The notes under the pieces: model-generated | What the model was told of the DNA's origin: nothing | Database searches by the model: none | What the model saw: the letters and a program-made list of their open reading frames with translations, nothing else | DNA from: Escherichia phage cardinal | Sequence record: PQ567651.1 | Strand: one strand, 5' to 3' | DNA: 64,000 bases | Position numbers and translations under genes: made by a program | Shown here: positions 1 through 64,000 of the stretch, in pieces | How positions within the stretch are numbered: the first letter of the stretch is position 1 | Layout: each line of letters starts with the position of its first letter

Positions 1-168
1 TTCGCTTGCAATGTAAAAACACTATTGCCCTGTAATGCTTCCAGGTCATCATGTGCAAGGCGATACTCTTTAAAGCCTGATTCTATCATTTCAATAGCAT
101 CAAGTAAACGCGCGCGATGATAGAAAAAATCAGAGTTATCCAAATAAACACCGATCACAGATTTCATA
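1..168 (-). CDS. hypothetical protein, 3' part only (gene continues beyond window start)
   Basis: Minus-strand ORF with ATG at 168-166 reading MKSVIGVYLDNSDFF... and running off the window edge; not in the ORF track because truncated. Confidence 0.35.
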
Positions 169-496
169 ATTTTACCCTTTTGTTTGCGGCCTTTGCCGTT
201 TTCAAGATATAGTTTAAAGCATAACAAAAAATTGTCAAGCCTTTAAAGCGTACAACTATAAAACCTATTAAAACACAATGTATAACAACATGGCTATAGT
301 AGCAATACAACATAAAGCCATGCTTGTTTTCCTTCCTTCCTCGTATGCTGGATTTATTACGCTATATTGTACGGGAATAATTTTCATGCTGTTTCCTTAA
401 TGTCTTAAAACGTGGTTTACAATAGAAACAAGCATACAGAAGAAAAAAGATCCTGTCAATAAGATACCGAAAAATAAATGTAAATAGGGCATGGTT

Positions 497-799
497 TTAC
501 TCCTTAAAAAAATCATTGACAATTAAACTGATAACGCCCAGCACCAGATCACCAGGTAGTGCCGCGCTTTCGTTGTTGCTTGTTTGCACTTCCTCACTAG
601 TACCAGCACGATAGATTGCATGGTAAGCAATAGTATAATAACCTTTCGTTATTTCTTTAAGATTAATGATTAGCACGTTATTTGTTTCATCTTGAAACAA
701 TTTAGCGGTGATAGTATTGTTTTCTTTTACACTATCGACTTTTATTGATGGATCATTTACACCAGAAAAAAGAAAAAACGTTTTAGCTATGCCGTTCAT
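497..799 (-). CDS. hypothetical small early protein
   Basis: 100-aa ORF in a co-oriented minus-strand gene array; no recognisable motif. Confidence 0.45.
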   Translation of the reverse strand: MNGIAKTFFLFSGVNDPSIKVDSVKENNTITAKLFQDETNNVLIINLKEITKGYYTIAYHAIYRAGTSEEVQTSNNESAALPGDLVLGVISLIVNDFFKE

Positions 800-846
800 G
801 TAGTTCTCCTTTGTTGTGTGTATCTTATAACGTGCTTTCTATGTTG

Positions 847-1248
847 TCAATCTTTTATCTCGGTGCATTTTGCCAGGGTATACGTTGCAAGTGCTGACAC
901 TAGTTTTTCATTGCTACGATCTGCGGCTGTACTGTGTACTTTTTGAATACTTTTTAACCACGGCGTAAAATTTTGAGTAGTCAGCACACTGGTAATAATT
1001 TCACATGGCACATCTTCATTTAAGCCGTTAACAATAGATTTATCTATTTTTGCCGTTAGTTGTGTAACAGCACCATAAGCGATCATGTGTGAATCCTCCA
1101 TGATTTCATCGGGGATCGCATTATTAATAAGCATGACGTTTTCCATTGCATCAACGGCGCTTAATTCTGCTACTGTGGAGGATATCGCCGCGCTAGATGT
1201 TCCAACCATGCCAAAAGAGATTAAACCAGCGATCAATAATTTTTTCAT
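847..1248 (-). CDS. hypothetical secreted/periplasmic protein
   Basis: N-terminal MKKLLIAGLISFGMVGTSSAA looks like a signal peptide; start moved to second ATG, which has a GAGG RBS. Confidence 0.5.
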   Translation of the reverse strand: MKKLLIAGLISFGMVGTSSAAISSTVAELSAVDAMENVMLINNAIPDEIMEDSHMIAYGAVTQLTAKIDKSIVNGLNEDVPCEIITSVLTTQNFTPWLKSIQKVHSTAADRSNEKLVSALATYTLAKCTEIKD

Positions 1249-1256
1249 TTCTTGCC

Positions 1257-1439
1257 TCATATATGTTTTATTGAGATTATATTGTCACTATATACAACGT
1301 TTTTCAACGTGTCAATAAAAATCTTATTGCCTTCAATCCCCAGGATCACGCCGCTAGTTATGAAGCCATATTGATCACGATATCGGGCGCATAACCTTTG
1401 CCCCTGGGCTAGTGCCTTGCTTATTTCGTCTAATTTCAT
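1257..1439 (-). CDS. hypothetical small protein
   Basis: 60-aa ORF, co-oriented, tightly packed. Confidence 0.4.
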   Translation of the reverse strand: MKLDEISKALAQGQRLCARYRDQYGFITSGVILGIEGNKIFIDTLKNVVYSDNIISIKHI

Positions 1440-1534
1440 TTTTAAAGCTCCTGTAAAGCCGTCTAACGTTGATTTATAGGCTTATCCTGGCGTTACCATT
1501 GCCTATGGGTAACAAGCCTCTATATAAGCTAAAA

Positions 1535-1557
1535 GGGCGCTTATTGCGCCCTTTTTT
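1535..1557. terminator. intrinsic terminator hairpin (bidirectional)
   Basis: GGGCGC-TTATT-GCGCCC stem-loop flanked by an A-run upstream and a T-run downstream. Confidence 0.55.
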
Positions 1558-1711
1558 GTTATTCGTTCCAGTATCTTTTTGTGCTGCGATCTCTTTTTGT
1601 TTTGTTCCGCTTGTCGCCTTTTTTGGTGATCTCTTCGTTCCAATTTTTACGCGCCTTGCTGCGGTTGAATTTTTCGATCTGCTGTGATGCGTTCATGTTT
1701 CTTCCTCTTAA

Positions 1712-2071
1712 TTACGCCACGTTATGCTGTTTTGCCAGGATTACGATCATGCTTGCAATATATAACCAATAATTTTCCCGCTCACGGGTAACGGTTGTTT
1801 CTTTGCTTGTTTCTTTTATGTACTTCCATTCAATTAACAAGTGATCGATCTCGTTATAATCAAAAGCAATATTGATTTCTGACGGTAAACCTTGTAACCA
1901 GGAGGCTATCGCCTTGATCATGTTGTGATTGTAACGTTTTTGATTATCGGGATACCAGTATTCAGATGTAAAACGGCGCATCAGTTCGGTGATCTTTTCT
2001 TTTTCTGTTGTAGTACCCTCAAAAGAAATAGCCGACACAATGTAAGTTTTAATTGCTTTTACTGATTTCAT
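1712..2071 (-). CDS. hypothetical protein
   Basis: 119-aa ORF; promoter/palindrome module upstream at 2092-2112. Confidence 0.5.
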   Translation of the reverse strand: MKSVKAIKTYIVSAISFEGTTTEKEKITELMRRFTSEYWYPDNQKRYNHNMIKAIASWLQGLPSEINIAFDYNEIDHLLIEWKYIKETSKETTVTRERENYWLYIASMIVILAKQHNVA

Positions 2072-2091
2072 AATCTTATCTCTTTATTGTT

Positions 2092-2112
2092 GGCGGGAAA
2101 CCATTCCCCGCC
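2092..2112 (-). promoter_or_regulatory. GC-rich palindrome, member of a repeated leader/operator family
   Basis: ggcgggaaaccattccccgcc inverted repeat about 20 nt upstream of the start codon of 1712..2071; a TGTCAA (TTGACA on minus) lies about 45 nt further upstream. Confidence 0.5.
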
Positions 2113-2343
2113 GTTGTTGTTACTTTACTTATAAATGATGCTACTGTCAAACGGATATTATTTGTTTTTTAACGTTAATGTTCCCAGCTTATCAGCGTGA
2201 CGCAGACCAGGAAAGATCCATTTTCCTGATTCATCTTTTACCGGGGCTTTAAGCGTAGCGCCCAGGTTGGCGGCATTAACTTTACGTGCAACGTTGCGAG
2301 CGGCTTCACGGGTAGCGAAAGTGATCATGATGTTTTCCTCTTC

Positions 2344-2365
2344 TCTTTGTTAGGCGGTGGGCTAT
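2344..2365 (-). promoter_or_regulatory. GC-rich palindrome, same family
   Basis: ggcggtgggctattccaccgcc inverted repeat upstream of an unannotated ~56-aa minus-strand ORF (about 2163-2330). Confidence 0.4.
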
Positions 2366-2419
2366 TCCACCGCCTTGATGAATACAGTTTACTTTATTTT
2401 TGCAGTATTGCAAGCGGTT

Positions 2420-2635
2420 TTATGAAATAAATGTCAAAGTAAAATCATAATCTTTTGACAGTTTATATTGCACCTTGTTACCGTATATGTCACCTTTACG
2501 TAAAGATCCGCGAATACCTATTACATCCTTTACATCTTTAAGATTTTTCACGCCTGTAATGTCTTTATTGAAATGATCGTGATCAGAAAATAAAACCTGC
2601 TTTGCATTTTTTAACAGTGTGCGGATATTAGCCAT
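2420..2635 (-). CDS. hypothetical small protein
   Basis: 71-aa ORF preceded by palindrome 2656-2675. Confidence 0.45.
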   Translation of the reverse strand: MANIRTLLKNAKQVLFSDHDHFNKDITGVKNLKDVKDVIGIRGSLRKGDIYGNKVQYKLSKDYDFTLTFIS

Positions 2636-2655
2636 TTGATAATCTCTCTTACTAG

Positions 2656-2675
2656 GGGCGGCACTATTGCCGCCC
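2656..2675 (-). promoter_or_regulatory. GC-rich palindrome, same family
   Basis: gggcggcactattgccgccc followed by ctatgc..., then TGTCAA at the conserved distance. Confidence 0.45.
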
Positions 2676-2721
2676 TATGCATTACATTTTACTGATTTTA
2701 GTTATCTTGTCAATATTATTT

Positions 2722-2949
2722 TTAGTTTAATTGATCCAGGCACAACAAGCGATCAACATTCAGATCGGTTAGGCTAATCGTTGGCACCTGGTAGGATTCG
2801 ATGTACTCAACGCTCGACCATTGCCCGAAGTTAGCGACCGCCCAGCTATTCAAGGAAGAGTGAAGATCATCCCCTTTCTTCTCGGTGATAACTGCTACTA
2901 CCTGGGAGCTTCCAACCGTACCGGATACGCGAACAATAACGATAGCCAT
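2722..2949 (-). CDS. hypothetical small protein
   Basis: 75-aa ORF; GAAAGG RBS; palindrome 2972-2992 in the leader. Confidence 0.45.
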   Translation of the reverse strand: MAIVIVRVSGTVGSSQVVAVITEKKGDDLHSSLNSWAVANFGQWSSVEYIESYQVPTISLTDLNVDRLLCLDQLN

Positions 2950-2971
2950 AATGATAACCTTTCTTTGATTT

Positions 2972-2992
2972 GGCGGGAAACCATTTCCCGCC
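2972..2992 (-). promoter_or_regulatory. GC-rich palindrome, same family
   Basis: ggcgggaaaccatttcccgcc, identical to the copy at 5675-5695, followed by the conserved ctatgtgata box. Confidence 0.55.
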
Positions 2993-3003
2993 CTATGTGA
3001 TAT

Positions 3004-3031
3004 ATCTTACACTAATTTAAAACGTTGTCAA
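3004..3031 (-). promoter_or_regulatory. sigma70-like promoter (TTGACA, 16-nt spacer, TAAGAT)
   Basis: On the minus strand TTGACA at 3031-3026 and TAAGAT at 3009-3004; predicted transcript start falls at the edge of palindrome 2972-2992. Confidence 0.45.
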
Positions 3032-3126
3032 ATTATTTTCTATTTCTTCCGTAATAGCCCAATTTATGATCTAAGCTAAAACGTTTTGTGAGATAGGTCG
3101 AACGATGTTTCATTTTTATGTCTCCT

Positions 3127-3366
3127 TTACATTCCAACCATAGCGGCACGGATCGCGGTTTTACTGAACTTGAATCCGTCTGGCGTTTTATCTTGATCCA
3201 TACTTTCAAGAAATAACATCATATCCCGCGCTGCGTCATTCTTATTGGTGTTAGCTGCGATAAATTCACGCGCAAGATTATAAAAACCTTCATCGTTGTT
3301 GATCCAAAGGCTTACATTCCAATGAGTTTTGTTTTTGTGACCTAAGAACATTTTAGATTTAGCCAT
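3127..3366 (-). CDS. hypothetical small protein
   Basis: 79-aa ORF; palindrome 3391-3407 upstream. Confidence 0.5.
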   Translation of the reverse strand: MAKSKMFLGHKNKTHWNVSLWINNDEGFYNLAREFIAANTNKNDAARDMMLFLESMDQDKTPDGFKFSKTAIRAAMVGM

Positions 3367-3390
3367 GATGTTAATCTCTTTTTCAGTGAG

Positions 3391-3407
3391 GCGGGAACTA
3401 TTCCCGC
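3391..3407 (-). promoter_or_regulatory. GC-rich palindrome, same family
   Basis: gcgggaactattcccgc, identical core to the copy at 5227-5243; TGTCAA about 45 nt upstream on the minus strand. Confidence 0.5.
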
Positions 3408-3454
3408 TCTCGATATAAGTATTATATGCTTTTTATTCGTGCTGTCAATGCTTT

Positions 3455-3820
3455 TTATAAATCTTTTTTACGTTTAACATCGCTTGCATGACTGTATACA
3501 GCGATCCCATTATCACGGCAAAAACGGGAAAGATACGCGCCGCGTGAAAACTCTTTGCCCTCCAGGTTGATAACCTTGCTAAACTCTTCCAGGGCGACGG
3601 TATCAAAATGATCCCCATAACCATATTGAAACGGAACGTTAACGACTTCAATCAGTTTACCGCCGATCTCAACGTCAACCATCAAAGAGAAATAAGTATT
3701 ACCATAAGACTTTTGAAACCAGCGACGGGCGCTAATATGTACCGCTTCAATGCTGGATAGTTCAATTTTAGCAGTGTTAGCCAGGGTAGCATAAGCAGAA
3801 ACATTGATATTTTTAGCCAT
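3455..3820 (-). CDS. hypothetical protein
   Basis: 121-aa ORF in the co-oriented array. Confidence 0.5.
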   Translation of the reverse strand: MAKNINVSAYATLANTAKIELSSIEAVHISARRWFQKSYGNTYFSLMVDVEIGGKLIEVVNVPFQYGYGDHFDTVALEEFSKVINLEGKEFSRGAYLSRFCRDNGIAVYSHASDVKRKKDL

Positions 3821-4182
3821 AGTCTTTAATCTCTTTTGATTAGTTAGGAGTATTCCCGATAAAAGTTATTATGCTTGTACTATCGTTCGTTGTCAATAGC
3901 ACAAGACTAAAACTTTTAACGATAATCATCATAGGCTTTATTGACCTGGCGAATATAGCATTCAAAAGCTAGATCAATAGATTTATATTCACGGATATAA
4001 TCACCATAGGAAACCACATACATTTCTATAGCTTCCTCATATGCCAGGATGATAGAATCTAAACCTACGATCTCAGTCTTTGCAATAATAGCCATGCTTT
4101 TATTCCTTAGTAATGTTTCAATCTATATAAGCATTATAGCTTACTGATTTCAGGTGTCAAGTGATTTTTTATTTCACCTTAT

Positions 4183-4197
4183 GGGGCGTTGCCCCGC
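4183..4197 (-). promoter_or_regulatory. GC-rich palindrome, same family (degenerate)
   Basis: ggggcgttgccccgc followed by tttatgtggtacat and TGTCAA at 4233-4238. Confidence 0.35.
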
Positions 4198-4241
4198 TTT
4201 ATGTGGTACATATTACGGGGCTTGTTCGCATATGTCAAGCC

Positions 4242-4796
4242 TTACACAAGACAATTTTCATAATTTTTTAGGGCTTGTCTTTTTTCCTCTTCCGTCGGCA
4301 TGTATGGCTGGATCTCTTCCTCTTCCAGGGTAGGCATGATTTCTTCCTCTTCCTCCTGGTCGTCCTGGTCTTCCTCTTGCGCTACTGCAACAAGTTTATT
4401 GATCTTCTCCTGGGCTTTAATCAATTTTGCATCTAGCACCATTTTAGCGGTGTTGTATACCGTCCATGCCATGCGTTTTTCTTCGTATGCTTTATCTAGT
4501 GCGGCTAATTTAGCGGGATACTCTTCCAACACCTTAAAAGCCGGATCAATGCTGTATAAGGGATTATTTTTAGCGTCATCGCTTGGATCTGCGGCGCTTG
4601 CAATGTCAGCGTTGCCATTCGCCAGCCATCCAGGGCGAACGGATCGCGCCTTTGTGTTGCCGTTGCTCTTTGCCGCTCGATTTCCTATCTGCTCCCCGCT
4701 ATACCCTACCATGTGATCGATCATGTCATCTGGTATTATGCGCGGATCATTAGCGTCATGCTTTACCCAGGACTGGATCACATATTCACGCCCCAT
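4242..4796 (-). CDS. hypothetical protein with acidic glutamate-rich N-terminal region
   Basis: 184-aa ORF; poly-E tract in the N-terminal region (coded at the high-coordinate end on the minus strand). Confidence 0.5.
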   Translation of the reverse strand: MGREYVIQSWVKHDANDPRIIPDDMIDHMVGYSGEQIGNRAAKSNGNTKARSVRPGWLANGNADIASAADPSDDAKNNPLYSIDPAFKVLEEYPAKLAALDKAYEEKRMAWTVYNTAKMVLDAKLIKAQEKINKLVAVAQEEDQDDQEEEEEIMPTLEEEEIQPYMPTEEEKRQALKNYENCLV

Positions 4797-5058
4797 GTTC
4801 GTTCGCCTCTTCTGTTAGTAGTTTACATACCTTAAACATGCTTGCCGCGTCTTTTGACGGTAGCCAGCCTATGCGATACACTCCAGGATCTGGATTCGTT
4901 ATATCTGTTAATTGAGCGTTACGATGATTAAAAATAGTGTAACCGCCGCCAGCACGGGGATAAACATTATCTTTAAACCTGATAGCGTATCTCGCCAGGT
5001 TGAACGTTGTAGCATGTTCAAAAGCGATCACATTATCAAAAACTTTTAGAAAAAACAA
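4786..5058 (-). CDS. hypothetical small protein
   Basis: 90-aa ORF overlapping the upstream gene end by a few codons, typical phage packing. Confidence 0.45.
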   Translation of the reverse strand: MFFLKVFDNVIAFEHATTFNLARYAIRFKDNVYPRAGGGYTIFNHRNAQLTDITNPDPGVYRIGWLPSKDAASMFKVCKLLTEEANEHGA

Positions 5059-5226
5059 GATTATCCTCCCCAGCGTTTAAAGCCCGTTGCACGGTTATTT
5101 TTTAACTCTCGTTTTAGTCTCTTGCAACGGTTTACAAGTGCAAACCGTGCCGGAGTGGTAACAGTAGCGCCGTTTTTGGTGTGAATACTCATTACATATT
5201 GTTTCATAAAGTTTTATCCTATGTAA

Positions 5227-5243
5227 GCGGGAACTATTCCCGC
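5227..5243 (-). promoter_or_regulatory. GC-rich palindrome, same family
   Basis: gcgggaactattcccgc upstream of an unannotated ~43-aa minus-strand ORF; TGTCAA at the conserved offset. Confidence 0.45.
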
Positions 5244-5285
5244 TTTAAGATAGCTTATCAGGTTTTAGTGCAATGTCAACCGTTT

Positions 5286-5648
5286 TTATTCGTAAATTTT
5301 ACCGCTTTCTACCCATACCATAACGCGGCGCATATTATCCCATGCATCTTGTCGCAGATTTAAGGCATGCAATTCTTCGGTTGTGCTCATACCTGGTACG
5401 GGCTTGCTATATGTTACAAAGAGATCGCCAGCATATTCATAAGCCAGGGTAAGATCACATTGAATCATCTTTTTAAGCATAGCATTAAGCATCATATTAG
5501 CGGCATGTTGATCACGTTTTAGCGGTAGCGTTGCGATCTGTGAGCGATAGCTTTCGATCCGTGCATCCACTGCATCACGTGGAAGATTTTTCACGTCGTC
5601 GCGGAAAGATACCAGGTTTAACATGATAGTATTGATTTGCTTGCTCAT
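5286..5648 (-). CDS. hypothetical protein
   Basis: 120-aa ORF; palindrome and promoter module immediately upstream. Confidence 0.5.
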   Translation of the reverse strand: MSKQINTIMLNLVSFRDDVKNLPRDAVDARIESYRSQIATLPLKRDQHAANMMLNAMLKKMIQCDLTLAYEYAGDLFVTYSKPVPGMSTTEELHALNLRQDAWDNMRRVMVWVESGKIYE

Positions 5649-5674
5649 TGTGTTACCCTTTCTTTGATGGCCTG

Positions 5675-5695
5675 GCGGGAAACCATTTCCCGCCC
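5675..5695 (-). promoter_or_regulatory. GC-rich palindrome, same family
   Basis: ggcgggaaaccatttcccgcc plus ctatgtgata box, identical to the 2972-2992 copy. Confidence 0.55.
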
Positions 5696-5705
5696 TATGT
5701 GATAC

Positions 5706-5733
5706 ATCTTATCAGATTAAAAAACGTTGTCAA
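5706..5733 (-). promoter_or_regulatory. sigma70-like promoter (TTGACA, 16-nt spacer, TAAGAT)
   Basis: TTGACA at 5733-5728 and TAAGAT at 5711-5706 on the minus strand, same architecture as 3004-3031. Confidence 0.45.
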
Positions 5734-5752
5734 GAATATTTTTTAGATAATT

Positions 5753-6067
5753 TTAACTATATGATCCACATTGTTCGCAGTAGTGATCATCGTCGCCATC
5801 AGCTACCTGGCTGATAAAGTGATCTACTTTTGCTTTTAGGTTATTATAATTGTTTTCTACTTCCTTTAATCGCTCCTGATAGTAGCCCAGGGCTTTAATA
5901 TACGCCGCCTCTTCTGTTTTTTCACGCATGGCTAAATTCATGCCGCGCGTATCATCATACAGCCAAAAGCCATCGGTACATTCACTCATTGAAAGGGTAG
6001 GGCTTAACTCTTTATGATTAATTACCTTGCTCATAGTGTGCGCCTTATAGAATGATTGAAACAACAA
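5753..6067 (-). CDS. hypothetical protein with C-terminal cysteine cluster
   Basis: 104-aa ORF ending ...HYCEQCGSYS, possibly a small zinc-binding motif. Confidence 0.45.
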   Translation of the reverse strand: MLFQSFYKAHTMSKVINHKELSPTLSMSECTDGFWLYDDTRGMNLAMREKTEEAAYIKALGYYQERLKEVENNYNNLKAKVDHFISQVADGDDDHYCEQCGSYS

Positions 6068-6418
6068 TTGCTACAGTGATCCACACTGGAACGGCTAACA
6101 AAATAGCGTTAATCGTTCCAACCGTCAAGCTGTTTTCTTTCTTGATCATCGTTATCAACCTTTTATAAGTAATGTTATTGTGACGGTGGATTGTGGAGAT
6201 CCTCACCTTTGCCCGTCCTGCATTGCGCCCTCCTTTTGTTTATTGTCGTTGTGCCTCGCCCCCCTCGACAAGATGAATAATACGCTACCAGGTGAGGAAC
6301 GTCAACCCCTTTTTTAATCTTTTTTTCATTTCTTTTTTTTGCTTGCTATCTATAAAGGAAAGGGCTATTATCTTTCTACCACGCCAACCAGGGCGCACAT
6401 CAAAGAAAGGGCGATACC

Positions 6419-6685
6419 ATGACAAATACTACTTTACACCTCATGCACTCATTAGGCTGGCAAGGCGGCACGGTGCACCAGGTAGCAAGCGCAACGGGCT
6501 TAAAGGTTGAAACCGTTCTCAACCTGGGCGATCATAAGGTGGAAGAAATAGATCATTTTGATACGTTCGCAAATGGTTATCTATGGGCTTGCAGTGGCGG
6601 CGGGGAAAGCAAGATCCCACCAGGGGCGCGGGGTGATATATATTTTTGGTTAGGTGTCCTATCCTGGCAAGAAAACAAAAAATAA
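6419..6685 (+). CDS. hypothetical protein
   Basis: 88-aa ORF, first plus-strand gene after the divergent region. Confidence 0.4.
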   Translation: MTNTTLHLMHSLGWQGGTVHQVASATGLKVETVLNLGDHKVEEIDHFDTFANGYLWACSGGGESKIPPGARGDIYFWLGVLSWQENKK

Positions 6686-6835
6686 TATTGACAAGCCCAG
6701 GGATCGGGCTTATACTGTTTTACATACAGAAGAGGAAGCGCCACCCCCACGGCGTAAAGGCGGGGCTAACATACCAGGGCACTACTGGTTGGAAGGTTGA
6801 TCGCTGGTACAACGTATTTACAAAGGAGGTTAGCA

Positions 6836-7429
6836 ATGAAAAAAGTTTTTGGAGTAGGCATTAACGATAGTGCAAAGCCGATCAAAGGTTGTCGATTCTA
6901 TGCAACATGGCGCAACATGTTACAACGTTGTTATAGTGAATCATATCAGGACAAAAGGCCATCTTATAAAGGTTGTAGTGTTTGTGATGAATGGTTGACG
7001 TTTAGCACTTTTCGTGCTTGGATGGAACAGCAGGATCACCAGGGAAAACAATTAGATAAAGATATAATAACACCGGGTAATAAACTCTATTGTCCTGATC
7101 GTTGCGTATTTGTAACGCAAGAAATGAATAGTTTGTTAACAGTTACAAAGAGTAACAAAGGGGATCATCCTTTGGGTGTTTCATTTTTGAATCATAAACC
7201 ATTGCCGCGCCCTTATTTAGCAACAATACGTTATAATAACGTAGTGGAAAGATTAGGGTACTATGTAGATCCTTTATCCGCTCATTTGGCCTGGAATAGG
7301 CGCAAACGTGAAATAATCATAGAGATTATTAGTAATGAAACGGATTCAAGGATCGCCGCTGGCTTGGCTTTACGTGTTGACGCTCTCGATCTGGCTTATG
7401 AAAATAAAGCGGAAATAACTTGCTTATGA
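6836..7429 (+). CDS. putative homing-endonuclease-like / DNA-binding protein
   Basis: AGGAGG RBS then ATG at 6836; motif ATWRNMLQRCYSESY...YKGCSVCDEWLTFSTF, resembling the W..M..RC...Y.G..VC..W..F..F signature of phage HNH-associated proteins (assigned from memory). Confidence 0.4.
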   Translation: MKKVFGVGINDSAKPIKGCRFYATWRNMLQRCYSESYQDKRPSYKGCSVCDEWLTFSTFRAWMEQQDHQGKQLDKDIITPGNKLYCPDRCVFVTQEMNSLLTVTKSNKGDHPLGVSFLNHKPLPRPYLATIRYNNVVERLGYYVDPLSAHLAWNRRKREIIIEIISNETDSRIAAGLALRVDALDLAYENKAEITCL

Positions 7430-7432
7430 CGC

Positions 7433-7461
7433 TTGACAAGCGCCCGACAAGGGCGCATAAT
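7433..7461 (+). promoter_or_regulatory. sigma70-like promoter (TTGACA, 17-nt spacer, CATAAT)
   Basis: TTGACA at 7433-7438 and CATAAT at 7456-7461; fires into the non-coding repeat region. Confidence 0.45.
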
Positions 7462-7682
7462 CTCTTACATAGACAGGAACGCCTACCAATGGCGCTAAAC
7501 TTGGTGATGATAGCCGCAGGGCATCGACAGCTATAATCGCCGGTAGCTCGTCTAAAATAAATTTGTAAAGAAATGTAAAGATAAAAATAATCGCTTGCTT
7601 TTGTTGTTGGTTATGCTATTCTTATTGTATGGCGAGGGGACACGGGAGCGCGAGACAAACACCGCCCCTGCGCGTTATTTTC

Positions 7683-7800
7683 TAAATGAGAAAATTCTCA
7701 TTTGCTAATGATTCTCATTCTCTTACTGAGAATGATTATCACTTACATAATTAAATGATAATGATTCTCATTTACAAATGAGAATGATTATCATACGCAT
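7683..7800. promoter_or_regulatory. cluster of AT-rich palindromes resembling Fur boxes
   Basis: tgataatgattctcatt and aatgagaatgattatcat match the GATAATGATAATCATTATC Fur consensus at about 14-15 of 19 positions; 3-4 overlapping copies. Confidence 0.35.
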
Positions 7801-7810
7801 ACCTATAAAA

Positions 7811-8035
7811 ACACGAAATTGAACTTTTCATTTTTGATTTTTCTACGGAAAAAGGCAAAAAAACTTTAAATAAACTGGGGAATTTTTAAAAAATTGAAGT
7901 TTTCATTTTCAAAATCTGGATAGAAATACGTACAAAAACTTTAAATAATTTTGACCAAACTTGAACTTTTCATTTTCAAAATTTGTACCCAAAAATCTGT
8001 AAAAACTTTAAATAATTTTGTACTTTTTATAAAAA
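7811..8035. repeat. three tandem ~72-bp direct repeats (iteron-like)
   Basis: Each unit contains ttgaa(c/g)ttttcatttt(c/t)aaaat and aaaaactttaaataa; AT-rich, no ORF. Confidence 0.6.
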
Positions 8036-8171
8036 TGATTTTACTGTTCTGTTATAAGTAGTAGTTAAGAGATAGTATGCCTTTTAAAGATCAGATACCA
8101 TAGTCAAACAAACAAATTAAATACTTTATTAACAGAGTACAGAATAATATTTACTCTGGATATATTATTCA

Positions 8172-8210
8172 GAGGGTGGATTTCCGTACATGAAACCCAC
8201 ACCCCTTTTT
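8172..8210 (+). terminator. putative intrinsic terminator
   Basis: gggtggatttc / gaaacccac stem followed by ccccttttt; no plus-strand CDS upstream, so it may end a non-coding transcript. Confidence 0.4.
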
Positions 8211-8331
8211 ATAAAAATAAAAATTTTCAAAATATCAGTAAATATCAGATTGTGCTTTTAGATAAACAGCAAGGTCTGTATGCCATTTTCCTAAAAGATT
8301 TTGTCCTTTCCAACAGTCCTTATTTTCCACA

Positions 8332-8787
8332 TCACGATCCCACATTCCCATTTTTGATACCATAAATAGAATCATAAGGGCTTGCCTCTACGAACTCCTT
8401 ATCTGCGTAAGCGATAAGTTTATTTTTGAGATCTTCATTTTGTGTGTATTTAAGATACAAACCACGTTTGACAATCTTCTCCCGTAAAGAAGTCCAGGTA
8501 TCTTCATCATAATCTTTAACTAATCTGCCTAGACGTTTATAATATGCTTGTTCTTTTTCTCCTGTATATCTTAGATCTCCGGTTAAAATAGAAGATGCAA
8601 TATTGTAATCATAAAACAAACATGCTTTTCTCCACATCATATATTGTTCCACACAAGTAAATTCGACAGAACTTGTGATAGAATTATTATACTTGGGAGC
8701 TAAAGGTTCAATAAAAGATGATAGATACCAGTTGCTAAATTCATCTTTTGCCGAGAAAAAGAACACATACTTGTCAGTAATCCGCAT
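8332..8787 (-). CDS. NADAR (YbiA/DUF1768-like) domain protein, putative ADP-ribose N-glycosidase
   Basis: 151 aa; FFFS..DEFSN, CVEQYMMWRKA, YKRLGR, WTSLREKIVKRGLYLKYTQNEDLKNKL and SPYDSIYGIKNG align with the conserved blocks of E. coli YbiA. Confidence 0.65.
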   Translation of the reverse strand: MRITDKYVFFFSAKDEFSNWYLSSFIEPLAPKYNNSITSSVEFTCVEQYMMWRKACLFYDYNIASSILTGDLRYTGEKEQAYYKRLGRLVKDYDEDTWTSLREKIVKRGLYLKYTQNEDLKNKLIAYADKEFVEASPYDSIYGIKNGNVGS

Positions 8788-10185
8788 TTACACCTCCTTA
8801 TTGTATACTAATTTGCCACCATATTGTGTAACAATTTTTTGAAGATTTTCCAAATCAGAAACACTTACTGTTTCTGTATGACCATCTTTCAACTCTCTTG
8901 CCGTTAAAATACCAGTTTTTAATTTTTTCTTTATAGCTCTTTCAGCAGCCTTACATTGTTTCACTGTGCTAAAATCATATAAACAAATACGCTCCATAGG
9001 AAACATATTACAGCTATTTTGACGTTTTAATCGACTATCACTATTTTTAGCTATACCAAACTTAAGAGCAACTATAATATTATCATCCTTAACAATATTA
9101 ATATATAACTGCTGCTGACTATGACCAGCACACATAGGACAACCTCGACCGTGGCTTAATAAGGCATTAGCCCTCCCTGTCTGTTCCCCATGCACAAGAC
9201 AAAGATATTTAAACTTACCGTGACTTCTAGACGGTTTACCGATCCAACCTACCCAGACATACCCTTTCCCTTCTACTTCCTTTTTTACCCTGTAGGTAAT
9301 CTGATTTTCTGTATAGTGATAACTAGTTGCACAGCGGCAAGGGATACTTCCTTGTTTTAGGGGCCACCCTTTAGAGTAAAATTTACCATCGCAAACACCT
9401 GCTTGAACATATTCATCATGGGAGCAAACAGGACACTCAACCATCCATACTGCATCACGCTTGTTACGTTTCCCTGTATTGGTGAAGATAGTGCCTTCCT
9501 TAAATTTCCCTGTAGAAAAGAAATCTGCAATATGTTGATCGTCGGACATTGTTAGTGCCTTCCTTGTATTCTCATACCTACATAAAGGACAACCATAACC
9601 ACGTTTAAAATTGTTAATACTTGTAGTATCCCATTTATAACCACAGTGACACAACAAATCAAGTTTTGTTTTATGTCCTTTCCATTTTCCAACGTACCCT
9701 AACACCTGATACCCCTTCTTCTGTGCTATCTCTTCCAAGATCGGTAATTCTGTTTCCCATGCTAACGGTTTATTACTTGCACATGCCGGACAACCACGTC
9801 CATTCCTAAAATCAATAATGTTTGTGGTGTTCCACTCTCCATGTTTAGGGCAAATTATGCGAATTTTTGTTCGCACACCTCGCCACTCCTCGGCAAGACC
9901 TATAAAAGTAAACCCTCTTTCTTTAGCAATATCAACAAGGGAGATACATTCCTTTTCTTCTGTTACTTTTCTATGACCATTGCAATCGGAGCAACATTTA
10001 CCGCCTTTAGTTTTAAATACATTGATTATGGTACTTTCCCACTCTCCATGATCAGAGCAAGATAGCTTAAGCCTAGTCCTGCTACCTTTCCATTCACCAA
10101 CATAACCCAAGATTTGAATATTGTGATTTTTAGCAAGGGGTATTAATTCTTCTTTATATTGTTCCCATGATTTTAGTGCTACCAT
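8788..10185 (-). CDS. protein with five tandem zinc-ribbon-like repeats and a C-terminal T5orf172/GIY-YIG-like domain
   Basis: Five ~50-aa repeats of the form GY.G.WKG..T...L.C..HGEW......F..G.GC..C; C-terminus IVALKFGIAKNSDSRLKRQ...AERAIKKKL resembles the T5orf172 family. Confidence 0.5.
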   Translation of the reverse strand: MVALKSWEQYKEELIPLAKNHNIQILGYVGEWKGSRTRLKLSCSDHGEWESTIINVFKTKGGKCCSDCNGHRKVTEEKECISLVDIAKERGFTFIGLAEEWRGVRTKIRIICPKHGEWNTTNIIDFRNGRGCPACASNKPLAWETELPILEEIAQKKGYQVLGYVGKWKGHKTKLDLLCHCGYKWDTTSINNFKRGYGCPLCRYENTRKALTMSDDQHIADFFSTGKFKEGTIFTNTGKRNKRDAVWMVECPVCSHDEYVQAGVCDGKFYSKGWPLKQGSIPCRCATSYHYTENQITYRVKKEVEGKGYVWVGWIGKPSRSHGKFKYLCLVHGEQTGRANALLSHGRGCPMCAGHSQQQLYINIVKDDNIIVALKFGIAKNSDSRLKRQNSCNMFPMERICLYDFSTVKQCKAAERAIKKKLKTGILTARELKDGHTETVSVSDLENLQKIVTQYGGKLVYNKEV

Positions 10186-10223
10186 CTACTACTCCTTTTA
10201 TTAAATCTGGCATCAATACAAGA

Positions 10224-10246
10224 AAACCCGCCGAAGCGGGTTTTTA
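10224..10246. terminator. intrinsic terminator hairpin
   Basis: aaacccgccgaagcgggttttt with flanking A- and T-runs, between two minus-strand genes. Confidence 0.55.
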
Positions 10247-10259
10247 TTTGCTGGCTTAC

Positions 10260-11294
10260 TTAAAACACACTTGCCAAAGTTGCACCATTGGTGATAGTTG
10301 GTTCCAGAACAATACGGAAAGAATCTTCTGGATCATCACTAAACACAACGATTTTACCGCCTGTAATAAGGTCTGCTTTCATTTTTGTCGCATTCAATGG
10401 AATTCGAGCATCTCCTTCATCATCAAAAACCACGTAAGAGCTATTAGCAAGGGCTTCTTTAGAGTCTGCATCACTTGGAGATGACAAGTACACGTCTAGT
10501 GTGCACGAACCACCTAAAAAGATTGCAGGTGTGAAGTTATGCCAACTAGATACCCAGCTAACTTTCTGAAGTTTTCCATTAATAACAACGCTGCTGATAT
10601 CCCATTTATTACCACCACCTAAAGAAACACCCATCATAGAGATGCATTCTTTAAAGGATAAATCAGGGTAGAAATTAAGTTCTTCTACTATACCTTGGAT
10701 CACATCAAAGGACAACTCTAAACTTACATCCCAAAGTCTTTGGAAATTATCAAAGTGTGCTTTGTTATCCAGGTTTTTATCTAAATAGTCAATCATAGTT
10801 TCTAGTGAGATTTTATCATAATTAAAATTATAAAACACACGACTAGGACGATTTAAAAAGAATTCAGAGATAAAACCACTGTTTTTAGTCAGAATAAACA
10901 GTTTATTACCACTGCCAGTACCATCTAACAAAGTGAGAAGTGCTTCTTGATCTTGTTTCTTCTCATACACTTTATCAAACTCGTCAAAAATAATCACTGC
11001 TTTGTCGGTGATCTTGCTAATAAGTTCAATGAAATTAGCATCGCTGTAGGCTTGAGTAACCATAATAGTTGGAATACCTTCTTCTACAAGGTCACGACTA
11101 ATGAGTTTGGCTAACATAGTTTTACCACTGCCCTTAGTTCCTGTCAGGAGCAAACCTGTATTTTTACCTTGTGCACTCCGGCGATGGAATGTACGAATAA
11201 CGTGATTTGCTCGTTTTTCTGTTTCACCATACAGAACATCCGGTACACCTGTTAGATTACCACGGCTTAAAAAAATAATTGCCAAGGGGATCAC
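10260..11294 (-). CDS. AAA-type P-loop ATPase; N-terminal ~30 codons lie in another frame (to ~11388)
   Basis: Walker A GTKGSGKT and Walker B IIFDEFDK; clear paralog of 26400..27560; N-terminal homology continues in a different frame up to an RBS-preceded ATG at 11388. Confidence 0.6.
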   Translation of the reverse strand: MIPLAIIFLSRGNLTGVPDVLYGETEKRANHVIRTFHRRSAQGKNTGLLLTGTKGSGKTMLAKLISRDLVEEGIPTIMVTQAYSDANFIELISKITDKAVIIFDEFDKVYEKKQDQEALLTLLDGTGSGNKLFILTKNSGFISEFFLNRPSRVFYNFNYDKISLETMIDYLDKNLDNKAHFDNFQRLWDVSLELSFDVIQGIVEELNFYPDLSFKECISMMGVSLGGGNKWDISSVVINGKLQKVSWVSSWHNFTPAIFLGGSCTLDVYLSSPSDADSKEALANSSYVVFDDEGDARIPLNATKMKADLITGGKIVVFSDDPEDSFRIVLEPTITNGATLASVF

Positions 11295-11400
11295 GACTAA
11301 CAGTATAGAATCCAGGTGGAAGATAGTTAGATTCCACGCCCATATCTTTATTTACACTTACAATATCACCATAAATCGTGTATTTCATTTTAAACCCCTT

Positions 11401-11838
11401 TTATTTTTGTTGAGATGAACGAATTAAATCAGCAGCAAATTCAATCAGATACACTTTTGGTGCAATAATGATTTTTAGCCAATCAAAATTCGAAAAGAAA
11501 ATAACAAATCCTAAAAAGAAAAAGAAAGCACAGACAACAAGACCAACAATAGGTAAAGCAGATACTTCACCATAGCGATCTCGTGACCACAGGCATTCTT
11601 TATCTTTAATTGCTTTTACGAGGTTCCGTACAGCAATAAAAGTAATAAACATAAAGCAAATACTAAAAAGTTGCCATAAACCTGCGGATACTGCTTTCCA
11701 CAATAACAATTGATGGATTACTTCTGGAATTTGTTGTTTTCCAAACTCCACAACATCACTCATTGTTTGAATAGTGACGTTAACCATGTTCAGAAGTACA
11801 TCCGTTGCTTTATCTGCGATTGCGTTTGTTTTACTCAT
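11401..11838 (-). CDS. hypothetical membrane protein
   Basis: 145 aa with at least two hydrophobic helices (LWQLFSICFMFITFIAV, LPIVGLVVCAFFFFLGFVIFF). Confidence 0.45.
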   Translation of the reverse strand: MSKTNAIADKATDVLLNMVNVTIQTMSDVVEFGKQQIPEVIHQLLLWKAVSAGLWQLFSICFMFITFIAVRNLVKAIKDKECLWSRDRYGEVSALPIVGLVVCAFFFFLGFVIFFSNFDWLKIIIAPKVYLIEFAADLIRSSQQK

Positions 11839-12046
11839 TCTTTATTCCTCACTTACCTTTTAAGGAAACCAATCATAATGAAGAACCACATCCAGGCAGG
11901 AGAGATAATAAAGCCAAAGAAACCGCAAATAACCGCTTTCTTAATCTCTTCCAGACAACCCACCAGGAAAAGACCGAGTGAGACTACAATCCAGATAGCC
12001 ATAAATACTGTAACAAAGAAACTCATACCTTTCTCCCGTCTGTATT

Positions 12047-12298
12047 TTAAAATTCAACCACCACTTTATCGAGGTGCTCTGCTTCAACTTGATCTAATGT
12101 TAACACCTCAACTAAACCCTTGTCAATACCTAATTTAATAACATCAACATATTGTCCAAACAGATCCTGAATAGATATCTTGTGTTCGACAACAACCACT
12201 ACTTCATTCCCTTTTGTGAATTCTCTCCATACACGTCCACATTTGAAAATAAAGTCTGCTTCATCTGCTGTTATCATTTTAGGTTTGATACTTAACAT
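12047..12298 (-). CDS. hypothetical small protein
   Basis: 83-aa ORF; stop overlaps the start of the upstream gene. Confidence 0.4.
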   Translation of the reverse strand: MLSIKPKMITADEADFIFKCGRVWREFTKGNEVVVVVEHKISIQDLFGQYVDVIKLGIDKGLVEVLTLDQVEAEHLDKVVVEF

Positions 12299-12849
12299 TA
12301 TAAAACTCCGTATTCCGGCTCAAAATCATATTTTTCACAAATCATGTCCCAGCGTTCGTTGCCGAAGCTGCGACCACAAATTGCATCGTAAGCATAATGC
12401 TCTGCTAACCATTTTACAACAGTGTCTACATCGTTATCAAGTGGTAATCTGAATTCTTTGCCATATCGCATACGAAGAACAAATTCATCCCCTTCTTCAA
12501 ACAAGTGCATATGGCTTTTTGCATAAGAAGCCAAGTTGAAAAAAGATACCTCTTCCCAGCATTCTTTTTCCACTGCAATCCCGTGATCAACAACTAAAGC
12601 ACCGATAACGCGATACATAATAGGGCTAAACAGTGCGCTTGAGCTAGGCTGCTCTTCAACTACAGACCAACCTGTTCCCTGCCAAATTTCATTTTTGAAC
12701 CATTGTTGCATGTCATTCCCTTTTTCATCTACAAGGGATCGGTTACGCATTTCAAACCATTCTCCTTCGCAAAAGTATTTATGTTTAACACGTTTGCCTT
12801 TTAACATTGCTTCTTTGGCTTCTATCCAAGTCAGATCGGTGTTTTGCAT
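12298..12849 (-). CDS. hypothetical protein, possibly DUF2829-like N-terminal domain
   Basis: Start chosen at the GAGGAG-preceded ATG (MQNTDLTWIEAKEAMLKGKRVKHKYF...); the W.EA..A...GK.V pattern resembles DUF2829, family assignment uncertain. Confidence 0.4.
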   Translation of the reverse strand: MQNTDLTWIEAKEAMLKGKRVKHKYFCEGEWFEMRNRSLVDEKGNDMQQWFKNEIWQGTGWSVVEEQPSSSALFSPIMYRVIGALVVDHGIAVEKECWEEVSFFNLASYAKSHMHLFEEGDEFVLRMRYGKEFRLPLDNDVDTVVKWLAEHYAYDAICGRSFGNERWDMICEKYDFEPEYGVL

Positions 12850-12968
12850 TCGTTTATCTCCTCTCATTTGTGTATGCATTAAGATTAGCACAATAAAACA
12901 GTATGTCAATACTTGATCTGAAATTAATTTCTGGTATTCTGTGTGTATCGTAACAAAAGAGGTTAGAT

Positions 12969-13259
12969 ATGAACATCACACTAGCAACTAAGAATATTAC
13001 AGAAACTTTTGATGGTTTTGGCATTATTATTGCTGTTCATGGGCATAACGAAAAATGGTTAGCCTCTTTTGAAGAGGACAAAGAACGCAATGTACGTTTG
13101 AATGCACCAATCAAAGTTTTACACCAGGTAGGTGAGAATAAGAAACAATGGAGATCATACAAAGAGTGGAACATTACGAACGAGTTAATACACAAACTTG
13201 ACAAAGTGATAAACATGTTCGACAATGCACCAAGCAGTGCAAAACGTGTTTTACTATAA
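12969..13259 (+). CDS. hypothetical early protein
   Basis: 96-aa ORF, first gene of the long plus-strand block. Confidence 0.45.
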   Translation: MNITLATKNITETFDGFGIIIAVHGHNEKWLASFEEDKERNVRLNAPIKVLHQVGENKKQWRSYKEWNITNELIHKLDKVINMFDNAPSSAKRVLL

Positions 13260-13270
13260 AGGAGAGTGAT

Positions 13271-13624
13271 ATGAAAATTGTACACGATGAAATTCAATTT
13301 GAAGAGAGTGATCTTCTTGATCTAGATGTAGCACTAAGTAAACTGATCTACAATGCACTTTCTGCTTATCGTGCAAAAGTGATAGCCACAAACAATGTTA
13401 AAATTCCTAGTGGGTTACTTCGTCGGATGTACCCACACGCTAAAGGTGACTATCTACCTTATATGGAAGAACGAGCAGCAGAGCACTGGTTGGAAATTCT
13501 TGAAAAAATGGAGTCTTCTTTTAAGGACTCAACTCCACCAGAAGAAGTTAATGAAAAACAGCGGCAAGATCGTTTAGAAGGTCGTATTTTGTTTGCTAAG
13601 TATTTTCATAATCTGTGGATGTAA
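13271..13624 (+). CDS. hypothetical protein
   Basis: 117-aa ORF; AGGAG RBS. Confidence 0.45.
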   Translation: MKIVHDEIQFEESDLLDLDVALSKLIYNALSAYRAKVIATNNVKIPSGLLRRMYPHAKGDYLPYMEERAAEHWLEILEKMESSFKDSTPPEEVNEKQRQDRLEGRILFAKYFHNLWM

Positions 13625-13788
13625 CAAGGAGTAAACATGGTTATCTACAAAAATAAGTTCACTGGCTGTCTGCGTAAATTTATTGACAAAAAAGGGTATG
13701 TTTCTGTTGACAATGGTGTTACGTGGGTGCAAAATGGCACTTCAGAACAACTGATCAAGGCTTTACCTTACTATGAGGAGTTTACAAA

Positions 13789-13989
13789 ATGACAGGATGG
13801 GCAAAAGTAGAAGATCCATACGATATCCCACTAGGTGAGTATGTGGTGGTAATGGAAGATGGTGGAAAAGGGTATTGTGAAGTGCATAAAAGTATGTCTG
13901 GTAAGATTATTGTGGTGAACCATCATTTTCACTTTGATTACCCTCCCATTGTGGCATATATGCCTTTACCTAAATATGAAGGGGATTAA
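13789..13989 (+). CDS. hypothetical small protein
   Basis: 66-aa ORF. Confidence 0.4.
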   Translation: MTGWAKVEDPYDIPLGEYVVVMEDGGKGYCEVHKSMSGKIIVVNHHFHFDYPPIVAYMPLPKYEGD

Positions 13990-14132
13990 ATGTTATTCTT
14001 TAGACTTAATATTGCTTTTTGTTTGTTTGCAAACATTGCATTCTGGGTATTGGGTAGTGTAAAATTAGGCTACTTCTTTATTGTACTACAAGCTATTTGT
14101 TTAGCTGGTCAAATAATCACTAAGGGGCGAGT

Positions 14133-14561
14133 ATGACACAACAAATCCAAGACAAGTTTAATGAACTCTATCCAGCAAGCGAAAGCGGCACTCATAACGT
14201 GCGTAAATCGCTCTATAACGTCTTTAAAGCAGGATGGGAGGCTTGCCTTCAGGCTCAAGAAGAACCAGCTTCAGGGACGCGTAACGGCTTTTATATCCCG
14301 ATTGTTGAAAGTGAGGAAGGATGGGGTAGCAAACATGATGGTTATATGGTAGGATTCACCATAGAAGATCTTGAAGAACGCCGTAAAGTCTTTGAGGCAG
14401 CTAATACAGAAAAGTATGGCTACTATTATGAACGACCTGTTCGTTACATTCCTGTTGTGCTTAGTCCTAAAGCTGTTGAAACAATGTCTGCAACAGAAAA
14501 AGAAAGGACTCGCCATTGTGTATGGTTTGACGATATTGACGATTTTCGATTTGGAGAATAA
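14133..14561 (+). CDS. hypothetical protein
   Basis: 142-aa ORF. Confidence 0.5.
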   Translation: MTQQIQDKFNELYPASESGTHNVRKSLYNVFKAGWEACLQAQEEPASGTRNGFYIPIVESEEGWGSKHDGYMVGFTIEDLEERRKVFEAANTEKYGYYYERPVRYIPVVLSPKAVETMSATEKERTRHCVWFDDIDDFRFGE

Positions 14562-14564
14562 ATT

Positions 14565-14837
14565 ATGAAAAATAAACACCCTTACTACAAATTATTGCAT
14601 GTACTGCGCCGATTGCGCAATAAACAGATTGAAGATTTCCGTCACTTCAAGCGTGATCGTGTGAATCGTCAATGGATGGATCATCGTTTCTTCTCTTTAA
14701 CTGTACGTAAGTTCCGTGAAGAGATTAAGAAGACAGACCAGGTAATTGCAGGTGCTAAACGTGCAATCTCTATGTCAAAAATCACAGGTGTAAATCATAT
14801 GTACGACTTCAAAACAGACTCTGTTGTACCTATGTAA
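14565..14837 (+). CDS. hypothetical basic protein
   Basis: 90-aa ORF rich in R/K. Confidence 0.45.
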   Translation: MKNKHPYYKLLHVLRRLRNKQIEDFRHFKRDRVNRQWMDHRFFSLTVRKFREEIKKTDQVIAGAKRAISMSKITGVNHMYDFKTDSVVPM

Positions 14838-15001
14838 AAGTATTTTGTAAAGTTTTGTGGAGAGTATTGACTTTTTCAGAAAAACATGCTACCCTAAACC
14901 TGAAAGGTGACGAGCGAAGCGAGTTAGTATTCTCTATAGATATTGTTCCTGTCACTCATGGAGGGGCAGGAACAGAGTATATTACTGTATAGGAGAATGC
15001 T

Positions 15002-15208
15002 ATGGATATTACTACACTAAAGTTTATACTTCTCTTCTTACTTATAGTTATAGGCTTAATTGTTATACCCTATCTATATGTCTACATGTTATCTCGTAAG
15101 TATGGTTATGAGCGTATACCATTTTACTATTTAATACCTGTCTTAGTTATCTATCTATTTCTCTTTTGTAGATATTGTCCTGAACTAGTCCTGAACATTG
15201 GAAGTTAG
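15002..15208 (+). CDS. hypothetical small membrane protein
   Basis: 68 aa, two hydrophobic helices. Confidence 0.4.
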   Translation: MDITTLKFILLFLLIVIGLIVIPYLYVYMLSRKYGYERIPFYYLIPVLVIYLFLFCRYCPELVLNIGS

Positions 15209-15502
15209 AACCTGTTGAAGTTTACCATCGTGTATGGAAGACAAAATACAGATCTAACAGTAATTAGTTATTGACTCTATCTACTAAATAATCTAGACTC
15301 TATGTAAAGTTTACTAAGGAGATTACTATGCAAAACATTTCTATCACTAAAACAAAAAGATCTGTACCTAAACTTACTCACTCTACCTACCCTGTTATCA
15401 TCCGAAAAGGAAAAGAATGGATTAAAGATGATCATGGTGGTTATGTAGAAGTGTCAAAGCTGAAAGAAGCAGAAGTTAACTTTGTACGCTAAGGAGTAGA
15501 TT

Positions 15503-15784
15503 ATGACTGAAGAGTTTAAGCAATGGTTTGATAAAAACTTTCTACCACATCTGTGGCCTAATGAAGAAGAACGTCAAGAGATGATGATCTACACTTGGCT
15601 TGCCTGGCGGGATGGCATCCGTAGCAAAGAAGCACAGGAAGAGGAACCTATTGCTTACATCTTTAAACATCCAGCAGGTAAGTTGTTTTGGGCTTTAACA
15701 GATGAAAGTAATAAAGATCACGACGATGTTATTCCTGTGTATACCAAGAGCAATGTAAAGGATCAATCAGATGACAATGTATAG
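15503..15784 (+). CDS. hypothetical protein
   Basis: 93-aa ORF; RBS AAGGAG. Confidence 0.45.
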   Translation: MTEEFKQWFDKNFLPHLWPNEEERQEMMIYTWLAWRDGIRSKEAQEEEPIAYIFKHPAGKLFWALTDESNKDHDDVIPVYTKSNVKDQSDDNV

Positions 15785-16253
15785 CATATGGGGTAGAATG
15801 GGCGAAGACCATGATTACTATTGCTTGAAAAGTAATGTTGAACAGGCAGATGTTGATAAAATTATAAAGCACTACCTAAAAACATGGCGTGAAGTGGAGT
15901 TTAGAGAGTTCGCTATCCTCCATAGTCAAGAAGGAGAAAAGGAGATAGACATGAGTACACTAACTAAAGCAGTACAAACGCATAAAGAATATGAGGAAGC
16001 AGTTAAAGATGAAATAAACCCTACTTCACTGACCTTCGAAAACCTTACCCCTTTGTTTTGGTCATACGATGGTAATGAAATTCTTACACATCATACACCA
16101 GAAGCCGTTAAAAATTGGGAAGGCTGTTGTAATTCCTATGAGGTATTATATGTCGTAGAAGAAGATGATACGTACATTATGTTCCGCATAGATAACGGTT
16201 GTGGTGATCAATGGGATATTGTTCTTTCTAAACATTTGCAATTGGGTGGTTAA
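15771..16253 (+). CDS. hypothetical protein
   Basis: 160-aa ORF overlapping the previous stop. Confidence 0.5.
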   Translation: MTMYSIWGRMGEDHDYYCLKSNVEQADVDKIIKHYLKTWREVEFREFAILHSQEGEKEIDMSTLTKAVQTHKEYEEAVKDEINPTSLTFENLTPLFWSYDGNEILTHHTPEAVKNWEGCCNSYEVLYVVEEDDTYIMFRIDNGCGDQWDIVLSKHLQLGG

Positions 16254-16254
16254 A

Positions 16255-16617
16255 ATGCTAAAGTACCTGATGATCACTTGGTTATGTTTACTTTCATTTG
16301 CTGGACATGCAACAGAAGGTTTTAAACTTGGTGCTGACGGTACTAAATTCTTTACATATTGGGGTGGGAAAGCCTTATACCAAGAAGAAAAGAATAGCAT
16401 AGAGTGTACGGTTAGTAAGAAGATTAAATCAGTAGATCAATATGGGGATGCCTATACTGGTGTAGGTTTTAACTGTGGAAAAGATTTATTTCTATTTGTT
16501 AAGAAGTATTTAGATGTTAACCTTGTATTGCTTATTGTTGTAGATCCTGCTAAGTTTGAAGAGCGTAAAGCATATCGTGCAGATATGTTCTTAGAATATG
16601 ATGATAAGGAGAAATAA
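16255..16617 (+). CDS. hypothetical secreted protein
   Basis: Start at MLKYLMITWLCLLSFAGHA (signal-peptide-like), ATG overlapping the upstream stop. Confidence 0.45.
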   Translation: MLKYLMITWLCLLSFAGHATEGFKLGADGTKFFTYWGGKALYQEEKNSIECTVSKKIKSVDQYGDAYTGVGFNCGKDLFLFVKKYLDVNLVLLIVVDPAKFEERKAYRADMFLEYDDKEK

Positions 16618-16968
16618 ATGCTTGATGTAACTATTAATGGTGTTAAATATATTCCTTATGTAGAGAAAAGCAATCCTGATGCCTTGGATGTTATGTTTGA
16701 GGATTCAGATCTTGGTACTGTCACTGTACGGGAATATTTCCGACAACTACTCTCTACGTTATGGAGAGAAGAAGAGTGTTTTAATGGTAAACGTCCATTT
16801 GGTAACTCATGCTGGCAATTTGATATGATCCGCGCCTTAATTGAGGCAGGGTATATTGAAGGTACAGTTGTGTACGATGAAGATGGATATCCAGAAGAGA
16901 CTGACTACGACAGTAAAGAAGCTAATAAATTTATACAGGGCTTGATTGCACAGATGTGTTTGGGTTAA
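16618..16968 (+). CDS. hypothetical protein
   Basis: 116-aa ORF. Confidence 0.5.
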   Translation: MLDVTINGVKYIPYVEKSNPDALDVMFEDSDLGTVTVREYFRQLLSTLWREEECFNGKRPFGNSCWQFDMIRALIEAGYIEGTVVYDEDGYPEETDYDSKEANKFIQGLIAQMCLG

Positions 16969-16969
16969 T

Positions 16970-17356
16970 ATGAAAGTATTAAATTTTTACCACTTAGGTA
17001 AAGTAATACCTGAAGGTGCAGTGTACATTGGCAGAGCTATGCCTCATATGGGACTAAAAGCCTCAAAGTTTGCAAATCCTTTTAAGCTAAAGGATGATGA
17101 ACCACGAGGATCAACTATACAAAGATATAAAGAGTGGTTGTGGGAACAAATTCGTTGTGGTAAAATCACTCTTGAGGATTTGTTAGAATTAGAAGGGAAA
17201 GACTTAGTTTGCTTCTGCGCACCTCAACCTTGTCATGGTGATGTGTTGGTAGCAGCGGTTGCTTGGGCTAGAACAGAGTGGGATAAAAGGCATCCTACTT
17301 ACACAGATGATTATTGGATTTGGGAGGATATTTATGAAGACTACACAAGAAATTAA
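16970..17356 (+). CDS. DUF4326-like protein
   Basis: SKFANPF...YKEWL...GKDLVCFCAPQPCHGDVL matches the conserved signature of the DUF4326 family. Confidence 0.5.
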   Translation: MKVLNFYHLGKVIPEGAVYIGRAMPHMGLKASKFANPFKLKDDEPRGSTIQRYKEWLWEQIRCGKITLEDLLELEGKDLVCFCAPQPCHGDVLVAAVAWARTEWDKRHPTYTDDYWIWEDIYEDYTRN

Positions 17357-17699
17357 CGTATTTGATCTGTCAGGTTTAGATATGGAAAAAGCAACCCTGT
17401 ATCATCACGATAAAGATAACATTACATACATCTACATCGGAGCAGATAAATATAACATTCCTGAAAACTCCCTGGCAGTAATGAAGGAAGGGGATATGCC
17501 TTTGCAAGAGAAGATGATTGGTTTTTCCTTTCGTCAAGATGTTAAGATGGATGGTGTTATTGCTATCTTCCAGGTGGACGAGTTTTATATGGTTACTTTT
17601 GTCACACCAAATTTCACCAATATCAATGGGGAAGAGGCAGCAAACGATGTTATTGTTCTAACGTTGGGTAATGCCTTAAAAGATTTAGAAAACGTTTAA
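17334..17699 (+). CDS. hypothetical protein
   Basis: Start at GGGAGGA-preceded ATG (MKTTQEINVF...). Confidence 0.45.
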   Translation: MKTTQEINVFDLSGLDMEKATLYHHDKDNITYIYIGADKYNIPENSLAVMKEGDMPLQEKMIGFSFRQDVKMDGVIAIFQVDEFYMVTFVTPNFTNINGEEAANDVIVLTLGNALKDLENV

Positions 17700-17720
17700 C
17701 AAACCAATAAGGAAAATATA

Positions 17721-18236
17721 ATGTTTTTTGATGCTCAATCTCCACTTGTTGACTCTGTAAGCAGGGCGGTAATATATCCAGACTTTGATGAAAGAGAAAT
17801 ATGGCTTAAGGAACACCACTATGATCCAGAAAATGTCAACTGGTGCAATCTGGATGTTGGTAAGTATCCGCGAGATAAGGGCATCTTGAAATATTATGCT
17901 TGCTATACGGTGGATAACATCTATGAATACTACGTGTTTCGTAGTTTGATTATCCATCTAAATAAATTGGGTGCTCTAACAGGGGATTCTCAATTTACTC
18001 TAGGCCACTATAAACCATTTAAGAAAGGTGGAGAGCACTTTCCAAGCAATTGGATTATACAAACATTAAAAGATAATTCTCGTGCTAGTGATGTTATCCC
18101 AGACAAAAAAGAAAAGTGGACATGGCATGAGCAAATGGAGTATATTATACAACATATGCCACAACGTGTATTGTATGAGGAAAAGTTGGTCAACCGTTGT
18201 GCCGAGTTAATACAGATTGTTAAAGGGTTTTACTAG
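17721..18236 (+). CDS. hypothetical protein
   Basis: 171-aa ORF. Confidence 0.5.
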   Translation: MFFDAQSPLVDSVSRAVIYPDFDEREIWLKEHHYDPENVNWCNLDVGKYPRDKGILKYYACYTVDNIYEYYVFRSLIIHLNKLGALTGDSQFTLGHYKPFKKGGEHFPSNWIIQTLKDNSRASDVIPDKKEKWTWHEQMEYIIQHMPQRVLYEEKLVNRCAELIQIVKGFY

Positions 18237-18244
18237 GGGGAAAT

Positions 18245-18721
18245 ATGTCTAAACGTTTTGGTCGTAATCAAAAAAGAAAGTTAAGTGCTCAACTAGCAGC
18301 TTTGCAAAAAGAGGTTAACACTTTACAAAAAAGTGTTTGTGAACTTAAGGAACAAAACCAACTTGAAAAAGAGTGTATCCAGCTTACACAGGAAGTTATT
18401 GGTGAGTATTTTCCTTCACTAGTTCCTAAGAAGGTGGCTCTTAGGGAAAATCTACCTTTTACCTTGTCCTTAATGCAAGCAAATGATAGATTCCAAACTG
18501 AAACTGATGATTTGATGTTTGCAATGCATCAATTACATGGTTTAGAATATACAGCACAAGTGGATAAACTTCGTAACATGTTATATGTGCGGGTAGAAAC
18601 ACCTAAAGGTGAGACAGTAGCTTTTAATTATAATTTCCAACAGCTACCTGATCATATTATTGAACAAATTTTAAAACGAGATTTTGTTCCTATGCTTGTT
18701 AAACAAATTAAGAGAGGTTGA
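18245..18721 (+). CDS. hypothetical protein with N-terminal coiled coil
   Basis: 158-aa ORF; heptad-like QLAALQKEVNTLQKSVCELKEQNQLEKE. Confidence 0.5.
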   Translation: MSKRFGRNQKRKLSAQLAALQKEVNTLQKSVCELKEQNQLEKECIQLTQEVIGEYFPSLVPKKVALRENLPFTLSLMQANDRFQTETDDLMFAMHQLHGLEYTAQVDKLRNMLYVRVETPKGETVAFNYNFQQLPDHIIEQILKRDFVPMLVKQIKRG

Positions 18722-18722
18722 A

Positions 18723-21497
18723 ATGGCTAAGAAAGAGTTGAGCTTCACTCCGACAGAAGAGCAAACAGCTATTAAGGAGGCTTTTCCAGATCATCGCTTT
18801 TTAACTATCCAAGCTAAATCTGGATCAGGTAAAACGTCAACACTTTATTTGCTGGCTAACAGTACAGAAGATCGCATTCTTTACTTAGCTTTCAATAAAA
18901 GCATGGCAGAAGAAGCACGACGTAAGATGCCACCAAATGTAGAATGCCGTACATTGCATTCTATTTGCTATCAATTCCTGGATCATCGTTTACGTGCAAA
19001 ACTGTCACGACCAGAAGGACAGTATGTTAACGTTGCAGGTACAGGTAGCGAGATAGCAAAGAAATTTAAGATTAATAATCTTATTGATAAACGAGGGAAA
19101 ACACTTTTAACTCGTGCTATGATTGGTTTAATGATCAAGCAAACCGTAGGTAAGTTTGAATTTTCGGATGATCCTTTTATCAGCCGTAAACATTTTCCTA
19201 GTGTACATCTTGCAGATATTAAAAGAAAAGGTATTAACGAACACAAACTAATTACAGAAGTAGTTAAGTATGCAAAACAATTGTGGCGAGAGCGCATCGA
19301 TCCTAACACAGATACTTTGATGACGCATGACACCTATGTAAAATTGTTTGAATTGTCTGGTGCTGATCTTGGTTATGACATTATTTTTGGGGATGAATTC
19401 CAGGATGTTAACCCTGCATTCTTGTCTATTCTGCGAAATGCTAAATCTGCAAAACAAATTGTGGTAGTTGGCGATGAATTCCAATGTGTGTCGGAAAACA
19501 CGGTACTTAACACCGAGAATGGTCAGGTTACAATGAAAGACCTGCAAATCGGTGATAAGGTAGAGTCTTATTCTAATGGTAAAGTTACATTTAGAAAAGT
19601 AACAAATAAGACTTTATCTACACGTACAAAAGGTAGGAATATTATTACTGCTACAGGTAAAACTTTAGATATGACACATAACCATCGTATTTGGGCTTCA
19701 TCCTATGTTCTGAAAGATGACCAGATGGTGGTATACCTAATGTGGAGGAAAGATTTAGGTTTCCGAGTAGGGATCACTAACAAATTCGATGATAAAGAAG
19801 GTTTTTCTAAACTGGGGCAACGTACACGTTCTGAAAAAGCACAGAAATTATGGGTGTTGGACATTGTTGAAAATCGCGAAGCTGCTATGGAAAAAGAAAT
19901 GGCATACAGTTTACAATATGGCATTCCTACTTGTGTATTTGAAGCAAGTTCACGCGGCATTAATCAAGAAAGGATCAATAACATCTTTGAACAATTCGGA
20001 CAAAATGGTTTTAAACTTTTAGAGGATAAAGATTATCATTTTGCTTATCCACACTGGCACAGCATCAATTGTGCAGTAGATGAAAGAAAAATGCTAACAG
20101 TGACTTTGCGAGCACAAAGTTGTAAAGGAACACAAGTTAGTTTTGAGTGGACAGAAAGTGAAATGCCGATCTATTCTTCACTGATTAAAGCAGGTGTAAG
20201 CGTAAGTGCTGCTAAATTGGAAGGTCGTTACCGTGTACGTAAATATTTCAATTCTTATCGTGAAGCATTGAGTTTTGCACAAAAGATCCTTGAAATAGTT
20301 CCGTTTGCATCTTTAAAAGAATGCATGTCCTCTGTGAACAGTGCCAAATATAACTTAATTCCGGCAGCGGGTTTGTTTAAAGGCATGTCTGTGTTGGTAA
20401 AAGATGGTGATACTGTAACGGCAGAAGAGATTGTGGATATTGTAGATAGTGAGGGTATCTATTATGATATTGAAGTAGAGGATACTGCTAACTTCTTTGG
20501 CAATGAAATTCTTAGCCACAACTGCATTTATCAATTTAGAGGTAGCTCTAATATGATGATTGAAACAGCTAAGTATGGGGCAGAACTTCCATTAACTGCT
20601 TGCTTCCGTTTTGGCCCCAAAGTGGCAAACATTGCCAATATGATTTTAAGCGATAAAGAACCTTTGCGTCATCCTTTGGTTGGTAAAGGCTTTGATACTG
20701 TAGTAGGTAGCTACAAATCAGATGTTGTAGACTATACAAAACCTTACACTATCATCTTTCGCAAGAATTTAACCTTGCTTATGGAGGCAATGGATCGTAT
20801 TGCAGATGGGGAAGAAATTATTATTAACGTAGATACCAGGGATTTTATCTCTATGGTAGATAGTGTTAATGCTCTTCGGAGAGGAGATATTGAGAAAGTA
20901 AAACATGAAACTGTATTACCTTACGCAGACTGGGATGAATTTGTTGAGTGTGCAGAGGCTGATCCAGATGCTAAACGCTTGTTAAACATCGTAGTTTCTG
21001 GTAAGGCGAACACCATAGCACATACACTTAGAACGCACAGAAATTCTCCTACAGCAAAAGTCACACTTACTACAGCACACAAGTCTAAAGGTTTGGAGTG
21101 GGATCAGGTTATTGTTGCTAATGATTTTCCTTCCAACTATGATAAAAAGACTGGTGAATGGGTAGGACTAGAAGAGGCAGAGCGAAACCTACTGTATGTA
21201 GCGCATACCCGTTGTGTTAAATGCTTACAATGGAACACAACCGTACAGGAGATTATAGATATCAATCGTGTTGCAACAGAGAAAGTACCAACAAGCACCA
21301 CTTTACCGATCAATGGTATTAAACTTGGTGTATTTGGCGCTGGCACATCTCGAAAAACTGTAGAAAAATTTGTTGCAGATTCTTTTGATGGTAACTATAA
21401 TCATGCACAAGCATATGAGAGTTGGTTAGAGGAAGGTGAAGGTGATTTTTTAGGTGAAATAAATCTTTTACCAGACATAAATAAACTGGTAAACTAA
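18723..21497 (+). CDS. UvrD/PcrA-like SF1 DNA helicase containing an intein
   Basis: Walker A AKSGSGKTST, motif II FGDEFQDVN, motif III split as VVGDEFQ | intein | CIYQFRGSS; precursor 924 aa. Confidence 0.8.
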   Translation: MAKKELSFTPTEEQTAIKEAFPDHRFLTIQAKSGSGKTSTLYLLANSTEDRILYLAFNKSMAEEARRKMPPNVECRTLHSICYQFLDHRLRAKLSRPEGQYVNVAGTGSEIAKKFKINNLIDKRGKTLLTRAMIGLMIKQTVGKFEFSDDPFISRKHFPSVHLADIKRKGINEHKLITEVVKYAKQLWRERIDPNTDTLMTHDTYVKLFELSGADLGYDIIFGDEFQDVNPAFLSILRNAKSAKQIVVVGDEFQCVSENTVLNTENGQVTMKDLQIGDKVESYSNGKVTFRKVTNKTLSTRTKGRNIITATGKTLDMTHNHRIWASSYVLKDDQMVVYLMWRKDLGFRVGITNKFDDKEGFSKLGQRTRSEKAQKLWVLDIVENREAAMEKEMAYSLQYGIPTCVFEASSRGINQERINNIFEQFGQNGFKLLEDKDYHFAYPHWHSINCAVDERKMLTVTLRAQSCKGTQVSFEWTESEMPIYSSLIKAGVSVSAAKLEGRYRVRKYFNSYREALSFAQKILEIVPFASLKECMSSVNSAKYNLIPAAGLFKGMSVLVKDGDTVTAEEIVDIVDSEGIYYDIEVEDTANFFGNEILSHNCIYQFRGSSNMMIETAKYGAELPLTACFRFGPKVANIANMILSDKEPLRHPLVGKGFDTVVGSYKSDVVDYTKPYTIIFRKNLTLLMEAMDRIADGEEIIINVDTRDFISMVDSVNALRRGDIEKVKHETVLPYADWDEFVECAEADPDAKRLLNIVVSGKANTIAHTLRTHRNSPTAKVTLTTAHKSKGLEWDQVIVANDFPSNYDKKTGEWVGLEEAERNLLYVAHTRCVKCLQWNTTVQEIIDINRVATEKVPTSTTLPINGIKLGVFGAGTSRKTVEKFVADSFDGNYNHAQAYESWLEEGEGDFLGEINLLPDINKLVN
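19485..20522 (+). mobile_element. intein (346 aa) inserted in helicase motif III
   Basis: Begins with Cys (CVSENTVLNTENGQV...), ends ...EILSHN followed by +1 Cys; extein junction restores GDEFQ-CIYQFRG. Confidence 0.7.
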
Positions 21498-21507
21498 GGG
21501 GGTTAAA

Positions 21508-21759
21508 GTGGCAGGGTATCATTTGAAGGAGATTAGCAAAGAGGAATATGGTTCTATTGCTAAGATTCAAGAAGAGCTTTATGAACTTCAAGATGCTATT
21601 GATCAAGATTGCAAGCTGATGCAACTTATTGAGTTATCAGATATTGTAGGCGCTGTTGAAGGTGTTCTTGAACAACATTTTCCTGATATGACGCTTCAAG
21701 ATTTGATCACTATGTCAAACATTACTAAACGTGCATTCCGCAATGGAGGTCGATCATGA
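21508..21759 (+). CDS. hypothetical protein
   Basis: 83-aa ORF; GTG start after GGGGG RBS. Confidence 0.4.
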   Translation: MAGYHLKEISKEEYGSIAKIQEELYELQDAIDQDCKLMQLIELSDIVGAVEGVLEQHFPDMTLQDLITMSNITKRAFRNGGRS

Positions 21760-22328
21760 ATGTTGCAGTAATAGCTCAAGCTGTTGATTACTATGGTCGG
21801 TTTGCACAAATGTTGGAAGTTCCATATCTCGTGGATGCTGATATACTGGCGTACACACTACCAGAAAATAAAGAGGATCGCCCATTAGGGCATCCTAACG
21901 GTAAATACTATGTAGCTAGTGCAGAACAATCTTTCCTGCAAATGGAGAAGGATGGTTTTGAATTTGCAGCAGGAAATCCTTACATGGCACTAACACCATG
22001 TTACCGTACAGAAGAAAATTTAGATGATACTCATTTTAATATTTTCTTGAAATTGGAGTTGATTGAGTTCTACCCTGATGCTACAATTGAAGAGTATGCT
22101 AACTCTATGCGCTGTTTCTTCTCTACTTATTATGGAGTTAAAACATATTTAGTACCCACTAATATTGGGGTTGACGTAGAGGATGAATATGGTTTAGAAT
22201 TAGGTTCATTCGGTATAAGGGAGTCTCCAAAAGGTCATCCTTATATCTATGCAACAGGTATTGCGGAGCCTAGGGCTTCACTGGCAATAAACCGTGTTGT
22301 AAATAAGATTCAAAGCATTAGCAAATAA
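21756..22328 (+). CDS. class II aminoacyl-tRNA-synthetase-like / AsnA-like catalytic core (minimal)
   Basis: TPCYRTEENLDDTHFNIFLKLELIEFY resembles class II motif 2 (CFRNE...H.PEFT.LE.Y); only 190 aa. Confidence 0.35.
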   Translation: MNVAVIAQAVDYYGRFAQMLEVPYLVDADILAYTLPENKEDRPLGHPNGKYYVASAEQSFLQMEKDGFEFAAGNPYMALTPCYRTEENLDDTHFNIFLKLELIEFYPDATIEEYANSMRCFFSTYYGVKTYLVPTNIGVDVEDEYGLELGSFGIRESPKGHPYIYATGIAEPRASLAINRVVNKIQSISK

Positions 22329-22340
22329 GAGGAGAATAGA

Positions 22341-22775
22341 ATGTCTATTGTGACACAAATGAAAGCAGATCGTATCTTAGCACGTACAACCGATAAGGGT
22401 GCTTTTGCTTTGTTAACTAATATTATTGGTGAGTTTGACCTTGCTCGTACTCAAAAGGCAAATCTGAATAAATCAGAAGATGATATTATGATTAACATTG
22501 TTAAGATTGGTATTGCACACGCTAAAGAGGAACTAGACTCGCTTAAGAAAGTTAATGCCTCCATTAGCAAATGTGAGCGAGCTATGCGTGATATCACCAC
22601 TCTGGAGAAATATTTACCAGAAATGCTATCTGAAGATGATCTTCGAGCTATTGCCGAAGAATTTGCCTTGACAGGCAAGAAAATGCCAGATATGATGAAA
22701 CACCTTAAAGCAGAGTATCCGAATCAATATGATGGAAAACTTGCTTCTACCATTGCAAAAGAAATTTTAAACTAA
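22341..22775 (+). CDS. GatB/YqeY-domain protein
   Basis: LEKYLPEMLSEDDLRAIAEEF...DGKLASTIAKEIL aligns with the YqeY motif (YLP..LSDEEL ... DGK..S..V...L). Confidence 0.55.
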   Translation: MSIVTQMKADRILARTTDKGAFALLTNIIGEFDLARTQKANLNKSEDDIMINIVKIGIAHAKEELDSLKKVNASISKCERAMRDITTLEKYLPEMLSEDDLRAIAEEFALTGKKMPDMMKHLKAEYPNQYDGKLASTIAKEILN

Positions 22776-22792
22776 TTTAGAAGGAGAACATA

Positions 22793-23743
22793 ATGATTGC
22801 ATTTTACGCTAATAAACTGGAAGTTAAAAAAGCAGCAGAAGAGATGGGTATCCTGCATATTCTTAATGAAGCAATTCACAAAAGTTTTGGTTACACATCT
22901 GAAGCAGAAATCAATGATCTGATTCATAGTGTTAATGACTTGTTCTTCTATCCTAACTTCCTACAGCAATTAGATGGTTGTGGATTTGAATATATGGAAC
23001 TTCACCCTGAATACACATTTATGGAAGTAACACCTGAAGGTTTTCTGGAGATTATTCGTACTGAATATCTTGCCAACGAGGATAAAGAAATGGATATGGT
23101 TGCAAAAGTACAACTGACTGTGCATAATACGTGTTTCCTGGATACTAGTGCAACGGAAGAAGATATTAGTTATCTGCTTTCCGTTTGTAATCCGCATTGT
23201 CCACAACCACATTGGAAAGATGCAGACCATTATCTAACATATTCAACTGAAGAAAACATTACTTTCTTCGATGAAAACAGTGGTATTAATGGTGCACATA
23301 AGAATTCTCCATATAGGAAAGATCGGTTTGTAGTTGATGTAAAAACATTTACTAAACTGTTTGAGGAGTATTATTCAAAAAATGAAAGTAAGACTGAATC
23401 TTCACCAAAACCACGTTTTCGTCGTCCACGTAAACCTGTGCCTACTCGTTCTGTAAGTTATGTTCGTATCATTTACACTACGCAGCAGGTATATACTCTT
23501 AAGAACGTAAGCACTCTTACTGTACAAGAAGATGTAATTAATATTGTGCGTAATAATGTTATTACAGAGGGTATTGAGGAAAAGATTATGTCTGTTATCG
23601 ATCCTAAACTTGTTATGGCAATCATTATTAATGAACCAAAAGGTGTAACAACATTGTTCCGAAATATTCATGGCACTTGGGAAACTCAAGTTGACGGTTT
23701 GACTTCTGACGGTTGTACACGTATTACCAAAAACCTTGACTAA
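22793..23743 (+). CDS. hypothetical protein
   Basis: 316-aa ORF with AAGGAG RBS; no recognisable domain; terminator downstream. Confidence 0.55.
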   Translation: MIAFYANKLEVKKAAEEMGILHILNEAIHKSFGYTSEAEINDLIHSVNDLFFYPNFLQQLDGCGFEYMELHPEYTFMEVTPEGFLEIIRTEYLANEDKEMDMVAKVQLTVHNTCFLDTSATEEDISYLLSVCNPHCPQPHWKDADHYLTYSTEENITFFDENSGINGAHKNSPYRKDRFVVDVKTFTKLFEEYYSKNESKTESSPKPRFRRPRKPVPTRSVSYVRIIYTTQQVYTLKNVSTLTVQEDVINIVRNNVITEGIEEKIMSVIDPKLVMAIIINEPKGVTTLFRNIHGTWETQVDGLTSDGCTRITKNLD

Positions 23744-23791
23744 GATCAAGGACAATCTTACGAAAAAGATTTAAAATAAAGATCCACCCTA

Positions 23792-23819
23792 AAGCCAGCA
23801 TTAAGCTGGCTTTTATTTT
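23792..23819 (+). terminator. intrinsic terminator
   Basis: aagccagc-atta-gctggctt stem-loop followed by ttattttc. Confidence 0.55.
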
Positions 23820-23832
23820 CCACGGAGGATTA

Positions 23833-24690
23833 ATGACCCAAAAACTATATGAGGATGTAATCGGATTCCTCGAACAAACATCCGAAGAATTTACTCGTGA
23901 AAATGCAAACAAACCTGCAATGATTGTTAATACTCACCGAGATTTACTAGCAGGTATCCTAAGCAAGCACATGGCAATGACCCATATTTTACCTGAAGAT
24001 TTAGCAGAATGGCATAAAAGTGGGTATGGTCACATCCACGATTTAGATTATTTACTCTCACCTTTAACTAATTGTTGCCTGGTAAATTACCAAGATATGC
24101 TTGAGAACGGTTTCCGTATTGGTAATGCACATATTGAAAAACCAAAATCTATCGGTGTAGCGACTACTGTCCTAACTCAAATTATTCAAGCAGTAGCTTC
24201 TAGCCAATATGGTGGACAAACTTGTGCACATGTTGATACTGGGCTTAGTCAATACGTTAAAGCAAGTTTTAATAAAATATATGCCGATGTTGGCGATTAT
24301 GATATTGCTATGCGTATGGTAGATAAACAGGTCTATGATGCAATGCAAACTTTAATCTACCAGGTGAACACTCTAATGAGTGTAAATGGTCAGTCACCTT
24401 TTATAACAATTAGTTTAGGTTTGGATACCTCTGCTTTTGGTAGAATGATCACTAAAAACTACCTAATGGTGCACAAACAAGGATTGGGAAAAGATAGGGT
24501 AACTCCTGTGTTTCCTAAAGTTATCTTCTTCTTGGAAGATGGTGTTAACATGAAAGCTGGCGATCCAAACTATGATTTGAAGCAACTGGCAATGGAGTGT
24601 TGTGCTGAACGCATTTATCCTGATTTTATCTCTGTACCTTTAAACAAAGAAGTTACAGGATCTTCAGATGGTCGCGTCACAAGCATGGGT
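23833..24690 (+). CDS. nrdD: anaerobic ribonucleoside-triphosphate reductase, exon 1
   Basis: Aligns with E. coli NrdD from NENANK...RDLLAGI through GDPNYDLKQLAMEC to ...VTGS...MG; exon ends on U after the Gly codon. Confidence 0.85.
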
Positions 24691-24970
24691 AAACTATAAC
24701 TGCTCATGTAAAATCTGCCTAAACGGGGGAACTCTCAACGAGACAATCCCGTGCTAAACGTAACAGAACTCCCAACACAGAAGAAGGGGGGTACTATTAC
24801 GAAATGCCTAACGACTAGCTGTGATGAATGTAGCAGCGTAGGGTGTAAGCCTATGACACCCCAAATGGTAGACATGCTTTAAGCATGAAGATATAGTCTG
24901 ATCTGCATGGTGACATGCAGCAGCACGTAATGGTGCGGGAGTGGCCTTGCGAGCCACTTTGAACATAATG
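24691..24970 (+). mobile_element. group I self-splicing intron (ORF-less) in nrdD
   Basis: 280 nt separating two NrdD halves that sit in different frames; core element ctaaacgggggaactctc...gacaatcccgtgctaaa closely resembles the phage T4 td/nrd intron core; 5' exon ends in U and intron ends in G. Confidence 0.75.
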
Positions 24971-25912
24971 TGTAGAAGTTTCTTGTCATACTATGCAACA
25001 GAGCAAGGTGAAAAATATGATGGTCGTTTCAACTTAGGCGTAGTTTCTTTAAACTTACCTATCATTGCAGCAGAGTCCCGTGAAAAGGGCATCTTATTTA
25101 CTGAACTGTTGGAACAACATATGGAGATGGCGTATAAGGCACATATGCTACGTGTTAACCGTATTAGACATACCAAAGCATCTCAAAACCCTACATTGTT
25201 TATGGAAGGGGCTTTAGCTCGACTAGAAGCTAATGAAGAGATTGGTAAACTATTTGAAGGTGGTTATGCCTCTATTAGTATCGGTTATGTAGGTTTAGCA
25301 GAAGCTATGGAGATTTTATACCCAAATAACACCAATCCAAAAGCAATGGGTAAAAACATCCTTCAATATATGAAGGATATCTGTTGCACATTTAAAGAAC
25401 GTTCTGGTTTAGCTTTTAGTTTGTATGGAACACCAGCAGAATCCTTGTGCTATAAATTTGCCAAAGCGTTAAATGATCGCTATCCTGGCTCTATTGATCG
25501 TGACTATTTGACAAACTCTTTCCATCAACCTGTATGGATGCACACTACCCCGTTCCAAAAGTGGGATTATGAGGAAGGTTTTGCACAAATTAGTAATGGT
25601 GGGAACATAGGTTATGTAGAAACACCAAACCTTAAAAATAACTTGCAAGCACTGGAAACTCTTGTAGATTATGCCTACAATAAAATTCCTTATTTTGGCG
25701 TGAACCAACCTGTAGATCAGTGTTTCAAATGTGGTTTTCATGGTGAATTTAAGGCAACAGCTAAAGGCTTCGAGTGTCCAAGTTGTGGAAATCATGAAGA
25801 AGAATCCATATCTGTGATCAGAAGAGTGTCAGGATACCTTTCTGCTCCTAACTCTCGCCCTTATAATAAAGGTAAGATGCAAGAGGTACTAGAAAGGGAG
25901 AAACACTTTTGA
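24971..25912 (+). CDS. nrdD: anaerobic ribonucleoside-triphosphate reductase, exon 2
   Basis: Begins CRSFLS (E. coli MGCRSFLG), contains NLGVVSLNLP, the C..C...C..C zinc ribbon and glycyl-radical motif RRVSGYL. Confidence 0.85.
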   Translation, partial: CRSFLSYYATEQGEKYDGRFNLGVVSLNLPIIAAESREKGILFTELLEQHMEMAYKAHMLRVNRIRHTKASQNPTLFMEGALARLEANEEIGKLFEGGYASISIGYVGLAEAMEILYPNNTNPKAMGKNILQYMKDICCTFKERSGLAFSLYGTPAESLCYKFAKALNDRYPGSIDRDYLTNSFHQPVWMHTTPFQKWDYEEGFAQISNGGNIGYVETPNLKNNLQALETLVDYAYNKIPYFGVNQPVDQCFKCGFHGEFKATAKGFECPSCGNHEEESISVIRRVSGYLSAPNSRPYNKGKMQEVLEREKHF

Positions 25913-26379
25913 ATTACGCCGGATATGAACCTGTTGACATGCTCAACGGTGACGGTGTAAGATGCTCTTTGTGGGTGAGCGGTTGTAGCCACGGTTGCCG
26001 TGGCTGCTTTAACCAGAAAGCCTGGTCGTATAACTACGGACAAGAGTTCACTGCTGAAACATTAGATCTTATCTTGGAAGATTTATCTCGACCTTTCATT
26101 AAAGGATTAACAGTTTTAGGTGGTGAACCTCTTGACAAAGAGAACATTGACACTGTAGAGTATGTTCTTGAGAAGGTAAGAGATTGTTTTGGAAACAAAA
26201 AAGATATTGTCTTATATACAGGATATCTTTTTGAAGAAATTCCAGAGAAAATTAAAAAACTGGTTGACATAGTGATAGATGGTAAGTATGATATGAATCA
26301 ACCAACAACGAAACGTTATAGAGGTTCAGATAATCAACGAATGTGGGTTAAGAAAGACAACATTTGGGAATCTGACTAA
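25909..26379 (+). CDS. nrdG: anaerobic RNR activating protein (radical SAM)
   Basis: CSLWVSGCSHGCRGCFN cysteine-cluster motif; immediately downstream of nrdD; TTG start overlapping the nrdD stop. Confidence 0.8.
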   Translation: MNYAGYEPVDMLNGDGVRCSLWVSGCSHGCRGCFNQKAWSYNYGQEFTAETLDLILEDLSRPFIKGLTVLGGEPLDKENIDTVEYVLEKVRDCFGNKKDIVLYTGYLFEEIPEKIKKLVDIVIDGKYDMNQPTTKRYRGSDNQRMWVKKDNIWESD

Positions 26380-26399
26380 ATTAAATAGAGGAGAAAACT

Positions 26400-27560
26400 A
26401 TGTTTACAGTATTCGGCAATCAAATCTTTCTGCGTCAGAAATCTGGTACAGATATTGAAGAAATTCCAGCAGGAACTTTTGGTGTAGGTGTTACTCAAAG
26501 TGGTGAGTTCTTCCTGTATCCTAAAAACGATATGGAAGTCCCTTCAGTAACATACGGTGATACTGATGATAAATCAGAACGTATTATCAAAACGTTCCTT
26601 AGCCGCAAAGGTAAAAACACAGGTGTTCTCCTTGAAGGTACGAAAGGTAGCGGTAAAACTTTGCAAGCTAAAATGCTGTCTTCTGCTCTTCGTGAAATGG
26701 GTATTCCTACTATTTCTATCGGTAGTGCTTTTAATGGTGAAGGCTTTATCAATTTTATGTCTAAAATCACACAACCTGTGATGATTATGATCGATGAATT
26801 TGATAAACTGTATGCTGAAAAAGATGCACAAGATGGTTTGCTTACCCTGCTGGATGGTGTTGGTGGCTACGACAAACTGTTTGTATTGACTAAAAATGAT
26901 GGTTATGTATCAGAATTTTTGCGTAATCGTCCTAGCCGTATTTTCTACAGTTTTAGCTATAAGAAACTACCTAAAGCTACTATGGATGATTATCTGGCTA
27001 AAAATCTGGAGAACAAAGCCTTCTTACCAGACTTTGAAACGCTTTATAATCTCTCCGTGGATTTGAACTTTGATATTGTTCAGTCATTAGTAGAAGAACT
27101 TAACCGTTACCCTAATGACAAATTTTCTGATGCACTTGCACTAATGGGTATCAGTATTACTGAACACCGCTATGCTGCAAAAGAGGTTAAACTTCTGAAA
27201 GTTAACGGTGTAGATCGTACAGGAGATGTTTCGGCAGATACCGATATTGACGGTATGACAGCACAAGGTTTGTTTAGTGGTAATCGTTATGTTGTAGCTG
27301 TAGACCATAAACTAGGTGAAGAGCATCTTCCTGAAATGGAAGGGATCGTTACCGTAGAAGATAAAGATGAAGAAGGTGACTACTACTGGGGTGTAGACCG
27401 TATCTTGCTAACGTATGATGAAAAACACATCCGTACAATGGGTGGTGACGGTTATCACTTTATGTTCACCGATGATAAAGGTAACAACATTGAAGTTGTT
27501 ATTAAAAACAAAGAACGTAAAAACTACACAGAGTATGTGTTTGGTGGTCGTTCTTACTAA
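26400..27560 (+). CDS. AAA-type P-loop ATPase (paralog of 10260..11294)
   Basis: Walker A GTKGSGKT, Walker B MIMIDEFDK, LLTLLDG and LTKN blocks shared with the minus-strand paralog. Confidence 0.65.
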   Translation: MFTVFGNQIFLRQKSGTDIEEIPAGTFGVGVTQSGEFFLYPKNDMEVPSVTYGDTDDKSERIIKTFLSRKGKNTGVLLEGTKGSGKTLQAKMLSSALREMGIPTISIGSAFNGEGFINFMSKITQPVMIMIDEFDKLYAEKDAQDGLLTLLDGVGGYDKLFVLTKNDGYVSEFLRNRPSRIFYSFSYKKLPKATMDDYLAKNLENKAFLPDFETLYNLSVDLNFDIVQSLVEELNRYPNDKFSDALALMGISITEHRYAAKEVKLLKVNGVDRTGDVSADTDIDGMTAQGLFSGNRYVVAVDHKLGEEHLPEMEGIVTVEDKDEEGDYYWGVDRILLTYDEKHIRTMGGDGYHFMFTDDKGNNIEVVIKNKERKNYTEYVFGGRSY

Positions 27561-27566
27561 GTGATA

Positions 27567-27593
27567 AAAGGAGGCGAAAGCCTCCTTTATTTA
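27567..27593 (+). terminator. intrinsic terminator
   Basis: aaaggaggc-gaaa-gcctccttt followed by atttat. Confidence 0.5.
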
Positions 27594-27594
27594 T

Positions 27595-27798
27595 ATGGAG
27601 GGTATTATGGATCATTATTTTGTTTTTAAAGATAAAGTTGATACAGCAGGTGGTCACGTTGCTAAAAATGATCGTGACATTAAAGAAGTATTAGGAGATC
27701 TGATTAACATTTTAGAACAAAAAGAGTTGCTTTTAGATAAGGATATTGCTAGACTTCTTGGTGTGGGGATAAGTGATATACAAAGATTACCATTCTAA
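27595..27798 (+). CDS. hypothetical small protein
   Basis: 67-aa ORF. Confidence 0.4.
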   Translation: MEGIMDHYFVFKDKVDTAGGHVAKNDRDIKEVLGDLINILEQKELLLDKDIARLLGVGISDIQRLPF

Positions 27799-27967
27799 AG
27801 GGGAAGAAAATGCTTACAGATGATGAATATAAAGCTATCCAAGAAAAACTAACGGAGCTTGAAATTCTTGCTGTCAATATTAAAGATCAATCACATGCTG
27901 GAAAGTTACTACATCAAGAGATCAATAAAATTAAGCAGATGATATTCTTTTGGACGGAGGATTAAAA

Positions 27968-28624
27968 ATGACTGTTAAGCATATTTCTTTTGATGTATGG
28001 AACACTCTTATTACTGCTAATCCTTTGTATGCAGAAGAGCGCAACAAGGTAATTGCCGAGTATGCCTCTTGTTCTGAGGCAGAAGCAGCAACTGTATATA
28101 AAGAAGTAAAAACTCTCCTGGATTTAAGAGCAGAAAAAGGCATTTGTGGAACATCTAGAAATGCTTGGGAAACACTTTCTGCTCATTTGAACATTGATCT
28201 TGATAAAGTAGATGGGTTAAAAAGAGACTGTTTAGCAATGTTTATAAAACATCCTCCAATATTAAACCCTGAACTTTGCAAGAAGTTGGAAGAGCTAAGT
28301 TCAACCTATTCTTTGAGTATTAAAAGCAATACCAATTTTGTACCTGGTAGTTTCTTAGCTGTATATTCTGGCTTGACAAAATTACCATTTGACTTTATGC
28401 ATTTTTCTGATGAGTTTTGCTTGTGTAAACCAGATCCCAGGTTTTTTAAACTCTCTTTTGATGAAATGGTAACGTTTGATCTCGCACCAGAGGAGATCTT
28501 ACACGTTGGAGATAGTTTGATCTATGATGGAAAAGCTGTTGACATAGGGATGAAGTTCTGTCATATTATTAATCCAGAAGACTTGTTGGCTAAACTTAAA
28601 AAAGAGGAACTTATTAATGCGTAA
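27968..28624 (+). CDS. HAD-superfamily hydrolase-like protein with atypical motif I
   Basis: Motif I ISFDVWNTL (Asp nucleophile, but Trp where the second Asp is expected), motif III CKPDPRFF, motif IV HVGDSLIYDGKAVD. Confidence 0.55.
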   Translation: MTVKHISFDVWNTLITANPLYAEERNKVIAEYASCSEAEAATVYKEVKTLLDLRAEKGICGTSRNAWETLSAHLNIDLDKVDGLKRDCLAMFIKHPPILNPELCKKLEELSSTYSLSIKSNTNFVPGSFLAVYSGLTKLPFDFMHFSDEFCLCKPDPRFFKLSFDEMVTFDLAPEEILHVGDSLIYDGKAVDIGMKFCHIINPEDLLAKLKKEELINA

Positions 28625-29474
28625 TCAAATTCAACATTTTGCTAATATTTTTACTAACCTGAAGGAAGCAAAATTTAACATTGCAGATTATTCCAAGCTA
28701 AAGTTTGGTAGTAACCAGGCAGCAAAAAGAATGGGGCGCATTCTGGCTGAAAGTTTCTTTTCCAAGTATGAAGAACGACTGGTAAATGAAAGTTTTGTTG
28801 TTATTCCATCTCCATATAACTATGTGAAAAATGCAGCTACAGTGTTATCTGAACATTTTGTAGATCACCTCAACTACCTAATCTCTATCAAAGGAGGTAA
28901 AGCAGTGGAGTGGGATATCGTTCATCGTAAAGTGAGCTATATCAATGATTATGGATTTCTTAGCAAAGAAGATCGTAAGGCTTTGATCGATGGTGACACT
29001 TTCTCTATCAATCGTGATTTCTGGGGTAATAAAACTCTGATTTTCATTGATGATGTTAATATTACAGGAACGCACGAAGAAAAACTTATTGAAATTTTAG
29101 ACAAAGAAGGTGTTGAAAACGATACGTTTTTCCTGTACTTTGCAAAGTATGAAGGTACAGAAGCCAACACCGAAGCTGCACTTAACTTCAACTATATCAA
29201 TAACCTGGCAGCTTTTATTAAAATGATTAAGCAAGAAACTGATGCTAAATGTTTGGTTCGTCCTATTAAGTATCTAATGAGTCAAAGCGAAGTTGATTTT
29301 AAAATTGCACTTTCACAGCTTCCTTTGTATTATGTAGAACAACTGTTCTTTGGTTGCCTTGCAGAAGGCTACAATAACATTGAAAAATATAAAGAGAACT
29401 TTGATTTCCTGCGTCAATTTTTTGAAAGCAACATTATCAACAAATCTAATGTTAAAGGGGATTATTATGTCTAA
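28617..29474 (+). CDS. phosphoribosyltransferase (PRTase type I) domain protein
   Basis: PRPP-binding loop LIFIDDVNITGTH (hydrophobic-DD-xx-TG-T); overlaps the HAD gene stop, so probably co-translated. Confidence 0.55.
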   Translation: MRNQIQHFANIFTNLKEAKFNIADYSKLKFGSNQAAKRMGRILAESFFSKYEERLVNESFVVIPSPYNYVKNAATVLSEHFVDHLNYLISIKGGKAVEWDIVHRKVSYINDYGFLSKEDRKALIDGDTFSINRDFWGNKTLIFIDDVNITGTHEEKLIEILDKEGVENDTFFLYFAKYEGTEANTEAALNFNYINNLAAFIKMIKQETDAKCLVRPIKYLMSQSEVDFKIALSQLPLYYVEQLFFGCLAEGYNNIEKYKENFDFLRQFFESNIINKSNVKGDYYV

Positions 29475-30183
29475 TAAAGTAATGACTTTCGGAGATCCTA
29501 TCACCAATATTACAGAAAAAGATTTTGGGCGTGTAGCAACAGATAAAGATGGTGTCTTAAGAATTCGTGTACAAGGTATTACAGCACAGGATGAATATGC
29601 TGTGTATGTTTCAGGTCTTAACTATATTGATGATCGCATTACACAAAACTTTGCACTGATCGGTGGTGTAGAGAAAATGTATTGGGAAGATGAAATTGTA
29701 ACAAGTTATCCGGCAGGTATCATTGAGGTATACGGTGATCTTTTAGCAGCAGCCGAGAGAGGCGATATAGACGCTATAGCACACTGCTGTAACTGTTTTT
29801 GCACTATGGGTAGTGGTATTGCACCAAAAATTAAAAGCAAGTGGCCTGGTGCGTTTAAAGCAGATTGTGCCACTAAACGTGGTGATTATAAAAAATTAGG
29901 TACGTTTACCAAATATACAGAAAACAATTTGACAATTTATAATTTATATGGACAATATGGTTATAGTCGTCGTGAGGAAGGTAAGCGTGACCTGAATTAT
30001 GAAGCTATCTACAATGCGTTAGATAGTATGGGAGACGATGTTGTATCTTCAGGCGGTAAAGTTGTAGGTTTACCGATGCTGGGTTGTGGTTTGGCTGGAG
30101 GGTCTTGGAATATTGTAAAACTTATGATCGAAGAAACTCTAGTAAACAAAGGTTTAAATGTAATTGTTTACAAACTGAAATAA
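29467..30183 (+). CDS. macrodomain protein (TARG1/DarG-like), putative ADP-ribosyl hydrolase
   Basis: C-terminal ~150 aa align with human TARG1 as recalled: AIAHCCNCFCTMGSGIAPKIKSKW vs [23 protein letters not shown], and VGLPMLGCGLAGGSWNIVKLMIEETL...VIVYKL vs [26 protein letters not shown]...ITVYTL; N-terminal ~90 aa unassigned. Confidence 0.65.
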   Translation: MSNKVMTFGDPITNITEKDFGRVATDKDGVLRIRVQGITAQDEYAVYVSGLNYIDDRITQNFALIGGVEKMYWEDEIVTSYPAGIIEVYGDLLAAAERGDIDAIAHCCNCFCTMGSGIAPKIKSKWPGAFKADCATKRGDYKKLGTFTKYTENNLTIYNLYGQYGYSRREEGKRDLNYEAIYNALDSMGDDVVSSGGKVVGLPMLGCGLAGGSWNIVKLMIEETLVNKGLNVIVYKLK

Positions 30184-30192
30184 GGAGAAAGT

Positions 30193-30399
30193 ATGGCAGG
30201 TGTTTTAGCAGTATTAGGTTGTTTTATTGTTGTGTTTTTGATTGTGTTAATCCCTAGTTGGCTGCTGCTTTTAGCATACAACTATATGATTGACATTATC
30301 GGTTTAGACTGGCATCATGTTCCTGTAACGTTTTGGAGTGTAGTCTGTGTGACGTTCATTCTTGCGGTACTTCGTGGTATCTTTCAATCTAACAAATAA
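30193..30399 (+). CDS. hypothetical small membrane protein
   Basis: 68 aa, two hydrophobic helices. Confidence 0.4.
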   Translation: MAGVLAVLGCFIVVFLIVLIPSWLLLLAYNYMIDIIGLDWHHVPVTFWSVVCVTFILAVLRGIFQSNK

Positions 30400-30426
30400 G
30401 AGAGGATTTTTATATGCGTAAAGTAA

Positions 30427-30663
30427 ATGTTGAAGTGCTTGAAAAAATTTAGAAACACTCGTGATTGTACTATCGGCAAGGTTTACGAGGCTATTCTCCT
30501 TGAAGATGGAGATCAAGTTCCTGCCCCGTATCACGCCTTTAATGGTCAGATTAGCAAAGTGGAAGGTGGTATTGCTATTTGCTTTATTGATGACGTAGGT
30601 GATGCTGTAGCTTTCCCTATCATTAACAAAGAAGATAAACTTAAAATTACAGAACTGAACTAG
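30427..30663 (+). CDS. hypothetical small protein
   Basis: 78-aa ORF; start uncertain (a 12-codon ORF with a better RBS lies just upstream in another frame). Confidence 0.35.
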   Translation: MLKCLKKFRNTRDCTIGKVYEAILLEDGDQVPAPYHAFNGQISKVEGGIAICFIDDVGDAVAFPIINKEDKLKITELN

Positions 30664-30740
30664 TTGACTTTCTTTAAAAACAGTTTATAGTATAAGACAT
30701 AGAGCGGAGGATTGTCCTCCGCATTAAAGAGGAGAAAAGA

Positions 30741-31718
30741 ATGCAACTGGGTTTCCCAATTATTGATGTGGTTGTTTTAGTGGGTATTTTAGTCTTGTCG
30801 ATTTGTATTGACTTCTTTGGACACAGAGAAAACAAAGAAATTTCATTTAAATCGGCAGTTGGTTGGTCAATTTTCTGGATTGGAGTATCATTAGCCTACT
30901 ATGGTTTTGTATACTTCCAACACGGTGCTGATTTTGCGAGCTTGTTCTTGAGTGGGTATGTGTTGGAGAAATCTCTTTCTGTAGATAACTTAGTAGTATT
31001 TGTGGCAGTATTCGCAAGTTTTGGTATTAAAAGCACACACTTGCAACACAAGATTCTACTTTGGGGTATTGCAGGTGCGATTGTCTTCCGAGGTGTGTTT
31101 GTAGCAGTAGGCACTTACTTGTTGAGTTTGGGCTGGTATGTTAATATCTTCTTCGGTGCTGTCATCCTTTTCTGTGCGGCTAAAATGGTATTCGCTGGAG
31201 ATAATGATGCAGAAGTTGATTACTCTAAACACTGGGCTACTCGCATTGTTCGTAAGCTGTTCCCTGTATCTGATCAGATGGATGGTGAGAAGTTCTTCAC
31301 AATCAAAAATGGTGTTCGTGTAGCAACTCCGGCTCTGGTTTGTGTGTTTGTAATGGAAATGGTTGACGTAATCTTTGCAGTAGACTCTGTTCCAGCAGTA
31401 ATTGCAGTGACACAAGAACCTCTGCTTGTATTTTCTTCGATGCTCTGTGCAATCTTAGGTTTACGTGCTCTGTTCTTTGTTCTTAGTGTTGCACTGAAGT
31501 ATTTGGTTCATCTGGAGAAAGCAGTTATCGTAGTCCTGGTATTTGTGGGTGCAAAACTGATGTATCATCCGTTTGCAGAAACTCTGCACGCAAAAATGAG
31601 TTTCCTGCCAGCACACATTGATCCGACGATCAGTATGTATATTGTGTTAGGTACTCTTGGGTTGGGTGTTGTTGCAAGTTTAATCTTCCCTGAAAAAGAA
31701 GATCAGACTGTTGCTTAA
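30741..31718 (+). CDS. TerC-family integral membrane protein
   Basis: Multiple transmembrane helices and both TerC signature repeats: LEKSLSVDNLVVFVAVF and MVDVIFAVDSVPAVIAVT. Confidence 0.75.
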   Translation: MQLGFPIIDVVVLVGILVLSICIDFFGHRENKEISFKSAVGWSIFWIGVSLAYYGFVYFQHGADFASLFLSGYVLEKSLSVDNLVVFVAVFASFGIKSTHLQHKILLWGIAGAIVFRGVFVAVGTYLLSLGWYVNIFFGAVILFCAAKMVFAGDNDAEVDYSKHWATRIVRKLFPVSDQMDGEKFFTIKNGVRVATPALVCVFVMEMVDVIFAVDSVPAVIAVTQEPLLVFSSMLCAILGLRALFFVLSVALKYLVHLEKAVIVVLVFVGAKLMYHPFAETLHAKMSFLPAHIDPTISMYIVLGTLGLGVVASLIFPEKEDQTVA

Positions 31719-31724
31719 TTCATT

Positions 31725-31746
31725 AAGCCCCTTCGGGGGCTTTGTT
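31725..31746 (+). terminator. intrinsic terminator
   Basis: agcccc-ttcg-ggggct followed by ttgttg. Confidence 0.5.
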
Positions 31747-31950
31747 GAGGTGATCTGATGGTGGTTTTACGTGTTCTTTGGATTCTGTTTGAAAATATTT
31801 GTTTTGCTCTAGGGTTGTTTTGTTTGATTTTTATCTTGACAACATATATTGATAACCATACAATTACTATCAACAGGAACGGAGAACAGATGTATTGTTT
31901 CTCTAGGGATTTTAAAAATTGTGTTGAGACTTTAAATGAGAGGGTTACAA

Positions 31951-32541
31951 ATGAAAAACATTAAATCTTTTATTGTTGCAGTTGTTTTAGGTAGTGCATT
32001 GCTGGTAGGTTGTGATGATTCTGAAAATGTACAAAATCAACGTTACCAACAAACACCAAATCAGATGGTAGATGAACAATATGTAAATCAGCCTGCACCT
32101 CAAGTTGTTCAAGCAGCACCTGCACAACCTTCAACAGTTGTTGTGCAAGGAGGCGGCAGTGGTTCTTCTGGCGTAGGTGAGTTTGCTACAGGTATGCTTC
32201 TTGGTCATATGTTGAGTGGTAATAGTGGCGGTGGTGGTTATAGAGATGGCGGTAGCAATACAACAATTATTAATAACAACGCTGCTCCTACAACTAACAG
32301 TAAAGCATATACAACACAAAAACATAGTTTTTATGATAAACAAGGGAATACATATACAACAACTAAACAAAACACAATTAAGCAGCAAAGTGTACAAACG
32401 TATTCACGCCCATCAACAACAAAAGTGAATAGTGATTACTCTGCTCGTAAGTCTTACTCAAGCCCTATTAGCTCTTATAGTAAGTCTTCGAAAAGTTATT
32501 CTTCGTCGAAACGTAGTTTTAGTAGCTCACGTCGTCGTTAA
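31951..32541 (+). CDS. lipoprotein with low-complexity S/T/N-rich C-terminal region
   Basis: Signal peptide with lipobox LLVGC; remainder rich in Q/S/T/G with SYS..SK repeats. Confidence 0.55.
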   Translation: MKNIKSFIVAVVLGSALLVGCDDSENVQNQRYQQTPNQMVDEQYVNQPAPQVVQAAPAQPSTVVVQGGGSGSSGVGEFATGMLLGHMLSGNSGGGGYRDGGSNTTIINNNAAPTTNSKAYTTQKHSFYDKQGNTYTTTKQNTIKQQSVQTYSRPSTTKVNSDYSARKSYSSPISSYSKSSKSYSSSKRSFSSSRRR

Positions 32542-32576
32542 TAATTTAATACAGATTAAATAAGAAGGAGAAACAG

Positions 32577-33428
32577 ATGAAACTAGAAGTTGGTAAAGTG
32601 TATCGCCTGGAAGGTTGGATCTTTAATCAAGAAATTCTTGAGAAGAATAAAGATGGTTTTGAGTTTGTTGGTACTACCAAAGAAAGTATGCACGATGACG
32701 AATACTGTAAATTCGTTGGTAAAAATACAGGTCAAGAACAATTTTGCTTTAAAAGCGCAATCGGTGATTATGCTTCTGTAATGCCAACACCAGAAAAGAC
32801 TTCGAAGCAATATACTGTCTTTGGTGTAAAACTTGAAGAACTTGTAGAACACCCACGTTTTGAAGAGTTCAAGGTTGCTGCAATGCGCAAGCATTCTGAA
32901 ATTAAAATACATAATTTGTTTGATTTAGAAGATCGGTTTGATATCTTTATGTATGATCGCAGGGAAAAGCATTTTGATGCAACGACTTCAAAATTTGCTG
33001 CAACAGAGGATATTAAAATCCTTGATGTTGATACCTTTCTTGAGAGTGTATCGTTTGTATTCATCCATAAATACAAGAAACGTAGTGATCATAAACGTGT
33101 GAAAGGAACTCCTCGTAAGAAACGTACTGTAAACAAAGCAACTTTGCACTTCACTTCTGGTGATAAATATACTCTCAAAGGGTTTGAAAGTGTTTTGTAT
33201 GATGCTGGAACGGGTAATATCAAGTTTATTATTAAGGCAACCTACAAAGGTACGGTATTGCACGAAGAGGCTGTTACACTACCTGTATTCGATATCTCTC
33301 GTGTTGAGGTACGGGGTGTTAAAGAGTCCTTCGATCTGGATTTCTTAACTGCTAATACCACGGGTTATGTTAATCTGGAAGCAGATGGAGCATTTATTAC
33401 TACAAATTATTTAGATATGTTTGTTTAA
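32577..33428 (+). CDS. hypothetical protein
   Basis: 283-aa ORF with AAGGAG RBS. Confidence 0.5.
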   Translation: MKLEVGKVYRLEGWIFNQEILEKNKDGFEFVGTTKESMHDDEYCKFVGKNTGQEQFCFKSAIGDYASVMPTPEKTSKQYTVFGVKLEELVEHPRFEEFKVAAMRKHSEIKIHNLFDLEDRFDIFMYDRREKHFDATTSKFAATEDIKILDVDTFLESVSFVFIHKYKKRSDHKRVKGTPRKKRTVNKATLHFTSGDKYTLKGFESVLYDAGTGNIKFIIKATYKGTVLHEEAVTLPVFDISRVEVRGVKESFDLDFLTANTTGYVNLEADGAFITTNYLDMFV

Positions 33429-33496
33429 TACTTAACTTGTGTTATGATGGTGGTACAGAGGTATCACCATTTACTAAAGAATATGGAGGAAATTGA

Positions 33497-34600
33497 ATGT
33501 CCAGTCCTTTTATCAGTGCCGTAAAAAGCAAACCGTCTGAAATGAGTGTATTCACGGCAACAACAGAAAAAAGTAAGTCTTTGTTTGCTCCAAGTGCTAT
33601 GGATGCAAGCCCTGTATATGCCCCTGCTGTTGCACGCCCTGTACAAATGCTGCCTCCAATGTCTCGTGAAGAGATTGAACAGGTTGGTGCTGATGCAGGA
33701 CTTACTCTTCGTAACCTTAATGCTGAAGTGCTTAAACACCAGCGTTCATCTCAGGGAGATGAAATGAGTGAACGTTTAACTGCGCTTATTAAGCAAGCAA
33801 AGCAACTTGATCCTAACTCTATTAAACAATCTAAAGGTTTAGGTAAACTAGTTAAGAAAGTTTTAGGTATGAAAGAAGATTTGTTTGGAGAATTTGACAC
33901 CATCAATAACCGTATTGAAGGTTTGGTAAAGACACTCCAAACAGACTTGAAAAAAGAAGAAGATTCTTTACGATATCTGCAACGTTTAGAGGAAGCTATT
34001 GCAAAATATGCTCTTAGCTTAAACAGGGATATAGAGCTTCTAACAGCTACTTATGAAAAAGAAGAAGTTCGCCTTAATACACTACCTGAAAATGAGGTAG
34101 AAGAGCGTCAACGTACTCGTGATACTATGGATCTGCTTGAAATTCGTATTGCAGACCTGAAAGCCTTACGCTTACTATGTGTTCAGATGGGGCCACGTGT
34201 ACAAAGTATGCAGAAAGTATCTGCAAGTTTGATGCGATCAGCCCGTAATATTGTGAATAATGTTATTCCTGCTTACTCTGCAAACTTTTCTATGTATATT
34301 GAAAGTCTACGCCAGAAGAAAGCAGCCGATACACAGAACAATGTACTGAATGAATTTAATGCTGCTATTGCAATGGGTAGTGATCTGGCTGCACAAAACC
34401 AGATTGAAGCTACACAACTTGCTAATCGTCAAGTATTGGATATTGAAACATTGCGTCGTGATCAAGAAAACTTAGTTAAAATGTTGGAAGAAACTAACCG
34501 AATCAACACTGAAGCCCGTGCTGCTCGTATTGATTACATTCAAGAAGTGCAGTCTCTTGAAGATGGTATGATTCAAACTGTTAAACGTGGTCTACTTTAA
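33497..34600 (+). CDS. TelA-like (toxic anion resistance / KlaB family) protein
   Basis: 367 aa, coiled-coil-rich; C-terminal blocks VIPAYSANFSMYIESLRQKKA, NEFNAAIAMGSDL and IDIETLRRDQENLVKMLEE match the TelA family pattern (assigned from memory). Confidence 0.55.
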   Translation: MSSPFISAVKSKPSEMSVFTATTEKSKSLFAPSAMDASPVYAPAVARPVQMLPPMSREEIEQVGADAGLTLRNLNAEVLKHQRSSQGDEMSERLTALIKQAKQLDPNSIKQSKGLGKLVKKVLGMKEDLFGEFDTINNRIEGLVKTLQTDLKKEEDSLRYLQRLEEAIAKYALSLNRDIELLTATYEKEEVRLNTLPENEVEERQRTRDTMDLLEIRIADLKALRLLCVQMGPRVQSMQKVSASLMRSARNIVNNVIPAYSANFSMYIESLRQKKAADTQNNVLNEFNAAIAMGSDLAAQNQIEATQLANRQVLDIETLRRDQENLVKMLEETNRINTEARAARIDYIQEVQSLEDGMIQTVKRGLL

Positions 34601-34613
34601 GGAGAAATATATT

Positions 34614-34820
34614 ATGAATATTAAAATTTACAAACTGTCTGGTTCTATGATTGCTGTTCAGTATGACAATGAAGATCGTTATGTTCTCCTCCAGGATGCT
34701 TGGTTAGATGATCCTAATGTATTCACTGTCCTGCGAGAACTACGTGCTGTCTATACCTATTCTTCTAAAGATGGTTTTGACAATTCAACAATGGAATTGG
34801 TAAAAGAGGAGAATGTGTAA
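34614..34820 (+). CDS. hypothetical small protein
   Basis: AAGGAG RBS then ATG (MNIKIYKL...). Confidence 0.4.
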   Translation: MNIKIYKLSGSMIAVQYDNEDRYVLLQDAWLDDPNVFTVLRELRAVYTYSSKDGFDNSTMELVKEENV

Positions 34821-35020
34821 TGAGTAAAGATATTCACTTAACTCGTGAAGAATTGCAAACCATTATGGAAGATGCTTTCATTGATGGTTGGAAACAAGGT
34901 CAAGAATCAGATTGGTATGATGCCGAAGATTTTTTGTATTATCATATGACTGCACCTGTAGACGAGCAAACACACTCTGAAACAACTTTGGCTTTAATTG
35001 ATCTTAAGGCTGGTGTATAA
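34820..35020 (+). CDS. hypothetical small acidic protein
   Basis: 66-aa ORF, translationally coupled. Confidence 0.4.
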   Translation: MSKDIHLTREELQTIMEDAFIDGWKQGQESDWYDAEDFLYYHMTAPVDEQTHSETTLALIDLKAGV

Positions 35021-35583
35021 TGGGGTGTTTTAGTTTCTTGTGCAAAGAGTCTGGTAATGCTGCTCTTTCTACCTCTTTCGATGGCTCTCCTTGCTACCTA
35101 TTTCTTTTGAAAGGTGGTAAGGTTGTCGAAGAGATGTATGGGAATTATGATAGCTATGGTAGTGTTTTCTCTAACGAAGAAGATAAACATGGCAATCGTA
35201 AAAGATTCAAGTGGTCTATGCCTTGGGAAGAAGTTTGTAATTTGATGTTCTCTTCCGATCTTGGAGATGGGATTGCTCTGGTATTAGAAGAGCACTTTAC
35301 AGGCGAGATCCCAACAGAAAGATCTGAAGAAGATCCTAACCAGGGTTGGGGTGATGGGGAAGAAGATCCAGATTGCTTCTTCAGCACTGAAAATAATAAA
35401 TTTAAACGTGTTGACAATCCTTACCACAAAGTGCATAATACTTGCATTGAGACAGAAGAAGACTCAAAGCTAGAAATTGAAGATGATTTAGTTGTAACTA
35501 TCTCTTTAAACGAGTTGCAAAAGATCACCAGAGAGGCTTTCTATTTAGGCTTGAGAGCAGGTAAAGGAGAAGACAGTGCTTAA
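35020..35583 (+). CDS. hypothetical protein
   Basis: 187-aa ORF, acidic. Confidence 0.45.
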   Translation: MGCFSFLCKESGNAALSTSFDGSPCYLFLLKGGKVVEEMYGNYDSYGSVFSNEEDKHGNRKRFKWSMPWEEVCNLMFSSDLGDGIALVLEEHFTGEIPTERSEEDPNQGWGDGEEDPDCFFSTENNKFKRVDNPYHKVHNTCIETEEDSKLEIEDDLVVTISLNELQKITREAFYLGLRAGKGEDSA

Positions 35584-35845
35584 ATTTAATATCAAAGACG
35601 ACAAATCAGATGAACCTAAATGTTTTGGAGAACTTGACGTAGGTGATACATTTGTATATTATGTTGCCTATCAAGATTCTGGTTTAGATACGTTCAGAAA
35701 CTTAGTGTTTATTAAAGTTAATACAAACCAAGCAATGTGTCTGAACGGTTCGCAAAGAGGTCAAATTAGCTGTATTTCGTATGATACAGAAATGGTAGAA
35801 GTGGATTTAGAAGTTACTAACATTACACTCAGAAAGGAGAAATAA
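35576..35845 (+). CDS. hypothetical protein
   Basis: 89-aa ORF. Confidence 0.4.
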   Translation: MLKFNIKDDKSDEPKCFGELDVGDTFVYYVAYQDSGLDTFRNLVFIKVNTNQAMCLNGSQRGQISCISYDTEMVEVDLEVTNITLRKEK

Positions 35846-35846
35846 T

Positions 35847-36640
35847 ATGTCCAATAAAATCAGTCTTAAAAAACGTCAAGAAACTCTTACCGTATCTCTG
35901 CGTAAGAAAAAGATTAACGATGTTGTTCTTCGTGTCGGTAGCGCCTTAGATATTTCGGGTAGTATGTGTGAGCTGTATCGTGATGGCACTGTTAGTGATT
36001 TTGTAGGTAAGCTGCTGCCGTTTGGTATGAAGTTTGATGATAATGCACAGATTGACATGTGGGCTTTCAATAGTTCTTCTTTTGAACTGCCTCCTGCAAC
36101 GGCTGATGTATATGATGATTATGTCGGCTCTTGTATGTCTAACGTTTGCATCAATGGTGGTACAGCTTATGCTCCAGTAATGCAAGAGATCTATGATACA
36201 TACTTCGGTAGTGTACCTATGAAAAATATTACACGCGAAGTCGTTGAGTATGAAGAAGTTCCGGCTAAGGGTTTCCTTGCTAAACTAACTGGTAAAAAGA
36301 ACTTGTAGAAGTAACACGTACTGTTGTAGAACAGGTTGTAGATACTGATGCACAAGTTGATCGTACTCCTGCAATGATTTTCTTCCAAACTGACGGGGAG
36401 AACATGGATACTTCAGCAGTACGTAGCTTACTGAACAAACACCGCAATACGCCTGTTTACTGGTTTATGGTTGGTGTAGGTAATGCAAACTTTAAATTCC
36501 TGAAAGACTTGGCAAAGGAATACGATAATGTTGACTTTATCGGTATTGCAGATTTGTCCTTGTCTGATGAAGAACTTTACGATAAACTGTTATCCGAAGA
36601 GTTTGGTGAGTGGGTTAAAAAATTTGGAGCAAAAGCGTAA
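35847..36640 (+). CDS. vWA-domain protein (TerY-like), reading frame interrupted by a -1 shift near 36291-36300
   Basis: MIDAS motif DISGSM in frame 0 (35847..36308); the vWA domain continues as IFFQTDGENMD in the -1 frame (36296..36640); junction at ggT AAA AAG. Confidence 0.55.
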
Positions 36641-36712
36641 AAAACGCTTGACTTTGTAGAAAAGATTAGTAAAATAGACAACGTAAATTAACAACAAAGG
36701 AGATAATAAATT

Positions 36713-37309
36713 ATGACTCAGAAAATTTCCCTGAAAAAAGGTTCTAGCGAAAAAGTTTCTCTGAAAAAGATCGCACCAGCACTGAAACGCATTCGTCTGG
36801 AATTCTCTTGGAAATCTAACGAAAAACTGGATCTGGATGTTAGTGCTCTGATTTGCCGACACAATGCATCTGGTCTGCCGGAACTGTTGTCTCCTCGTCA
36901 CCTGGTGTGCTACGCGCAGAAATTTGATCCTGAACGTTCTACTTTTGCAGGTGAAGATGTTCGTGATGGTGTAGGACAGATGGAGCAGATCGATGTTACT
37001 CTGGATAATATCTCTGCTGAAGCACAGGAAATTGCATTCGTAATTACTATTGATGACGAAACGGGTAAGAAACGCCTTGGTCACGCTACCGAAGGTTTCC
37101 TTAAAATCTTCGATGATGAACGTAACGTTGAACTGCTGGATTTTGACTTCTTGGCTCCAGAACTTGCAGGTAATACCATTTGCCACGTTGCCTCCCTGGT
37201 GCGGGAAGATAATGAATGGAAACTGAAAGCATATGGTGTAGGTAAAGCTGGACTTGACATTTATGATGTAGTTAAAGCGTTTGGCGCTGGTGACGATTGG
37301 TTCGAGTAA
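36713..37309 (+). CDS. TerD-domain protein
   Basis: ISLKKG...VSLKK...LEFSWKS...LDLDVSALI...GEDVRDGVG..EQIDV...IAFVITI....FDFLAPELAGNT matches TerD/TerZ family blocks. Confidence 0.75.
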   Translation: MTQKISLKKGSSEKVSLKKIAPALKRIRLEFSWKSNEKLDLDVSALICRHNASGLPELLSPRHLVCYAQKFDPERSTFAGEDVRDGVGQMEQIDVTLDNISAEAQEIAFVITIDDETGKKRLGHATEGFLKIFDDERNVELLDFDFLAPELAGNTICHVASLVREDNEWKLKAYGVGKAGLDIYDVVKAFGAGDDWFE

Positions 37310-37317
37310 TAAATCAT

Positions 37318-37342
37318 AGCGCCCTTCGGGGCGCATATTTTA
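37318..37342 (+). terminator. intrinsic terminator
   Basis: agcgccc-ttcg-gggcgc followed by atatttt. Confidence 0.5.
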
Positions 37343-37361
37343 AATAGAAGAGGAGAAAACA

Positions 37362-37964
37362 ATGGGTATTACTTTAGAAGGTCAAAAACTTATTCGTAGC
37401 GGTAATTTTCTTGTAGATATTGACAACAATGAAGATTATGCTTTAGAAGTTAGTGATGTACTGTTTGATGCTTTGCAGTCTGGTTTCAATTTTGAAGTTT
37501 ATGAAGTAATCCGTGGAACTAAACTCAGAGAAACCCTTGGATCAACTAGTGATGTTTATTCTGCGATCTGGCAATATTTCGGGTTAATGGATGGTAAGAC
37601 ATACCTTACTGATAGTTATTCTGAAGATGTTGTTTATCTTGATATGGAAGAGTTTCGTCGTCTGTTCAAGAATGAAGAAAATGAAGAAGAGGGCGAACTT
37701 TTTGAAGGAATTACTCTCGAAGGTAATGTTGAAATTGTGTATAAAGCAGGAAAAACATTCCACTTGCGCGAAAACGGTAAAGCAAAAGTTGATTTTGTAA
37801 ACAAGACAGTGACAACCGAACATAATTATCTTAAAGATGGTCAACCAGCTTTTGAACGTGTAAAAATTAAATTTAAAGTGTTGTCTGCACTAGTTACGGA
37901 TCAAGAACGTATTGATTTTGTAGAAGATGGTGTAGTAACTCATACAAAGGTTTACAATATCTAA
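37362..37964 (+). CDS. hypothetical protein
   Basis: 200-aa ORF with GAGGAG RBS. Confidence 0.5.
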   Translation: MGITLEGQKLIRSGNFLVDIDNNEDYALEVSDVLFDALQSGFNFEVYEVIRGTKLRETLGSTSDVYSAIWQYFGLMDGKTYLTDSYSEDVVYLDMEEFRRLFKNEENEEEGELFEGITLEGNVEIVYKAGKTFHLRENGKAKVDFVNKTVTTEHNYLKDGQPAFERVKIKFKVLSALVTDQERIDFVEDGVVTHTKVYNI

Positions 37965-38056
37965 CAGAGTGTAAGAGGGGGATAGTCCCCCTCCACTTGC
38001 AAAATAGCCTCTTCTGTGTTACAATAAAAGTTCGTTTAACAAAATAGGAGGCAAGT

Positions 38057-38566
38057 TTGTCAATAAAAACCTTTGTCGCAATTGCGTTACTATCCTTAAC
38101 TGCTTTTACATTTACACCTGTTGTGGCGCAAGCCGAAGCTGCAAACGTAAAAACTGCTAAAGTAGTTCACAAGTGTACAAAGCGTGATAGTAAAGAAAAT
38201 CTATTAGCTTGTGCAATCTATGCAGAAAGTCGTAATCAAGGAAAGCGCGGTATGTCTGCTGTTGGTAATGTAGTATTGAATAGGGCTAGAGATTCATATT
38301 TCCCTGATACTATAAAAGAAGTTTTGTTTCAAAAAGGACAATTCTCTTACACAAAGACATTCAACGTTATGGAACGTGATAAGTGGAAAGACGCTAAAGC
38401 TATAGCAGAACGTCTACTTTATCTCGATAACCATTTTCCAGAATTACGAATTGCATTAGATATTACAAAAGGAGCATTATACTTTAAAAAATCTACAATA
38501 AGAGCACACTGGGAAAAAGATATGGTTCTAGTGTACCGCTACAAAGAACATCAATTCTATCGCTAA
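38057..38566 (+). CDS. SleB-like cell wall hydrolase (Hydrolase_2 family) with signal peptide
   Basis: Signal peptide MSIKTFVAIALLSLTAFTFTPVVAQA; LACAIYAESRNQGKRGMSAVGNVVLNRA matches the cell wall hydrolase signature; TTG start after AGGAGG. Confidence 0.6.
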   Translation: MSIKTFVAIALLSLTAFTFTPVVAQAEAANVKTAKVVHKCTKRDSKENLLACAIYAESRNQGKRGMSAVGNVVLNRARDSYFPDTIKEVLFQKGQFSYTKTFNVMERDKWKDAKAIAERLLYLDNHFPELRIALDITKGALYFKKSTIRAHWEKDMVLVYRYKEHQFYR

Positions 38567-38576
38567 GGAGATATAG

Positions 38577-38855
38577 ATGAAAGATGGCGTTATCGTTGCA
38601 AGTTATCTTGTTATTGGTCTTACAGAAGAGGATGTACATTACATTAGGAAACATTTAGAACAGTTTGCAATGATGTTCATCGAAGACGAAGACAATGTGG
38701 ATGTTTATTCAATTGAAATGATCAATGATAACGTCTATCCTTGTGTAGCTTTACGAGTCGATGAAGATGTTTGGGAACGTTTTTCACGTAGTCACGATAA
38801 TGTTGAATGTTCTATGGTTATGTCACAAAGCAACATACTGGGAGTGTTACACTGA
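38577..38855 (+). CDS. hypothetical protein
   Basis: 92-aa ORF. Confidence 0.4.
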   Translation: MKDGVIVASYLVIGLTEEDVHYIRKHLEQFAMMFIEDEDNVDVYSIEMINDNVYPCVALRVDEDVWERFSRSHDNVECSMVMSQSNILGVLH

Positions 38856-39085
38856 TGGCTGATGTTATTGAAGTTAACTTTAAAACAAAAAAGAAAGTTG
38901 ATAAGTATACAATCTTAAAAAATATTTGCGTTGTGTGCTTCAATTCTGTAATATATGACTCACGTAAGGGCGAAAATGAAAATGAACCTTACATCCAGAT
39001 TTCTAAAGGTAAAGGGCAGTGTATCTGCAAAAACTGTGCTGTAGCAATTAAGGAGGTTGTAGATGAAAACCATTGGGATCAATGA
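38855..39085 (+). CDS. hypothetical zinc-ribbon protein
   Basis: CVVCF ... CICKNC cysteine pairs; ATG overlaps the upstream stop. Confidence 0.4.
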   Translation: MADVIEVNFKTKKKVDKYTILKNICVVCFNSVIYDSRKGENENEPYIQISKGKGQCICKNCAVAIKEVVDENHWDQ

Positions 39086-39257
39086 TACTGGTGAAGTTGT
39101 AAAGTCTTGGGATGATCTTAGTGGTATCCCTACAGATAAACTGATTAAACTGCGTGATGTTTGTCGTGATCATCTTAATGAAACATATAAAGAGTATATG
39201 GAAGCACGAGATCACAGTTTAGCTATCCAGATGGAACTCGCAAAACGTAATCAATAG
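39063..39257 (+). CDS. hypothetical small protein
   Basis: 64-aa ORF. Confidence 0.4.
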   Translation: MKTIGINDTGEVVKSWDDLSGIPTDKLIKLRDVCRDHLNETYKEYMEARDHSLAIQMELAKRNQ

Positions 39258-39314
39258 GTAAAACCATTTGGACTTTTTAGTCTAAAAATGCTAAAGTAAT
39301 AATACGGAGGGAGT

Positions 39315-39878
39315 ATGATATTTCACATAACTCCCTATCTTTCTGGAGATATTGGAAAAGGTATCAATGACACAATAAGTGTCTTACCAGAAGATAGTTG
39401 GATTTGCCTAAGAGACATTGATACAATGTTTCTTCTTCCAGAACAACCTGCTTGGTTGGAATCAATAGTCCGTTCAAATCCTGATTTTGATGTTCTTGGT
39501 GCATCTTGTAATAGATTGGGATCAACATATCAATTATTTAATAATGAAAGAAGTGAAGATCCAAATATATTACACCACATTGAGATTGCAAAAAGAGCAC
39601 ATCTAGAATGGGGAAACTCAATAGAGGAAGTACCTACAGATGCTATCTTAGCAGGATTCTTTCTTCTCTTTCGTAAGAGTCTGTGGAATGAAATCCCTTT
39701 TGAGGAAAGATCAATACAGTTTGATATAATTTTCTCTAAAGCATTACACGCTAACAATAAAAGGCTAGGTTTATTACGTGGGCTATATTTATTTCACACA
39801 TACCGTTTAGGTAGTGATGATCCTAGGAAAGCTGTTTCACACCTTTTACATTGTCAAGACATGAATAAAATTATTTAA
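39315..39878 (+). CDS. putative glycosyltransferase-like protein
   Basis: 187 aa with D.D-like CLRDIDTMF; first gene of a four-gene cassette; weak assignment. Confidence 0.3.
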   Translation: MIFHITPYLSGDIGKGINDTISVLPEDSWICLRDIDTMFLLPEQPAWLESIVRSNPDFDVLGASCNRLGSTYQLFNNERSEDPNILHHIEIAKRAHLEWGNSIEEVPTDAILAGFFLLFRKSLWNEIPFEERSIQFDIIFSKALHANNKRLGLLRGLYLFHTYRLGSDDPRKAVSHLLHCQDMNKII

Positions 39879-39887
39879 GGAGTTATT

Positions 39888-40574
39888 TTGGAAAATACAA
39901 AAATTGGTGTTGGTGTTATTACTGTAGGTAAGCGTCCTCTTAAAGATTATCTTGTGACTGATCCTAATGCTACTTTTGTTGTACAGTATGATCGGGAACG
40001 AAAAGGTGTTGCATATGCCCGTAATGAACTGATGAAAAAGTTTTATGATGAAGGGTATGATTACTGGTTTATTTTTGATGATGATTGTTATCCGGTTGTG
40101 CCAGGTTGGGAAACATATTTTGTAAAACAGGCTAAGGAAAATGGTTGGGATTTCTTTGGTATGCCTGAATACTTTAAAGATAAAGTAAAAGGTATTGAAG
40201 GTGAAGTGGTTATTTGGGAACTAGGTATGTGCCAGTTTGGTATGTATTCCCGTGCAGTTATTGAGAAAGCTGGCTATTTCCGTTCATACACCCACGGTTA
40301 TGGATATGAAGATGCAGAGTGGATTCAGCGCGTTCCACTGGCAGGTTTGAACCGAGGTATTCTCGGCGTACCATGTCCTATTCGAATTATGGCGTTTATC
40401 CATCCTGACGATGTGTTTGGAGATAATCCTTTACCTTTTGCGAATCTGTCAAAAGAAGAGAAAGAACAGGGGATTGGTGTAAACTGGGAACAATATAAAC
40501 AATCACTGGAGGATCTTCGCAATGGTAAAACTTTTATCTCTTATGAGGAGGCTCAAAAATATGGTAAGTCCTAA
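39888..40574 (+). CDS. putative GT-A-fold glycosyltransferase
   Basis: DxD motif in YDYWFIFDDDCYPV preceded by a nucleotide-binding-like N-terminus; YGYEDAEW block. Confidence 0.5.
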   Translation: MENTKIGVGVITVGKRPLKDYLVTDPNATFVVQYDRERKGVAYARNELMKKFYDEGYDYWFIFDDDCYPVVPGWETYFVKQAKENGWDFFGMPEYFKDKVKGIEGEVVIWELGMCQFGMYSRAVIEKAGYFRSYTHGYGYEDAEWIQRVPLAGLNRGILGVPCPIRIMAFIHPDDVFGDNPLPFANLSKEEKEQGIGVNWEQYKQSLEDLRNGKTFISYEEAQKYGKS

Positions 40575-41535
40575 TACTCCTGTACTTAAGTGTGATAATA
40601 AGTTAGGCAGTGGTTGTGATTACCATCGTATTGTAATGCCGTTTGCGGGAAATACATTTAAACCTAAGAAAGACGTTTTGGTTTTTAATAGAGTGTATTC
40701 TCGTGGATCAGACGAGGTTAAACGCCTGAAGGCACAAGGTGTTAAGATTATTGTTGACTTAGATGACTTTTATTCACTTAACCCTGAACATTATATGGCT
40801 GGCGTATTTACTAATCACTCAAAGACTATTGTAGAGATGATTAAGTTAGCAGATGTTGTTACTGTAACAACAGAATATCTAGCTTACAAAATTCGTCATT
40901 TAAACCGTAATGTTGTCGTTATTAGAAACGCACTGCCTTACGACGAAGGTCAATTTACTTTGACAAAAGACCGTTATTCTGACACGCCTATTATTTGGGC
41001 TGGAGGAGCAAGCCATGAGCCTGACTTATCTCTTGTAGCTAATACATTTGATGATACACTATTGACAATTGCAGGGTATGAAGTGTATCCTTCTGCACCT
41101 GTTGGAAATAATAGTCAGTATCTAACTACTGCGGAGTGGGTTAAAGTAAAACGTAAAATTCCAAATGCACAGTATAAACCAGCTATTAAAAATTTAGGTG
41201 AGTATATGTCTGTGTATGACGGTCACAGTATTGCAATTGCTCCTCTGGTAGATAACGACTTCAACAACTGTAAAAGTAATTTGAAGATTTTGGAAGCAGG
41301 TGCAAAGGGTCTTCCTATTATCTGTTCTCCTGTGCTGCCGTACTTCAATCCGGTAGATGCAAAGGCTGTTATCTATGCAGACTCTAAAGCATCTTGGCAT
41401 TATGAAGTTGTCAAGCTAATGAGAAACCCTAGATACACAGAAGATCGTGGTATGATGCTTGCAGAACACGTTCGTCTTAATTATAATCTTGCAGATGCCA
41501 ATGAACTGCGTCGTCAAGTTATTGAAAGTCTTTAA
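40561..41535 (+). CDS. putative GT-B-fold glycosyltransferase (tandem paralog 1)
   Basis: C-terminal KSNLKILEAGAKGLPIICSP resembles the GT1/GT4 EAmA.G.PvV block; paralogous to the next gene. Confidence 0.45.
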   Translation: MVSPNTPVLKCDNKLGSGCDYHRIVMPFAGNTFKPKKDVLVFNRVYSRGSDEVKRLKAQGVKIIVDLDDFYSLNPEHYMAGVFTNHSKTIVEMIKLADVVTVTTEYLAYKIRHLNRNVVVIRNALPYDEGQFTLTKDRYSDTPIIWAGGASHEPDLSLVANTFDDTLLTIAGYEVYPSAPVGNNSQYLTTAEWVKVKRKIPNAQYKPAIKNLGEYMSVYDGHSIAIAPLVDNDFNNCKSNLKILEAGAKGLPIICSPVLPYFNPVDAKAVIYADSKASWHYEVVKLMRNPRYTEDRGMMLAEHVRLNYNLADANELRRQVIESL

Positions 41536-41546
41536 TAAGGAGCGAT

Positions 41547-42491
41547 ATGCCTAATATTATTCTTGACACACGTGGGCATGAGAGGTATAGTGTATGTGAT
41601 TTTCATAGAATCATTTTGCCATATAAACGCAAACTGACCATTAATCCTAAGCATAATATTTTTGTGTTTAATGGAGTACCAACCCGTGGAAAGCCAGGTT
41701 TCCTGGCTCTTAAACAACTTGGGTTTAAATTGGTAATGGATCTGGATGATTCTTTAATTATTCCTGAAGGGCATATGCTGGAAGGATTATTTGAAAATCA
41801 AATCCGAGATGACCTAAAATGGTTCCTTGAAAGAAGCGATCTTGTAACTACAACAACTCCGGCATTAAAGGTTGAACTAAGCCAATACAATGATAATGTA
41901 CATATTGTGCCTAACGGACTACCTTTTGATGAAGGACAGTTTGTTCTTACTAAAGATCGTTATTCTAAAAGTCCACTGGTTTGGGCGGGAAGTGAAACAC
42001 ATAAACATGATTTAGCAATTCTTCCTGATTTTGGTAAAGATTTAACTTTATGTGGATTTCGTAGAGATCACGAAGAGTTAAGTAGTGCTCAATGGTTGCA
42101 AATTAAAGAAAATATTCAACCAGATTGTGTTTATGAAGGTATTCGTCCTTATGAGTGTTATATGGAAGCATACGATGGTCATCAAATCTCCATAGCTCCA
42201 TTAGTAAATAATCATTTTAATAATGCCAAAAGTAATTTAAAAATTCTTGAAGCTGGTGCTAAAGGTTTGCCACTCGTTTGTTCGCCACGAGAGAACTATT
42301 ATACTGAAGAATTTAAAGATCTAATCTTCTTTGCTGATTCAGTTAAAGAGTGGAAAGATATTGTAGAATACTTAATCGAATCCCCTGATGTTTGTATTGA
42401 GAAAGGATTGGCTCTTGCTAAGTATGTAAGAGATAACTACAATATTGATGATTTAAATGAAACCCGCAGACTGCTTATCGAGGATTTATAA
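41547..42491 (+). CDS. putative GT-B-fold glycosyltransferase (tandem paralog 2)
   Basis: Shares CD(Y/F)HRI, DLDD, LTKDRYS, WAG, DGH.I(A/S)IAPLV.N.FNN.KSNLKILEAGAKGLP blocks with 40561..41535. Confidence 0.45.
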   Translation: MPNIILDTRGHERYSVCDFHRIILPYKRKLTINPKHNIFVFNGVPTRGKPGFLALKQLGFKLVMDLDDSLIIPEGHMLEGLFENQIRDDLKWFLERSDLVTTTTPALKVELSQYNDNVHIVPNGLPFDEGQFVLTKDRYSKSPLVWAGSETHKHDLAILPDFGKDLTLCGFRRDHEELSSAQWLQIKENIQPDCVYEGIRPYECYMEAYDGHQISIAPLVNNHFNNAKSNLKILEAGAKGLPLVCSPRENYYTEEFKDLIFFADSVKEWKDIVEYLIESPDVCIEKGLALAKYVRDNYNIDDLNETRRLLIEDL

Positions 42492-42760
42492 TGCACACTT
42501 TTGATTTTGAGTATAAACAAGATAATAAAGAACCTATTATTGTTGAAGTAGATTACTATTATGAAGAACCTAACCCTTTCTCACGAGAAAGTGATTGGGA
42601 TTATTATGGTGGTCTTATTGTTGATGGTATTAGGTTTTATTCTGGTACAAAAGACCTTTTTGATATAGATATTTCCCCATCGGAAATTGTTTACCAATTT
42701 AAGAAACATATGGAAGATTTGGAAATGCAATATATTATGGAGACAAACGAATCATTTTAG
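42491..42760 (+). CDS. hypothetical protein
   Basis: 89-aa ORF. Confidence 0.4.
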   Translation: MHTFDFEYKQDNKEPIIVEVDYYYEEPNPFSRESDWDYYGGLIVDGIRFYSGTKDLFDIDISPSEIVYQFKKHMEDLEMQYIMETNESF

Positions 42761-42772
42761 TAGGAGAATCCT

Positions 42773-44545
42773 GTGTCTTATGTTGTAAATAAATATGGGT
42801 ATAACATTGATCTAAGTCAAGAAGGACATACTGGGTGTCCTCGTTGTATGAAAGGAGGGCGTGATCGATCACAAAACAATTTGATGGTATATGGCTTAGA
42901 TGCCGATGAAGACCATCGAGGCGCACATTGTTTTTCTTGTGGCTTTACTATCCCTGATCAAAAATGGTTAAATGCACACGGCGAAGAAATTGAAGAGGAG
43001 GATATCTTGGGTAGTGAGTTTAATCCAGAAGTACATGATAAACTAAAAGCCAGCACTGGAACTAATCCAAAAGGTTATCGCGGTATTCGTGAAGATATCT
43101 CTAAGCCTTTCGGTGTACGTTATATGTACGATGAAGCTACTGGCGAAGTAATTTCAACACTATACCCTACAACTAAAGATTACAATATTGCTGGGTATAA
43201 ACAACGTATCGATCCAAAAGATTTCTCACATCCTATAGGTGAAACAGGAAAGGATTGTGATCTTTTTGGGGAGTTTAAATATCGTAACCACAGCGGTACT
43301 ATTCTAATCGTTGGTGGTGAACACGATATGCTGGCTGCAACACAGATGCTAAAAGATTATAACAAGGGTGGTAAATATCCTGTTCCTGCTGTAGTATCTG
43401 GTACTTGTGGCGAAACATCTCTGCATAAGCAGCTTCAACATCGTTATAAATTCTTAGATCAATTTAAAAAGATTGTTCTATGTATGGATAATGATGAAGC
43501 TGGACGTGCAGCAGTTGAGAAATGTGTTAAAATCTTACCACGTAATAAAGTTTACGTGATGGAACTAACGGATGTTAAAGATCCTAACCAGGCACTAGTA
43601 GAAGGAAAAATTGATCATTTTATTGATCGCTTTTTCAAAGCTAAACTGTACACACCTGCTGGTGTTTACGCTTCTAACGTACTATATGAAGCAGCCTTGG
43701 AATGCCTGGAAGCTAAAATGATCACCCTTCCTCCATTCATGCGTGTTGCTTCTAACATGTTAGGTGGAGGCTTGGTAGAAGAAGAAATTACTGTTATACT
43801 TGCAAAAACAAGTATCGGTAAAACACTGTTGGTTAACGAGATTACGAAGCACATTATTCTTGCACACCCAGAACATACTCTTGGTATTTTATCTTTGGAG
43901 GCAACGTATAAGAAGTATTCTCGTAACTTACTGTCTTCATTCTTGCACATCCCTCTTCACCGTAAAACAAAAGAAGAGAAGGAAAAGATTTTAAAAGATA
44001 ATGAAGAAAAGATTCGTGATTTTTACGAACGAGAAGATGGAACACCACGTTTCTATGTTTGTGATGATCGTGGAGCTAACGTAGATGTGATTAAAGAGAA
44101 GGTTCTGGAAATGATTATTTATTTCGGAGTAACCATTCTTGTTATCGACCCTTATTCTGACTTGCTTTCTGGTATGGACGTGTCACAACAAGAGGAACTT
44201 GCGACGTGGCTCAAACGCATTATGAAAGAGTACGCAATTACCATTGTTGTAATTTCACACGTTAAAAAGTCTTCTAACAATAGTAATGAACATATTGTAG
44301 AAGATGATGCAATGGGTAGTAGCTTCCTTGCTAAAGGTGCTGGTATCACAATTGCGCTGGAGCGTGATAAACAAGCTGAAGATCCTATGGAACGTAACCG
44401 CACATATTGCTACATTCTAAAGAACCGTGAGTTCTCAGAGACTGGTGCAGCAGGTAGTTTCTTCTATGAGATTAAAACAGCGACACTTCACGATTACGAT
44501 CAATACACAAGTAACCCAGAGAATATTCCTGATGGTTCTTATTAA
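42773..44545 (+). CDS. T7 gp4-like bifunctional primase-helicase
   Basis: N-terminal zinc finger CPRC...CFSC, central TOPRIM-like region (ILIVGGEHDMLA, CMDNDEAG), C-terminal DnaB-like helicase with Walker A AKTSIGKT. Confidence 0.8.
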   Translation: MSYVVNKYGYNIDLSQEGHTGCPRCMKGGRDRSQNNLMVYGLDADEDHRGAHCFSCGFTIPDQKWLNAHGEEIEEEDILGSEFNPEVHDKLKASTGTNPKGYRGIREDISKPFGVRYMYDEATGEVISTLYPTTKDYNIAGYKQRIDPKDFSHPIGETGKDCDLFGEFKYRNHSGTILIVGGEHDMLAATQMLKDYNKGGKYPVPAVVSGTCGETSLHKQLQHRYKFLDQFKKIVLCMDNDEAGRAAVEKCVKILPRNKVYVMELTDVKDPNQALVEGKIDHFIDRFFKAKLYTPAGVYASNVLYEAALECLEAKMITLPPFMRVASNMLGGGLVEEEITVILAKTSIGKTLLVNEITKHIILAHPEHTLGILSLEATYKKYSRNLLSSFLHIPLHRKTKEEKEKILKDNEEKIRDFYEREDGTPRFYVCDDRGANVDVIKEKVLEMIIYFGVTILVIDPYSDLLSGMDVSQQEELATWLKRIMKEYAITIVVISHVKKSSNNSNEHIVEDDAMGSSFLAKGAGITIALERDKQAEDPMERNRTYCYILKNREFSETGAAGSFFYEIKTATLHDYDQYTSNPENIPDGSY

Positions 44546-44555
44546 GGAGAGAAAT

Positions 44556-44951
44556 ATGAAAGACAACGAAAATATCCTCTATGGAGTATCCCCTTCTGCG
44601 TTAGGGTATGATTATACGAAAACTATTGCTAAGTTTAAATTTCAAGATGGATCGGAGTTAGAACCATACGGTTATGCTTATGGTGAACATTTGTGGTTTG
44701 AGGATGGTTGCCTATACCTTCTCATTCAAACTACCAGTGGTTTTGTGGGAGAGCTTGTAGATCGTATGCTGAAAAATGTTAGTGATAAAGTTGTTCTTGA
44801 TATCGCTAGTAAGGATGAAAACATTAATAACATTGTTTCCACTTTTAATGGTTTGACAGGCACTGTTAAAATTGAACGTGTAGGCTTGAGAAATACCAAT
44901 GGTGTCCCTAATTGCCTTATTAAAGTACAACTAAGTGCTGACAATAAATAA
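44556..44951 (+). CDS. hypothetical protein
   Basis: 131-aa ORF with GGAGAG RBS. Confidence 0.45.
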   Translation: MKDNENILYGVSPSALGYDYTKTIAKFKFQDGSELEPYGYAYGEHLWFEDGCLYLLIQTTSGFVGELVDRMLKNVSDKVVLDIASKDENINNIVSTFNGLTGTVKIERVGLRNTNGVPNCLIKVQLSADNK

Positions 44952-45041
44952 CAAGAAGGGGCGAAAGCCCCTTTACAAAACAATTAATTTGTGGTACAGT
45001 ATTAACAAATTAAGACTTTAGAAATATTTTAAGGAGGGAGA

Positions 45042-48000
45042 ATGGGAGCTTTTACTTTCGACATTGAAAGTAACAACTTGCTTAATGACGAAAGTGTAGA
45101 TTACTTGGCAAGTCCATATCGTTTAAAAGATAGTTTTGCAATGCACTGTATTGTGTGCGAAAGTCATGAGACTGGAGAGATTATTGCTTTCCATGATGGT
45201 GATAAATATCTTTTCGATGGTCGTCCGTATATTGAGACTGACGGAAAGTATGAATACCGACTGGAGGAATATGAGCATTTAGAATATACCCATTTCCCTC
45301 TTAAAGATTTTCCTGATTTTGTAAATGGAACAGGTAAATTTAAAGGTAATTCAAACTATAAAATTACCAAAGTAGTTGGACATAACATCATTAACTTTGA
45401 CTTACTGGCAATTAAATTATTTTTTAAACTCAACTACAGTATTAAGTACAATACTTGGGGTAATAGTAACATTGAAATTTGTGATACTATGATCTTAAGT
45501 AAGACACTAAACCCTGATCGCTTCGGTGGTCATAGTCTGGCAGAGTTATCTAAGAAAGCTGGAGGGGATGTTAAAATTGATTTTAGAAAAAACATCCCTG
45601 AAACTGAAAGATTTAAAACATTTGCAGCAGATATGCTGTATTACTGTATTTACGATAACAAAGCTAACACCGCAGTGTTCCGTTATTTGATGGAAGAGTG
45701 GGGTGATTATAATAAGTGGTCTGAACCATTTAACTTAGAACAACGTGTAGCTGATATTATTACACGTCAAGAGCACCGTGGCTTTGCTTTCAATATGAAG
45801 CAAGCAGAAGATAATATTCGTGATCTGGATGCTCGAATGGAAGCATGTCGTTTAGAGGCAGAACCTGTGCTACCTCCTAAACCTGCTACTAAAGGTTATT
45901 TGAAATCATTCATTCCACCTAAACTACAGTTTAAAAAGAATGGTGAACCTTCAAGTAACATGATAAAGTTTGCAGAGAAACATTCTGGTGAACTTGTACA
46001 AAAAGAAGATGGTTGGTGGTTATTTGCATTAGGTAAAGAGTTTAAACTGCCTATTCCAGCAGAAGAACCTATTTGTGATCCTACAGTACCTGCTACTTTA
46101 GACGACACTACACATATTAAAAATTGGTTAGTTGGTTTAGGTTGGAGTCCATCTGAATATAAAGATAAAGATATCACTCTTAAATCTGGCACTAAGATTA
46201 AGAAAGATGAAGCACAAATGGAGAAAGCTATTCGTGACTATGTTGATCAAACGTTAGCATCTAACTTCTGCCAGGACAGATGTGATCATCTGGAGTGCAC
46301 ACCAGAAACTTTGGAATGGAAACTAAGAGATCGTATTGCTAAAGCTAAAGGTCGTGGTGTTAAAGTGCTTACTAACCCTTCCTTTACAAAAGGGCAAGAG
46401 AAAGATATTTGTCCTAATTTGGAAGCACTAGGTGAAAAGTTTCCTTATGCTACGCAGATTGTGCAGTATCTTACGTATAAACACCGTAGGAACTCTATTC
46501 TAGGGGGTGGTGCTGATTGGGAAGAAGATGAAGAGGATTACGATAAAGGTTATCTGGCAGCAGTAAGGGCTGATGGTCGTATACCAACCCCTGCTGCAAC
46601 GTGTGATGCAGCTACGTCTCGTATGAAACATAGGTTAGTAGCAAATATCCCACGTGTAACATCTCTGTACGGATATGAAATGCGTAATTTATTTGGTGTA
46701 GAAGTTCCAAAATACTTCCAAATTGGTTATGACTTTGATTCTCTTGAGGCAAAAATAGAATCACACTACTGTGTACCTATGGATGCACAAGCACTAACCC
46801 GTAAAGGTTGGGTTGGTTATCACGATCTACAAGAAGGGGATGAAATCTTAGGATATAACCCAGAAACAGGACTTAAAGAATGGACTAAAGTAAAAGGTAA
46901 GGTCTTCTATAAAAATAGTAAGACGTTTGAGATTAAAGGGAAATCACACACTTACCGTGCAACAGCAGATCACCGTTGGTATGTTAATACCCGTAGTAAA
47001 GGGAATACTTATGTGCCTAAAGTCAGAACAACTGCCGAGCTTTGCACAGGAGATAATATTATTTGTAATGCTCCATTTAACATGGAACAAGATCAGGTAA
47101 ATAGTTTAACTTCTGTTCAACAAGGTAAATGGGATGTTCCGTGGGTAGAGCGTGTAGTTAATATGTCTCATGCCGAGCGTGTGGCTTTCTTGGAAGGTTT
47201 TTTGATTGCGGATGGTTACTGGCATGAACATAAACAAAAACCTGTTTGGCGTTGGGCGCAGAACCCAGGTGAACTTTTTGAAGCAGCTTTAACTGCCTCG
47301 TACCTGGTGCATGGAGGCAATATCTCTGTAGCTTTCAATACAAAAGAGCAGAAAGTAAAAGTGGCAACATTGGCTAACCGCTCTCACATTCCTGTTCAAA
47401 GTTTGACTATTGAAGAGTGGGGTGTAGAGGATGTTTGGTGTCCACAAACAGAACTTGGTACGTGGGTCATGCGTCAGAAAGACTGCATTACCATCACAGG
47501 AAACTGTTGGCGGTACGAGCAGGAACCACACGAATATTGTAATGCTCTATTATTGGAAAAACCTAATGATGTTCATACAATGATGGCTCGACGTATTTCT
47601 GACACTATTGGTCGTAAGTTTGAACGAAGCCCTGCTAAATCTGTTAAGTATGGTATTACTTATGGTGCTCAAGCTGCAAAAGTAGCAAAAACTATAGGTA
47701 GTGATATGTATACAGGACAGCTTGTATACGATGCTTTCTGGGAAGCTGCAAAACCTCTTGCGCTTCTTAAAGAACGTCTGCATGATTTTTGGGTTAAAAC
47801 AGGTAAGAAATACATTCTTGGTATTGATGGTAGGAAAGTACCTACACGATCTGCACACGCAATACTTAACTCTCTGTTCCAGAGTGGTGGTGTTATTTGT
47901 GCAAAAAGAGCAATGGTTATCTACGACGATCTTATCGAAGAAGAAGGATTAGCTGTTGACTTTTTTGTTGATGACTGGAAAAATAAGTCATTCGTTCAAC

Positions 48001-48356
48001 AAATGATTGCATATCACGATGAAGCACAGCTTGAAGTAACTCGTGATCTGGTGCATTTTAAATGGTTCTCTAAAGAATCTTTAGGTTGGACTCAAGTTGA
48101 TGATCCAGAGGAACAAAAGAAAATTGATAAAGAATGTTTGGATAAAGTTAATGCCTGGAAAGAAGAGGAAGAGAAGCGTACTGGCAAGATTTGGGCTAAC
48201 GTACATGAATCTCCAAAAGGTGGTTGGTTTACAGCCTACAGTCGTGCTGGAGAATTAGCATCTATTGCTGTTAATAAAGCTGGTGAGTATTACAATCTTA
48301 ATGTACCTCTCACTGCTGGATACGATGTTGGTAGTTCATGGTCAACTTGTCACTGA
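45042..48356 (+). CDS. family A (Pol I/T7-like) DNA polymerase containing an intein
   Basis: N-terminal 3'-5' exonuclease motif FDIESNNL; motif A region GYDFDSLEAKIESHY | intein | CWRYEQ...; downstream AKSVKYGITYGAQAAKVAKTIG aligns with T7 Pol AKTFIYGFLYGAGDEKIG. Confidence 0.85.
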   Translation: MGAFTFDIESNNLLNDESVDYLASPYRLKDSFAMHCIVCESHETGEIIAFHDGDKYLFDGRPYIETDGKYEYRLEEYEHLEYTHFPLKDFPDFVNGTGKFKGNSNYKITKVVGHNIINFDLLAIKLFFKLNYSIKYNTWGNSNIEICDTMILSKTLNPDRFGGHSLAELSKKAGGDVKIDFRKNIPETERFKTFAADMLYYCIYDNKANTAVFRYLMEEWGDYNKWSEPFNLEQRVADIITRQEHRGFAFNMKQAEDNIRDLDARMEACRLEAEPVLPPKPATKGYLKSFIPPKLQFKKNGEPSSNMIKFAEKHSGELVQKEDGWWLFALGKEFKLPIPAEEPICDPTVPATLDDTTHIKNWLVGLGWSPSEYKDKDITLKSGTKIKKDEAQMEKAIRDYVDQTLASNFCQDRCDHLECTPETLEWKLRDRIAKAKGRGVKVLTNPSFTKGQEKDICPNLEALGEKFPYATQIVQYLTYKHRRNSILGGGADWEEDEEDYDKGYLAAVRADGRIPTPAATCDAATSRMKHRLVANIPRVTSLYGYEMRNLFGVEVPKYFQIGYDFDSLEAKIESHYCVPMDAQALTRKGWVGYHDLQEGDEILGYNPETGLKEWTKVKGKVFYKNSKTFEIKGKSHTYRATADHRWYVNTRSKGNTYVPKVRTTAELCTGDNIICNAPFNMEQDQVNSLTSVQQGKWDVPWVERVVNMSHAERVAFLEGFLIADGYWHEHKQKPVWRWAQNPGELFEAALTASYLVHGGNISVAFNTKEQKVKVATLANRSHIPVQSLTIEEWGVEDVWCPQTELGTWVMRQKDCITITGNCWRYEQEPHEYCNALLLEKPNDVHTMMARRISDTIGRKFERSPAKSVKYGITYGAQAAKVAKTIGSDMYTGQLVYDAFWEAAKPLALLKERLHDFWVKTGKKYILGIDGRKVPTRSAHAILNSLFQSGGVICAKRAMVIYDDLIEEEGLAVDFFVDDWKNKSFVQQMIAYHDEAQLEVTRDLVHFKWFSKESLGWTQVDDPEEQKKIDKECLDKVNAWKEEEEKRTGKIWANVHESPKGGWFTAYSRAGELASIAVNKAGEYYNLNVPLTAGYDVGSSWSTCH
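46770..47504 (+). mobile_element. intein (245 aa) with LAGLIDADG-like endonuclease motif in DNA polymerase
   Basis: Starts CVPMDAQALT, ends ...ITITGN with +1 Cys; internal VAFLEGFLIADGYW resembles a LAGLIDADG motif. Confidence 0.65.
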
Positions 48357-48493
48357 CATCTCTTTGATTTTAAAGGAGTTTTTATGTGGAACAATCTGTG
48401 ATTGCCAAGGTTGTTCCGCACTTTTAAACCATTTCATAATTAGATGTTTGAACATCTAGAATAACGCAAAGACCATAAAAGATAGGAGAAAAT

Positions 48494-49087
48494 ATGAATA
48501 TTGAAGATCAAAAAGTACGAGCTTTAGAAGTATTACGTATGTGCCAACTGGTAGATCCGTTTGCAATTGTAGCTGGCGGCGCTGTACGTGATTGGCGATT
48601 AGAGAAACCTGCGCAAGATATTGACATTTACTTGCGTATGCCTAACCACAATACACTCGTACTAGTAGAGAAATTTTTGATGTTGGGTGTTGGTGCACGT
48701 AATGTTAAACAACTTACTAAGCAAACAGAACACACTTATGCCGAACTACCACATTTGAAATGGGTATTTGAAGCATACTATAAAGATCTTAAGTTTAACT
48801 TTATGATCATGGAAGAAGGTGTACGTAGTGAAATCGTATGGAACTTTGATGTAGCTATCTGCCTGTGTTACTGGGATGGTCAAAATTATGTATATCATCC
48901 AGATTTTGAATTTGCATTGAAGACTAATATTTGCACTATTAATCACCGATACACAGGTAAAGAAGCACACGTCCGTAAAATGGCAGAACGTTTCCCTATG
49001 TTCCGCTTTGTAAAAGACGTTTTCATTCCCAAAGAACCAGAAGTACGTACACTAGATTCATTTAACAGTGAAGAATTTAAAATTTAA
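48494..49087 (+). CDS. Pol-beta-superfamily nucleotidyltransferase (CCA-adding enzyme head-domain-like)
   Basis: FAIVAGGAVRDWRLEKPAQDIDIYL matches the GGaVRD...DiD head-domain signature of tRNA nucleotidyltransferases and poly(A) polymerases. Confidence 0.5.
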   Translation: MNIEDQKVRALEVLRMCQLVDPFAIVAGGAVRDWRLEKPAQDIDIYLRMPNHNTLVLVEKFLMLGVGARNVKQLTKQTEHTYAELPHLKWVFEAYYKDLKFNFMIMEEGVRSEIVWNFDVAICLCYWDGQNYVYHPDFEFALKTNICTINHRYTGKEAHVRKMAERFPMFRFVKDVFIPKEPEVRTLDSFNSEEFKI

Positions 49088-49130
49088 GTGTTGACAAACA
49101 TTATAATTATGTGTTATTATGAGGACTTGA

Positions 49131-49529
49131 ATGACAGATAATCGTTCTAAAATCTTAGTCGAGACGTTTTACAGTAGAGAAACTAATCGTCTTGAGCTAA
49201 CCAAAAAAGATGTTGAACCTCAAGATAATACCTTTTTTATTCAAATACTATGTCTCTTTGGTGGATACAATCGTTTAACAGTGAGAGTAGAAAACAAAGA
49301 GATATCTGAAACCACTATCACAAAACGTGAACTTATGCTACTACAGGATACAATACGAGATGTTTTGGATAATCCTGGAAAAGCAAAAGTAATTAATCTT
49401 GGTGGAGAAAAGATACAAATTCTCCATTTTGAAAGTGGTGAAATAGGCTTTGGTATTGGTCTTGGTAAATACCTGTTGGAAGAAACTGACGCTACTCTTT
49501 TACGAGAGTTTTGTGTTAAAGTAATGTAA
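49131..49529 (+). CDS. hypothetical protein
   Basis: 132-aa ORF. Confidence 0.45.
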   Translation: MTDNRSKILVETFYSRETNRLELTKKDVEPQDNTFFIQILCLFGGYNRLTVRVENKEISETTITKRELMLLQDTIRDVLDNPGKAKVINLGGEKIQILHFESGEIGFGIGLGKYLLEETDATLLREFCVKVM

Positions 49530-49545
49530 CTATAGAGGAGAATTT

Positions 49546-50493
49546 ATGCCAGTAATTAATTCTGAAATCGACCGCCGTACTAAAAAAGAAGCATTCTGGG
49601 CTGAAGGTATCGTCGAATATGTCAAACTAGATAAGTTTGATGAAATGAAAGTCTCTTATATTAAGGTTGCAGGTCAGCCAGATAAGAAAATTGAATCAAC
49701 TCACAAAGCATCTCTGCTTATTAAAGAGAAAGGTGCTGGTGCTGATGATAAGGGTGTTTGGGTTAGCCTAGGTGAAGTTAAACTGCACCCAGAACATGAA
49801 AACCTGCAAGTTAAAGATGGTGATAAGTGGATTACTATCGAAAAAGGTGTAGAAGTAACTATGGATGTTAAACCTTCCGAATGGAATGGCAAAACATACT
49901 ACAACTCCTCTAAAGGTAAAATCACTGTTCTTTCAACAGAAGGTGTTCAGCAAGCACAATCTTCTTCAAAAGGTGGAAATAAGCCATCTAATAACGAAGG
50001 TAGCAAGCCTAACTACAAAAAACGTGATACCGTAGGGATTGAAACAGGACACGCTGTAAACGGCGCTCTGGAGCTTCTACGTGCTGGTGTGAAAGGTGAT
50101 GCTTTCGACTTGGCTGGTGTGGTACAATCTGCAACTGTTACTCTGAAAGCAGAAATTGCTAAAGATCGTGGCGTTGATGTGACTGACTATGATCTTGGTG
50201 CTTCAGTTGGACATGCAATTCTTAACGCTTGTCGTGATCATACAGGTAAAACTGTAACGGCAGAAGAGATTATTGAAGCTGCTCGTGAAGTTCTTGCTTT
50301 GTCTGATAAAGTAGCTGCTGCTATCCGTGGAATGTCTACCCCGGTACAAGAAGTTAAGAAAGAAACTAAAAAAGTAGAGAAGAAAGAGCCAGCACCGAAA
50401 GAACCAGAACCTGTTGTTCAAGATTTCGATGATGATATCCCATTTGCTCCTATTGGTTTGCAGTATGGTCGAAACTTCCTGCACTGTTTCTAA
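49546..50493 (+). CDS. putative ssDNA-binding protein with SSB-type acidic tip motif
   Basis: N-terminal OB-fold-like region, G/S/N-rich linker, and DFDDDIPF (the E. coli SSB C-terminal tip) located 15 residues before the actual C-terminus. Confidence 0.45.
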   Translation: MPVINSEIDRRTKKEAFWAEGIVEYVKLDKFDEMKVSYIKVAGQPDKKIESTHKASLLIKEKGAGADDKGVWVSLGEVKLHPEHENLQVKDGDKWITIEKGVEVTMDVKPSEWNGKTYYNSSKGKITVLSTEGVQQAQSSSKGGNKPSNNEGSKPNYKKRDTVGIETGHAVNGALELLRAGVKGDAFDLAGVVQSATVTLKAEIAKDRGVDVTDYDLGASVGHAILNACRDHTGKTVTAEEIIEAAREVLALSDKVAAAIRGMSTPVQEVKKETKKVEKKEPAPKEPEPVVQDFDDDIPFAPIGLQYGRNFLHCF

Positions 50494-50515
50494 TAGTTAA
50501 ATATTGTGTGAATAT

Positions 50516-50541
50516 AAGGAGCCTAACGGCTCCTTTTCTTT
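50516..50541 (+). terminator. intrinsic terminator
   Basis: aaggagcc-taac-ggctcctt followed by ttctttg. Confidence 0.55.
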
Positions 50542-50553
50542 GAAGGAGATATA

Positions 50554-51285
50554 ATGAGCGAATTTGTAAACAACACCGCATTAAACTACCTGCAAACCCT
50601 CGAAAGCAATAGTGTAGATTTGATTCTTACTGACCCGCCATATGCTATTTCTCGTGACACAAATTTTCAGTCTGGAGAGCCTACTGGAAAAGATACGGAT
50701 AGATTCCGTGTATCTTACAACTTTGGTGATTGGGATGTTGTAGATATTCCTTACTTTAAAGAAGTATTCAAAGAAGCCTACAGGGTGCTTAGAAAAGGTG
50801 GTACTTGCATAGTTTGGTATGATATCTGGAAGATCCAGGAGCTACGTGAAATCCTTGAACCGCTTGGTTTTCGTATGTTCCGTACTATCGAATGGATTAA
50901 AACAAACCCTGTACCCATCAACAGTGGTGTTAACTACCTTAGTAACGCTAAAGAGATGGCTATTGTTTGTGTTAAAGGTTCGAAGCCAACCTTCAATGCT
51001 TCCTACCATAAGGGTGTGTTTGAGTATCCTATCTATCAAGGAGCAGATCGTTTTCATCCAACACAAAAACACTTGACTTTGTTTTGTGACCTTATTAATA
51101 TACACACCAACGAAGGAGATGTAGTCTTAGACTTCTTCTCTGGAAGTGCAACAACACAAGTTGCGGCACTTTTAACAGGTAGAGAATACTTAGGCTGTGA
51201 AGCCGATGTAAATATTTTTAAGCAAGCGGAGGAACGACTAAATGAGTACACTGAACAGCAAAATCACCCTGAAAGCACTGATTAA
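50554..51285 (+). CDS. DNA N6-adenine / N4-cytosine methyltransferase (beta class)
   Basis: Motif IV DLILTDPPYAIS near the N-terminus and AdoMet-binding VLDFFSGSATT near the C-terminus. Confidence 0.75.
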   Translation: MSEFVNNTALNYLQTLESNSVDLILTDPPYAISRDTNFQSGEPTGKDTDRFRVSYNFGDWDVVDIPYFKEVFKEAYRVLRKGGTCIVWYDIWKIQELREILEPLGFRMFRTIEWIKTNPVPINSGVNYLSNAKEMAIVCVKGSKPTFNASYHKGVFEYPIYQGADRFHPTQKHLTLFCDLINIHTNEGDVVLDFFSGSATTQVAALLTGREYLGCEADVNIFKQAEERLNEYTEQQNHPESTD

Positions 51286-51673
51286 CAATGGTATGAACCT
51301 GGACTCTGGTCTGTCTCCAAAGATTTCTATGGCACGACTGGAACAAGTTACTGGTCTTCGTCAAGTAAGTAATGGCGGTAAGATTATTCGTGATGACGCT
51401 GTACCTTTTAATAAATTTCAGATTGAACGTCACTACGATCCTGTAACTGCAAGTCTCACTGGTGTAACTTTCTCAGGTTATCGTACTGCCGGATACCAGC
51501 GTAAGGTTGTAGCTGAACGTATTAAGAGTCGCAAACAGAAAATTGCAACATTGAAGAAACTGGTAGAGAAAGATGTTTCAGAACTTCTTAACCTGTATGA
51601 AACTCTTGAAACAAAAGGTGAAGATCATAAACTCTTCTCTAAAGAAGATGTAAGCGTAATTTTCACTGATTAA
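51242..51673 (+). CDS. hypothetical protein
   Basis: 143-aa ORF overlapping the methyltransferase 3' end; true start may be further in. Confidence 0.4.
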   Translation: MSTLNSKITLKALINNGMNLDSGLSPKISMARLEQVTGLRQVSNGGKIIRDDAVPFNKFQIERHYDPVTASLTGVTFSGYRTAGYQRKVVAERIKSRKQKIATLKKLVEKDVSELLNLYETLETKGEDHKLFSKEDVSVIFTD

Positions 51674-51683
51674 GATAAAAGAA

Positions 51684-51710
51684 AAGGAGCCTATTGGCTC
51701 CTTTTTGTTT
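51684..51710. terminator. bidirectional intrinsic terminator between convergent blocks
   Basis: aaggagcc-tatt-ggctcctt flanked by an A-run and a T-run; separates plus-strand replication genes from minus-strand tail genes. Confidence 0.6.
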
Positions 51711-53595
51711 ATGTAACATTGACTGTAAATCTGACAAGAGGTGATAACACGTCATTATCAGCATCATAGTGTGCAACATCAAACGCTGTTGTACCTGCTG
51801 CAAATCCATATTGTTCAACCTGATCTGCATAAGTAAATGTGTAAGTGTTAGTATCCAGGGTTTGTTCTGTAAGAGTTGCTGTTGTGAGGACGTTTACATT
51901 TCGGAAGTAATGTTTAGTATATCCTGCTGGTTCCCAAGAGATAATTGCATCTTGGTTAGCTTGTCTTACAGCGGCTCCTCCTGTTGGAACAGACATATCA
52001 ACCCAAACAGGTGACGTTGATGTTAAATCTGTACCGTCTGCTGCTGATTTAGCAAGTTTTGTAGCTGCTGTTTGGTATACAGAAGAAATATAATGGATAC
52101 GACCATCAATACCTTCTTCATAAACATAACCACTGTAACGTTCAGCACCATCTACCCAAGAACCAATGATAACATCATCACGTGCTGTAGAGATGGTTCT
52201 TTGTACATTTCTGTACTTCTGCCAATCCACACCATTAACTTCTACACCATATAAATAAGAACGTCCTAGGATCTGCCAAACAATTTTTGCTTGAGAAGCA
52301 GGAACTATTGTACGCATCTTATCAAAGATAGCTATCGTAGCATCATGGTAACGTGTAGTGTTACTGTACCTACCTGCAACAGTCGAAGATGCTGATACAG
52401 CATCATTTTCACCTTGTCCCCAAATAATTGCTTTAACCTTACTTGCATAAGGTGTGACTTTAGTGATAAAGTTAGTTAAGCATGGCCCATCTGCTGTGTT
52501 ATCCAGATCATACCAGTAGTTGTCTGGTGTACCTGTTCCAGCTTTATCGTCAGCATATTTATCTGCTGCTGATGATCCAGAAGCTGTATTTAACGGAAGA
52601 ACTTCAGCATTTGCTAAACCACGTTGCGTAGCATATGCATTACGGGCTGTTGTGCTACCCATTGCTGCTTTATTTGCACCAGATAGTTCTGTAAAGTGTG
52701 CATTTACGTTATCTTGTCCAGCAAAGACAATAACTTCTTTAATGAACGAATCATCTGTAGCTATTGAGTTATTAAAGATAACGGCTGCTGCTTTGGTGCT
52801 CTTAACGCTAATTTTAAGGTATGTTGGAGCAAACCCATAAAGAGGAATAGAGTCAGAGATATCAAAGTAGGCGTAAGTATTCGTGGTTGTTGTAGTCCAC
52901 TGAACACTATTATTACTTAAATCTAATACTTCTACAGTATAAGTATCACCATCTAGCGGATCAGCTACATCCCAAGCAACACGAACGTCTCCATAGCTGT
53001 TTGCCACGGCTGTTACATTAGAGATAACAGGAATAGCATTAACACCTAAATAAGAACTATCAGAGGCCACCACTGTTCCTTGATAAGTTGCAGTACAACC
53101 TATACGGCAATTACCATCTTTAAGAGCAGTTATTAATCCTGTAGGGCTTACAGTAGCTACTTCTGGATCTGTTGTGGTGTACGTAATTACCATGTCTGGA
53201 AGATCTTTAGCACCTTCTGGACTGATTGTAGCAACCAACTGTTGAGTAGTGCCTACATCCATAGCCGATAGACTTTCAGAGTACACACTTAATTCTGAAG
53301 CATAACCACCAGATTGATCAGTTAAGACAGCACCTAAATTATTTTTAGCTGTCATTATTGCATCAAAACCACCTTCGGCAACAAACTCCATCATACCACT
53401 ATTATCTATAACCATTTTGGTATTATCTGAAGATGAAAAAGCTATATCAAATAATGCACCATCTTCCGGTGTAACTGTGTATGTCAGTTGTTTTTTACCA
53501 CCAACTATTGCAATACCAATAGAGGAAGTAGTTATAGATGTAGCTGTTACTACTGAAGCTGATGTTGTTGACATAAATAAAGGAATAGGATACAT
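51709..53595 (-). CDS. tail fibre / tailspike protein with Big_2-like domain and SASA/SGNH-like esterase domain
   Basis: YTTTDPEVATVSPTGLITALKDGNCRI (bacterial Ig-like); VIVFAGQDNVNAHF and KAIIWGQGENDA resemble the GQSNM and QGESD blocks of sialate-O-acetylesterase-type esterases. Confidence 0.55.
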   Translation of the reverse strand: MYPIPLFMSTTSASVVTATSITTSSIGIAIVGGKKQLTYTVTPEDGALFDIAFSSSDNTKMVIDNSGMMEFVAEGGFDAIMTAKNNLGAVLTDQSGGYASELSVYSESLSAMDVGTTQQLVATISPEGAKDLPDMVITYTTTDPEVATVSPTGLITALKDGNCRIGCTATYQGTVVASDSSYLGVNAIPVISNVTAVANSYGDVRVAWDVADPLDGDTYTVEVLDLSNNSVQWTTTTTNTYAYFDISDSIPLYGFAPTYLKISVKSTKAAAVIFNNSIATDDSFIKEVIVFAGQDNVNAHFTELSGANKAAMGSTTARNAYATQRGLANAEVLPLNTASGSSAADKYADDKAGTGTPDNYWYDLDNTADGPCLTNFITKVTPYASKVKAIIWGQGENDAVSASSTVAGRYSNTTRYHDATIAIFDKMRTIVPASQAKIVWQILGRSYLYGVEVNGVDWQKYRNVQRTISTARDDVIIGSWVDGAERYSGYVYEEGIDGRIHYISSVYQTAATKLAKSAADGTDLTSTSPVWVDMSVPTGGAAVRQANQDAIISWEPAGYTKHYFRNVNVLTTATLTEQTLDTNTYTFTYADQVEQYGFAAGTTAFDVAHYDADNDVLSPLVRFTVNVT

Positions 53596-53612
53596 TTAAT
53601 CTCCTTAAACAA

Positions 53613-53632
53613 TAAGCCCCCGAAGGGGCTTT
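53613..53632 (-). terminator. intrinsic terminator
   Basis: agcccc-cgaa-ggggct followed on the minus strand by ttattgttt. Confidence 0.5.
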
Positions 53633-53634
53633 GA

Positions 53635-55596
53635 TTATGTGCGTTTAGCAACAATAGCATCCACGTAATCACCAACACCACAATATGTTAGTTGTAGTAT
53701 TGTTACTCCGTTAGGATTTGTATTAATATCACTAGAACCAATTACTTTGTAAGATGGGTCTAAAGTAACAGTACGACCCCCAGTGGCATCTTGGATAAGA
53801 TAAACTATTGCAGAGAATGGTTTAGGTTTTGTGCTATCTTCGACACCAGGCCATGCTTTTATAGTAGAGTTACCAGTAAGATTCAACACATTCATGTTAT
53901 GTGTTCCTGGAGGTGTCCAGTCCCCTGTAACAGAGTTGTTGGTGTATGCTGTAACCTCTATAAAATTAGTTGTTACTTTTGTTGGAACTATATCTTGACC
54001 ATCTACAGAACTAGTGAGTTCTTCCCATGCTCCATCTTTACGAGCATAGATCTTACCGTCACTAGGTGCATCTGTGATGCTAGGTAGTGTACCTTGAGAA
54101 GTCCAGACAGTTGCAGATGTTTTTAAGAACACCTCACCAGTGGAGATATTAAAGGCATAATCACCTTGTTTACCATCACTAGAAATTGGATCTGTTGTTT
54201 TAACAATCCAATTTGCACCATCCGTACCGTTAGTACCAGCGTCACCTTTCTCACCCTTATCACCTTTCAAACTACCCATATCTACATATTCAGCAGTTTG
54301 AGTTTGTTCATTATAGGTGTAAATGTAAAGATGACCTGTATCTTCCGTCAGATAAGCATCACCGTAATTGGCTGTAGGAGGAAGCGCACTTGCAGACGCA
54401 ACGTGTCCTTTTGCAGTGATTGGAGTACCAGCTAAACGACCAACATTTGTCCACTCTGTGGCTCCTTGCAACCAGACCCAAAGTTCATTATTGATCAGAT
54501 AACCATCACCCTCTTCTCCAGTTTGTGGTAGTTCAGAAGTGTCAGTCAGAATATCAATAATGGTCAACCCTGCACCAGTTGGCCCCGTCAAGCCTTGTAT
54601 ACCCTGCTTACCTTGATCACCCTTGTCTCCCTTATCACCTTTTTCTCCTTTCAGAGAGGCAATATATTCGTCAATAGTACCAACGTTACCAGCGTTTAAC
54701 CAGACTTGATAAGCTGAATCACCAGTGTTACCCTTATCTCCTTTGTCGCCTTTATCTCCTTTTGGCCCCACTATAGCACCCATATTGATCCATTCTACAC
54801 CGTTTGACACGTATAGATATGTACCAATACTCCATGCTTGAGATGTGTTTCCAGGAGATGCAGAAGGAAGATCTGAAACGGAATTAGCTGCACCTTGGTA
54901 ATCAAAACCATTAGCATTGTTACCTGGTACACCTTGTGGCCCCTCTGGGCCAGGCTCCCCTTTATCACCTTTAATTGAAGCAAGATAATCTAGTTCTGTA
55001 CCTTGGTTTCCTGCTGCAAGCCAAACTTGATAAGCTGATTTACCTTCTGGCCCCTGTGAGTTTACTTTTCTCCAAGCAGTACCATCCCAAGCATACATAT
55101 TCTCGCCTACAATCCATGCATCTCCTGCATTGTTTCCGGTTGTAGGTAATTGGTTGGTATTAGATAGTGTCCCTAGCAGCTTTAATGGAGCACCTGGATC
55201 ACCTTTTAAAGAAGCCAACCAGTCTGTCTCAGTACCTTGGAAACCATTGTCTACGGCAATCTGGTAAGCTGATTTACCAGCTTCTGGAATGGATTCTCTA
55301 AGATCTTCAATTTCAGCTTCAATAGCATCTAATTCTGATTCTATTTGAGCAATGTCATCTGCATTACCCACATTTTTCCAAGCTGTATCTGAAATCCCTC
55401 CAGTAGATGTAGGAGTAGAGTTAGCAGGTACAACTTTAGGTAGAGAACCTTTCCACTGATAGTAGTTACCGTCAGTTTCAAAGAGCAATGCTTCACGAGC
55501 ATCTCTTAAGGTAAAACCACTTGCAAAACTTCTACGCTTTCTATAGCGAGACTCTACCATGTCTGCAATGGCACTATTTGGACGTGTTAAAATCAC
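53635..55596 (-). CDS. tail fibre protein with collagen-like Gly-X-Y tracts and phage tail-fibre repeats
   Basis: GDKGEPGPEGPQGVPG, GPKGDKGDKGDKGNTG, GEKGDKGDKGDQGKQGIQG tracts; three copies of SAYQ(V/I)..(A/N)G..GTE.D(W/Y)(L/I)ASLKG. Confidence 0.75.
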   Translation of the reverse strand: MILTRPNSAIADMVESRYRKRRSFASGFTLRDAREALLFETDGNYYQWKGSLPKVVPANSTPTSTGGISDTAWKNVGNADDIAQIESELDAIEAEIEDLRESIPEAGKSAYQIAVDNGFQGTETDWLASLKGDPGAPLKLLGTLSNTNQLPTTGNNAGDAWIVGENMYAWDGTAWRKVNSQGPEGKSAYQVWLAAGNQGTELDYLASIKGDKGEPGPEGPQGVPGNNANGFDYQGAANSVSDLPSASPGNTSQAWSIGTYLYVSNGVEWINMGAIVGPKGDKGDKGDKGNTGDSAYQVWLNAGNVGTIDEYIASLKGEKGDKGDKGDQGKQGIQGLTGPTGAGLTIIDILTDTSELPQTGEEGDGYLINNELWVWLQGATEWTNVGRLAGTPITAKGHVASASALPPTANYGDAYLTEDTGHLYIYTYNEQTQTAEYVDMGSLKGDKGEKGDAGTNGTDGANWIVKTTDPISSDGKQGDYAFNISTGEVFLKTSATVWTSQGTLPSITDAPSDGKIYARKDGAWEELTSSVDGQDIVPTKVTTNFIEVTAYTNNSVTGDWTPPGTHNMNVLNLTGNSTIKAWPGVEDSTKPKPFSAIVYLIQDATGGRTVTLDPSYKVIGSSDINTNPNGVTILQLTYCGVGDYVDAIVAKRT

Positions 55597-55613
55597 TTTA
55601 CTACTCCTTTTAT

Positions 55614-55636
55614 AAAGGGGCTTTCGCCCCTTTTTA
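55614..55636 (-). terminator. intrinsic terminator
   Basis: ggggc-tttc-gcccc flanked by T-runs. Confidence 0.5.
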
Positions 55637-55637
55637 A

Positions 55638-58052
55638 TTAAGCATTGTTGACAGTAACAAAAGTAACAGGGTTCAGAGCTTTAATTTGTGTATTCTCTGC
55701 TGTAGGTGTTACAATTGGATCTGCAATATCTATTGTGTACAAACTATTTGTCACATATGTAGCACGTGCTATAGTTGTCACAAGATCGCCGCCATTTGCA
55801 CCTGCACCTGGAATAACAATCTTAGTACCTGCTGCTTTAGCGTAGCCATTACTAGCCCAGTTTAAAGCATTAGACTGTAGATAGGTTTGACCTGTAACAG
55901 TTGCTTTTATTTTCTCGTTGGCACTAAAGAAAGCACCACCTACTGTAACAACATGTTTTTTACCGCTTGCACAATGAATAACTGTTCCAGTAGGGAATTC
56001 ACGCCCACCTGGGAATTCATCATAAGCTGTAAAATATTGTTCAGAAATAGTAGTTAAAACTGGCCCACGATGACCTGTACCATCAACAGCAGTTGGAACA
56101 CCAAAGTTATTTCCAACCTGATCGCAACGATCAGTGTAGATTTTAGCAAAAGAAACTGTTGTTTCATCTCCGCTAAGTGCTGTGCATCCTACCCACTTCA
56201 TATACGTGAATTGACTGCGAGTATAGAAACCGCCACCACTTCCTTCTCCGCTTCCGTGTTGACCAATAAAGTCAATACTACGGCAACGAATATTATTAAA
56301 GGTAGAGCTAGATGGTAGCCCACGCCATTTAAAAACATTACAATTGATATTACTAACAATTGTAGAGTTTTCCCAGGCATCTGATCCAGCCGTTGCAATC
56401 TCAATTGAAGATTCTGGAATATCCAAATTCTTAATTGTAAAGTTAATTGGTGGCCCCGCATATCTTCCACTGTTAACACCCCAGTCAATAAAGACCATGC
56501 GTGTTGAAACAGATGGATCATTAAGCAGATAACCAGTTAAACCATCAACTTCAAAATCTTGGCATCCGTATAATGCAACACCACAAGTAGTTAAACCTGT
56601 ACCTGTTGAAACTGCTGTGTTAGGATAAACTTCATTATCACGTATCGTGAAGTTTTTACCCATTTCAACGTGTAGACATTGACGGCAATTGTAAACCCTA
56701 TTCCCAACGATACTGAAGTTACGTACATATTGTGAATCAGGAACATCAACACCATATGGGCCACTACCTGCTACACCAATACCAATACCCCAGTTTGCAC
56801 CTTGTCCAGAAGCATCTACGTTAGCAATGTGGTTATTCTCGATAATCAAACCTTCAGTGTAGTGCTTTTGAACTACGTTAAGTTCAATAGCATCACCTTT
56901 GATATCGTGAATATAGTTGTTAGAGTAACGCCCATAGGTCATTACTTCTCCAGTACCTTGTTGCAGGATCGCATATTTACAACCATACATTTCGTTGTAA
57001 CTGAAGTCCAACGTACCTTCACTTGTCATTGCTTGCATTAAGAATGCTGCTGTAGATGTGGCGTTGGAGAAGATATTACGATAGAATCGGCAATCCCCAC
57101 CTAACATCTTAACATAACATTTTTCAAAGCGAACGTTTTCAATCCAGCAGGATACAGTAGAAATCATTGTTCCACCGTTACCAGTGAATGTACCACCATA
57201 CCAACGAATACCAGACATAGCAATTGAGCTTGTGAATCTATAATTCTTATCTGCACGTACTTGAATGTTATTCGTGTTAGCGAAAGTAATGGTTTTTAAA
57301 ATTGCTTGAGTATCATCGGTAACTCCATCACCAATTGCACCAAACTGCTCAGGCGTTACAAAGTATTGAGCTTGTAACAGGTTGCCTCCAGATGGAAGAC
57401 CAACCATTGCTGCACCAGTGGTAGATGACAAAAGGTTTTTCTCTACGTAAGAAGTAGAGGCTGTTGTTTTACCAATAAAAGCAAACAATTTGTTAGGTAG
57501 ACCAGTAGACGGATCTAAACCTAATGGTTCTGCCAGAATAATTTTACTATCTTTGATAGTAAATGCTTCACCTTGAATCTGAATTACACCGTTAATGGTG
57601 ACAATAGCATTATCAAAGATATAAGGAGGACTGATTTCTGTTTCATATCCTGTAGCACCTTTAAAATACCAAGGATATACATCTGAAGCTAACTGTTCAG
57701 TTTTAAGAGCGTACAGAGTCCAGTTACTGTCTCCTACAGGTGTACCCTGCATAGGTACAGGGTTCGCAGTAGTGGCAGATGGAGCATAATAGTACCCACT
57801 CAAGATACCGTTTTCAAAATAACGTAACTGGTTAAATACAGTTTCAGTTGATCCTGCTGACCAAGCAACAGGACTCTTAAAGAAGAAGTTATCAACAAGT
57901 GCTTTACGCAGTGTAGGTATTAAACCTGTTTCGGTTTCTACAGTTGCTGTAGCATCCCCATTAATAACATCATGCATCTGGTTAGACGAGAATATAACCA
58001 GATCAACACCTTGTTCTAGTGTCGTAGCAGGATATGTTGGAAAATTCGCCAT
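55638..58052 (-). CDS. tailspike protein (right-handed beta-helix / pectate-lyase-like)
   Basis: 804 aa; repetitive beta-helix-like segments (NNYIHDIKGDAIELN, IIENNHIANV, FSIVGNRVYN), typical of phage depolymerase tailspikes. Confidence 0.65.
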   Translation of the reverse strand: MANFPTYPATTLEQGVDLVIFSSNQMHDVINGDATATVETETGLIPTLRKALVDNFFFKSPVAWSAGSTETVFNQLRYFENGILSGYYYAPSATTANPVPMQGTPVGDSNWTLYALKTEQLASDVYPWYFKGATGYETEISPPYIFDNAIVTINGVIQIQGEAFTIKDSKIILAEPLGLDPSTGLPNKLFAFIGKTTASTSYVEKNLLSSTTGAAMVGLPSGGNLLQAQYFVTPEQFGAIGDGVTDDTQAILKTITFANTNNIQVRADKNYRFTSSIAMSGIRWYGGTFTGNGGTMISTVSCWIENVRFEKCYVKMLGGDCRFYRNIFSNATSTAAFLMQAMTSEGTLDFSYNEMYGCKYAILQQGTGEVMTYGRYSNNYIHDIKGDAIELNVVQKHYTEGLIIENNHIANVDASGQGANWGIGIGVAGSGPYGVDVPDSQYVRNFSIVGNRVYNCRQCLHVEMGKNFTIRDNEVYPNTAVSTGTGLTTCGVALYGCQDFEVDGLTGYLLNDPSVSTRMVFIDWGVNSGRYAGPPINFTIKNLDIPESSIEIATAGSDAWENSTIVSNINCNVFKWRGLPSSSTFNNIRCRSIDFIGQHGSGEGSGGGFYTRSQFTYMKWVGCTALSGDETTVSFAKIYTDRCDQVGNNFGVPTAVDGTGHRGPVLTTISEQYFTAYDEFPGGREFPTGTVIHCASGKKHVVTVGGAFFSANEKIKATVTGQTYLQSNALNWASNGYAKAAGTKIVIPGAGANGGDLVTTIARATYVTNSLYTIDIADPIVTPTAENTQIKALNPVTFVTVNNA

Positions 58053-58393
58053 TAATTTTTGTCCTTACTTTGTGTGCGCTTTGTAATCTCCTCTAGCATT
58101 AATTGAACAGGAGCATTTTTTAAATCCATTATTTTTTCAATCTTCTGTTCTAAGGCAGTATTATTTGCCATTAATGTAGAGTTGATCTGGTTAAGCATTT
58201 GAGCAAGTTCTGCTTTGGTAGCATAAGTGGATTCAACAAACACCAACTTCTTTTCTAGTTCGCGGTACTTGTCTTCCATTTTGTCCAAATCACTTGCCAT
58301 ATCATCTATCTTCTGTTTGAAGACCACCCAGATTACGCCAATAAGAGGGATAATCGCCTCTTTAGCGATATCCCATACTTCTGTTAGCTCCAT
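58052..58393 (-). CDS. hypothetical protein with N-terminal hydrophobic helix and coiled coil
   Basis: 113 aa; AIIPLIGVIWVVF then heptad-like region; possible holin-like or fibre-assembly role, uncertain. Confidence 0.4.
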   Translation of the reverse strand: MELTEVWDIAKEAIIPLIGVIWVVFKQKIDDMASDLDKMEDKYRELEKKLVFVESTYATKAELAQMLNQINSTLMANNTALEQKIEKIMDLKNAPVQLMLEEITKRTQSKDKN

Positions 58394-58402
58394 ACATTAC
58401 CC

Positions 58403-58954
58403 CTATTTCTTAGGTCTTGTAGGCCAAGTTATATTAGGTGCATCTTCAACGTTAATTTGAATTAATGTTGCACGATAGAGTTTAACTTTTCCTAACCAAT
58501 CTTTTTGTTCTTCAGATAAACCTTGTAATTCCTCTAAATCTTGAATCGCAGACACTTGATTCGTAGCCCAAGTTAACTCCTTTTCTAACTTAAGAGTAGC
58601 ATCTTCAATAGCAAGACTATTGTGAGGAACAAATTTACCTTCAACATATTGCCAAGAGCCAATATTACTTTCATCTTCTATTTTATCTGGTGCATTATAT
58701 GTAACTAAAATAGATTGTCCGGCAGGGAAATAGGTAGTAACATCTTTAGTAGCACCACGTACAATATTATTATCATCTAAGGTAATAAAATAAGCGTCGG
58801 GATATTCAGCCATCAAGGTTTTTTGAAGTTGATACCAATCATTACCATCCTTGTCTTGCAAAAAACCACCGCCAACAGAAAGATAAAGAATGTTTTCCTC
58901 TGTTAATTCCGGTTCGTACAATTCAAAACCTGTAAAAATAACATCTTTTTTCAT
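58403..58954 (-). CDS. hypothetical tail-associated protein
   Basis: 183-aa ORF inside the late tail block. Confidence 0.45.
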   Translation of the reverse strand: MKKDVIFTGFELYEPELTEENILYLSVGGGFLQDKDGNDWYQLQKTLMAEYPDAYFITLDDNNIVRGATKDVTTYFPAGQSILVTYNAPDKIEDESNIGSWQYVEGKFVPHNSLAIEDATLKLEKELTWATNQVSAIQDLEELQGLSEEQKDWLGKVKLYRATLIQINVEDAPNITWPTRPKK

Positions 58955-58963
58955 AGACTCTCC

Positions 58964-59947
58964 TTATGAAACGTTGGTTACTGTTATCCAGCTACCATTA
59001 ATATAATATTGTAGCGGGGCTGACCAATACCAAGCACCACGAAGTTCTTTCTTATCACCAAAGCCCCAACCTGTGATCACGTGACCAGCATAGAAACGAG
59101 ACTCAGACACACCAGCTTGGATACGTGCTCCTAGACGGATAGCAGACACAACAGAAGAAACTCTATTGTTAATGTTATTAATTTGGCCTTGCAAGTTGCT
59201 ATTAACGTTGTTAATATTATTTTGCAGTGTGCTTTGCAATGAGTTTAGTCTTGAGTTAAGATAATCTAATCTTACAAGGGCATTACCATTACCAGTATCT
59301 TGACCAGAATTAGAACGAGGGTTGTCTATTAAAACATAACCTGCATCATACAAACGGACTCCACAAGATGTTCCTCCAGTAGATGGATTTATTCTATAAA
59401 TATAGAGTTGACCACCTGCACCTGGTTCAGAAGACATATTGCCTACTGTTTGTCCGTTATAGTTTCTAAAAAATAATGTTGCAGGATCTGTAGCACTTGT
59501 ACCACAAGTGTAAATATCACCTGCATAGATAGCACCACCATTATCACGCTTAACAAGGACATTCCCTACAACTTGGTTTGATGTTGCGTCTGTAATGTTA
59601 GCTGATAAGTGATTATGGCTGTTATCTACTACTTGAATAGACAATGTTACAGCAGCATTACCATTCCATGTAACTTCACCTGTAGTATCACCTGCCATTG
59701 TAATTTTAGTACCGACTATAGGAAGATATGTCGTAGGCAATGTTGGGAAGAATTCATCTTGCATATAGCGAATCCAAGACCCAATATTGTTTAAGATCCA
59801 GTTCATTTCTTCACAAGTCATAATCTGACCAAAGTCCATACCAACATTACGGATGGTTTCTTTTGGTCTAATCTTGTTTGTGTTTCCCGTTCCTGGGAGG
59901 GTTACTGTTTGTGTCGCCCAGTCAGGGTAGTATTGTGGCTTTGCCAT
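58964..59947 (-). CDS. putative tail fibre / receptor-binding protein
   Basis: 327 aa; N/Q/S-rich repeats (NNINNVNSNLQGQINNINN) typical of fibre shafts. Confidence 0.45.
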   Translation of the reverse strand: MAKPQYYPDWATQTVTLPGTGNTNKIRPKETIRNVGMDFGQIMTCEEMNWILNNIGSWIRYMQDEFFPTLPTTYLPIVGTKITMAGDTTGEVTWNGNAAVTLSIQVVDNSHNHLSANITDATSNQVVGNVLVKRDNGGAIYAGDIYTCGTSATDPATLFFRNYNGQTVGNMSSEPGAGGQLYIYRINPSTGGTSCGVRLYDAGYVLIDNPRSNSGQDTGNGNALVRLDYLNSRLNSLQSTLQNNINNVNSNLQGQINNINNRVSSVVSAIRLGARIQAGVSESRFYAGHVITGWGFGDKKELRGAWYWSAPLQYYINGSWITVTNVS

Positions 59948-59960
59948 TAAGGGTAACTCC

Positions 59961-60590
59961 TTATTCTATTTGAGCTATCAGCATAGTCATTCGCCCTGTA
60001 TCATCTCCTTCAGCCTCTGTGTAAAGAGAACCTAAACCACCTATACCATGAGGTGGCTTAGTGGCATAATAGGAAGTGAAACCAAAGGCTGCACCCGCTT
60101 TCGCACCTAAGCGATAACTGCTTAGTATCGGGAAAACGTTAAGTAACTGTGCTACTGCCTGATCGGATTGTAGACACAAATTATAAAAGAATACGTCGAA
60201 TGTTTTATTTAATCCAACGTATGTATTAATCGTTTCTTTTTCTGTTCCTGTAAAACGAGCGAACATATCAATGATATCATCTCGCGTACCAGAAGACGCA
60301 ACACGATAAGCCCTGATTTTTAATATTGTACGATACTCTTCATCTGTAGCACCATTTCTTTCCATCCCCATTTCTTCACCAATAAGATCTAAATACTTAC
60401 CAGTTGCAGTAGAGATTAAGCGGTGTTTGGCAAGATAGATCATTGCCTGATCTATCTTTTGTTTTTCGCTAGAAATGATATAGAGTAGTTTGACAATGTT
60501 CGGAGAAGATTTAAAATCTTCAATCAGTAGGTCTTTAACATCTTCATTGATACTATCCCACGTTGTCACATGGTCAACACTCACTGCCAT
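59961..60590 (-). CDS. putative baseplate protein
   Basis: 209-aa ORF immediately upstream of the baseplate J-like gene, translationally coupled. Confidence 0.4.
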   Translation of the reverse strand: MAVSVDHVTTWDSINEDVKDLLIEDFKSSPNIVKLLYIISSEKQKIDQAMIYLAKHRLISTATGKYLDLIGEEMGMERNGATDEEYRTILKIRAYRVASSGTRDDIIDMFARFTGTEKETINTYVGLNKTFDVFFYNLCLQSDQAVAQLLNVFPILSSYRLGAKAGAAFGFTSYYATKPPHGIGGLGSLYTEAEGDDTGRMTMLIAQIE

Positions 60591-60592
60591 TT

Positions 60593-62080
60593 TTAGACTC
60601 CGTACTCGTAGGAAATATTATCAAGGTCAAAGGATGGTACAACATTGTACGCTGGAGTGATATCTCCCTCATTATATTTACTGTCATCCTCAGTATTAAG
60701 TTTAACATAAACACGGAGAGAAGTCAAGCGTCCGAACGCAAGTGCAGAATAAATTACACCTTTTATCTGATCGTTAGTTACTGTTGACCCTAACTCAAAA
60801 TAAGCCTGTAGATTTGAAAGAGCAGAAACAATATTTTCTCTTTCTGTTGTACTTAACACACTACCATTGCCAGTTTGATATATTAGTTTAAGTGAATATT
60901 CAGCATTGTCACCAGGAGAAAAACGAATTACTTCTTGACCGCCATCTTCTGTTACGATAGTAATTGCTGTTGTACCATAGGTTAAGGTGTTAATAGGCTT
61001 AGTATTATAAATAACCTGTGCAACTTCTTCTGCTGTACCACCATACACAATAGTCTGGAATGTCATAGCTGGAGCATGTTCCTGATCATGTAATGTAGGG
61101 TTATCATAAATCTTAACCTTTGTCACACCATCTGTCAGTAGCAGGGCTTTAACAATAGCAGCACGAGTAGCAGCATTAGCTTCATCCATATTATCATTGA
61201 AACGAGAACGGAATTCTGCATCTGTTTCAACATCCGTACCTGGAGAGAATGGGTAGAAGTTACCTGTATCTAAAAAGCCTGTAAACGTTGAAGAAATACC
61301 TGTAATACTTTCTGTACCTACTGGATTATAACCAACGTCTGAACACGTAACTGGAATTTCACTCCATTTTGTACCAATTGCAATAGATGCGTAAAATTTC
61401 ACTGGTGTTACTAGACCTATTGGGTTAACATTATCTTCTGGATTATAACCCATGTAAACATTACTAGCATCATTCCATACTAAAGCACGATCTGTTGTTG
61501 ATACGTTAGCTTTAATGAAATTCGTGAGATCTACAATAAAGTTTGTATTGCTAGGACTTAGTGTTTTACTGTTAAGCCCACCATCAATGGCACTTTGAAT
61601 GTAGAAAGTAATGGAAGTTTCACCAGAAGCTGTTGCGTTTGCTTTAGAAATGGTATATGCTCCAATCTTAGCATTCAACATTGTCGGTGCACTGACATAA
61701 TATGTTAAATCGTTATCAGCATTAAAATAAACATCTGTGCTTAGTTCATAAGTCCAAGCTGCCTTATTGTTAGATTTAACATAAGCATAACCACTACCAG
61801 CAGAAGCAGCTTTACGATAAAAACCTCTTTTAGAGAAGATTTCATCAAGGTAAATACCTTCTGCACCATCTAAGGTTTGGGTATTGTAAACACCTTGCAT
61901 ACCTTCCCAAAGGGTGTAATCTGTATATGCAATAATACGAAACAGTTGACCAAAGACAGTATCTTCGGATGTAGCTGTATCTGCACCGAAAGTGTTTTTC
62001 AATGCTGTCATATAATTATTTAAAATATCATCAAACGTTGGAATTACAAAACCAGCATCTGTTAAACCATAATCTGCCAT
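60593..62080 (-). CDS. baseplate J-like (baseplate wedge) protein
   Basis: N-terminal GFVIPTFDDILNNYMTALKNTFGAD...GQLFRIIAY...AEGIYLDEIFSKRGFYRKAASAGSG resembles the Baseplate_J family. Confidence 0.5.
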   Translation of the reverse strand: MADYGLTDAGFVIPTFDDILNNYMTALKNTFGADTATSEDTVFGQLFRIIAYTDYTLWEGMQGVYNTQTLDGAEGIYLDEIFSKRGFYRKAASAGSGYAYVKSNNKAAWTYELSTDVYFNADNDLTYYVSAPTMLNAKIGAYTISKANATASGETSITFYIQSAIDGGLNSKTLSPSNTNFIVDLTNFIKANVSTTDRALVWNDASNVYMGYNPEDNVNPIGLVTPVKFYASIAIGTKWSEIPVTCSDVGYNPVGTESITGISSTFTGFLDTGNFYPFSPGTDVETDAEFRSRFNDNMDEANAATRAAIVKALLLTDGVTKVKIYDNPTLHDQEHAPAMTFQTIVYGGTAEEVAQVIYNTKPINTLTYGTTAITIVTEDGGQEVIRFSPGDNAEYSLKLIYQTGNGSVLSTTERENIVSALSNLQAYFELGSTVTNDQIKGVIYSALAFGRLTSLRVYVKLNTEDDSKYNEGDITPAYNVVPSFDLDNISYEYGV

Positions 62081-62325
62081 TAGTTATCCTCCTTATCAGG
62101 GGCAGGTGATCTGCCCCAACGTAAATCTATTAAATTCTTCATTAGTCTGGATGGTGTGATCATAAAAACAAAAGCCCAGCCCATCCATTCAGGAATTTCT
62201 TTTTCTATTCCTAAAAAGATAAACATGCCTGTCATGGTTAGCATTCCCAGTGCGTTCCACACTTTAGTAGAACTGATTTTGTTGTTTGGATAAGTACAAA
62301 ATATTCCGATTAAAAACTTTCTCAT
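62080..62325 (-). CDS. hypothetical small membrane protein
   Basis: 81 aa with hydrophobic helices. Confidence 0.4.
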   Translation of the reverse strand: MRKFLIGIFCTYPNNKISSTKVWNALGMLTMTGMFIFLGIEKEIPEWMGWAFVFMITPSRLMKNLIDLRWGRSPAPDKEDN

Positions 62326-62656
62326 GGTGCGTTCTCATTACTTTTTAAATCACGATATACAGCTAATTCCCCAAGGTCTACAGAACAGAGGCTAAAGAGG
62401 CCTTTCTCGTGGCATCAGGTTGATCCACGACAAGATCGTTTGATAAAGTTACAACCCCAGTGCTATCAAGATCTGAGATAGCTACTGTTGGGCGACTAGT
62501 GGTGTAATTTAACATTTACTTTTCCTTTTATACGTTATGCACTGAACACCACCTGAAGGAGATGATTTCCCCTTCAGGGTGATGATACTCAGTCGCTTGT
62601 TCTTGTTGTGTCGTAAAGTGCGGCAAGCCACACAAACCATCTATTAACGTGTGTGC

Positions 62657-62685
62657 ATTATAACTTGTGCACACAAAGTTGTCAA
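62657..62685 (-). promoter_or_regulatory. consensus sigma70 promoter (TTGACA, 17-nt spacer, TATAAT)
   Basis: On the minus strand a perfect TTGACA at 62685-62680 and a perfect TATAAT at 62662-62657, embedded in a gtgtgca/tgcacac palindrome. Confidence 0.55.
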
Positions 62686-62773
62686 TGTTTTTGAAACATT
62701 GCGGTGTGATGATACTCTGTTTTGATAAATAGCATCAAAAGAAGAGGAGCACTTAACCCCTATTGATCAATAT

Positions 62774-64000
62774 TTATTCGGTTACGGTTTTTCTAGATAT
62801 TTCATCCCATTGGTTCGTGTAAAATTTAGTTAACGTCAATGTTTCTCCAGCTTGCATAGAGAATGAGGTATTCCCTTTAAGACGTATACCGGATGAATTA
62901 TGAGAAATAACCGTTCCATTAACTGTGGCCCTAATCTTAATTGTCTGGCCCAACACACCATCAGTGAAATCGGTTATGGTAGTGGCATCGCTCAGGATGA
63001 TCGTATCTCTGTCTTTGACTGATGGTGTAGAGTTACCTTTGTAGGACAAAATTGGACCGAAATCCCCAGAATAATCTGTAGTATTACCAGCTACATAAGC
63101 AGAAATCAACTTATAACTAAGAGTAGATAATATTCCTGTAGTATTCCCTGTGACTCTACCGCCCATTATTGAACAACCGGAAGCTGCAATCACGATCCCT
63201 CTGTTGTTCCGAATTACGCTCCCCACTTTGATAACAGCATTTATTGAAGAACAATAGATTCCATCTCCCGAATTATCCTTACATTCTGATACATCAATCG
63301 TAGGGGTATCACATTTTGTTATTGACAGACCAGCCATAGTATTTTCTCTGGAAGTGTGCGAAAGAATTTCAATATTGTTTAAAGTTGGATATAACGCATT
63401 ATCAGCACCTGTGAGAACCCCATTTTGTGTGTTGGAAATAGTGATATTACCCACACATTTAACATTATGATGATTAAAGATATACAACCCGCTACGGGAA
63501 CATGCTTTAATAATATTGTTAGCAACAACGACAGTAGAATTTGGTTTAAATGATTCAGAATTGGCGTTAGTCCCTACCCCCTGCTGTAGTGCATCTGAAA
63601 TCATAATCCCATAATAAGCCCCACGAGAAATTATATTATTGGAAATAATGGCTTCAGATGTTGCGTTCACACCAATACACGCTGGTGAAAGTGTCGTAGA
63701 ATCGGTGTTTTGATTTGTGAGATCTATGGTATTCCCAATCACTTTGATACCTTCGGCAGACAAAATGTATATCCCTGATCCGTAAGTATATGTTTGGGTT
63801 GTGGTATTAAGAACATTACCATAAATATTCTTAATGGTGTTCCCTTGTACCAATGTATTGGTGAGTGTCCCTGTCTTTGTTTCCAGATTGTTATAAACGA
63901 CTATACCATACCGCGTACAATTTTCAATAGTATTGTTAACTATTCTGTTGGCATTAGAATGGTCCCCATCATCAATTGTTTGCAAAACAATAGCAGTATC
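62774..64000 (-). CDS. beta-helix tailspike-like protein, 5' end beyond window
   Basis: Repetitive beta-helix-like segments (NTIENCTRYGIVVYNN, NNIISRGAYYGIMISD, NNIIKACSRSGLYIFNHHN); frame remains open to the window edge. Confidence 0.55.
   Translation of the reverse strand, partial: DTAIVLQTIDDGDHSNANRIVNNTIENCTRYGIVVYNNLETKTGTLTNTLVQGNTIKNIYGNVLNTTTQTYTYGSGIYILSAEGIKVIGNTIDLTNQNTDSTTLSPACIGVNATSEAIISNNIISRGAYYGIMISDALQQGVGTNANSESFKPNSTVVVANNIIKACSRSGLYIFNHHNVKCVGNITISNTQNGVLTGADNALYPTLNNIEILSHTSRENTMAGLSITKCDTPTIDVSECKDNSGDGIYCSSINAVIKVGSVIRNNRGIVIAASGCSIMGGRVTGNTTGILSTLSYKLISAYVAGNTTDYSGDFGPILSYKGNSTPSVKDRDTIILSDATTITDFTDGVLGQTIKIRATVNGTVISHNSSGIRLKGNTSFSMQAGETLTLTKFYTNQWDEISRKTVTE

Follow-up and report, generated by a model that had tools for sequence, protein, structure and literature searches.

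The locus at the centre of this analysis very probably consists of two functionally independent genes: a frameshifted orphan-antitoxin gene of the AdfN^Bas60 type, encoding a NADAR protein, and a homing-endonuclease cassette. It lies in the window, a stretch of 64,000 nucleotides from the record of Escherichia phage cardinal (PQ567651.1), a member of the genus Justusliebigvirus. In the proposed explanation, the intact adfN product would be a guanine-specific DNA ADP-ribosylglycohydrolase that strips off the ADP-ribose put on phage DNA by the DarT1 toxin of DarTG1, by which replication would be restored, and the extra A in a short A-run would leave a 151-aa product without the W-x-G-x-N-x-LG loop and the terminal helix. 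The endonuclease cassette would be an insertion that has the terminator of the upstream ATPase gene on one side and adfN on the other. Its five CapR fingers would serve for DNA recognition, and its C-terminal T5orf172 (GIY-YIG-like) nuclease, in which the catalytic Arg and Glu appear to be kept, may cut a related genome that lacks the cassette or carries another allele, whereupon the cassette would be copied in by recombinational repair; the recognition module would evolve fast, through substitutions as well as through whole units being gained or lost. This explanation rests on the domains, the orthology, the frameshift, the divergence hotspot, the unit polymorphism, the presence or absence of the cassette at one site and the independent distributions of the two genes, as analysed here, whereas the enzymatic and anti-DarTG1 activities of the orthologue are taken from the literature; that the truncated product is inactive and that the endonuclease cuts DNA and homes is what we infer.

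Both open reading frames listed in the first-pass annotation are present on the minus strand, 8332..8787 (151 aa) and 8788..10185 (465 aa) (Table 1). The stop codon of the endonuclease gene directly abuts the NADAR ATG with zero spacer, and the NADAR ribosome-binding site (AAGGAGGTGTAAATG) is located inside the last codons of the endonuclease gene; the earlier claim of co-transcription can therefore be kept as plausible. The two genes are probably co-expressed, which fits a functional link yet is no evidence for one. On its 5′ side the cassette is bounded by a terminator-like hairpin, situated between the ATPase stop codon and the endonuclease ribosome-binding site. The number of sites returned by a sigma-70 promoter scan was no higher than in shuffled sequence (20 versus 19.9).

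Table 1. Positions in the window of the two genes, their parts and their context
Feature	Position	Strand	Remarks and basis
adfN-type NADAR gene, 5′ part	8332..8787	-	151 aa: residues 1-145 of the 183-aa protein, six out-of-frame residues and a premature stop; ORF list, Pfam NADAR, comparison with PaulScherrer
Frameshift site	8351..8355	-	A5 on the coding strand (TTTTT on +); A4 in relatives
adfN 3′ part, other frame	8235..8354	-	Codons for residues 146-183 and the original stop; tblastn
Freestanding T5orf172 (GIY-YIG superfamily) homing-endonuclease-like gene	8788..10185	-	465 aa; Pfam, PHROG
T5orf172 nuclease domain	8791..9114	-	aa 358-465; Pfam and alignments
Five CapR-type zinc-finger DNA-binding units	9115..10185	-	Cys/His motif positions, repeat alignment, Pfam
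CapR unit R1	9970-10185	-	aa 1-72
CapR unit R2	9772-9969	-	aa 73-138
CapR unit R3	9568-9771	-	aa 139-206
CapR unit R4	9316-9567	-	aa 207-290; variant CPVC...CRC
CapR unit R5	9115-9315	-	aa 291-357
Intrinsic-terminator-like hairpin, AAAACCCGC-TTCG-GCGGGTTTT	10223..10244	-	Terminator scan, sequence
Upstream AAA+ ATPase gene	10260..11388	-	375 aa in relatives; Pfam AAA, phrog_2376; conserved
Macrodomain protein gene	29467..30183	+	Pfam Macro; context, outside the locus

The adfN-type gene and its frameshift

The assignment of 8332..8787 to the NADAR/YbiA family was borne out by Pfam (NADAR PF08719, E=9.2e-30, 104.5 bits versus a cut-off of 35.1 for the 151-aa ORF), the match covering profile positions 9-132 of 163 and stopping short of the C-terminal segment. 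As shown by tblastn, the product is 98.6% identical to residues 1-147 of the PaulScherrer protein, and once the frame is repaired the amino-acid identity to AdfN^Bas60 (PaulScherrer, QXV83846.1) is 98.9% over 182 residues, with the same synteny. On sequence comparison, the NADAR gene of the window is thus an orthologue of the validated AdfN^Bas60. The 151-aa ORF also matches the Phytophthora enzyme PnNADAR (8BAU; phmmer, E=5.8e-12), and from this alignment, together with the residue list in PMC11543638, the active-site equivalents were mapped to E47, K54, K84, R88, Y93, E95, W98, R102, E134, D139 and Y142. The counterparts of PnNADAR E43, K50, R79, E125 and D130 (E47, K54, R88, E134 and D139) are all present and invariant, and PnNADAR W133 is replaced by Y142 in the phage protein. 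The AlphaFold model of the 183-aa orthologue, that is, of the intact form and not of the truncated product, has a pLDDT of 96.5 and a terminal helix at residues 164-178, and Foldseek matched this model to 8BAU (E=4e-9, TM 0.78) and to YbiA (2B3W, E=1e-5); the intact form thus has the NADAR fold.

The 151-aa ORF is not the complete NADAR gene it was taken for, but a fragment cut by a one-nucleotide insertion. At 8351-8355 the window has A5 where relatives have A4, and this single extra A puts the codons out of frame at residue 145, so that the AdfN frame is not intact in the sequence as given, possibly through an assembly error. The 38 C-terminal residues of the 183-aa protein found in relatives are lost from the frame, and their codons lie in the ORF 8235..8375; residues 145-182 of PaulScherrer match 8354..8241 in the other frame with 97% identity (tblastn). 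The lost segment comprises four of the 16 invariant columns and the terminal helix, and includes W159, G161, N163, L165 and G166, which are invariant or near-invariant among 59 homologues; the 151-aa ORF accordingly does not contain a complete NADAR domain with the W-x-G-x-N-x-LG segment and terminal helix. Because it is truncated and lacks these conserved elements, the window copy may be inactive or mis-assembled. By analogy with the truncated AdfN of RB69, in which a one-nucleotide insertion removes 15 residues with the terminal helix and renders the protein non-functional, the 151-aa product, which loses 38, is predicted to be inactive. Residual activity is possible, since it retains every mapped catalytic residue. 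An automated annotation that took the 151-aa ORF for a functional NADAR protein would be mistaken, or unsafe at the least. We also considered whether the A5 run might be a site of programmed +1 frameshifting or of transcriptional slippage, and rejected both: the run is short, all relatives have A4 and a single uninterrupted frame for the protein, and two more genes of the same contig show like changes.

The extra A is somewhat more likely to be an assembly or sequencing error than a genuine and recent null allele, because it is found in a single assembly, in which two further A-run frameshifts are likewise private; the three runs lie at 8351-8355 (A5), 11269-11275 (A7) and 36295-36299 (A5). 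The 4-A allele occurs in six of six independent relatives and A5 only in the window; the 5-A allele had no match in an IMG/VR scan, and the 151-aa product was found on one contig only in Logan. The ATPase gene, frameshifted at the A7/T7 run at 11269-11275, is split over two frames (tblastn); after repair its product is identical to that of PaulScherrer (100% of amino acids), the run is T6 in all four relatives in which the locus extends over this position, and the 344-aa form is confined to the window contig. Apart from the frameshifts, the other two affected genes are 99-100% identical to forms on more than 300 contigs. An indel at 15190 was considered as a fourth case and rejected, since it is the common allele, equal to phi92 gp208, and PaulScherrer is the variant.

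The competing reading, to which we give a sizeable though smaller share of belief, is that the frameshift is genuine and the phage a natural adfN-null Justusliebigvirus with two more recently inactivated accessory genes, sensitive to DarTG1 like RB69. The insertion is present in the sequence as given, and all three private frameshifts lie in accessory or uncharacterised genes, whereas the genes for DNA polymerase, primase-helicase, NrdD, the UvrD-type helicase and the tail are intact, as would be expected under selection. Another disrupted NADAR form, a 74-aa C-terminal fragment (P0009), occurs on six other contigs, and RB69 shows that such alleles persist in nature. However, the three private changes are all one-nucleotide length changes in A/T runs of 5-7, the affected genes are otherwise 99-100% identical to proteins that are intact on hundreds of contigs, and the contig, at 71,993 nt, has just half the length of a genome. 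If the allele is real, it would be the second natural loss of an orphan antitoxin by a one-base insertion, after RB69, and would predict sensitivity to DarTG1.

The CapR/T5orf172 gene as a probable mobile cassette

The five tandem zinc-binding repeats fused to a T5orf172 domain, as described in the first-pass annotation, were recovered by Pfam in the 465-aa protein. CapR (PF21817) matches in five stretches (E=8.6e-50), in agreement with ten Cys/His knuckles that make up five zinc-finger units, and T5orf172 (PF10544) matches residues 367-453 with a modest score of 26.3 bits versus a cut-off of 20; DUF723 and DUF4379 gave sub-threshold matches. The protein also matches the PHROG family phrog_681, 'endonuclease' (E=1e-95), and its RefSeq relatives are annotated 'endonuclease'. 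A sequence search against solved structures gave chance matches to antibodies only. The architecture had been called unusual; it is in fact common and documented, being found in 501 phage records (tblastn) and described as a phage homing-endonuclease architecture (Barth 2023; Netter 2021).

The T5orf172 domain was aligned with those of T5 orf172, ICP1 gp165 and ukendt and, separately, among four alleles. The conserved positions are Y361, K375-x-G377, R385, E415 and T437-E438; K-x-G, R385 and T437-E438 are common to T5 orf172, and R385 and T437-E438 are invariant among the alleles, while the alignment with ICP1 gp165 is poor (17% identity). Judged from the motif rather than from structure, R385 and the glutamate would be the equivalents of the catalytic pair of Odn, in which the glutamate is E180 (PMC8263062).

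The endonuclease gene is a hotspot of divergence. At the protein level it is 84% identical, whereas the genes on either side reach 100% and 98.9%; its nucleotide identity is 74-92%, versus 97-100% in the flanks. The number of units ranges from three to five among alleles of 329, 390 and 465-467 aa, which differ by in-register deletion of units. The closest alleles (P0021 and P0019) are 99.4-99.6% identical, and a peptide scan of IMG/VR returned three loci only, with 78-80% identity. In the sister genus Phapecoctavirus, the cassette occupies an intergenic site in ukendt and is absent from the same site in a contig (L011) with the same hairpin-to-RBS junction. Both have an equivalent hairpin ahead of the insertion point, and the hairpin and the downstream gene are identical between the occupied and the empty site. 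By analogy with its family, the 465-aa gene would therefore be a freestanding homing-endonuclease cassette that cleaves DNA and homes.

Among the GenBank records of Justusliebigvirus, no empty site was found, such a site being seen in the sister genus only; some 53 of the 55 NADAR-bearing records cover the whole region, and the endonuclease gene is apparently fixed there, so that a domesticated gene would fit this distribution as well as a selfish one. Domestication of the protein, as a nuclease or a DNA-binding regulator that does not actively home, is nevertheless rather unlikely; its role would then lie in competition between phages or against satellites, as with ICP1 Odn, or in repression, as with PLE CapR. 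In favour of this reading, for which Odn and CapR are precedents, speak the constant position of the gene in practically every Justusliebigvirus genome sampled, the synteny in ukendt, and the conservation of the nuclease residues while the recognition units diversify fast, as an arms race would lead one to expect. That a single intergenic site of the sister genus is occupied in one case and empty in another is, however, the textbook mark of a mobile cassette, and some records of Phapecoctavirus and ICP1 contain several family members in a single genome.

The closest described parallels to this putative cassette are the CapR/T5orf172 endonucleases of the Vibrio phage ICP1 (gp165, gp174 and others; Barth et al. 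2023), which share the N-terminal CapR fingers and the C-terminal T5orf172 domain, are likewise freestanding and intergenic, sit at a boundary of divergence and change their unit number by repeat recombination. They differ in having one or two units in gp174 versus five in the window protein, and identity is about 30% over part of the sequence, the window protein coming from an E. coli myovirus. The PLE protein CapR shares the zinc-finger DNA-binding unit (CxxC...CxC), but has been described as a DNA-binding repressor of domesticated origin, akin to the N-terminal domains found in such endonucleases, whereas ICP1 Odn (gp88) is a T5orf172 nuclease with a catalytic Glu in which recognition is performed by a RepA_N domain and not by CapR fingers. 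The gene of the window thus displays in E. coli phages what was described mainly for ICP1, namely that T5orf172 endonucleases with CapR repeats lie at sharp divergence boundaries and that their unit number is altered by recombination.

Relationship between the two genes

The zinc-finger/T5orf172 protein had been proposed as a DNA-binding or nuclease partner of the NADAR enzyme. The zero spacing between the endonuclease stop and the NADAR start, the ribosome-binding site embedded upstream and the position of the gene pair behind one terminator hairpin would suit this proposal, but we consider it very unlikely in view of the homing-type architecture, the presence or absence of the gene at one site and the NADAR genes elsewhere that have no such neighbour. 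Homologues of the NADAR gene stand in six other contexts without it (among them 05F01, KPP-1, L010, L012 and L013, in which no CapR/T5orf172 gene adjoins), and in ukendt two genes separate the endonuclease gene from the NADAR gene. Conversely, the endonuclease family occurs in unrelated contexts in hundreds of phages (Vibrio, Aeromonas and T5-like), and the divergence of the two genes is very different. AdfN^Bas60, moreover, works alone when expressed ectopically (PMC11825919).

A looser connection can be imagined between the two genes, although its probability is low: by cleaving co-infecting relatives without the cassette or with another allele of it, the cassette, which adjoins adfN and contributes its ribosome-binding site, might drive the co-conversion of adfN, so that the anti-DarTG1 gene would spread and persist by hitch-hiking and the shuffling of the five units would record an arms race between alleles; with a genuine adfN-null allele, the locus would then be a homing hotspot at which a counter-defence gene is both gained and lost.

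De-ADP-ribosylation and the macrodomain protein

The link to guanine de-ADP-ribosylation holds, in that it has been demonstrated for the 98.9%-identical orthologue AdfN^Bas60 (PMC11825919). AdfN^Bas60 neutralises DarT1 and rescues RB69, T5 and Bas25 on DarTG1 (PMC11825919, Nat Commun 2025), with no effect on DarTG2 (PMC11825919); further assay evidence is given in PMC11257639. In the published tree, it groups with non-YbiA-like bacterial NADAR proteins (PMC11825919). The case that the first-pass annotation named as refuting it, an N-glycosidase of the YbiA type that acts on intermediates of the riboflavin pathway and has no part in DNA metabolism, thus does not apply to the orthologue. This alternative is hardly credible, since, although relatives are labelled 'putative YbiA-like N-glycosidase' or 'GTP cyclohydrolase II' and E134 is the Glu at the position that defines the YbiA-type subfamily in an older classification, the orthologue has experimentally proven DNA-directed activity against DarT1 (PMC11825919), the similarity to PnNADAR far exceeds that to YbiA (E=0.015 over 60 residues only), and YbiA itself hydrolyses guanine-ADPr in vitro.

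The idea of a coliphage NADAR protein that reverses guanine ADP-ribosylation by DarT1 is right in kind; its novelty was overstated, because the same gene family in the same phage group has already been published. The anti-DarT1 function of the AdfN^Bas60 family in Justusliebigvirus is already known, and the idea therefore opens no new question. AdfN^Bas60 and its counterparts in Bas61 and Bas62 come from the same genus, occupy the same ATPase-endonuclease-NADAR position and have identical active-site residues throughout; they differ in being intact (183 aa), versus 151 aa in the window (145 native residues, +1 A). AdfN^T4 (gp30.3) belongs to the same superfamily and likewise serves as an orphan antitoxin against DarTG1, but falls in another NADAR clade, with the T4-type His where the window protein has Glu134, and blastp found no connection between them; AdfN^T4 works only in a T-even context, whereas AdfN^Bas60 neutralises DarT1 by itself. 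The NADAR proteins of DarG1 (E. coli C7 and G. lovleyi) and of Phytophthora (8BAU), the activity of which is the hydrolysis of guanine-N2-ADP-ribose, share the fold and the Glu/Lys/Glu-Asp active site. In contrast to these, the NADAR gene of the window has no adjoining DarT1 gene, and its product has no DarG1-type N-terminal extension and only 27% identity.

The first-pass annotation had further suggested that the phage carries both classes of de-ADP-ribosylase, through a macrodomain protein encoded elsewhere in the window. The macrodomain is real (29467..30183; Pfam Macro, E=1.8e-7), its relatives in the PDB being SCO6735 (3e-15), TARG1 (3e-10) and DarG (1e-3), and tblastn connects it to the T-even tk.4 (RB14 tk.4, E=1e-8). 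The pairing is plausible because the protein is a distant homologue of the T-even Tk.4, that is, of AdfM, for which an anti-DarTG2 function in T4 has genetic support (HIDEN-SEQ preprint). The macrodomain together with AdfN would parallel the NADAR and macrodomain pair of T4. The macrodomain protein differs from T4 AdfM in its sequence (about 29% identity), in an N-terminal extension of 85 residues and in its translational coupling to a ComF-like PRTase, the upstream ORF (PRTase_3, E=1e-41), the end of which is overlapped by the macrodomain gene. In view of this extension and this coupling, the macrodomain protein may instead have a role in nucleotide metabolism.

Assignment of the adfN locus

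The window belongs to an E. coli myovirus of the Justusliebigvirus type (Stephanstirmvirinae); PaulScherrer (Bas60, locus tags bas60_) is 94–98% identical to it across most of its length, and the region of adfN, the NADAR gene, and the adjoining endonuclease gene is also matched by alia, PHB05, phi92 and about 50 others. Both genes named in the first-pass annotation are present in the ORF list on the minus strand, and their NADAR and T5orf172 domain calls are upheld by the HMM search. The adfN product matches NADAR (Pfam PF08719, E=9.2e-30), and the endonuclease product matches CapR (PF21817, E=8.6e-50) in five homology stretches, followed by T5orf172 (PF10544), which scores 26.3 bits where the cut-off is 20. 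The corresponding PHROGs are phrog_1017, of unknown function, and phrog_681, 'endonuclease' (E=1e-95). The assignments are not chance matches.

Features of the window discussed in the text
Feature	Position	Strand	Remarks
HNH endonuclease gene	6797-7429	+	phrog_953, E=4e-82
NADAR ORF (adfN)	8332..8787	-	151 aa
CapR/T5orf172 ORF	8788..10185	-	465 aa
AAA+ ATPase next to endonuclease	10260-11388	-	split by private 1-nt change, A7 vs A6, run 11269-11275
Group I intron	24645-24920	+	Rfam RF00028, 72 bits, E=2e-16
Macrodomain protein	29467..30183	+	macrodomain match
VWA-domain protein	35847-36640	+	264 aa in relatives; split into 153-aa and 88-aa ORFs

AdfN function and the frameshift in the window

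The NADAR biology of this gene is already known in this phage genus. Johannesman, Carlson and LeRoux named the Bas60 protein AdfN^Bas60 and reported that in E. coli it needs no second phage factor to neutralise DarT1, the toxin of the DarTG1 defence, that RB69, T5 and Bas25 return to full titre on DarTG1 when it is supplied, and that DarTG2 is unaffected (PMC11825919; also in preprint form). The enzyme class and DarT1 link proposed on first reading are borne out by these assays. As AdfN^Bas60 counters DarT1 and the window NADAR is far closer to the guanine-ADP-ribose hydrolase PnNADAR than to YbiA (phmmer), a riboflavin-type enzyme without DNA activity can be set aside. NADAR homologues occur in 716 phage records, among them myoviruses of Staphylococcus, Listeria, Enterococcus and Bacillus. 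The 47-kb Logan contig L012 (SRR6824189) carries two tandem NADAR genes at 3501-4483, with a Fic-domain gene nearby.

The domain call stands; a frameshift in the ORF was missed on first reading. The Pfam match of the 151-aa ORF ends at profile position 132 of 163, the PaulScherrer annotation at the same place is a 183-aa protein, and DNA alignment of the window (ATCAAAAATGGG) with PaulScherrer (ATCAAAATGGG) places one additional A in the run 8351-8355. The native frame is lost after residue 145 and is followed by six foreign residues and a stop, while the codons for residues 146–183 are kept in another frame within ORF 8235..8375 (97% identical); deletion of one A gives a protein 98.9% identical to that of PaulScherrer. 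The 151-aa ORF is a frameshifted fragment.

The ADP-ribose contacts of the Phytophthora NADAR (E43, K50, K75, R79, Y84, D86, W89, R93, E125, D130 and W133; PMC11543638) were transferred to the window protein through a phmmer alignment to 8BAU, and all 11 equivalents (E47, K54, K84, R88, Y93, E95, W98, R102, E134, D139 and Y142) lie upstream of the shift and are retained. A family alignment of 59 sequences has 16 invariant columns, and four of these (G161, N163, L165 and G166) fall in the lost 38 residues, as does the near-invariant W159. In a confident model of the intact 183-aa orthologue (pLDDT 96.5), which matches 8BAU (E=4e-9) and YbiA, the lost stretch makes up a conserved loop and the terminal helix 164–178. 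A one-nucleotide insertion likewise disrupts RB69 adfN, where the loss is confined to the terminal helix (15 residues); that gene is non-functional and RB69 is consequently DarTG1-sensitive (PMC11257639). From the lost conserved segment and the RB69 precedent, the 151-aa product is predicted to be inactive.

The additional A is somewhat more likely to have arisen in assembly or sequencing than to be a genuine recent null allele. IMG/VR contains no match to the 5-A allele, the run is A4 in 6/6 independent relatives, and the 151-aa form is found on a single Logan contig, SRR33749226_0 (71,993 nt), to which exact protein matches assign the window, the 183-aa form being dominant in a cluster of 108 sequences. 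The neighbouring ATPase becomes 100% identical to that of PaulScherrer after repair, its 344-aa form occurring on the window's contig only and the 375-aa form being carried by more than 300; the VWA-domain gene carries a private A5 vs A6 near 36299, the third private homopolymer frameshift of the contig, and intact versions of both proteins are encoded by more than 300 other contigs. It is these three private changes in A/T runs of genes otherwise near-identical to the intact forms of relatives that incline us to an artefact and weigh against a genuine recent null allele of adfN. Such an allele is nevertheless a reasonable possibility: all three frameshifts lie in accessory genes, with the essential replication and tail genes intact, and another disrupted NADAR form exists on six other contigs. 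This form, called on contigs of up to 148.5 kb, consists of the C-terminal 74 aa of the NADAR, a hint that adfN was disrupted upstream, and independently, in other Justusliebigvirus genomes. An indel at 15190, considered as a fourth private frameshift, proved to be the common allele.

The CapR/T5orf172 gene as a probable mobile cassette

The 465-aa endonuclease contains five zinc-finger units (R1–R5). R1, R2, R3 and R5 consist of a helix, C-x(1-2)-[H/C], about 17 residues and G-C-P-x-C, and R4 is a CPVC...CRC variant resembling the original CapR motif, CxxC...CxC. The C-terminal domain retains Y361, K375-x-G377, R385, E415 and T437-E438, which are invariant among alleles and common to T5 orf172, its Arg and Glu corresponding, by motif, to the Odn catalytic pair mutated by Barth et al. 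(E180A). The architecture, described at first as unusual, is a documented one: in a family of ICP1 homing endonucleases of the T5orf172 type, CapR is the domain that binds DNA (Netter 2021), and it occurs in 95 of 229 T5orf172 endonucleases, often repeated, with its number altered by recombination between repeats and with the genes located at boundaries of genetic exchange (Barth et al. 2023). The window's endonuclease adds a new member to this kind; relatives occur in 501 phage records (tblastn).

Nucleotide identity to PaulScherrer falls to 74–92% exactly within the endonuclease gene and is 97–100% on either side; the protein is 84% identical, compared with the near-complete identity of the repaired ATPase and NADAR that flank it. 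Alleles at the same locus have three units (92CQ, 329 aa), four (PHB05, 390 aa) or five (window and PaulScherrer, 465 and 467 aa), and in the alignment of the shorter ones R1 is fused cleanly and in register to R2 or to R3. In the sister genus Phapecoctavirus, the order in ukendt is ATPase, endonuclease, 121-aa gene, 59-aa gene and NADAR; in contig L011 it is ATPase, 121-aa gene, 76-aa gene and NADAR, the endonuclease being absent. Both have the same terminator hairpin (GCCCCGCAAGGGGC plus T tract) ahead of the junction and the same gene after it, and the roughly 1.2-kb cassette of ukendt sits exactly between them; an equivalent hairpin precedes the cassette in the window (10223-10244). We infer that the endonuclease gene is a mobile cassette whose product would cleave and home.

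The gene looks fixed within Justusliebigvirus, so that a domesticated gene, encoding a nuclease for competition or a regulator, is a live alternative. The role of NADAR partner suggested initially finds no support: AdfN^Bas60 works alone (PMC11825919), and no CapR/T5orf172 gene lies within 3.5 kb of NADAR in Klebsiella phages 05F01 and KPP-1 or in contigs L010, L012 and L013. It is unlikely that adfN owes its spread to co-conversion driven by the cassette that it abuts.

The macrodomain gene and other surroundings

The macrodomain ORF announced near 29467 is real. Its nearest solved relatives are SCO6735 and TARG1, with DarG more weakly related, and tblastn links it to T-even tk.4. As a 2025 preprint identifies T4 Tk.4 as AdfM, which acts against DarTG2, the proposed pairing of NADAR and macrodomain as de-ADP-ribosylases is plausible by analogy with T4. 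The start of the gene is overlapped by 8 nt by a ComF-like PRTase gene (PF15610, E=1e-41), so that the macrodomain protein may instead serve nucleotide metabolism. A HAD-like gene is annotated just upstream in PaulScherrer, and the region 28617-30183 (+) may be a small module that processes nucleotides or ADP-ribose. The N-terminal extension of the macrodomain protein, 85 residues long, is found in only about 62 phage records.

An HNH gene lies about 900 nt beyond adfN, so that mobile genes of the endonuclease type stand on both sides of adfN. GenBank Justusliebigvirus records all match only the flanks of the HNH gene, its closest DNA match (87%) is to the HNH endonuclease in Raoultella phage Ro1, and the exact protein was not found in a 15-billion-protein collection. 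The ORF-free stretch 7680-8040 between this gene and adfN holds three TGAGAATGATTATCA-type palindromes, two of which, lying within 70 nt, agree with the Fur-box consensus at 16/19 positions (0.06 expected per window), and three direct repeats of about 70–79 nt (7816-8036); these could be operators or promoter units. The group I intron interrupts nrdD, encoding the anaerobic ribonucleotide reductase (exons about 23806-24690 and 24971-25909); PaulScherrer nrdD has no insertion at this site. PaulScherrer bas60_0043, adjoining the DNA polymerase gene, is absent from the window (about 48386-48410), as are the small early genes bas60_0098, 0099, 0101, 0103 and 0115 (13265-13775 region); these differences are ordinary accessory-gene flux.

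Follow-up and report, generated by a model that had tools for sequence, protein, structure and literature searches.

The window, a stretch of 64,000 nt from Escherichia phage cardinal (PQ567651.1), carries on its minus strand an ATPase gene that is divided between two reading frames at a run of T. The gene opens with an ATG at 11388-11386 (-), and a Shine-Dalgarno-like AGGGG, found by direct reading of the sequence at 11399-11395 (-), lies ahead of it with a 6-nt spacer, at the place homologous to that where phi92 has an annotated RBS. From this ATG a 43-aa ORF, MKYTIYGDIVSVNKDMGVESNYLPPGFYTVSRDPLGNYFFKPW, runs to a TAA at 11259-11257 (-). This 5' fragment of the gene (11257-11388, -) consists of native codons 1-39 followed by four out-of-frame residues, FKPW, and the stop codon. 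The run itself comprises exactly seven T at 11275-11269 (-), or A7 on the plus strand, so that codons 38-40 read TAT TTT TTT, and it is one base in excess of the relatives, which have either T6 or C followed by T5. A second frame is open from 11294 to a stop at 10262-10260 (-) and reads ...SRGNLTGVPDVLYGE...; within it, the rest of the ATPase gene occupies 10260-11270 (-) in the +1 frame and extends from native L40 to F375 plus the stop codon. Walker A (GTKGSGKT) and Walker B (IIFDEFD) motifs can both be read in the translation, and both lie 3' of the break. The stretch 11388-10260 measures 1129 nt (3n+1), and with one base removed it is a single ORF.

An earlier, sequence-only reading of this DNA had described the same layout, with an RBS-preceded ATG at 11388, a stop after the seven-T run and continuation in another frame, and direct reading bears it out. 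That reading had further put the part matching the paralog at about 30 codons; the match to the paralog stands, but the native part is 39 codons long, and it is the last four of the 43 that are out of frame. A shorter, GTG-initiated protein, which had been entertained as a genuine product, finds no such backing: the 344-aa ORF is a mechanical ORF call that begins with nine codons (MIPLAIIFL) read out of frame ahead of the T7 run. No Shine-Dalgarno motif is seen in the sequence ahead of its GTG, and the first in-frame ATG of the downstream frame comes after the Walker A motif GTKGSGKT; a shorter GTG-started protein is therefore unlikely.

By its sequence the window belongs to a Justusliebigvirus, i.e. 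a phi92-like coliphage of the Stephanstirmvirinae. The 1.9 kb surrounding the site align with 55 phage records at 96-99% identity; over 25 kb, the top match has 97%. The split gene is the homologue of phi92 gp221 (YP_009012554.1, annotated as 'ATPase', 375 aa). It shares with phi92 gp221 and the other Justusliebigvirus orthologues its locus and its neighbours, gp220 upstream and the endonuclease gp222 downstream, at a nucleotide identity of 97-99%, and the homologous CDS in phi92, ALITA, Paula, arall and UAB_1 is a single gene of 1128 nt. Once one T is removed, the protein of the window is 100% identical to that of phi92; the difference is that phi92 has T6, whereas the T7 of the window splits the ORF into 43 and 344 codons. 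Against PF00004 the restored protein reaches 38.9 bits, with the cut-off at 21.2, and its match to phrog_2376 (E = 6.6e-108) spans positions 1-357 of the 363 in the profile; the N-terminal fragment aligns from profile position 1, and the 3' part carries the PF00004 match. With a score above the profile threshold, a Walker A motif (GxxxxGKT) and a Walker B motif (hhhhDE), it qualifies as an AAA ATPase. A PDB sequence search of the ATPase returned weak p97/Cdc48-type AAA matches alone, which say nothing further about its function.

A second copy of this type, the homologue of phi92 gp190, is intact in the window (26400-27560, +, 386 aa). The two proteins share an N-terminal region of about 60 aa and the AAA module at 47% identity, and both match phrog_2376 over its full length as well as PF00004; they differ in their C-terminal ~120 aa, which are unrelated, in orientation and in the state of the copy. 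By BLASTP, residues 3-256 of the restored protein align with residues 2-253 of the paralogue (254 residues, 47% identity, E = 1e-81) with no gap over the break. Removal of one T thus yields a continuous paralogue-like protein, as had been proposed, and because the alignment runs gaplessly over the site, the break is a real discontinuity in a real gene and not a chance pattern of ORFs. The presence of two divergently oriented paralogues, which had been singled out as notable in itself, proves to be nothing peculiar to the window: the pair is phi92 gp190 and gp221, both annotated in that phage, and the homologues of both are intact in the related loci read and conserved across the genus.

The frame break, meanwhile, is absent from the relatives. 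A 53-nt query over the T7 run aligns end to end with 52 nt in 55 of 55 related phage records, and all 17 loci read directly, which comprise isolates and ENA and Logan metagenome contigs, are in frame, with TAT TTT TTA (T6) in six and TAC TTT TTA (CTTTTT) in the other 11; the TAT to TAC change that interrupts the run in these 11 is synonymous. The exact T7 string is absent from IMG/VR, JGI metagenome contigs and GTDB genome contigs, and the in-frame string is present in IMG/VR and in metagenome contigs. The one other occurrence of the T7 string in the collections scanned is the Logan assembly of SRR33749226, which is the same genome. When one T is deleted, the resulting 375-aa protein is residue-identical to the commonest gp221 allele in a public protein collection (323 contigs), and the restored gene can be aligned to 17 relatives without a gap and shows zero private substitutions. 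The extra T is thus the sole private feature of gp221, and for this reason it is either not real or extremely recent. A frame break conserved in related genomes had been named as the observation that would speak against an error, and what is seen is the opposite, each of the 55 records being one base shorter. The T7 run represents a change of one base in length (T6 to T7) that is not programmed and is private to one genome, in a gene that normally encodes a single protein of 375 aa, and as such it is a known and ordinary kind of phenomenon.

Three explanations had been offered for the run, namely a sequencing error, a recent mutation and +1 recoding, and it is the last of these that falls away. 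Functional recoding would produce the full-length ATPase either through a +1 shift of the ribosome at U UUU UUU A or through slippage during transcription of T7, and would set how much 43-aa peptide is made relative to the 375-aa enzyme. In its favour, a +1 shift on UUU-U leaves tRNA-Phe able to pair perfectly again, and a run of seven bases permits a little polymerase slippage, but the frame is broken in none of the 55 records and none of the 17 loci read, and in most relatives a synonymous C interrupts the run. The site, UAU UUU UUU AAG CCG UGG UAA, offers UUU and AAG as the codons after the shift, neither of them a stop or rare, and the UAA comes three codons on. Reading of the sequence upstream of the shift site found no SD-like element or GGAGG, and the 79 nt downstream, which fold at -13.5 kcal/mol, are no more stable than shuffled sequence (z = +0.43), so that a 3' stimulatory structure is lacking. 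Known transcriptional-slippage genes use runs of roughly nine bases, and seven falls below this; where a conserved A/T tract of some 9 nt or longer would be expected, there are 7 nt here and 6 or 5 in the relatives. The site accordingly resembles the prfB (RF2) frameshift and slippage genes such as those of IS elements and Thermus dnaX only formally, in that two frames at a repetitive site need a +1 shift, or the loss of one base from the RNA, to be joined. It differs in that the break is unconserved, the shift codon holds no in-frame stop, an upstream SD and a downstream structure are both missing and the run is too short. A programmed +1 frameshift of the prfB kind, lacking conservation, a slow codon, an SD stimulator and a 3' structure, is effectively refuted, and functional recoding as a whole is extremely improbable. 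Still less probable is a phase-variable contingency tract that toggles gp221 within phage populations. A coding homopolymer in a dispensable gene is the sole point in its favour; against it, none of the 55 phage records and none of the metagenomic or IMG/VR contigs has an out-of-frame length, and the tract is short and is interrupted in 11 of the 17 loci read. A contingency locus would show several run lengths, out-of-frame ones included, and T7 occurs in this genome alone, so this candidate was rejected. Sequencing error and recent mutation both still stand.

The T7 run is not the only change of its kind in this genome. The whole window was compared with four relatives (arall, phi92, alia OZ035770 and UAB_1) and then with 10-20 further loci, and four more private ±1 changes in A/T runs were found, which makes five within about 70 kb, in runs of 4-7 nt. 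At 8351-8355 (-), T5 in place of the relatives' T4 divides a NADAR-domain gene (phi92 gp223 homologue, 183 aa) into 151 and 46 aa, T4 being present in 18 of 19 relatives' loci. At 30442-30447 (+), A6 replaces the A5 of 14 of 14 relatives in codons 10-12 of the gp183 homologue (82 aa), of which a 78-aa ORF survives from an alternative ATG at 30427. At 36294-36298 (+), A5 replaces the A6 of 14 of 14 relatives and splits a vWA-TerF-like gene (phi92 gp173 homologue, 264 aa) into 153 and 88 aa. The fifth change lies at about 64,405-64,409, some 400 nt past the end of the window, where T5 instead of T6 breaks a tailspike gene in two, a 197-aa piece with Tail_spike_N and a 516-aa one with the beta-helix; the reference here is phages AV125 and AV123 (99.5% identical), which have a single 731-aa CDS with T6, and the window ORF at 62774-64000 is part of this tailspike gene. 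A further candidate, A4 at 7691-7694, was dropped as a private indel, since A4 is common to 10 of 18 relatives and represents a natural A4/A5 polymorphism in an intergenic hairpin.

In each of the five split genes the coding sequence is otherwise undamaged, restored gp173 being an exact match to a protein on 306 contigs and restored gp183 to one on 80 contigs. All five genes are intact in every relative read, except for one noisy metagenome contig at the NADAR site: CYGL01000295.1 (about 9634-9759) has T5 in this gene and, 20 nt away, a C-run lengthened by one C, and its T5 looks like homopolymer noise of an older assembly rather than shared ancestry. The window has 306 private substitutions and the four relatives 230-342 each, yet no gene-breaking private 1-nt indel was found among those examined in the four relatives, where such indels are located between genes or at gene ends. 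The substitutions private to the window lineage in a 20.6-kb stretch comprise 35 synonymous and eight nonsynonymous ones, a ratio which indicates that purifying selection has acted on this lineage. In this genome the genes for helicase, primase, DNA polymerase and baseplate are intact.

Five private ±1 discrepancies in A/T runs, set in otherwise pristine conserved genes, have the classic look of miscalls, and purifying selection on the lineage combined with five frame-destroying indels gives the picture expected of errors. The changes are private to one data set, consist of several ±1 homopolymer events and are accompanied by no other gene decay, which is how an artefact presents itself. With the homopolymer-length consensus errors of flow-based or nanopore assemblies they share that they are isolated ±1 changes, confined to A/T runs, commoner in longer runs and private, in genes otherwise undamaged; they differ in being reproduced by a second assembler, in the shortness of the runs (4-7 nt) and in that insertions, which make up three of the five, are about as common as deletions. 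Short runs and insertions are atypical of nanopore under-calling, and if the sequencing run is Illumina, consensus-level miscalls in runs of 4-7 nt are very unlikely. The private substitutions show neither a methylation-motif signature (GATC, CCWGG) nor a transition/transversion anomaly. The strong prior for an artefact has to be weighed against concordant assemblies, and on balance the preferred reading, that the extra T is a homopolymer-length miscall carried by the reads behind the genome, is given about an even chance. The cause would then lie in base calling or consensus and not in the phage DNA.

The concordance comes from the Logan contig SRR33749226_0 (71,993 nt), a de Bruijn-graph assembly in which window position equals contig position + 5674. 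Over the 41 kb compared it matches the window at 100% identity, some 200 A/T runs of 5-6 nt included. All the indels are present in it, and among its called proteins are the exact fragments of 43, 344 and 153 aa. As the second assembly is concordant, the indels represent what most of the reads show and not an accident of the assembler. A literature search found no account of SRR33749226 or of homopolymer changes in Justusliebigvirus. The contig starts exactly at the first k-mer past a true 32-nt repeat (window 5673-5704 = 2971-3002), and an end at a true repeat suggests clean, accurate reads.

These observations speak for the rival reading in which the extra T is real, a very recent replication-slippage insertion that knocked out a dispensable gp221, with the other four frameshifts real too; the phage might have been passaged with selection relaxed, via bottlenecks or in an indel-prone regime, e.g. 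in a mismatch-repair-deficient host. Besides the perfect agreement of the two assemblies over 41 kb, with a 72-kb Logan contig that breaks only at an exact 31-mer repeat, no substitution-type error signature is present, the gp183 indel leaves a 78-aa ORF, and all five changes fall in plausibly dispensable genes, either accessory ones or one tailspike of several. Natural relatives without most of gp221 also exist: a clean 1,042-nt deletion (window 10588-11629, joining 11630 to 10587) that takes the 3' end of the gp220 homologue and the first ~800 nt of gp221 is found on three other public contigs, including Logan SRR15051506, and because three natural contigs carry it, gp221 looks dispensable in nature. 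The chance that five random indels would all spare likely-essential genes is estimated at about 0.29, so the avoidance of such genes is not significant and does not discriminate between the two readings; it is a count in which one of the five later proved not to be private, while the tailspike, the fifth private change, was classed as likely essential.

Against a real mutation, five uncompensated frameshifts would have accumulated at the tip of one lineage, compared with none in four relatives of similar private branch length, and the gp221 site is in frame in all 55 records. Private amino-acid changes are absent from gp221, gp173 and gp183, and the substitutions of the lineage in the 20.6-kb stretch show strong purifying selection. 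At ordinary phage mutation rates, as generally estimated, the fixation of five such indels would take thousands of bottlenecked passages. No near-identical relative was found by which the indels could be dated, the closest contig with the same exact baseplate protein being only 98.3% identical. A real insertion is a serious possibility that falls somewhat short of an even chance.

Should T7 be real, translation from the ATG at 11388 would end after 43 codons and, because the downstream frame is without a credible start before the P-loop, the ATPase gene would be a null allele apart from trace slippage; the expected products would be the 43-aa fragment alone and at most traces of full-length ATPase from spontaneous U7 slippage. 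A variant of the same idea, in which low gp221 expression by spontaneous +1 ribosomal or RNA-polymerase slippage on U7/T7 makes a natural hypomorph and, with the four other frameshifts also real, a large lytic phage is undergoing rapid slippage-driven shedding of accessory genes (NADAR, TerF-like, ATPase and one tailspike), is very improbable. If the changes are real, gp221, the NADAR protein, the TerF-like protein and one tailspike would be dispensable for the growth of a phi92-like phage, a conclusion that would be mildly useful and not surprising.

For annotation, the locus should be entered as a frameshifted copy of a gp221-type ATPase or corrected to 375 aa, not as separate proteins of 43 and 344 aa, and it is no recoding candidate. 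As at least five genes are split at homopolymers, every split gene in this genome needs a check at the level of the reads before any biological interpretation.

Several other features of the window were recorded. The exact 32-nt direct repeat at 2971-3002 and 5673-5704 contains a GC-rich hairpin, GGCGGGAAACCATTTCCCGCC, and is probably a reused terminator. The phi92 gp222 homologue (8788-10185, -) encodes a 465-aa endonuclease-like protein with repeated CapR/DUF723 modules, and its length, which ranges from 329 to 467 aa among relatives, suggests gain and loss of modules. The large subunit of an anaerobic ribonucleotide reductase (23833-25912, +) is divided between two ORFs. The same holds for phi92, for which a spliced variant has been annotated; among relatives, some encode it in one gene of 599 aa and in others an HNH-like insert is present. 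The piece between the two ORFs shows a G6/G5 polymorphism at 24786-24791 that is common to the window and one relative. Finally, a tellurite-resistance-like cluster at 30741-37309 (+), made up of TerC, TelA, vWA-TerF-like and TerD genes with PRTase_3 and Macro-domain genes ahead of them, is conserved across the genus.

Follow-up and report, generated by a model that had tools for sequence, protein, structure and literature searches.

Helicase inteins and homing endonucleases described to date

An intein is already annotated in GenBank in the helicase gene of phages nearly identical to Escherichia phage cardinal (PQ567651.1), of which a stretch of 64,000 nt (the window) was analyzed here. PaulScherrer (MZ501100), JohannJBalmer (MZ501084) and vB_EcoM_ZYD (PQ110661) carry the same element in the same gene and at the same site and are 97.5-98.5% identical in nucleotides across the full gene, and their inteins show no biological difference from that of the window. 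The gene is labelled 'intein-containing UvrD / Rep family helicase precursor' in MZ501100, while most other records of the genus, including those of the type phage phi92 and of VEcB, give only 'DNA helicase' or 'hypothetical protein'. The inteins of the BASEL collection were found through comparative genomics (PMC8594841), and a 2024 paper states that inteins had not been reported from coliphages (PMC11162368). The intein itself is not new; the undescribed part is its middle domain of ~210 aa, which belongs to a large family described in no database.

A class 1 intein is also inserted at the same point of motif III in the UvrD-type helicase of the Bacillus phages SPO1 (gp34.33) and CampHawk, with GDDDQ before the insert, C...THN at its two ends and SMYSFRGA after it; both GenBank and PMC3868849 list the SPO1 helicase insert as an intein. 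The SPO1 intein has subdomain 1 of the middle domain in common with the intein of the window (AVYLM..FRVG..R..W.L..E; ~31% identity by tblastn), but differs in its length (275 aa in GenBank), the lack of subdomain 2, a Ser at +1, the Gram-positive host of its phage and its low similarity. LAGLIDADG inteins (PI-SceI, PI-PfuI, PI-PkoII and Tli VMA) are of like design in that the Hint domain is interrupted after block B by an endonuclease-type insert, and homing mobility is presumed both for them and for the intein of the window. The yeast HO endonuclease derives from an intein of the VMA1 type; it is free-standing and no longer splices. GIY-YIG homing endonucleases such as I-TevI (PDB 1MK0) have the core topology beta-beta-alpha-beta-alpha, and GIY-YIG domains within inteins are not known from the literature consulted (PMC2677866; list of intein endonucleases in bioRxiv 10.1101/2025.01.02.630785).

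The helicase gene and its intein-free alleles

The host phage is a phi92-like (Justusliebigvirus) coliphage, and its helicase precursor is encoded by a single continuous open reading frame at 18723-21497, stop included, on the plus strand, as are all parts of the gene located below unless otherwise stated. Counted from the GenBank-style start (ATG, 18723) to the stop codon at 21495-21497, the product is 924 aa long. The host protein is a UvrD/Rep/PcrA helicase of the SF1A group whose Walker A, DExQD-type motif II, GDxxQSIYxFRGA-type motif III and UvrD_C domain are all present. Pfam matches of the precursor are UvrD-helicase (E = 9.4e-12), UvrD_C (E = 1e-10) and AAA_19, and among the PHROGs it matches the DNA helicase family phrog_1967 (E = 2.6e-162).

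The N-extein (254 aa, 18723-19484) can be aligned over its full length with residues 1-254 of the 578-aa helicases of the empty alleles. In it lie Walker A (AKSGSGKT), motif II (GDEFQD) and, up to 19484, the opening half of motif III (...VVVGDEFQ). From 19485 to 20522 there follow, in frame, 346 stop-free codons whose translation runs from CVSENTVLNTENGQ to NFFGNEILSHN, and the C-extein (324 aa, 20523-21494) then opens with the codon of Cys+1 (20523-20525), from which the remainder of motif III is read (CIYQFRGSSN...). Motif III is thereby split between GDEFQ and CIYQFRG. Only two short reading frames overlap the insert (85 aa on the minus strand and 77 aa on the plus strand), and nothing points to an out-of-frame or antisense endonuclease gene within it.

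Three phages of the same genus have a helicase of 578 aa with motif III uninterrupted, and GDEYQ is followed directly by SIYQFRG at the empty junction. The helicases of EmilieFrey (MZ501063) and BME3 (PP239276) are 578 aa long, 98% identical and without exactly residues 255-600, and the tuntematon helicase (530 aa, 81% identical) is without exactly the same residues. The gap in the alignment with EmilieFrey and BME3 spans Cys1 to Asn346, and the Cys at +1 falls opposite the Ser that the empty alleles have in motif III. Motif III is also unbroken in all sampled homologs from Phapecoctavirus, Vibrio, Pseudomonas and Acinetobacter phages. The mature helicase would be a protein of 578 aa and not of 924 aa.

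The splicing domain

The insert is most probably (a probability of about 90%) a class 1 intein that encloses a domain of the homing-endonuclease type and lies inside helicase motif III of this phi92-like coliphage. Translation, profiles, alignment with the empty alleles and an AF2 model delimit it as 346 aa, from Cys1 to Asn346. Its N-terminal splicing region (aa 1-73, 19485-19703) matches Pfam Hint over aa 4-73 with 29.9 bits (cut-off 29.7), and its C-terminal splicing region (aa 288-346, 20346-20522), which includes blocks F (D328) and G, matches TIGR01443 intein_Cterm with 20-23 bits (cut-off 15.6). Pfam Intein_splicing scores 33.7 bits on the single sequence, just below its cut-off of 35.8, and is matched by all 27 of the aligned family members. 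A family profile of 27 sequences, compared with solved inteins, matches those of gp41-1 (E = 1.1e-15), VMA (3e-9), DnaX (8e-8) and DnaB (1.5e-7); profile positions 5-73 match the gp41-1 and VMA inteins, and positions 274-339 match the DnaX, DnaB and CDC21 inteins. Thus, the Hint, TIGR01443 and family-profile scores place the intein insertion far above chance.

The residues of class 1 splicing are complete: Cys1 (codon 19485-19487), T64-x-x-H67 in block B (T64-H-N-H67, 19674-19685), Asp328 in block F, His345-Asn346 (20517-20522) and Cys+1. The C-terminus of the intein reads ...YDIEVEDTANFFGNEILSH345N346 before this last Cys, and C1, H67, H345 and N346 are 100% conserved among 100 family members. 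The AF2 model of the intein (pLDDT 91.8, pTM 0.87) was built from the 27-sequence alignment, an input of three sequences having given a pLDDT of only 42. According to both profile search and structure, the N- and C-terminal regions together form a canonical Hint fold. A literature search found no published splicing experiment or paper characterizing the intein of this helicase.

An initial annotation of the window had proposed an intein in motif III of this helicase, in the form of a 346-aa insertion at 19485-20522 that begins with Cys and ends with Asn followed by Cys. Translation reproduces these coordinates exactly, and the intein reading is borne out by the empty same-genus alleles, the full set of class 1 residues and the profile match to solved inteins (E = 1e-15). 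In the alignment with intein-free homologs, where motif III is unbroken, the insert is not a native subdomain, and the Hint blocks are present both by profile and by structure. The boundaries of 1038 nt are those of the standard convention; the mat_peptide for the intein in MZ501100 is 1041 nt long because the +1 Cys codon was counted in.

The middle domain

The middle domain of ~210 aa lies inside the intein between the two Hint regions. Subdomain 1 (~aa 74-200, 19704-20084), delimited by the AF2 model and by conservation, is modelled as a beta-hairpin, a short helix, a beta strand and two helices, and Y84, R94, G96, R113, E117, W123 and E138 are near-invariant in it across 100 family members. 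This subdomain is taken as the putative nuclease core, and the inteins of SPO1 and phiD12, though shorter, have kept it. Subdomain 2 (~aa 201-287, 20085-20345), delimited by AF2 secondary structure, conservation and comparison with the SPO1 intein, is an alpha/beta module in which R250 and R252 are conserved (100 members). It is missing from the shorter SPO1-type inteins and is predicted to bind DNA.

Single-sequence searches with the middle domain found no match in Pfam, NCBIfam or PDB sequences, and none of the 27 members matched Pfam with this domain even at E <= 10. Among the PHROGs there is one weak match (E = 0.0015) to a family without assigned function, and no functionally annotated PHROG family matched. 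A LAGLIDADG identity was rejected, as neither the one or two LAGLIDADG helices nor the corresponding alpha-beta-beta-alpha-beta-beta-alpha fold is seen, and an HNH/His-Me finger identity was likewise rejected, with no HNH Pfam match in 27 members. Across 100 members, no His of the middle domain is conserved at 85% or more. The domain is presumed to be a nuclease that is neither LAGLIDADG nor HNH.

While a word-indexed search returned only two relatives of the intein, an exhaustive HMMER search brought out a family with 1,249 cluster representatives at E <= 1e-3 and 525 at E <= 1e-10. By this search the middle domain is a large unannotated family, tied almost exclusively to inteins of UvrD-type helicases. 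Of the top 150 representatives, 103 share this insertion point in motif III, and a further 19 are spread over three other sites in helicases. The same cassette is also found in an unrelated host protein, the DNA methylase of S. suis phages.

Free-standing relatives (P0002, P0044, P0058 and others) keep Hint-like ends and the middle domain but are without Cys1, block B and the terminal Asn. In all three informative contigs these splicing-dead copies lie 12-66 nt from uninterrupted UvrD genes, and the adjoining helicase genes have Ala at +1. The persistence of such copies as intact genes beside helicase genes is understandable only if the non-splicing part has a selected activity of its own. In their loss of splicing and their Hint-like ends they resemble HO; they differ from it in being phage genes, in adjoining their presumptive target, the UvrD helicase with Ala at +1, and in having a putative nuclease middle domain that is not of the LAGLIDADG type.

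Indirect evidence for homing

Over 1737 nt, 24 of the 26 fixed differences between filled and empty alleles fall within a 78-nt tract at the junction (binomial p ~1e-30), with 9 in the 27 nt upstream of the intein (19458-19484) and 15 in the 51 nt downstream of it (20523-20573). So sharply bounded a tract of divergence is the pattern that co-conversion predicts. The intein of Klebsiella phage KP2025 is 89.0% identical in nucleotides to that of the window and its host helicase 74.9%, which places the intein DNA 14 percentage points closer than the gene that carries it. Among helicases at least 95% identical, ~36 of ~55 carry the intein, and all intein copies are intact open reading frames. The junction tract, the excess identity with KP2025 and the sporadic distribution over ~36 of ~55 helicases together argue for homing, and the intein is apparently mobile. 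A putative nuclease target is predicted in the EmilieFrey and BME3 helicase genes, around the junction of GTGGTGGGTGACGAATATCAG and AGCATTTACCAGTTCCGTGGA. The GC content of the intein (0.371) is the same as that of its host gene (exteins 0.377 and 0.386); no compositional anomaly was found in GC, so that composition offers no independent sign of recent import.

Alternative interpretations

Variable insertions such as the 1B and 2B subdomains do occur in SF1 helicases, and together with the single-sequence Intein_splicing score below cut-off this could suggest that the 346 aa form an accessory subdomain native to the helicase of this lineage and never excised. Such a reading is extremely improbable, as the segment breaks motif III, otherwise invariant, between Q and S/C, is precisely absent from helicases that are 98% identical, has the whole Hint fold and all of the splicing residues, and recurs in the unrelated methylase of S. 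suis phages; the empty alleles, the family profile and the Hint fold refute it. Alternatively, the intein may splice but be immobile, its middle domain being a decayed or non-catalytic remnant (for example DNA-binding or a structural linker) and the observed pattern reflecting vertical descent with occasional precise loss or ordinary recombination. A known nuclease motif or fold was not detected in the domain and the base composition equals that of the host gene, both as this interpretation would have it. We nevertheless consider it unlikely, because near-invariant polar residues across 100 diverse members of a family of 1,249 clusters are not expected of a decayed endonuclease, and because the similarity excess between the window and KP2025, the divergent junction tract and the intact splicing-dead genes beside helicase genes all speak against it.

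A mobile intein would still leave the nature of its nuclease to be considered, and the middle domain may be a true but extremely divergent GIY-YIG nuclease and not a wholly new fold, an interpretation that is quite possible but that we place somewhat short of even odds. The AF2 topology of beta-beta-alpha-beta-alpha agrees with the order of elements in the GIY-YIG core. The comparison by hhalign used an alignment of 43 relatives of I-TevI (70 usable loci from viral contigs); as seeds, the homing endonuclease L006 gave nothing and the I-TevI sequence only 9 near-identical matches. It pairs LWVLDIVE-NREAAMEKEMAYS of the middle domain with CSILEEIPYEKDLIIERENFWI of I-TevI, so that E138 falls on the catalytic E75, with a score of 23.05 (P = 8e-4) that is reached by none of 150 column-shuffled profiles (10.4 +/- 2.1); for control regions taken from the intein, P is 0.07-0.55. 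Greedy extension of the alignment puts Y84 on the Tyr of GIY and V95-G96 on the V-G of YIG. However, the hhalign probability is 17-25%, the match is local and not significant by standard criteria, and its confident part is one block of ~20 columns (beta3 and the helix with the catalytic Glu). Of 150 block-preserving shuffles, 16 score as high as the observed alignment, indicating that the signal comes from this single block. In addition, Pfam GIY-YIG matched none of the 27 members with a limit as loose as E <= 10, an invariant Arg stands where GIY-YIG has its second Tyr, and R113 is not aligned with R27 of I-TevI. The core (Y84, R94/G96, R113 and E138) may, on this slender likeness, be a very divergent GIY-YIG-like module.

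The reading that we tentatively put forward, at close to but under even odds, is that the middle domain represents a hitherto undescribed family of homing endonucleases carried by inteins, distinct from both LAGLIDADG and HNH and perhaps a far-diverged GIY-YIG with Arg for the second Tyr. This family would be specialized on UvrD-type helicase genes and would repeatedly have yielded splicing-dead, free-standing, HO-like endonuclease genes beside intein-free helicases with Ala at +1. Should the middle domain prove active as a nuclease, it would offer a large unexplored homing-endonuclease family from which new site-specific enzymes may come, and a documented path by which an intein becomes a free-standing endonuclease gene.

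Proposed course of splicing and homing

The gene would be translated to the 924-aa precursor, which is probably inactive as a helicase because its ATPase motif III is split. An N-S acyl shift at Cys1 would be followed by the movement of the N-extein onto Cys+1; Asn346 would then cyclize with the help of His345 and free the 346-aa intein, and an S-N shift would leave the 578-aa helicase reading GDEFQ-CIYQFRG. The freed intein is presumed to cleave the helicase gene close to its motif III codons in co-infecting phages whose allele is empty, and repair off the intein-containing allele would copy the intein together with ~27 nt of upstream and ~51 nt of downstream flank. The BASEL collection includes the intein-containing PaulScherrer and JohannJBalmer as well as the intein-free EmilieFrey, all of which infect E. 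coli K-12 and are ~98% identical in the helicase gene. These filled and empty phages thus provide a ready system in which to measure intein homing and its fitness effects in co-infection.

The initial annotation had counted two further self-splicing elements in the window. For an intein in the polymerase gene, the GenBank annotation and intein-like termini agree with the proposal, and profile support is weak. The nrdD intron was confirmed as a group I intron (Rfam RF00028, 72.3 bits) at 24645-24920, between the two NRDD halves.

The helicase intein

The insert occupies window positions 19485-20522 (+ strand) and translates without a stop codon into 346 residues (CVSENTVLNT...NFFGNEILSHN), flanked by VVVGDEFQ and CIYQFRGSSN within a continuous 924-aa precursor ORF (ATG at 18723, stop at 21495-21497, + strand). 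The initial annotation of an intein in helicase motif III was exact in its coordinates and description (346 codons, an initial Cys, a terminal Asn and a following Cys), and the interpretation itself is supported by empty alleles, Hint and intein profiles and a full catalytic set. The insert interrupts a UvrD/Rep-type SF1 helicase (phrog_1967, E = 2.6e-162; Pfam UvrD-helicase, AAA_19 and UvrD_C matches), whose gene shows 97.5-99.0% DNA identity to those of phi92-like E. coli myoviruses of the genus Justusliebigvirus, subfamily Stephanstirmvirinae (e.g. VEcB, phi92, muut and PaulScherrer). GDEFQ is read twice in this gene, as motif II (19389-19403) and as the first half of motif III (19470-19484), with near-identical codons (GATGAATTCCA); the two copies form a short direct repeat, 81 nt apart, immediately upstream of the insertion point.

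When the in-silico spliced helicase was used as a tblastn query, the empty (intein-free) alleles of EmilieFrey (MZ501063), BME3 (PP239276) and vB_Eco_PATM, all of the same genus, each gave a single unbroken 1734-nt match (98.3-98.6% identity). The same unbroken form is seen in more remote homologs from Phapecoctavirus, Vibrio, Pseudomonas and Acinetobacter phages. In protein alignments the empty alleles read GDEYQ^SIYQFRG (^ marks an insertion point or intein boundary), and their gap begins at Cys1 and ends at Asn346, the insert being precisely absent from these homologs. Hint-domain blocks are likewise found by profile search. On the single sequence, Pfam Hint scores 29.9 bits (cut-off 29.7) and Intein_splicing 33.7 bits, under its cut-off of 35.8, across residues 8-346; the latter profile matches 27 of 27 family members, and TIGR01443 intein_Cterm scores 20-23 bits (cut-off 15.6). 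The 27-sequence family profile matches solved inteins at both ends, positions 5-73 and 274-339 (gp41-1, E = 1.1e-15; VMA, 3e-9; DnaX, 8e-8; DnaB, 1.5e-7). All splicing residues are present (Cys1, T64-x-x-H67 of block B, D328 of block F, His345-Asn346 and Cys+1), and C1, H67, H345 and N346 are invariant across 100 relatives. Because of the exact gap, the profile signatures and the catalytic residues, the identification of the insert as an intein is supported, and its splicing is predicted from sequence.

This finding is correct yet not new, since GenBank annotation already covers the intein, and the SPO1 and CampHawk records label its SPO1 relative an intein. The label "intein-containing UvrD / Rep family helicase precursor" exists in MZ501100 (PaulScherrer), MZ501084 and PQ110661, and both BASEL records (MZ501100 and MZ501084) carry a mat_peptide "intein" feature; in most other GenBank records the gene is only a "DNA helicase" or "hypothetical protein". 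Inteins in the BASEL collection were identified by comparative genomics (PMC8594841). The feature in MZ501100 (2302-3342 of locus L001) spans 1041 nt, the +1 Cys codon included; convention assigns this codon to the C-extein, and the empty allele has Ser there.

The middle domain and its distribution

The middle domain (approximately residues 74-287) gave no match in Pfam, NCBIfam or PDB sequence searches; in PHROGs it matched only weakly (E = 0.0015), to a family without an assigned function. The predicted model divides it into subdomain 1 (beta81-88, beta92-98, alpha111-116, beta121-128, alpha131-145, alpha161-181) and subdomain 2, an alpha/beta module of approximately residues 201-287. Near-invariant positions are Y84, M86, G92, R94, G96, R113, E117, W123, A134, E138, P148 and P189, together with R250 and R252. 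When a profile was built from the middle domain alone, exhaustive searching with HMMER yielded 1,249 cluster representatives at E <= 1e-3, of which 525 reach E <= 1e-10 and 97 reach E <= 1e-30; nearly all are embedded in proteins of 800-2,500 aa.

Among the best 150 of these 1,249 representatives, 103 lie in motif III (GDxxQ^C...HN^(S/C)IYxFRGA; +1 is Ser in 76, Cys in 26 and Thr in 1). Other sites in the same helicase family are motif II (DE^CQDLN, 11), after DEAQDLNK (5) and AHN^(S/T)KQIPM (3). Proteins that end without HN are either short, and free-standing or truncated (9), or longer (3); no site was assigned for 16. Some metagenomic UvrD-like helicases of 1,800-2,500 aa (P0003, P0004, P0007, P0009 and others) contain two or three such inteins, each at a different one of these four sites. 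One intein lineage appears to have switched sites repeatedly within the helicase, as in a hotspot.

The annotated UvrD intein of SPO1 and CampHawk has the middle domain at the same site as the window's intein, but with subdomain 1 only, and the domain also occurs in a 485-kb uncultured phage. The "DNA methylase" of S. suis phage phiD12 (L008 1361-3472) holds an intein of this family that lacks annotation (WQHEP^CQPAGT...ADGIVTHN^CLYGWKQ), the gene's counterpart in related S. suis phages being annotated as a methyltransferase only. The closest relative of the window's intein outside coliphages is on a high-GC metagenomic contig (L005 4997-8107), with GDDQQ^CVSVDT...ILSHN^SIYGWRG showing an identical site. 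There the ORF for helicase and intein is split over at least four frames, through either assembly error or gene decay.

In the literature consulted, endonucleases named in connection with inteins are of the LAGLIDADG, HNH, Vsr-like and EndoVII-like types (PMC2677866; bioRxiv 10.1101/2025.01.02.630785), and GIY-YIG nucleases are stated as not known inside inteins (PMC2677866). Likeness to GIY-YIG was tested because the secondary-structure order and a Y / R-x-G / R / E pattern suggested it. A 43-sequence alignment of I-TevI relatives was drawn from 70 viral loci, the I-TevI catalytic-domain query matching PDB 1MK0 over 97/97 residues (213.6 bits), and compared by hhalign in local mode. Subdomain 1 aligned with P = 8e-4 (other intein regions, as controls, P = 0.07-0.55), but the hhalign probability is only 24.5% and just 20 columns are confident. 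LWVLDIVE-NREAAMEKEMAYS pairs with I-TevI CSILEEIPYEKDLIIERENFWI, and E138 falls on catalytic E75. Column-shuffled GIY-YIG profiles scored 10.4 +/- 2.1 (maximum 18.4) versus the observed 23.05, which none of 150 reached. With block-preserving shuffles, 16 of 150 trials attained the observed score, and one block therefore accounts for the signal. On greedy extension, Y84 pairs with the GIY Tyr and V95-G96 with the V-G of YIG, at a posterior confidence near zero. Kinship with GIY-YIG is possible and not established, a tentative reading held at somewhat short of even odds. No description was found of the middle domain's family size, strong UvrD-type helicase site specificity, non-LAGLIDADG/non-HNH nature or free-standing derivatives. 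That it represents a truly undescribed homing-endonuclease family is given a probability of about 0.45.

Probable mobility and proposed mechanism

Two filled alleles (the window and PaulScherrer) were compared with two empty ones (EmilieFrey and BME3) over 1737 extein nt, and 24 of the 26 fixed differences cluster around the insertion point, no further than 27 nt upstream or 51 nt downstream of it (binomial p ~1e-30). Many are synonymous; the amino-acid changes near the junction, filled to empty, are F to Y at -2 and C to S at +1, with another four residues altered between +9 and +17. Such clustering is the footprint that would be expected of flank co-conversion during homing from a diverged donor. 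Klebsiella phage KP2025 has the same 346-aa intein at the same site. Because intein identity (90.2% amino acid, 89.0% nucleotide) exceeds extein identity (83.2% and 74.9%) and the flank signature C...SS goes along with the intein, this comparison points to intein transfer between diverged phage lineages. The intein is carried, always intact, by ~36 of ~55 helicases of at least 95% identity, and its GC content showed no difference from that of the host gene.

The precise insertion, the Hint fold with its full catalytic set and the homing footprints are regarded as demonstrated, and the steps proposed around them are as follows. With motif III split, the 924-aa precursor would probably be inactive as a helicase. 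Class 1 splicing would proceed by an N-S shift at Cys1, trans-thioesterification to Cys+1, Asn346 cyclisation and an S-N shift, the products being a 578-aa helicase with the sequence GDEFQCIYQFRG and the released 346-aa intein. The latter may cut empty alleles of co-infecting phages near the motif III codons, and recombinational repair would copy the intein and short flanks into the cut allele.

Free-standing derivatives

Most of the stand-alone relatives of 265-366 aa (P0002, P0044, P0050, P0058, P0065, P0066, P0068 and P0140) retain Hint-like ends and the middle domain, and P0002 is cut short ahead of blocks F and G. None keeps the splicing residues: they have a Met start lacking Cys1, a degenerate block B and a C-terminus other than His-Asn. 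On all three contigs with informative context, the stand-alone gene directly adjoins a complete UvrD helicase gene with unbroken motif III, lying 12 nt downstream (L081, 3340-4392), 13 nt downstream (L083, 4001-5014) or 66 nt upstream (L006, 6001-6798). Motif III of these helicases reads GDxxQ-A-IYxF, with a non-nucleophilic Ala at +1. The presence of splicing-dead genes beside unbroken helicase genes speaks for selection on an activity of the element's non-splicing part, for which DNA cleavage is the most plausible candidate. These relatives resemble yeast HO, which originated from a VMA1-type intein. The other side of the helicase on L006 is flanked by a gene for a canonical GIY-YIG homing endonuclease (8306-9112, minus strand).

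Other elements and records

The initial annotation had also placed an intron in nrdD and an intein in the polymerase gene. The former is confirmed as a group I intron (24645-24920, + strand; full-length match to Rfam RF00028, 72.3 bits, E = 2e-16) between ORFs for the N-terminal (23833-24699) and C-terminal (24941-25912) halves of NrdD, the anaerobic ribonucleotide reductase. The latter corresponds to a 245-aa insert (46770-47504, + strand) inside the family A DNA polymerase ORF (PolA, 45042-48356). It is annotated as an intein in MZ501100 and has intein-like termini, reading HY^CVPMDAQ...TADH...FLEGFLIADGYW...ITGN^CWRY; Cys1, a block of the TxxH type and a motif like LAGLIDADG are present, and the last residue is Asn with Cys after it, but the penultimate residue is Gly, not His, and profile matches are weak (Intein_splicing, E = 0.028; LAGLIDADG_3, E = 0.15).

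Four records labelled as Campylobacter jejuni phages, "Campylobacter phage" A150, A145, C3 and A110a (MG065639, MG065645, MG065656 and MG065689), have genome sizes like that of phi92 (~146 kb) and are 98.5% identical to the window's helicase gene over 2.8 kb; probably their host attribution is wrong or the samples were contaminated.

Follow-up and report, generated by a model that had tools for sequence, protein, structure and literature searches.

Weak charging of tRNA acceptor stems is possible for catalytic fragments of class II aminoacyl-tRNA synthetases (aaRS) that have no recognition domains. The amino acid:[carrier protein] (aa:CP) ligases derive from the zinc-dependent, methanogen-type seryl-tRNA synthetase (SerRS), measure about 300 aa and work with a phosphopantetheinylated carrier-protein partner, while HisZ has lost the catalytic arginines and the acidic residues for metal and adenylate binding. 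In the MazZ-PurZ system of 2-aminoadenine phages, a MazG-like phage enzyme feeds a nucleotide to an amino-acid-using ligase. In SerRS itself, the elements that contact tRNA are the arm and the motif-2 loop (PMC9427863; PMC4666401).

Here, we analysed a window of 64,000 nt from the phi92-like Escherichia phage cardinal (PQ567651.1), in which a minimal synthetase-like gene (ORF A, hereafter the core) and a YqeY gene (ORF B) had been predicted from the sequence alone to encode the two halves of a split enzyme. Our analysis suggests that the core probably belongs to an uncharacterised two-part enzyme of another composition, for which the charging of tRNA in the usual way is improbable. A search of the literature returned no functional study and no paper on the module or on the pairing with a MazG-like protein.

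Gene organization of the locus

The original prediction placed ORFs A and B correctly on the plus strand (Table 1) and described them as adjacent and overlapping. Adjacent they are, with a 12-nt spacer (22329-22340) in place of an overlap; the overlap at this locus is an ATGA (4 nt, 21756-21759) that joins the start of ORF A to the stop of an upstream 83-aa ORF. The latter had gone unmentioned in the original prediction. ORF A belongs to phrog_4806 (E=8.6e-71) and ORF B to phrog_1460 (E=1.5e-36), more than 50 phi92-like phages are 98% identical across the region, and the core is found in 272 phage records (tblastn matches) and in 1,045 clusters at 50% identity (E<=1e-30). Both ORFs are thus conserved genes and not chance reading frames.

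Table 1. Features of the module, its surroundings and the distant nucleotidyltransferase ORF.
Feature	Position	Strand	Description
MazG/HisE-like gene	21508..21759	+	83 aa; phrog_6408; phi92 gp197-like; GTG start; AAGGGGG ahead at 21496-21502
Synthetase-like core (ORF A)	21756..22328	+	190 aa; phi92 gp196; phrog_4806; GGAGG at 21745-21749, 6 nt 5' of the ATG
YqeY gene (ORF B)	22341..22775	+	144 aa, stand-alone; phi92 gp195; phrog_1460; co-oriented with the core
ORF316	22793..23743	+	316 aa; phrog_15930, labelled 'ribonucleotide reductase'; next in the co-oriented cluster
Terminator-like hairpin	23791..23813	+	9 bp, 5 G-C pairs, T-run; from a consensus scan only
Nucleotidyltransferase ORF	48494..49087		197 aa; PolyA_pol head only; phrog_1614

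None of the four genes of the locus matched an NCBIfam model, and ORF316 had zero matches in Pfam and NCBIfam combined. ORF316 is a syntenic anchor among sister phages and probably lies outside the module. The hairpin downstream of it could possibly end a transcription unit that starts with a helicase gene, includes the MazG-like, core and YqeY genes and closes with ORF316; in a promoter and terminator scan of the region, the number of sites was not above that of shuffled sequence.

A minimal class II core of the bacterial SerRS type

ORF A encodes a minimal class II aaRS catalytic core of the bacterial SerRS type. The absence of a class II fold from this ORF had been named in advance as the result that would count against the prediction; the fold is present, as an antiparallel beta-sheet core with helices on its flanks, together with all three class II motifs, so this objection falls away. 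Among 40 homologues, P23, R84-x-E86, F97 and G168..R173, which represent motifs 1, 2 and 3, are invariant or nearly so. The motif-2-like segment originally quoted, TPCYRTEENLDDTHFNIFLKLELIEFY, is indeed found in ORF A, and the motif 2 pattern recurs in 354 family members. Both ATP-binding arginines (of motifs 2 and 3) are kept in ORF A; more than 350 members show no variation at these arginines or at the acidic residues that bind metal and adenylate. The dimer-interface proline of motif 1 is also invariant. Natural cores of the family measure 176-200 aa and are only 30-35% identical to one another. No synthetase model of Pfam or NCBIfam (tRNA-synt_2b, serS) matched ORF A at threshold, the sole synthetase match being tRNA-synt_2d at E=0.21, and single-sequence searches of the PDB with ORF A and with the 83-aa ORF gave nothing useful. 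The label 'histidyl tRNA synthetase' attached to phrog_4806 is a mislabel, as ORF A is not closest to HisRS in similarity and has no HisRS anticodon-binding domain.

The core and the catalytic domain of SerRS (Thermus thermophilus 1SER, Pyrococcus horikoshii 2DQ0 and Escherichia coli SerS) share VPYLV (motif 1), [ST]AE, TPC[FY]RxE, FxKxE, ExxS and [ST]GxAxxR. Within the family, S-A-E, R-x-E, F-x-K-x-E, E-x-x-S and T-G-x-A-x-P-R are invariant and match the adenylate pocket of SerRS in motif and spacing; the Thr/Ser at position -6 from the motif 3 arginine is among the serine/adenylate pocket residues compared. The roles of these residues are presumably those known from the T. thermophilus structures. 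The N-terminal half of the core was aligned directly to E. coli SerRS, and the C-terminal half was placed by motif spacing and topology only. Since the C-terminal third of the core, used as an HMM, gave no alignment with E. coli SerRS (HMMER), the mapping of the C-terminal residues is an indirect one.

The core is about 110 residues shorter than the catalytic domain of bacterial SerRS and lacks the N-terminal coiled-coil arm that recognizes the variable arm of tRNASer: ORF A opens at motif 1 (a helix at residues 3-13, then VPYLV), and E. coli SerRS can be aligned to it only from residue 186. The motif-2 loop, 9-10 aa long with a median net charge of -1 (n=354 members), is six residues shorter than that of E. 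coli SerRS (16 aa, charge +2) and acidic. As the helical arm is absent and the loop is of this kind, canonical tRNA serylation is most likely not an activity of the core. Overall charge, considered as a further argument against RNA binding, is not discriminating, the median pI being about 5 for both the core and the 83-aa protein and many synthetases being acidic. SerRS also has no counterpart to the obligate MazG-like partner of the core.

The conserved partner of the core is a MazG/HisE-like protein

The 83-aa gene adjoins the core in 66 of 69 loci, usually directly upstream and overlapping it, and downstream in four. In three loci (L052, L061 and L062), the two are fused into a single ORF. 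Such fusions account for 8 of the best 150 representative clusters, and another 17 fusion proteins were retrieved; they come from phages, a CPR bacterium and archaea and have the order core-MazG. When each gene was searched by tblastn against phage records, the MazG-like gene was found in 262 and the core in 272, with the same distribution over genera and near-identical counts (core/MazG-like: Escherichia 111/112, Caulobacter 13/13, Pectobacterium 10/10, Cronobacter 8/8, Brevundimonas 7/7). Among 150 flanking ORFs from 48 loci there was no third conserved neighbour, only scattered RNA-repair and nucleotide-metabolism genes. The conserved and sometimes fused partner of the core is, then, the upstream MazG/HisE-like gene and not YqeY.

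From its typical motif, the 83-aa protein appears to be a MazG/HisE-like, all-alpha NTP pyrophosphohydrolase-like protein whose sequence falls below the family thresholds. The EExxE..ExxD motif is invariant in 61 domain sequences and in a second alignment, and the invariant residues of the 83-aa protein are Y4, H5, K19, E22, E23, E26, E42, D45, F77 and R82. Weak PRA-PH (Pfam) matches were obtained for 19 of 23 members (best E=5e-4, all below the gathering score) and MazG matches for five; the best PDB match is 1vmg (E=0.086), with an alignment that spans the motif. Comparison of the MazG-like profile with E. coli MazG and HisIE by hhalign was not significant. An AlphaFold2 model of one natural fusion is compact and of high confidence (pLDDT 96, pTM 0.90), with the motif-bearing helices predicted and the linker that carries the invariant GYH ordered; a Foldseek search of the PDB with this model retrieved the cores of PylRS and SerRS only and no MazG fold. 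We also considered the 83-aa protein as a carrier protein, by analogy with the aa:CP ligases. This reading was rejected because the serine of ELSD (S44) is either Ser or Ala across the family, in contrast to the invariant E22, E23, E26, E42 and D45.

Besides large phages, CPR bacteria and archaea carry the module. In one CPR genome, a MoaA/viperin-like radical SAM gene overlaps the fusion gene, a neighbour that we did not see in the archaeal or other loci examined.

YqeY and other tRNA-related genes

ORF B is a YqeY domain protein, as predicted. PF09424 (YqeY) matches it with E=5.3e-7 (30.3 bits for a cut-off of 27 bits), and the PDB search retrieved Bacillus subtilis YqeY 1ng6 (E=1.1e-4) and 8xjg (E=0.01). 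ORF B is the same size as stand-alone YqeY (1NG6) and, compared with GatB (about 480 aa), has a tail-type YqeY domain but none of the catalytic domains. The labels 'tRNA amidotransferase' (phrog_1460) and 'Asp/Glu-tRNA synthetase' therefore overreach for this 144-aa protein.

YqeY adjoins the core in 3 of the 69 loci, all phi92-like, and lies two genes away in one more. It is absent from 211 of the 272 core-bearing phage records, and about half of the 117 phage records with YqeY have no core. Phapecoctavirus, from the same subfamily, carries the core and lacks YqeY; in Klebsiella phage phi1_175008, also of that subfamily, the same slot is filled by YqeY and no intact core is present. Vibrio and Sinorhizobium phages, too, carry YqeY without the core. 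Among the fusion-length proteins retrieved and inspected, none joins the core to YqeY, the fused partner being always MazG-like. The proposal that core and YqeY are the separated catalytic and tRNA-binding parts of one enzyme does not withstand this distribution, and YqeY belongs to the Justusliebigvirus lineage as an accessory gene in its own right rather than as a conserved partner of the core. A link of phage YqeY with tRNA is plausible, as Vibrio phage Thalassa has its YqeY gene within the array of tRNA genes. In the phi92 lineage, YqeY probably arrived in the same variable slot and probably binds tRNA.

A 'CCA-type' nucleotidyltransferase was the other element of the predicted tRNA toolkit. 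The ORF does belong to a nucleotidyltransferase family (phrog_1614, labelled 'nucleotidyltransferase', E=2.6e-34), and its PolyA_pol match, with E=0.0017, does not reach the Pfam cut-off. It does not have the make-up of a CCA-adding enzyme (head plus neck, body and tail in about 400 aa), as it consists of the head only. With 26 kb between this ORF and the module, and no tRNA gene in the window, its connection to a toolkit is weak. Phages that bear the module are large and have many tRNA genes, and one sister phage has two tRNA-Ser genes. The genes flanking the core in some loci include RNA-repair or tRNA-related ones (RNA ligase twice, RlaP twice, PTH2, YqeY twice), so that the acceptor of the activated group may instead be a tRNA end.

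Discussion

On the strength of the fold with its three class II motifs, the near-obligate gene adjacency, the matching distribution over phage genera and the repeated core-MazG fusion, we consider the chances about even that the core and the upstream MazG/HisE-like protein form a two-component unit without YqeY, in which the core would be a catalytically intact protein stripped down from a bacterial-type SerRS. From the match of the invariant positions to the SerRS adenylate pocket, in motif and spacing, we infer an activity for the core: it would bind L-serine (or a close analogue) together with ATP and make seryl-AMP from them. A molecule other than tRNA would then probably receive the activated group; a nucleotide bound by the MazG-like subunit at its Mg2+/triphosphate site is the most plausible candidate, and the product could be a seryl-nucleotide or a compound of the Ap4N type. 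Alternatively, the MazG-like subunit may process a nucleotide substrate or product. More tentatively, and with clearly less confidence, one can imagine a family of tRNA-independent ligases, not recognized before and common to large phages, CPR bacteria and small-genome archaea, that uses seryl-adenylate chemistry on a MazG-held nucleotide and yields a 2'/3'-O-seryl-nucleotide or Ap4N as a new metabolite or signal.

Three other explanations have to be weighed against this two-subunit enzyme. That the mini-synthetase and YqeY form a split tRNA-directed enzyme (for aminoacylation, amidation or repair), as part of a tRNA toolkit against tRNA-targeting defences, is in keeping with two real, co-oriented and probably co-transcribed genes, a core whose active site is intact in sequence, a GatB-tail type domain that sits among tRNA genes in Thalassa, and the RNA ligase, RlaP or PTH2 genes near the module in some loci. 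The separate distribution of the two genes, within a single subfamily as well as overall, the exclusive fusion of the core to MazG-like domains and the remoteness of a sub-threshold, head-only nucleotidyltransferase nevertheless make it decidedly unlikely. An auxiliary SerRS is another candidate: the core with its MazG-like subunit would charge host or phage tRNASer, perhaps as a heterodimer with the host SerRS that supplies the arm in trans, and so keep Ser-tRNA charged during infection. The invariant SerRS-type pocket signatures and motif 1 dimer-interface proline would suit such an enzyme, as would the large, tRNA-rich genomes of the carrier phages and the two tRNA-Ser genes of one sister phage, and an arm-less catalytic SerRS subunit with an arm-bearing partner has a precedent in insect mitochondria, where SerRS2-alpha pairs with SLIMP (PMC10817482). 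However, the motif-2 loop, the part meant to enter the acceptor stem, is acidic and cut short, the obligate MazG-like partner and the fusions are left without a role, and CPR bacteria and archaea have the module as well, in addition to a canonical SerRS (a 424-aa enzyme 5 kb away in the CPR genome with a core-MazG fusion). Moreover, with cores of such low mutual identity, heterodimers with hosts as unlike as Caulobacter, Acinetobacter and Microcystis are not to be expected, and we regard an auxiliary SerRS as quite unlikely.

The core could also act like HisZ, mainly as a serine- and ATP-binding regulator of a MazG-type NTP pyrophosphohydrolase that cleanses or remodels nucleotide or alarmone pools, so that nucleotide metabolism would be tied to amino-acid status. 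The invariance of the MazG-type catalytic motif speaks for this sensor, together with the nucleotide-metabolism genes next to the module (NrdD/NrdG and helicase in this window and in Phapecoctavirus, NrdR in a CPR genome). Yet the motif 2 and 3 arginines and the acidic residues, which HisZ does not have, are invariant throughout the family, so that catalysis is expected rather than sensing alone. In addition, the sole degenerate paralog found, in Klebsiella phage phi1_175008, has lost its catalytic residues and, instead of retaining its MazG-like partner, has lost that too. A pure sensor is thus unlikely, and we favour the two-subunit enzyme.

The genes themselves are already annotated, inconsistently. 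More than 270 sequenced phages carry genes of the module under conflicting names that imply a function ('histidyl tRNA synthetase', 'seryl-tRNA synthetase', 'tRNA amidotransferase', 'Asp/Glu-tRNA synthetase'), and for none of these families did the defining features bear out membership. A core of 176-200 aa with all three motifs is near the minimal 'urzyme' size debated for the origins of synthetases; if the ligase reading is true, no natural class II synthetase core with a functional active site would be smaller. Its near-obligate coupling to a MazG/HisE-like domain, with which it is repeatedly fused, would point to a two-component enzyme without a described counterpart. For work on gp196 as part of a tRNA toolkit, the 83-aa gp197-like protein is relevant instead of, or besides, YqeY.

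Comparison with known systems

NARP3, which we also considered, is unrelated to the module. With MazG and HisE (PRA-PH), the 83-aa partner shares the acidic motif EExxE(x15)ExxD on two consecutive helices; it differs in its small size, in scoring below the Pfam thresholds and in its N-terminal GYH and C-terminal F..G.R, which are invariant and specific to this family. HisZ, AsnA, archaeal AS-AR and EpmA/GenX are larger than the core (275-380 aa), belong to the HisRS, AspRS/AsnRS or LysRS lineages and not to that of SerRS, and, unlike the core, are not known to form pairs or fusions with a MazG/HisE-like domain. The aa:CP ligases (Bll0957/Atu2573 type; PDB 3MEY) come nearer: they too are truncated SerRS homologues without a tRNA-binding domain, they transfer an aminoacyl group from its adenylate to a non-tRNA acceptor, and their gene adjoins that of a helical partner of about 80 aa, as the core gene does here. 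Nevertheless, the core is only 10% identical to them, and its partner has EExxE..ExxD, with Ser or Ala at the candidate serine S44. MazZ-PurZ offers an analogy for the coupling of a MazG-like protein to a ligase, although the partner of the MazG-like protein described here is a class II core and not a homologue of adenylosuccinate synthetase.

A minimal class II synthetase core

Over 50 coliphages of the phi92-like type (Justusliebigvirus, Stephanstirmvirinae) match the 21400-23000 region of the window at 98% identity; in phi92, the counterparts of ORF A and ORF B are gp196 and gp195. The original prediction described these two genes as adjacent and overlapping. They are indeed neighbours, but a gap of 12 nt separates them, and the sole overlap is the ATGA at 21756-21759, common to ORF A and an 83-aa ORF. 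The latter, the gene that matters here, lies just outside the interval first considered. Existing records label ORF A 'histidyl tRNA synthetase', 'putative seryl-tRNA synthetase' or 'putative tRNA synthetase', and ORF B 'tRNA amidotransferase', 'Asp/Glu-tRNA synthetase / YqeY-like' or 'GatB/YqeY domain-containing protein'. The labelling of the pair is inconsistent, and the initial observation was therefore already present as annotation; our literature searches found no functional study of either gene.

Coordinates of the features discussed (PQ567651.1 unless another record is named)
Feature	Position	Strand	Remarks
UvrD/Rep-type helicase ORF	18684-21497	+	937 aa
83-aa ORF	21508..21759		GTG start, preceded by AAGGGGG; upstream of ORF A
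ORF A (core)	21756..22328	+	190 aa
ORF B (YqeY)	22341..22775	+	144 aa
ORF316	22793-23743	+	PHROGs label 'ribonucleotide reductase' (phrog_15930)
nrdD exons	23833-24699 and 24941-25912	+	Pfam NRDD profile positions 1-263 and 263-562
Group I intron in nrdD	24645-24920	+	Rfam RF00028, 72.3 bits, E=2e-16
NrdG	25909-26379		after nrdD
DNA polymerase-like ORF	45042-48356	+	1104 aa
Nucleotidyltransferase head-domain ORF	48494-49087	+	197 aa; Pfam PolyA_pol E=0.0017 (under cut-off); phrog_1614 2.6e-34
YqeY of Vibrio phage Thalassa (L085, NC_042095.1)	2896-3339
Degenerate mini-synthetase paralog, Klebsiella phage phi1_175008 (L082, PP357458.1)	37567-38136	-	190 aa; hhalign probability 97%

ORF A encodes a genuine minimal class II core of the SerRS type, as a profile search and a structure prediction bear out. 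A profile built from 40 homologues and searched against PDB sequences retrieved class II synthetases only, SerRS first (2dq3, E=8e-5), and the AlphaFold2 model (pLDDT 95.1, pTM 0.89) agrees with the class II fold originally proposed. Alignment to E. coli SerRS by hhalign (probability 89%) pairs VPYLV with VPYLV, SAEQSF with TAEVPL, TPCYRTE with TPCFRSE and FLKLE with FDKVE. Residues P23, S55, E57, Q58, T80, C82, R84, F97, K99, E101, D140, E148, G150, S151, G153, T167, P172 and R173 are invariant in the 40 homologues. By pattern and topology, rather than by significant sequence alignment, E148-x-x-S151 has the spacing of the metal/serine-binding E-x-x-S of SerRS, and T167-G-x-A-x-P-R173 that of its [ST]-x-x-A-x-x-R (motif 3); we take the functional roles of such residues to be those in T. 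thermophilus SerRS-adenylate structures.

ORF A begins at motif 1 and thus lacks the N-terminal helical arm, which in SerRS is the critical element for recognising the variable arm of tRNASer (PMC9427863; PMC4666401). The motif-2 loop, which in SerRS enters the acceptor-stem major groove (PMC9427863; PMC4666401), comprises 16 residues with a charge of +2 in E. coli SerRS, but only 9-10 residues with a median net charge of -1 in the ORF A family (at or below zero in 90% of the 354 members). None of the curated synthetase models matched ORF A at threshold.

YqeY occurs independently of the core

ORF B is a stand-alone YqeY: it matches Pfam PF09424 over the cut-off (E=5.3e-7) and Bacillus subtilis YqeY (1ng6, E=1e-4), and carries no GatB catalytic domain. 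The original prediction combined core and YqeY into a split tRNA-directed enzyme. Its domain calls and a plausible tRNA link of YqeY stand, but the split enzyme does not agree with gene distribution. We scanned with purpose-built HMMs 69 loci containing an ORF A homologue (64 IMG/VR contigs, four metagenome loci and the window); YqeY adjoins the core in three, all phi92-like, and lies two genes off in one other. Sister phages separate the two genes, since Phapecoctavirus (Stephanstirmvirinae) has the helicase, 83-aa gene, core and ORF316 without YqeY, and Klebsiella phage phi1_175008 has YqeY between helicase and ORF316, its only version of the core being a degenerate paralog elsewhere in the genome. 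The core occurs in 272 cultured-phage records (Escherichia, Acinetobacter, Caulobacter, Pectobacterium, Cronobacter, Microcystis, Brevundimonas and others) and YqeY in 117, where the same subfamily is limited to 55 phi92-like and 6 Klebsiella phages (at 77%). Other YqeY records include 44 Vibrio and 7 Sinorhizobium phages, neither genus being among the ten commonest for the core. The pairing is lineage-specific.

About 44 related Vibrio phages have this YqeY. In Thalassa, the one whose gene context was inspected, it lies in the midst of an array of tRNA genes, with tRNA-Val on one side and tRNA-Trp on the other. This placement makes it plausible that phage YqeY has a function connected with tRNA, though one independent of the core or of any synthetase-like gene. 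The CCA-type nucleotidyltransferase that the original prediction invoked for a tRNA maintenance toolkit proved to be a head domain only; CCA-adding enzymes are about twice its size. Its PolyA_pol match is sub-threshold, and the 64,000-nt window contains no tRNA genes.

Other genes of the region deserve mention. The 'ribonucleotide reductase' label of ORF316 is probably unfounded; neither Pfam nor NCBIfam gives a match for this protein, and the anaerobic ribonucleotide reductase NrdD, whose gene downstream is interrupted by a group I intron, is whole without ORF316. The helicase looks intein-interrupted (...GDEFQ/CVSENT...SHN/CIYQFRGS...), related records naming it 'intein-containing UvrD/Rep family helicase precursor', and the DNA polymerase-like ORF has a candidate intein-like insert (approximately ...HYCVPMDAQALTRKGW to ...ITGNCWRYEQ).

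A MazG/HisE-like partner

The real partner of the core is the 83-aa upstream gene, not YqeY. It adjoins the core in 66 of the 69 loci. In most of these it directly precedes the core, its stop codon overlapping the start of the core gene, and in four it lies downstream; our survey of neighbours found no third conserved gene. By tblastn, it occurs in 262 phage records whose genus counts match those of the core almost one-to-one. Three loci (L052, L061, L062) encode single-ORF fusions with the 83-aa domain at the C-terminus of the core; fusions account for 8 of the 150 best representative clusters of the core family, and 17 more such proteins were retrieved. AlphaFold2 predicts a compact structure for one natural fusion (P0156, 268 aa) with high confidence (pLDDT 96, pTM 0.90), in which an ordered GYH-carrying linker leads into three long helices.

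The invariant residues of the 83-aa family (Y4, H5, I9, K19, E22, E23, E26, E42, D45, F77, R82) include the EExxE(x15)ExxD motif of all-alpha NTP pyrophosphohydrolases. Sub-threshold matches to PRA-PH (HisE) were obtained for 19 of 23 members and to MazG for five; the best PDB sequence match, MazG-like 1vmg, spans the acidic motif, and two GenBank submitters came to the same conclusion. Because hhalign comparisons of the family with E. coli MazG and HisIE were not significant, we consider the MazG/HisE assignment probable rather than proven. Some MazG-like proteins (L003/L042, L025/L035, L033, L044, L073) carry extra domains of 120-230 aa with no Pfam match, and some core homologues (P0104, P0096, P0037, P0161) have a Cys-rich, zinc-ribbon-like C-terminal tail (CxxC...CxxC) in place of a MazG fusion.

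Grouping the core family at 50% identity gives 1,045 clusters with E<=1e-30, nearly all of 175-200 aa, and core-MazG fusions also occur on cellular contigs. In a Candidatus Woesebacteria (CPR) MAG (GCA_029561095.1, L071 7234-8801), the fusion gene and the end of a radical SAM gene overlap, with a divergent NrdR adjoining. The radical SAM protein (256 aa) is closest to MoaA (GTP 3',8-cyclase, E=7e-10) and also matches prokaryotic viperin (1.3e-6); MoaA and viperin both act on NTPs. The gene for a canonical SerRS of 424 aa, complete with the N-terminal arm, lies 5 kb downstream. Other fusions come from archaeal contigs that also encode PriS/PriL, Trm5, TFS, CDC48 and a ribosomal protein operon; no radical SAM gene was seen beside the fusion in the archaeal loci examined. 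The module is therefore neither a replacement SerRS nor phage-specific. Klebsiella phage phi1_175008, whose whole genome lacks a MazG-like gene, encodes a paralog that no longer has the catalytic motifs (SAEQSF to NPSQAV, FLKLE to SLIVA, ELGS to VVCR, motif 3 PR to PT), which looks like a pseudo-enzyme offshoot.

Possible activities of the module

The core carries all class II catalytic signatures and is tightly coupled to a MazG/HisE-like subunit. It would make seryl-AMP from serine and ATP. As the core has lost the elements that contact tRNA, and its obligate partner belongs to a nucleotide-triphosphate-binding domain type, the acceptor of the activated group is most likely not a tRNA. The seryl group could be moved onto the ribose of a partner-bound nucleotide, or a bound NTP could attack seryl-AMP to yield Ap4N, SerRS being able to make Ap4A; the partner might also process the nucleotide substrate or product.

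One alternative is weak or auxiliary tRNA charging by the core, with or without YqeY. The loss of tRNA-contacting elements speaks against it, but RNA ligase, RlaP, PTH2 and phosphatase genes are scattered near the module in some loci, so that a tRNA end is still a possible acceptor. The core could also act as a HisZ-like sensor, a role to be set against its full catalytic signatures. The activity of the core being a prediction, we regard the module as of moderate-to-high relevance for specialists in synthetases and phage metabolism. Class II synthetase paralogs such as AsnA, HisZ, EpmA and aa:CP ligase are known, and among them a MazG-like partner is unprecedented.
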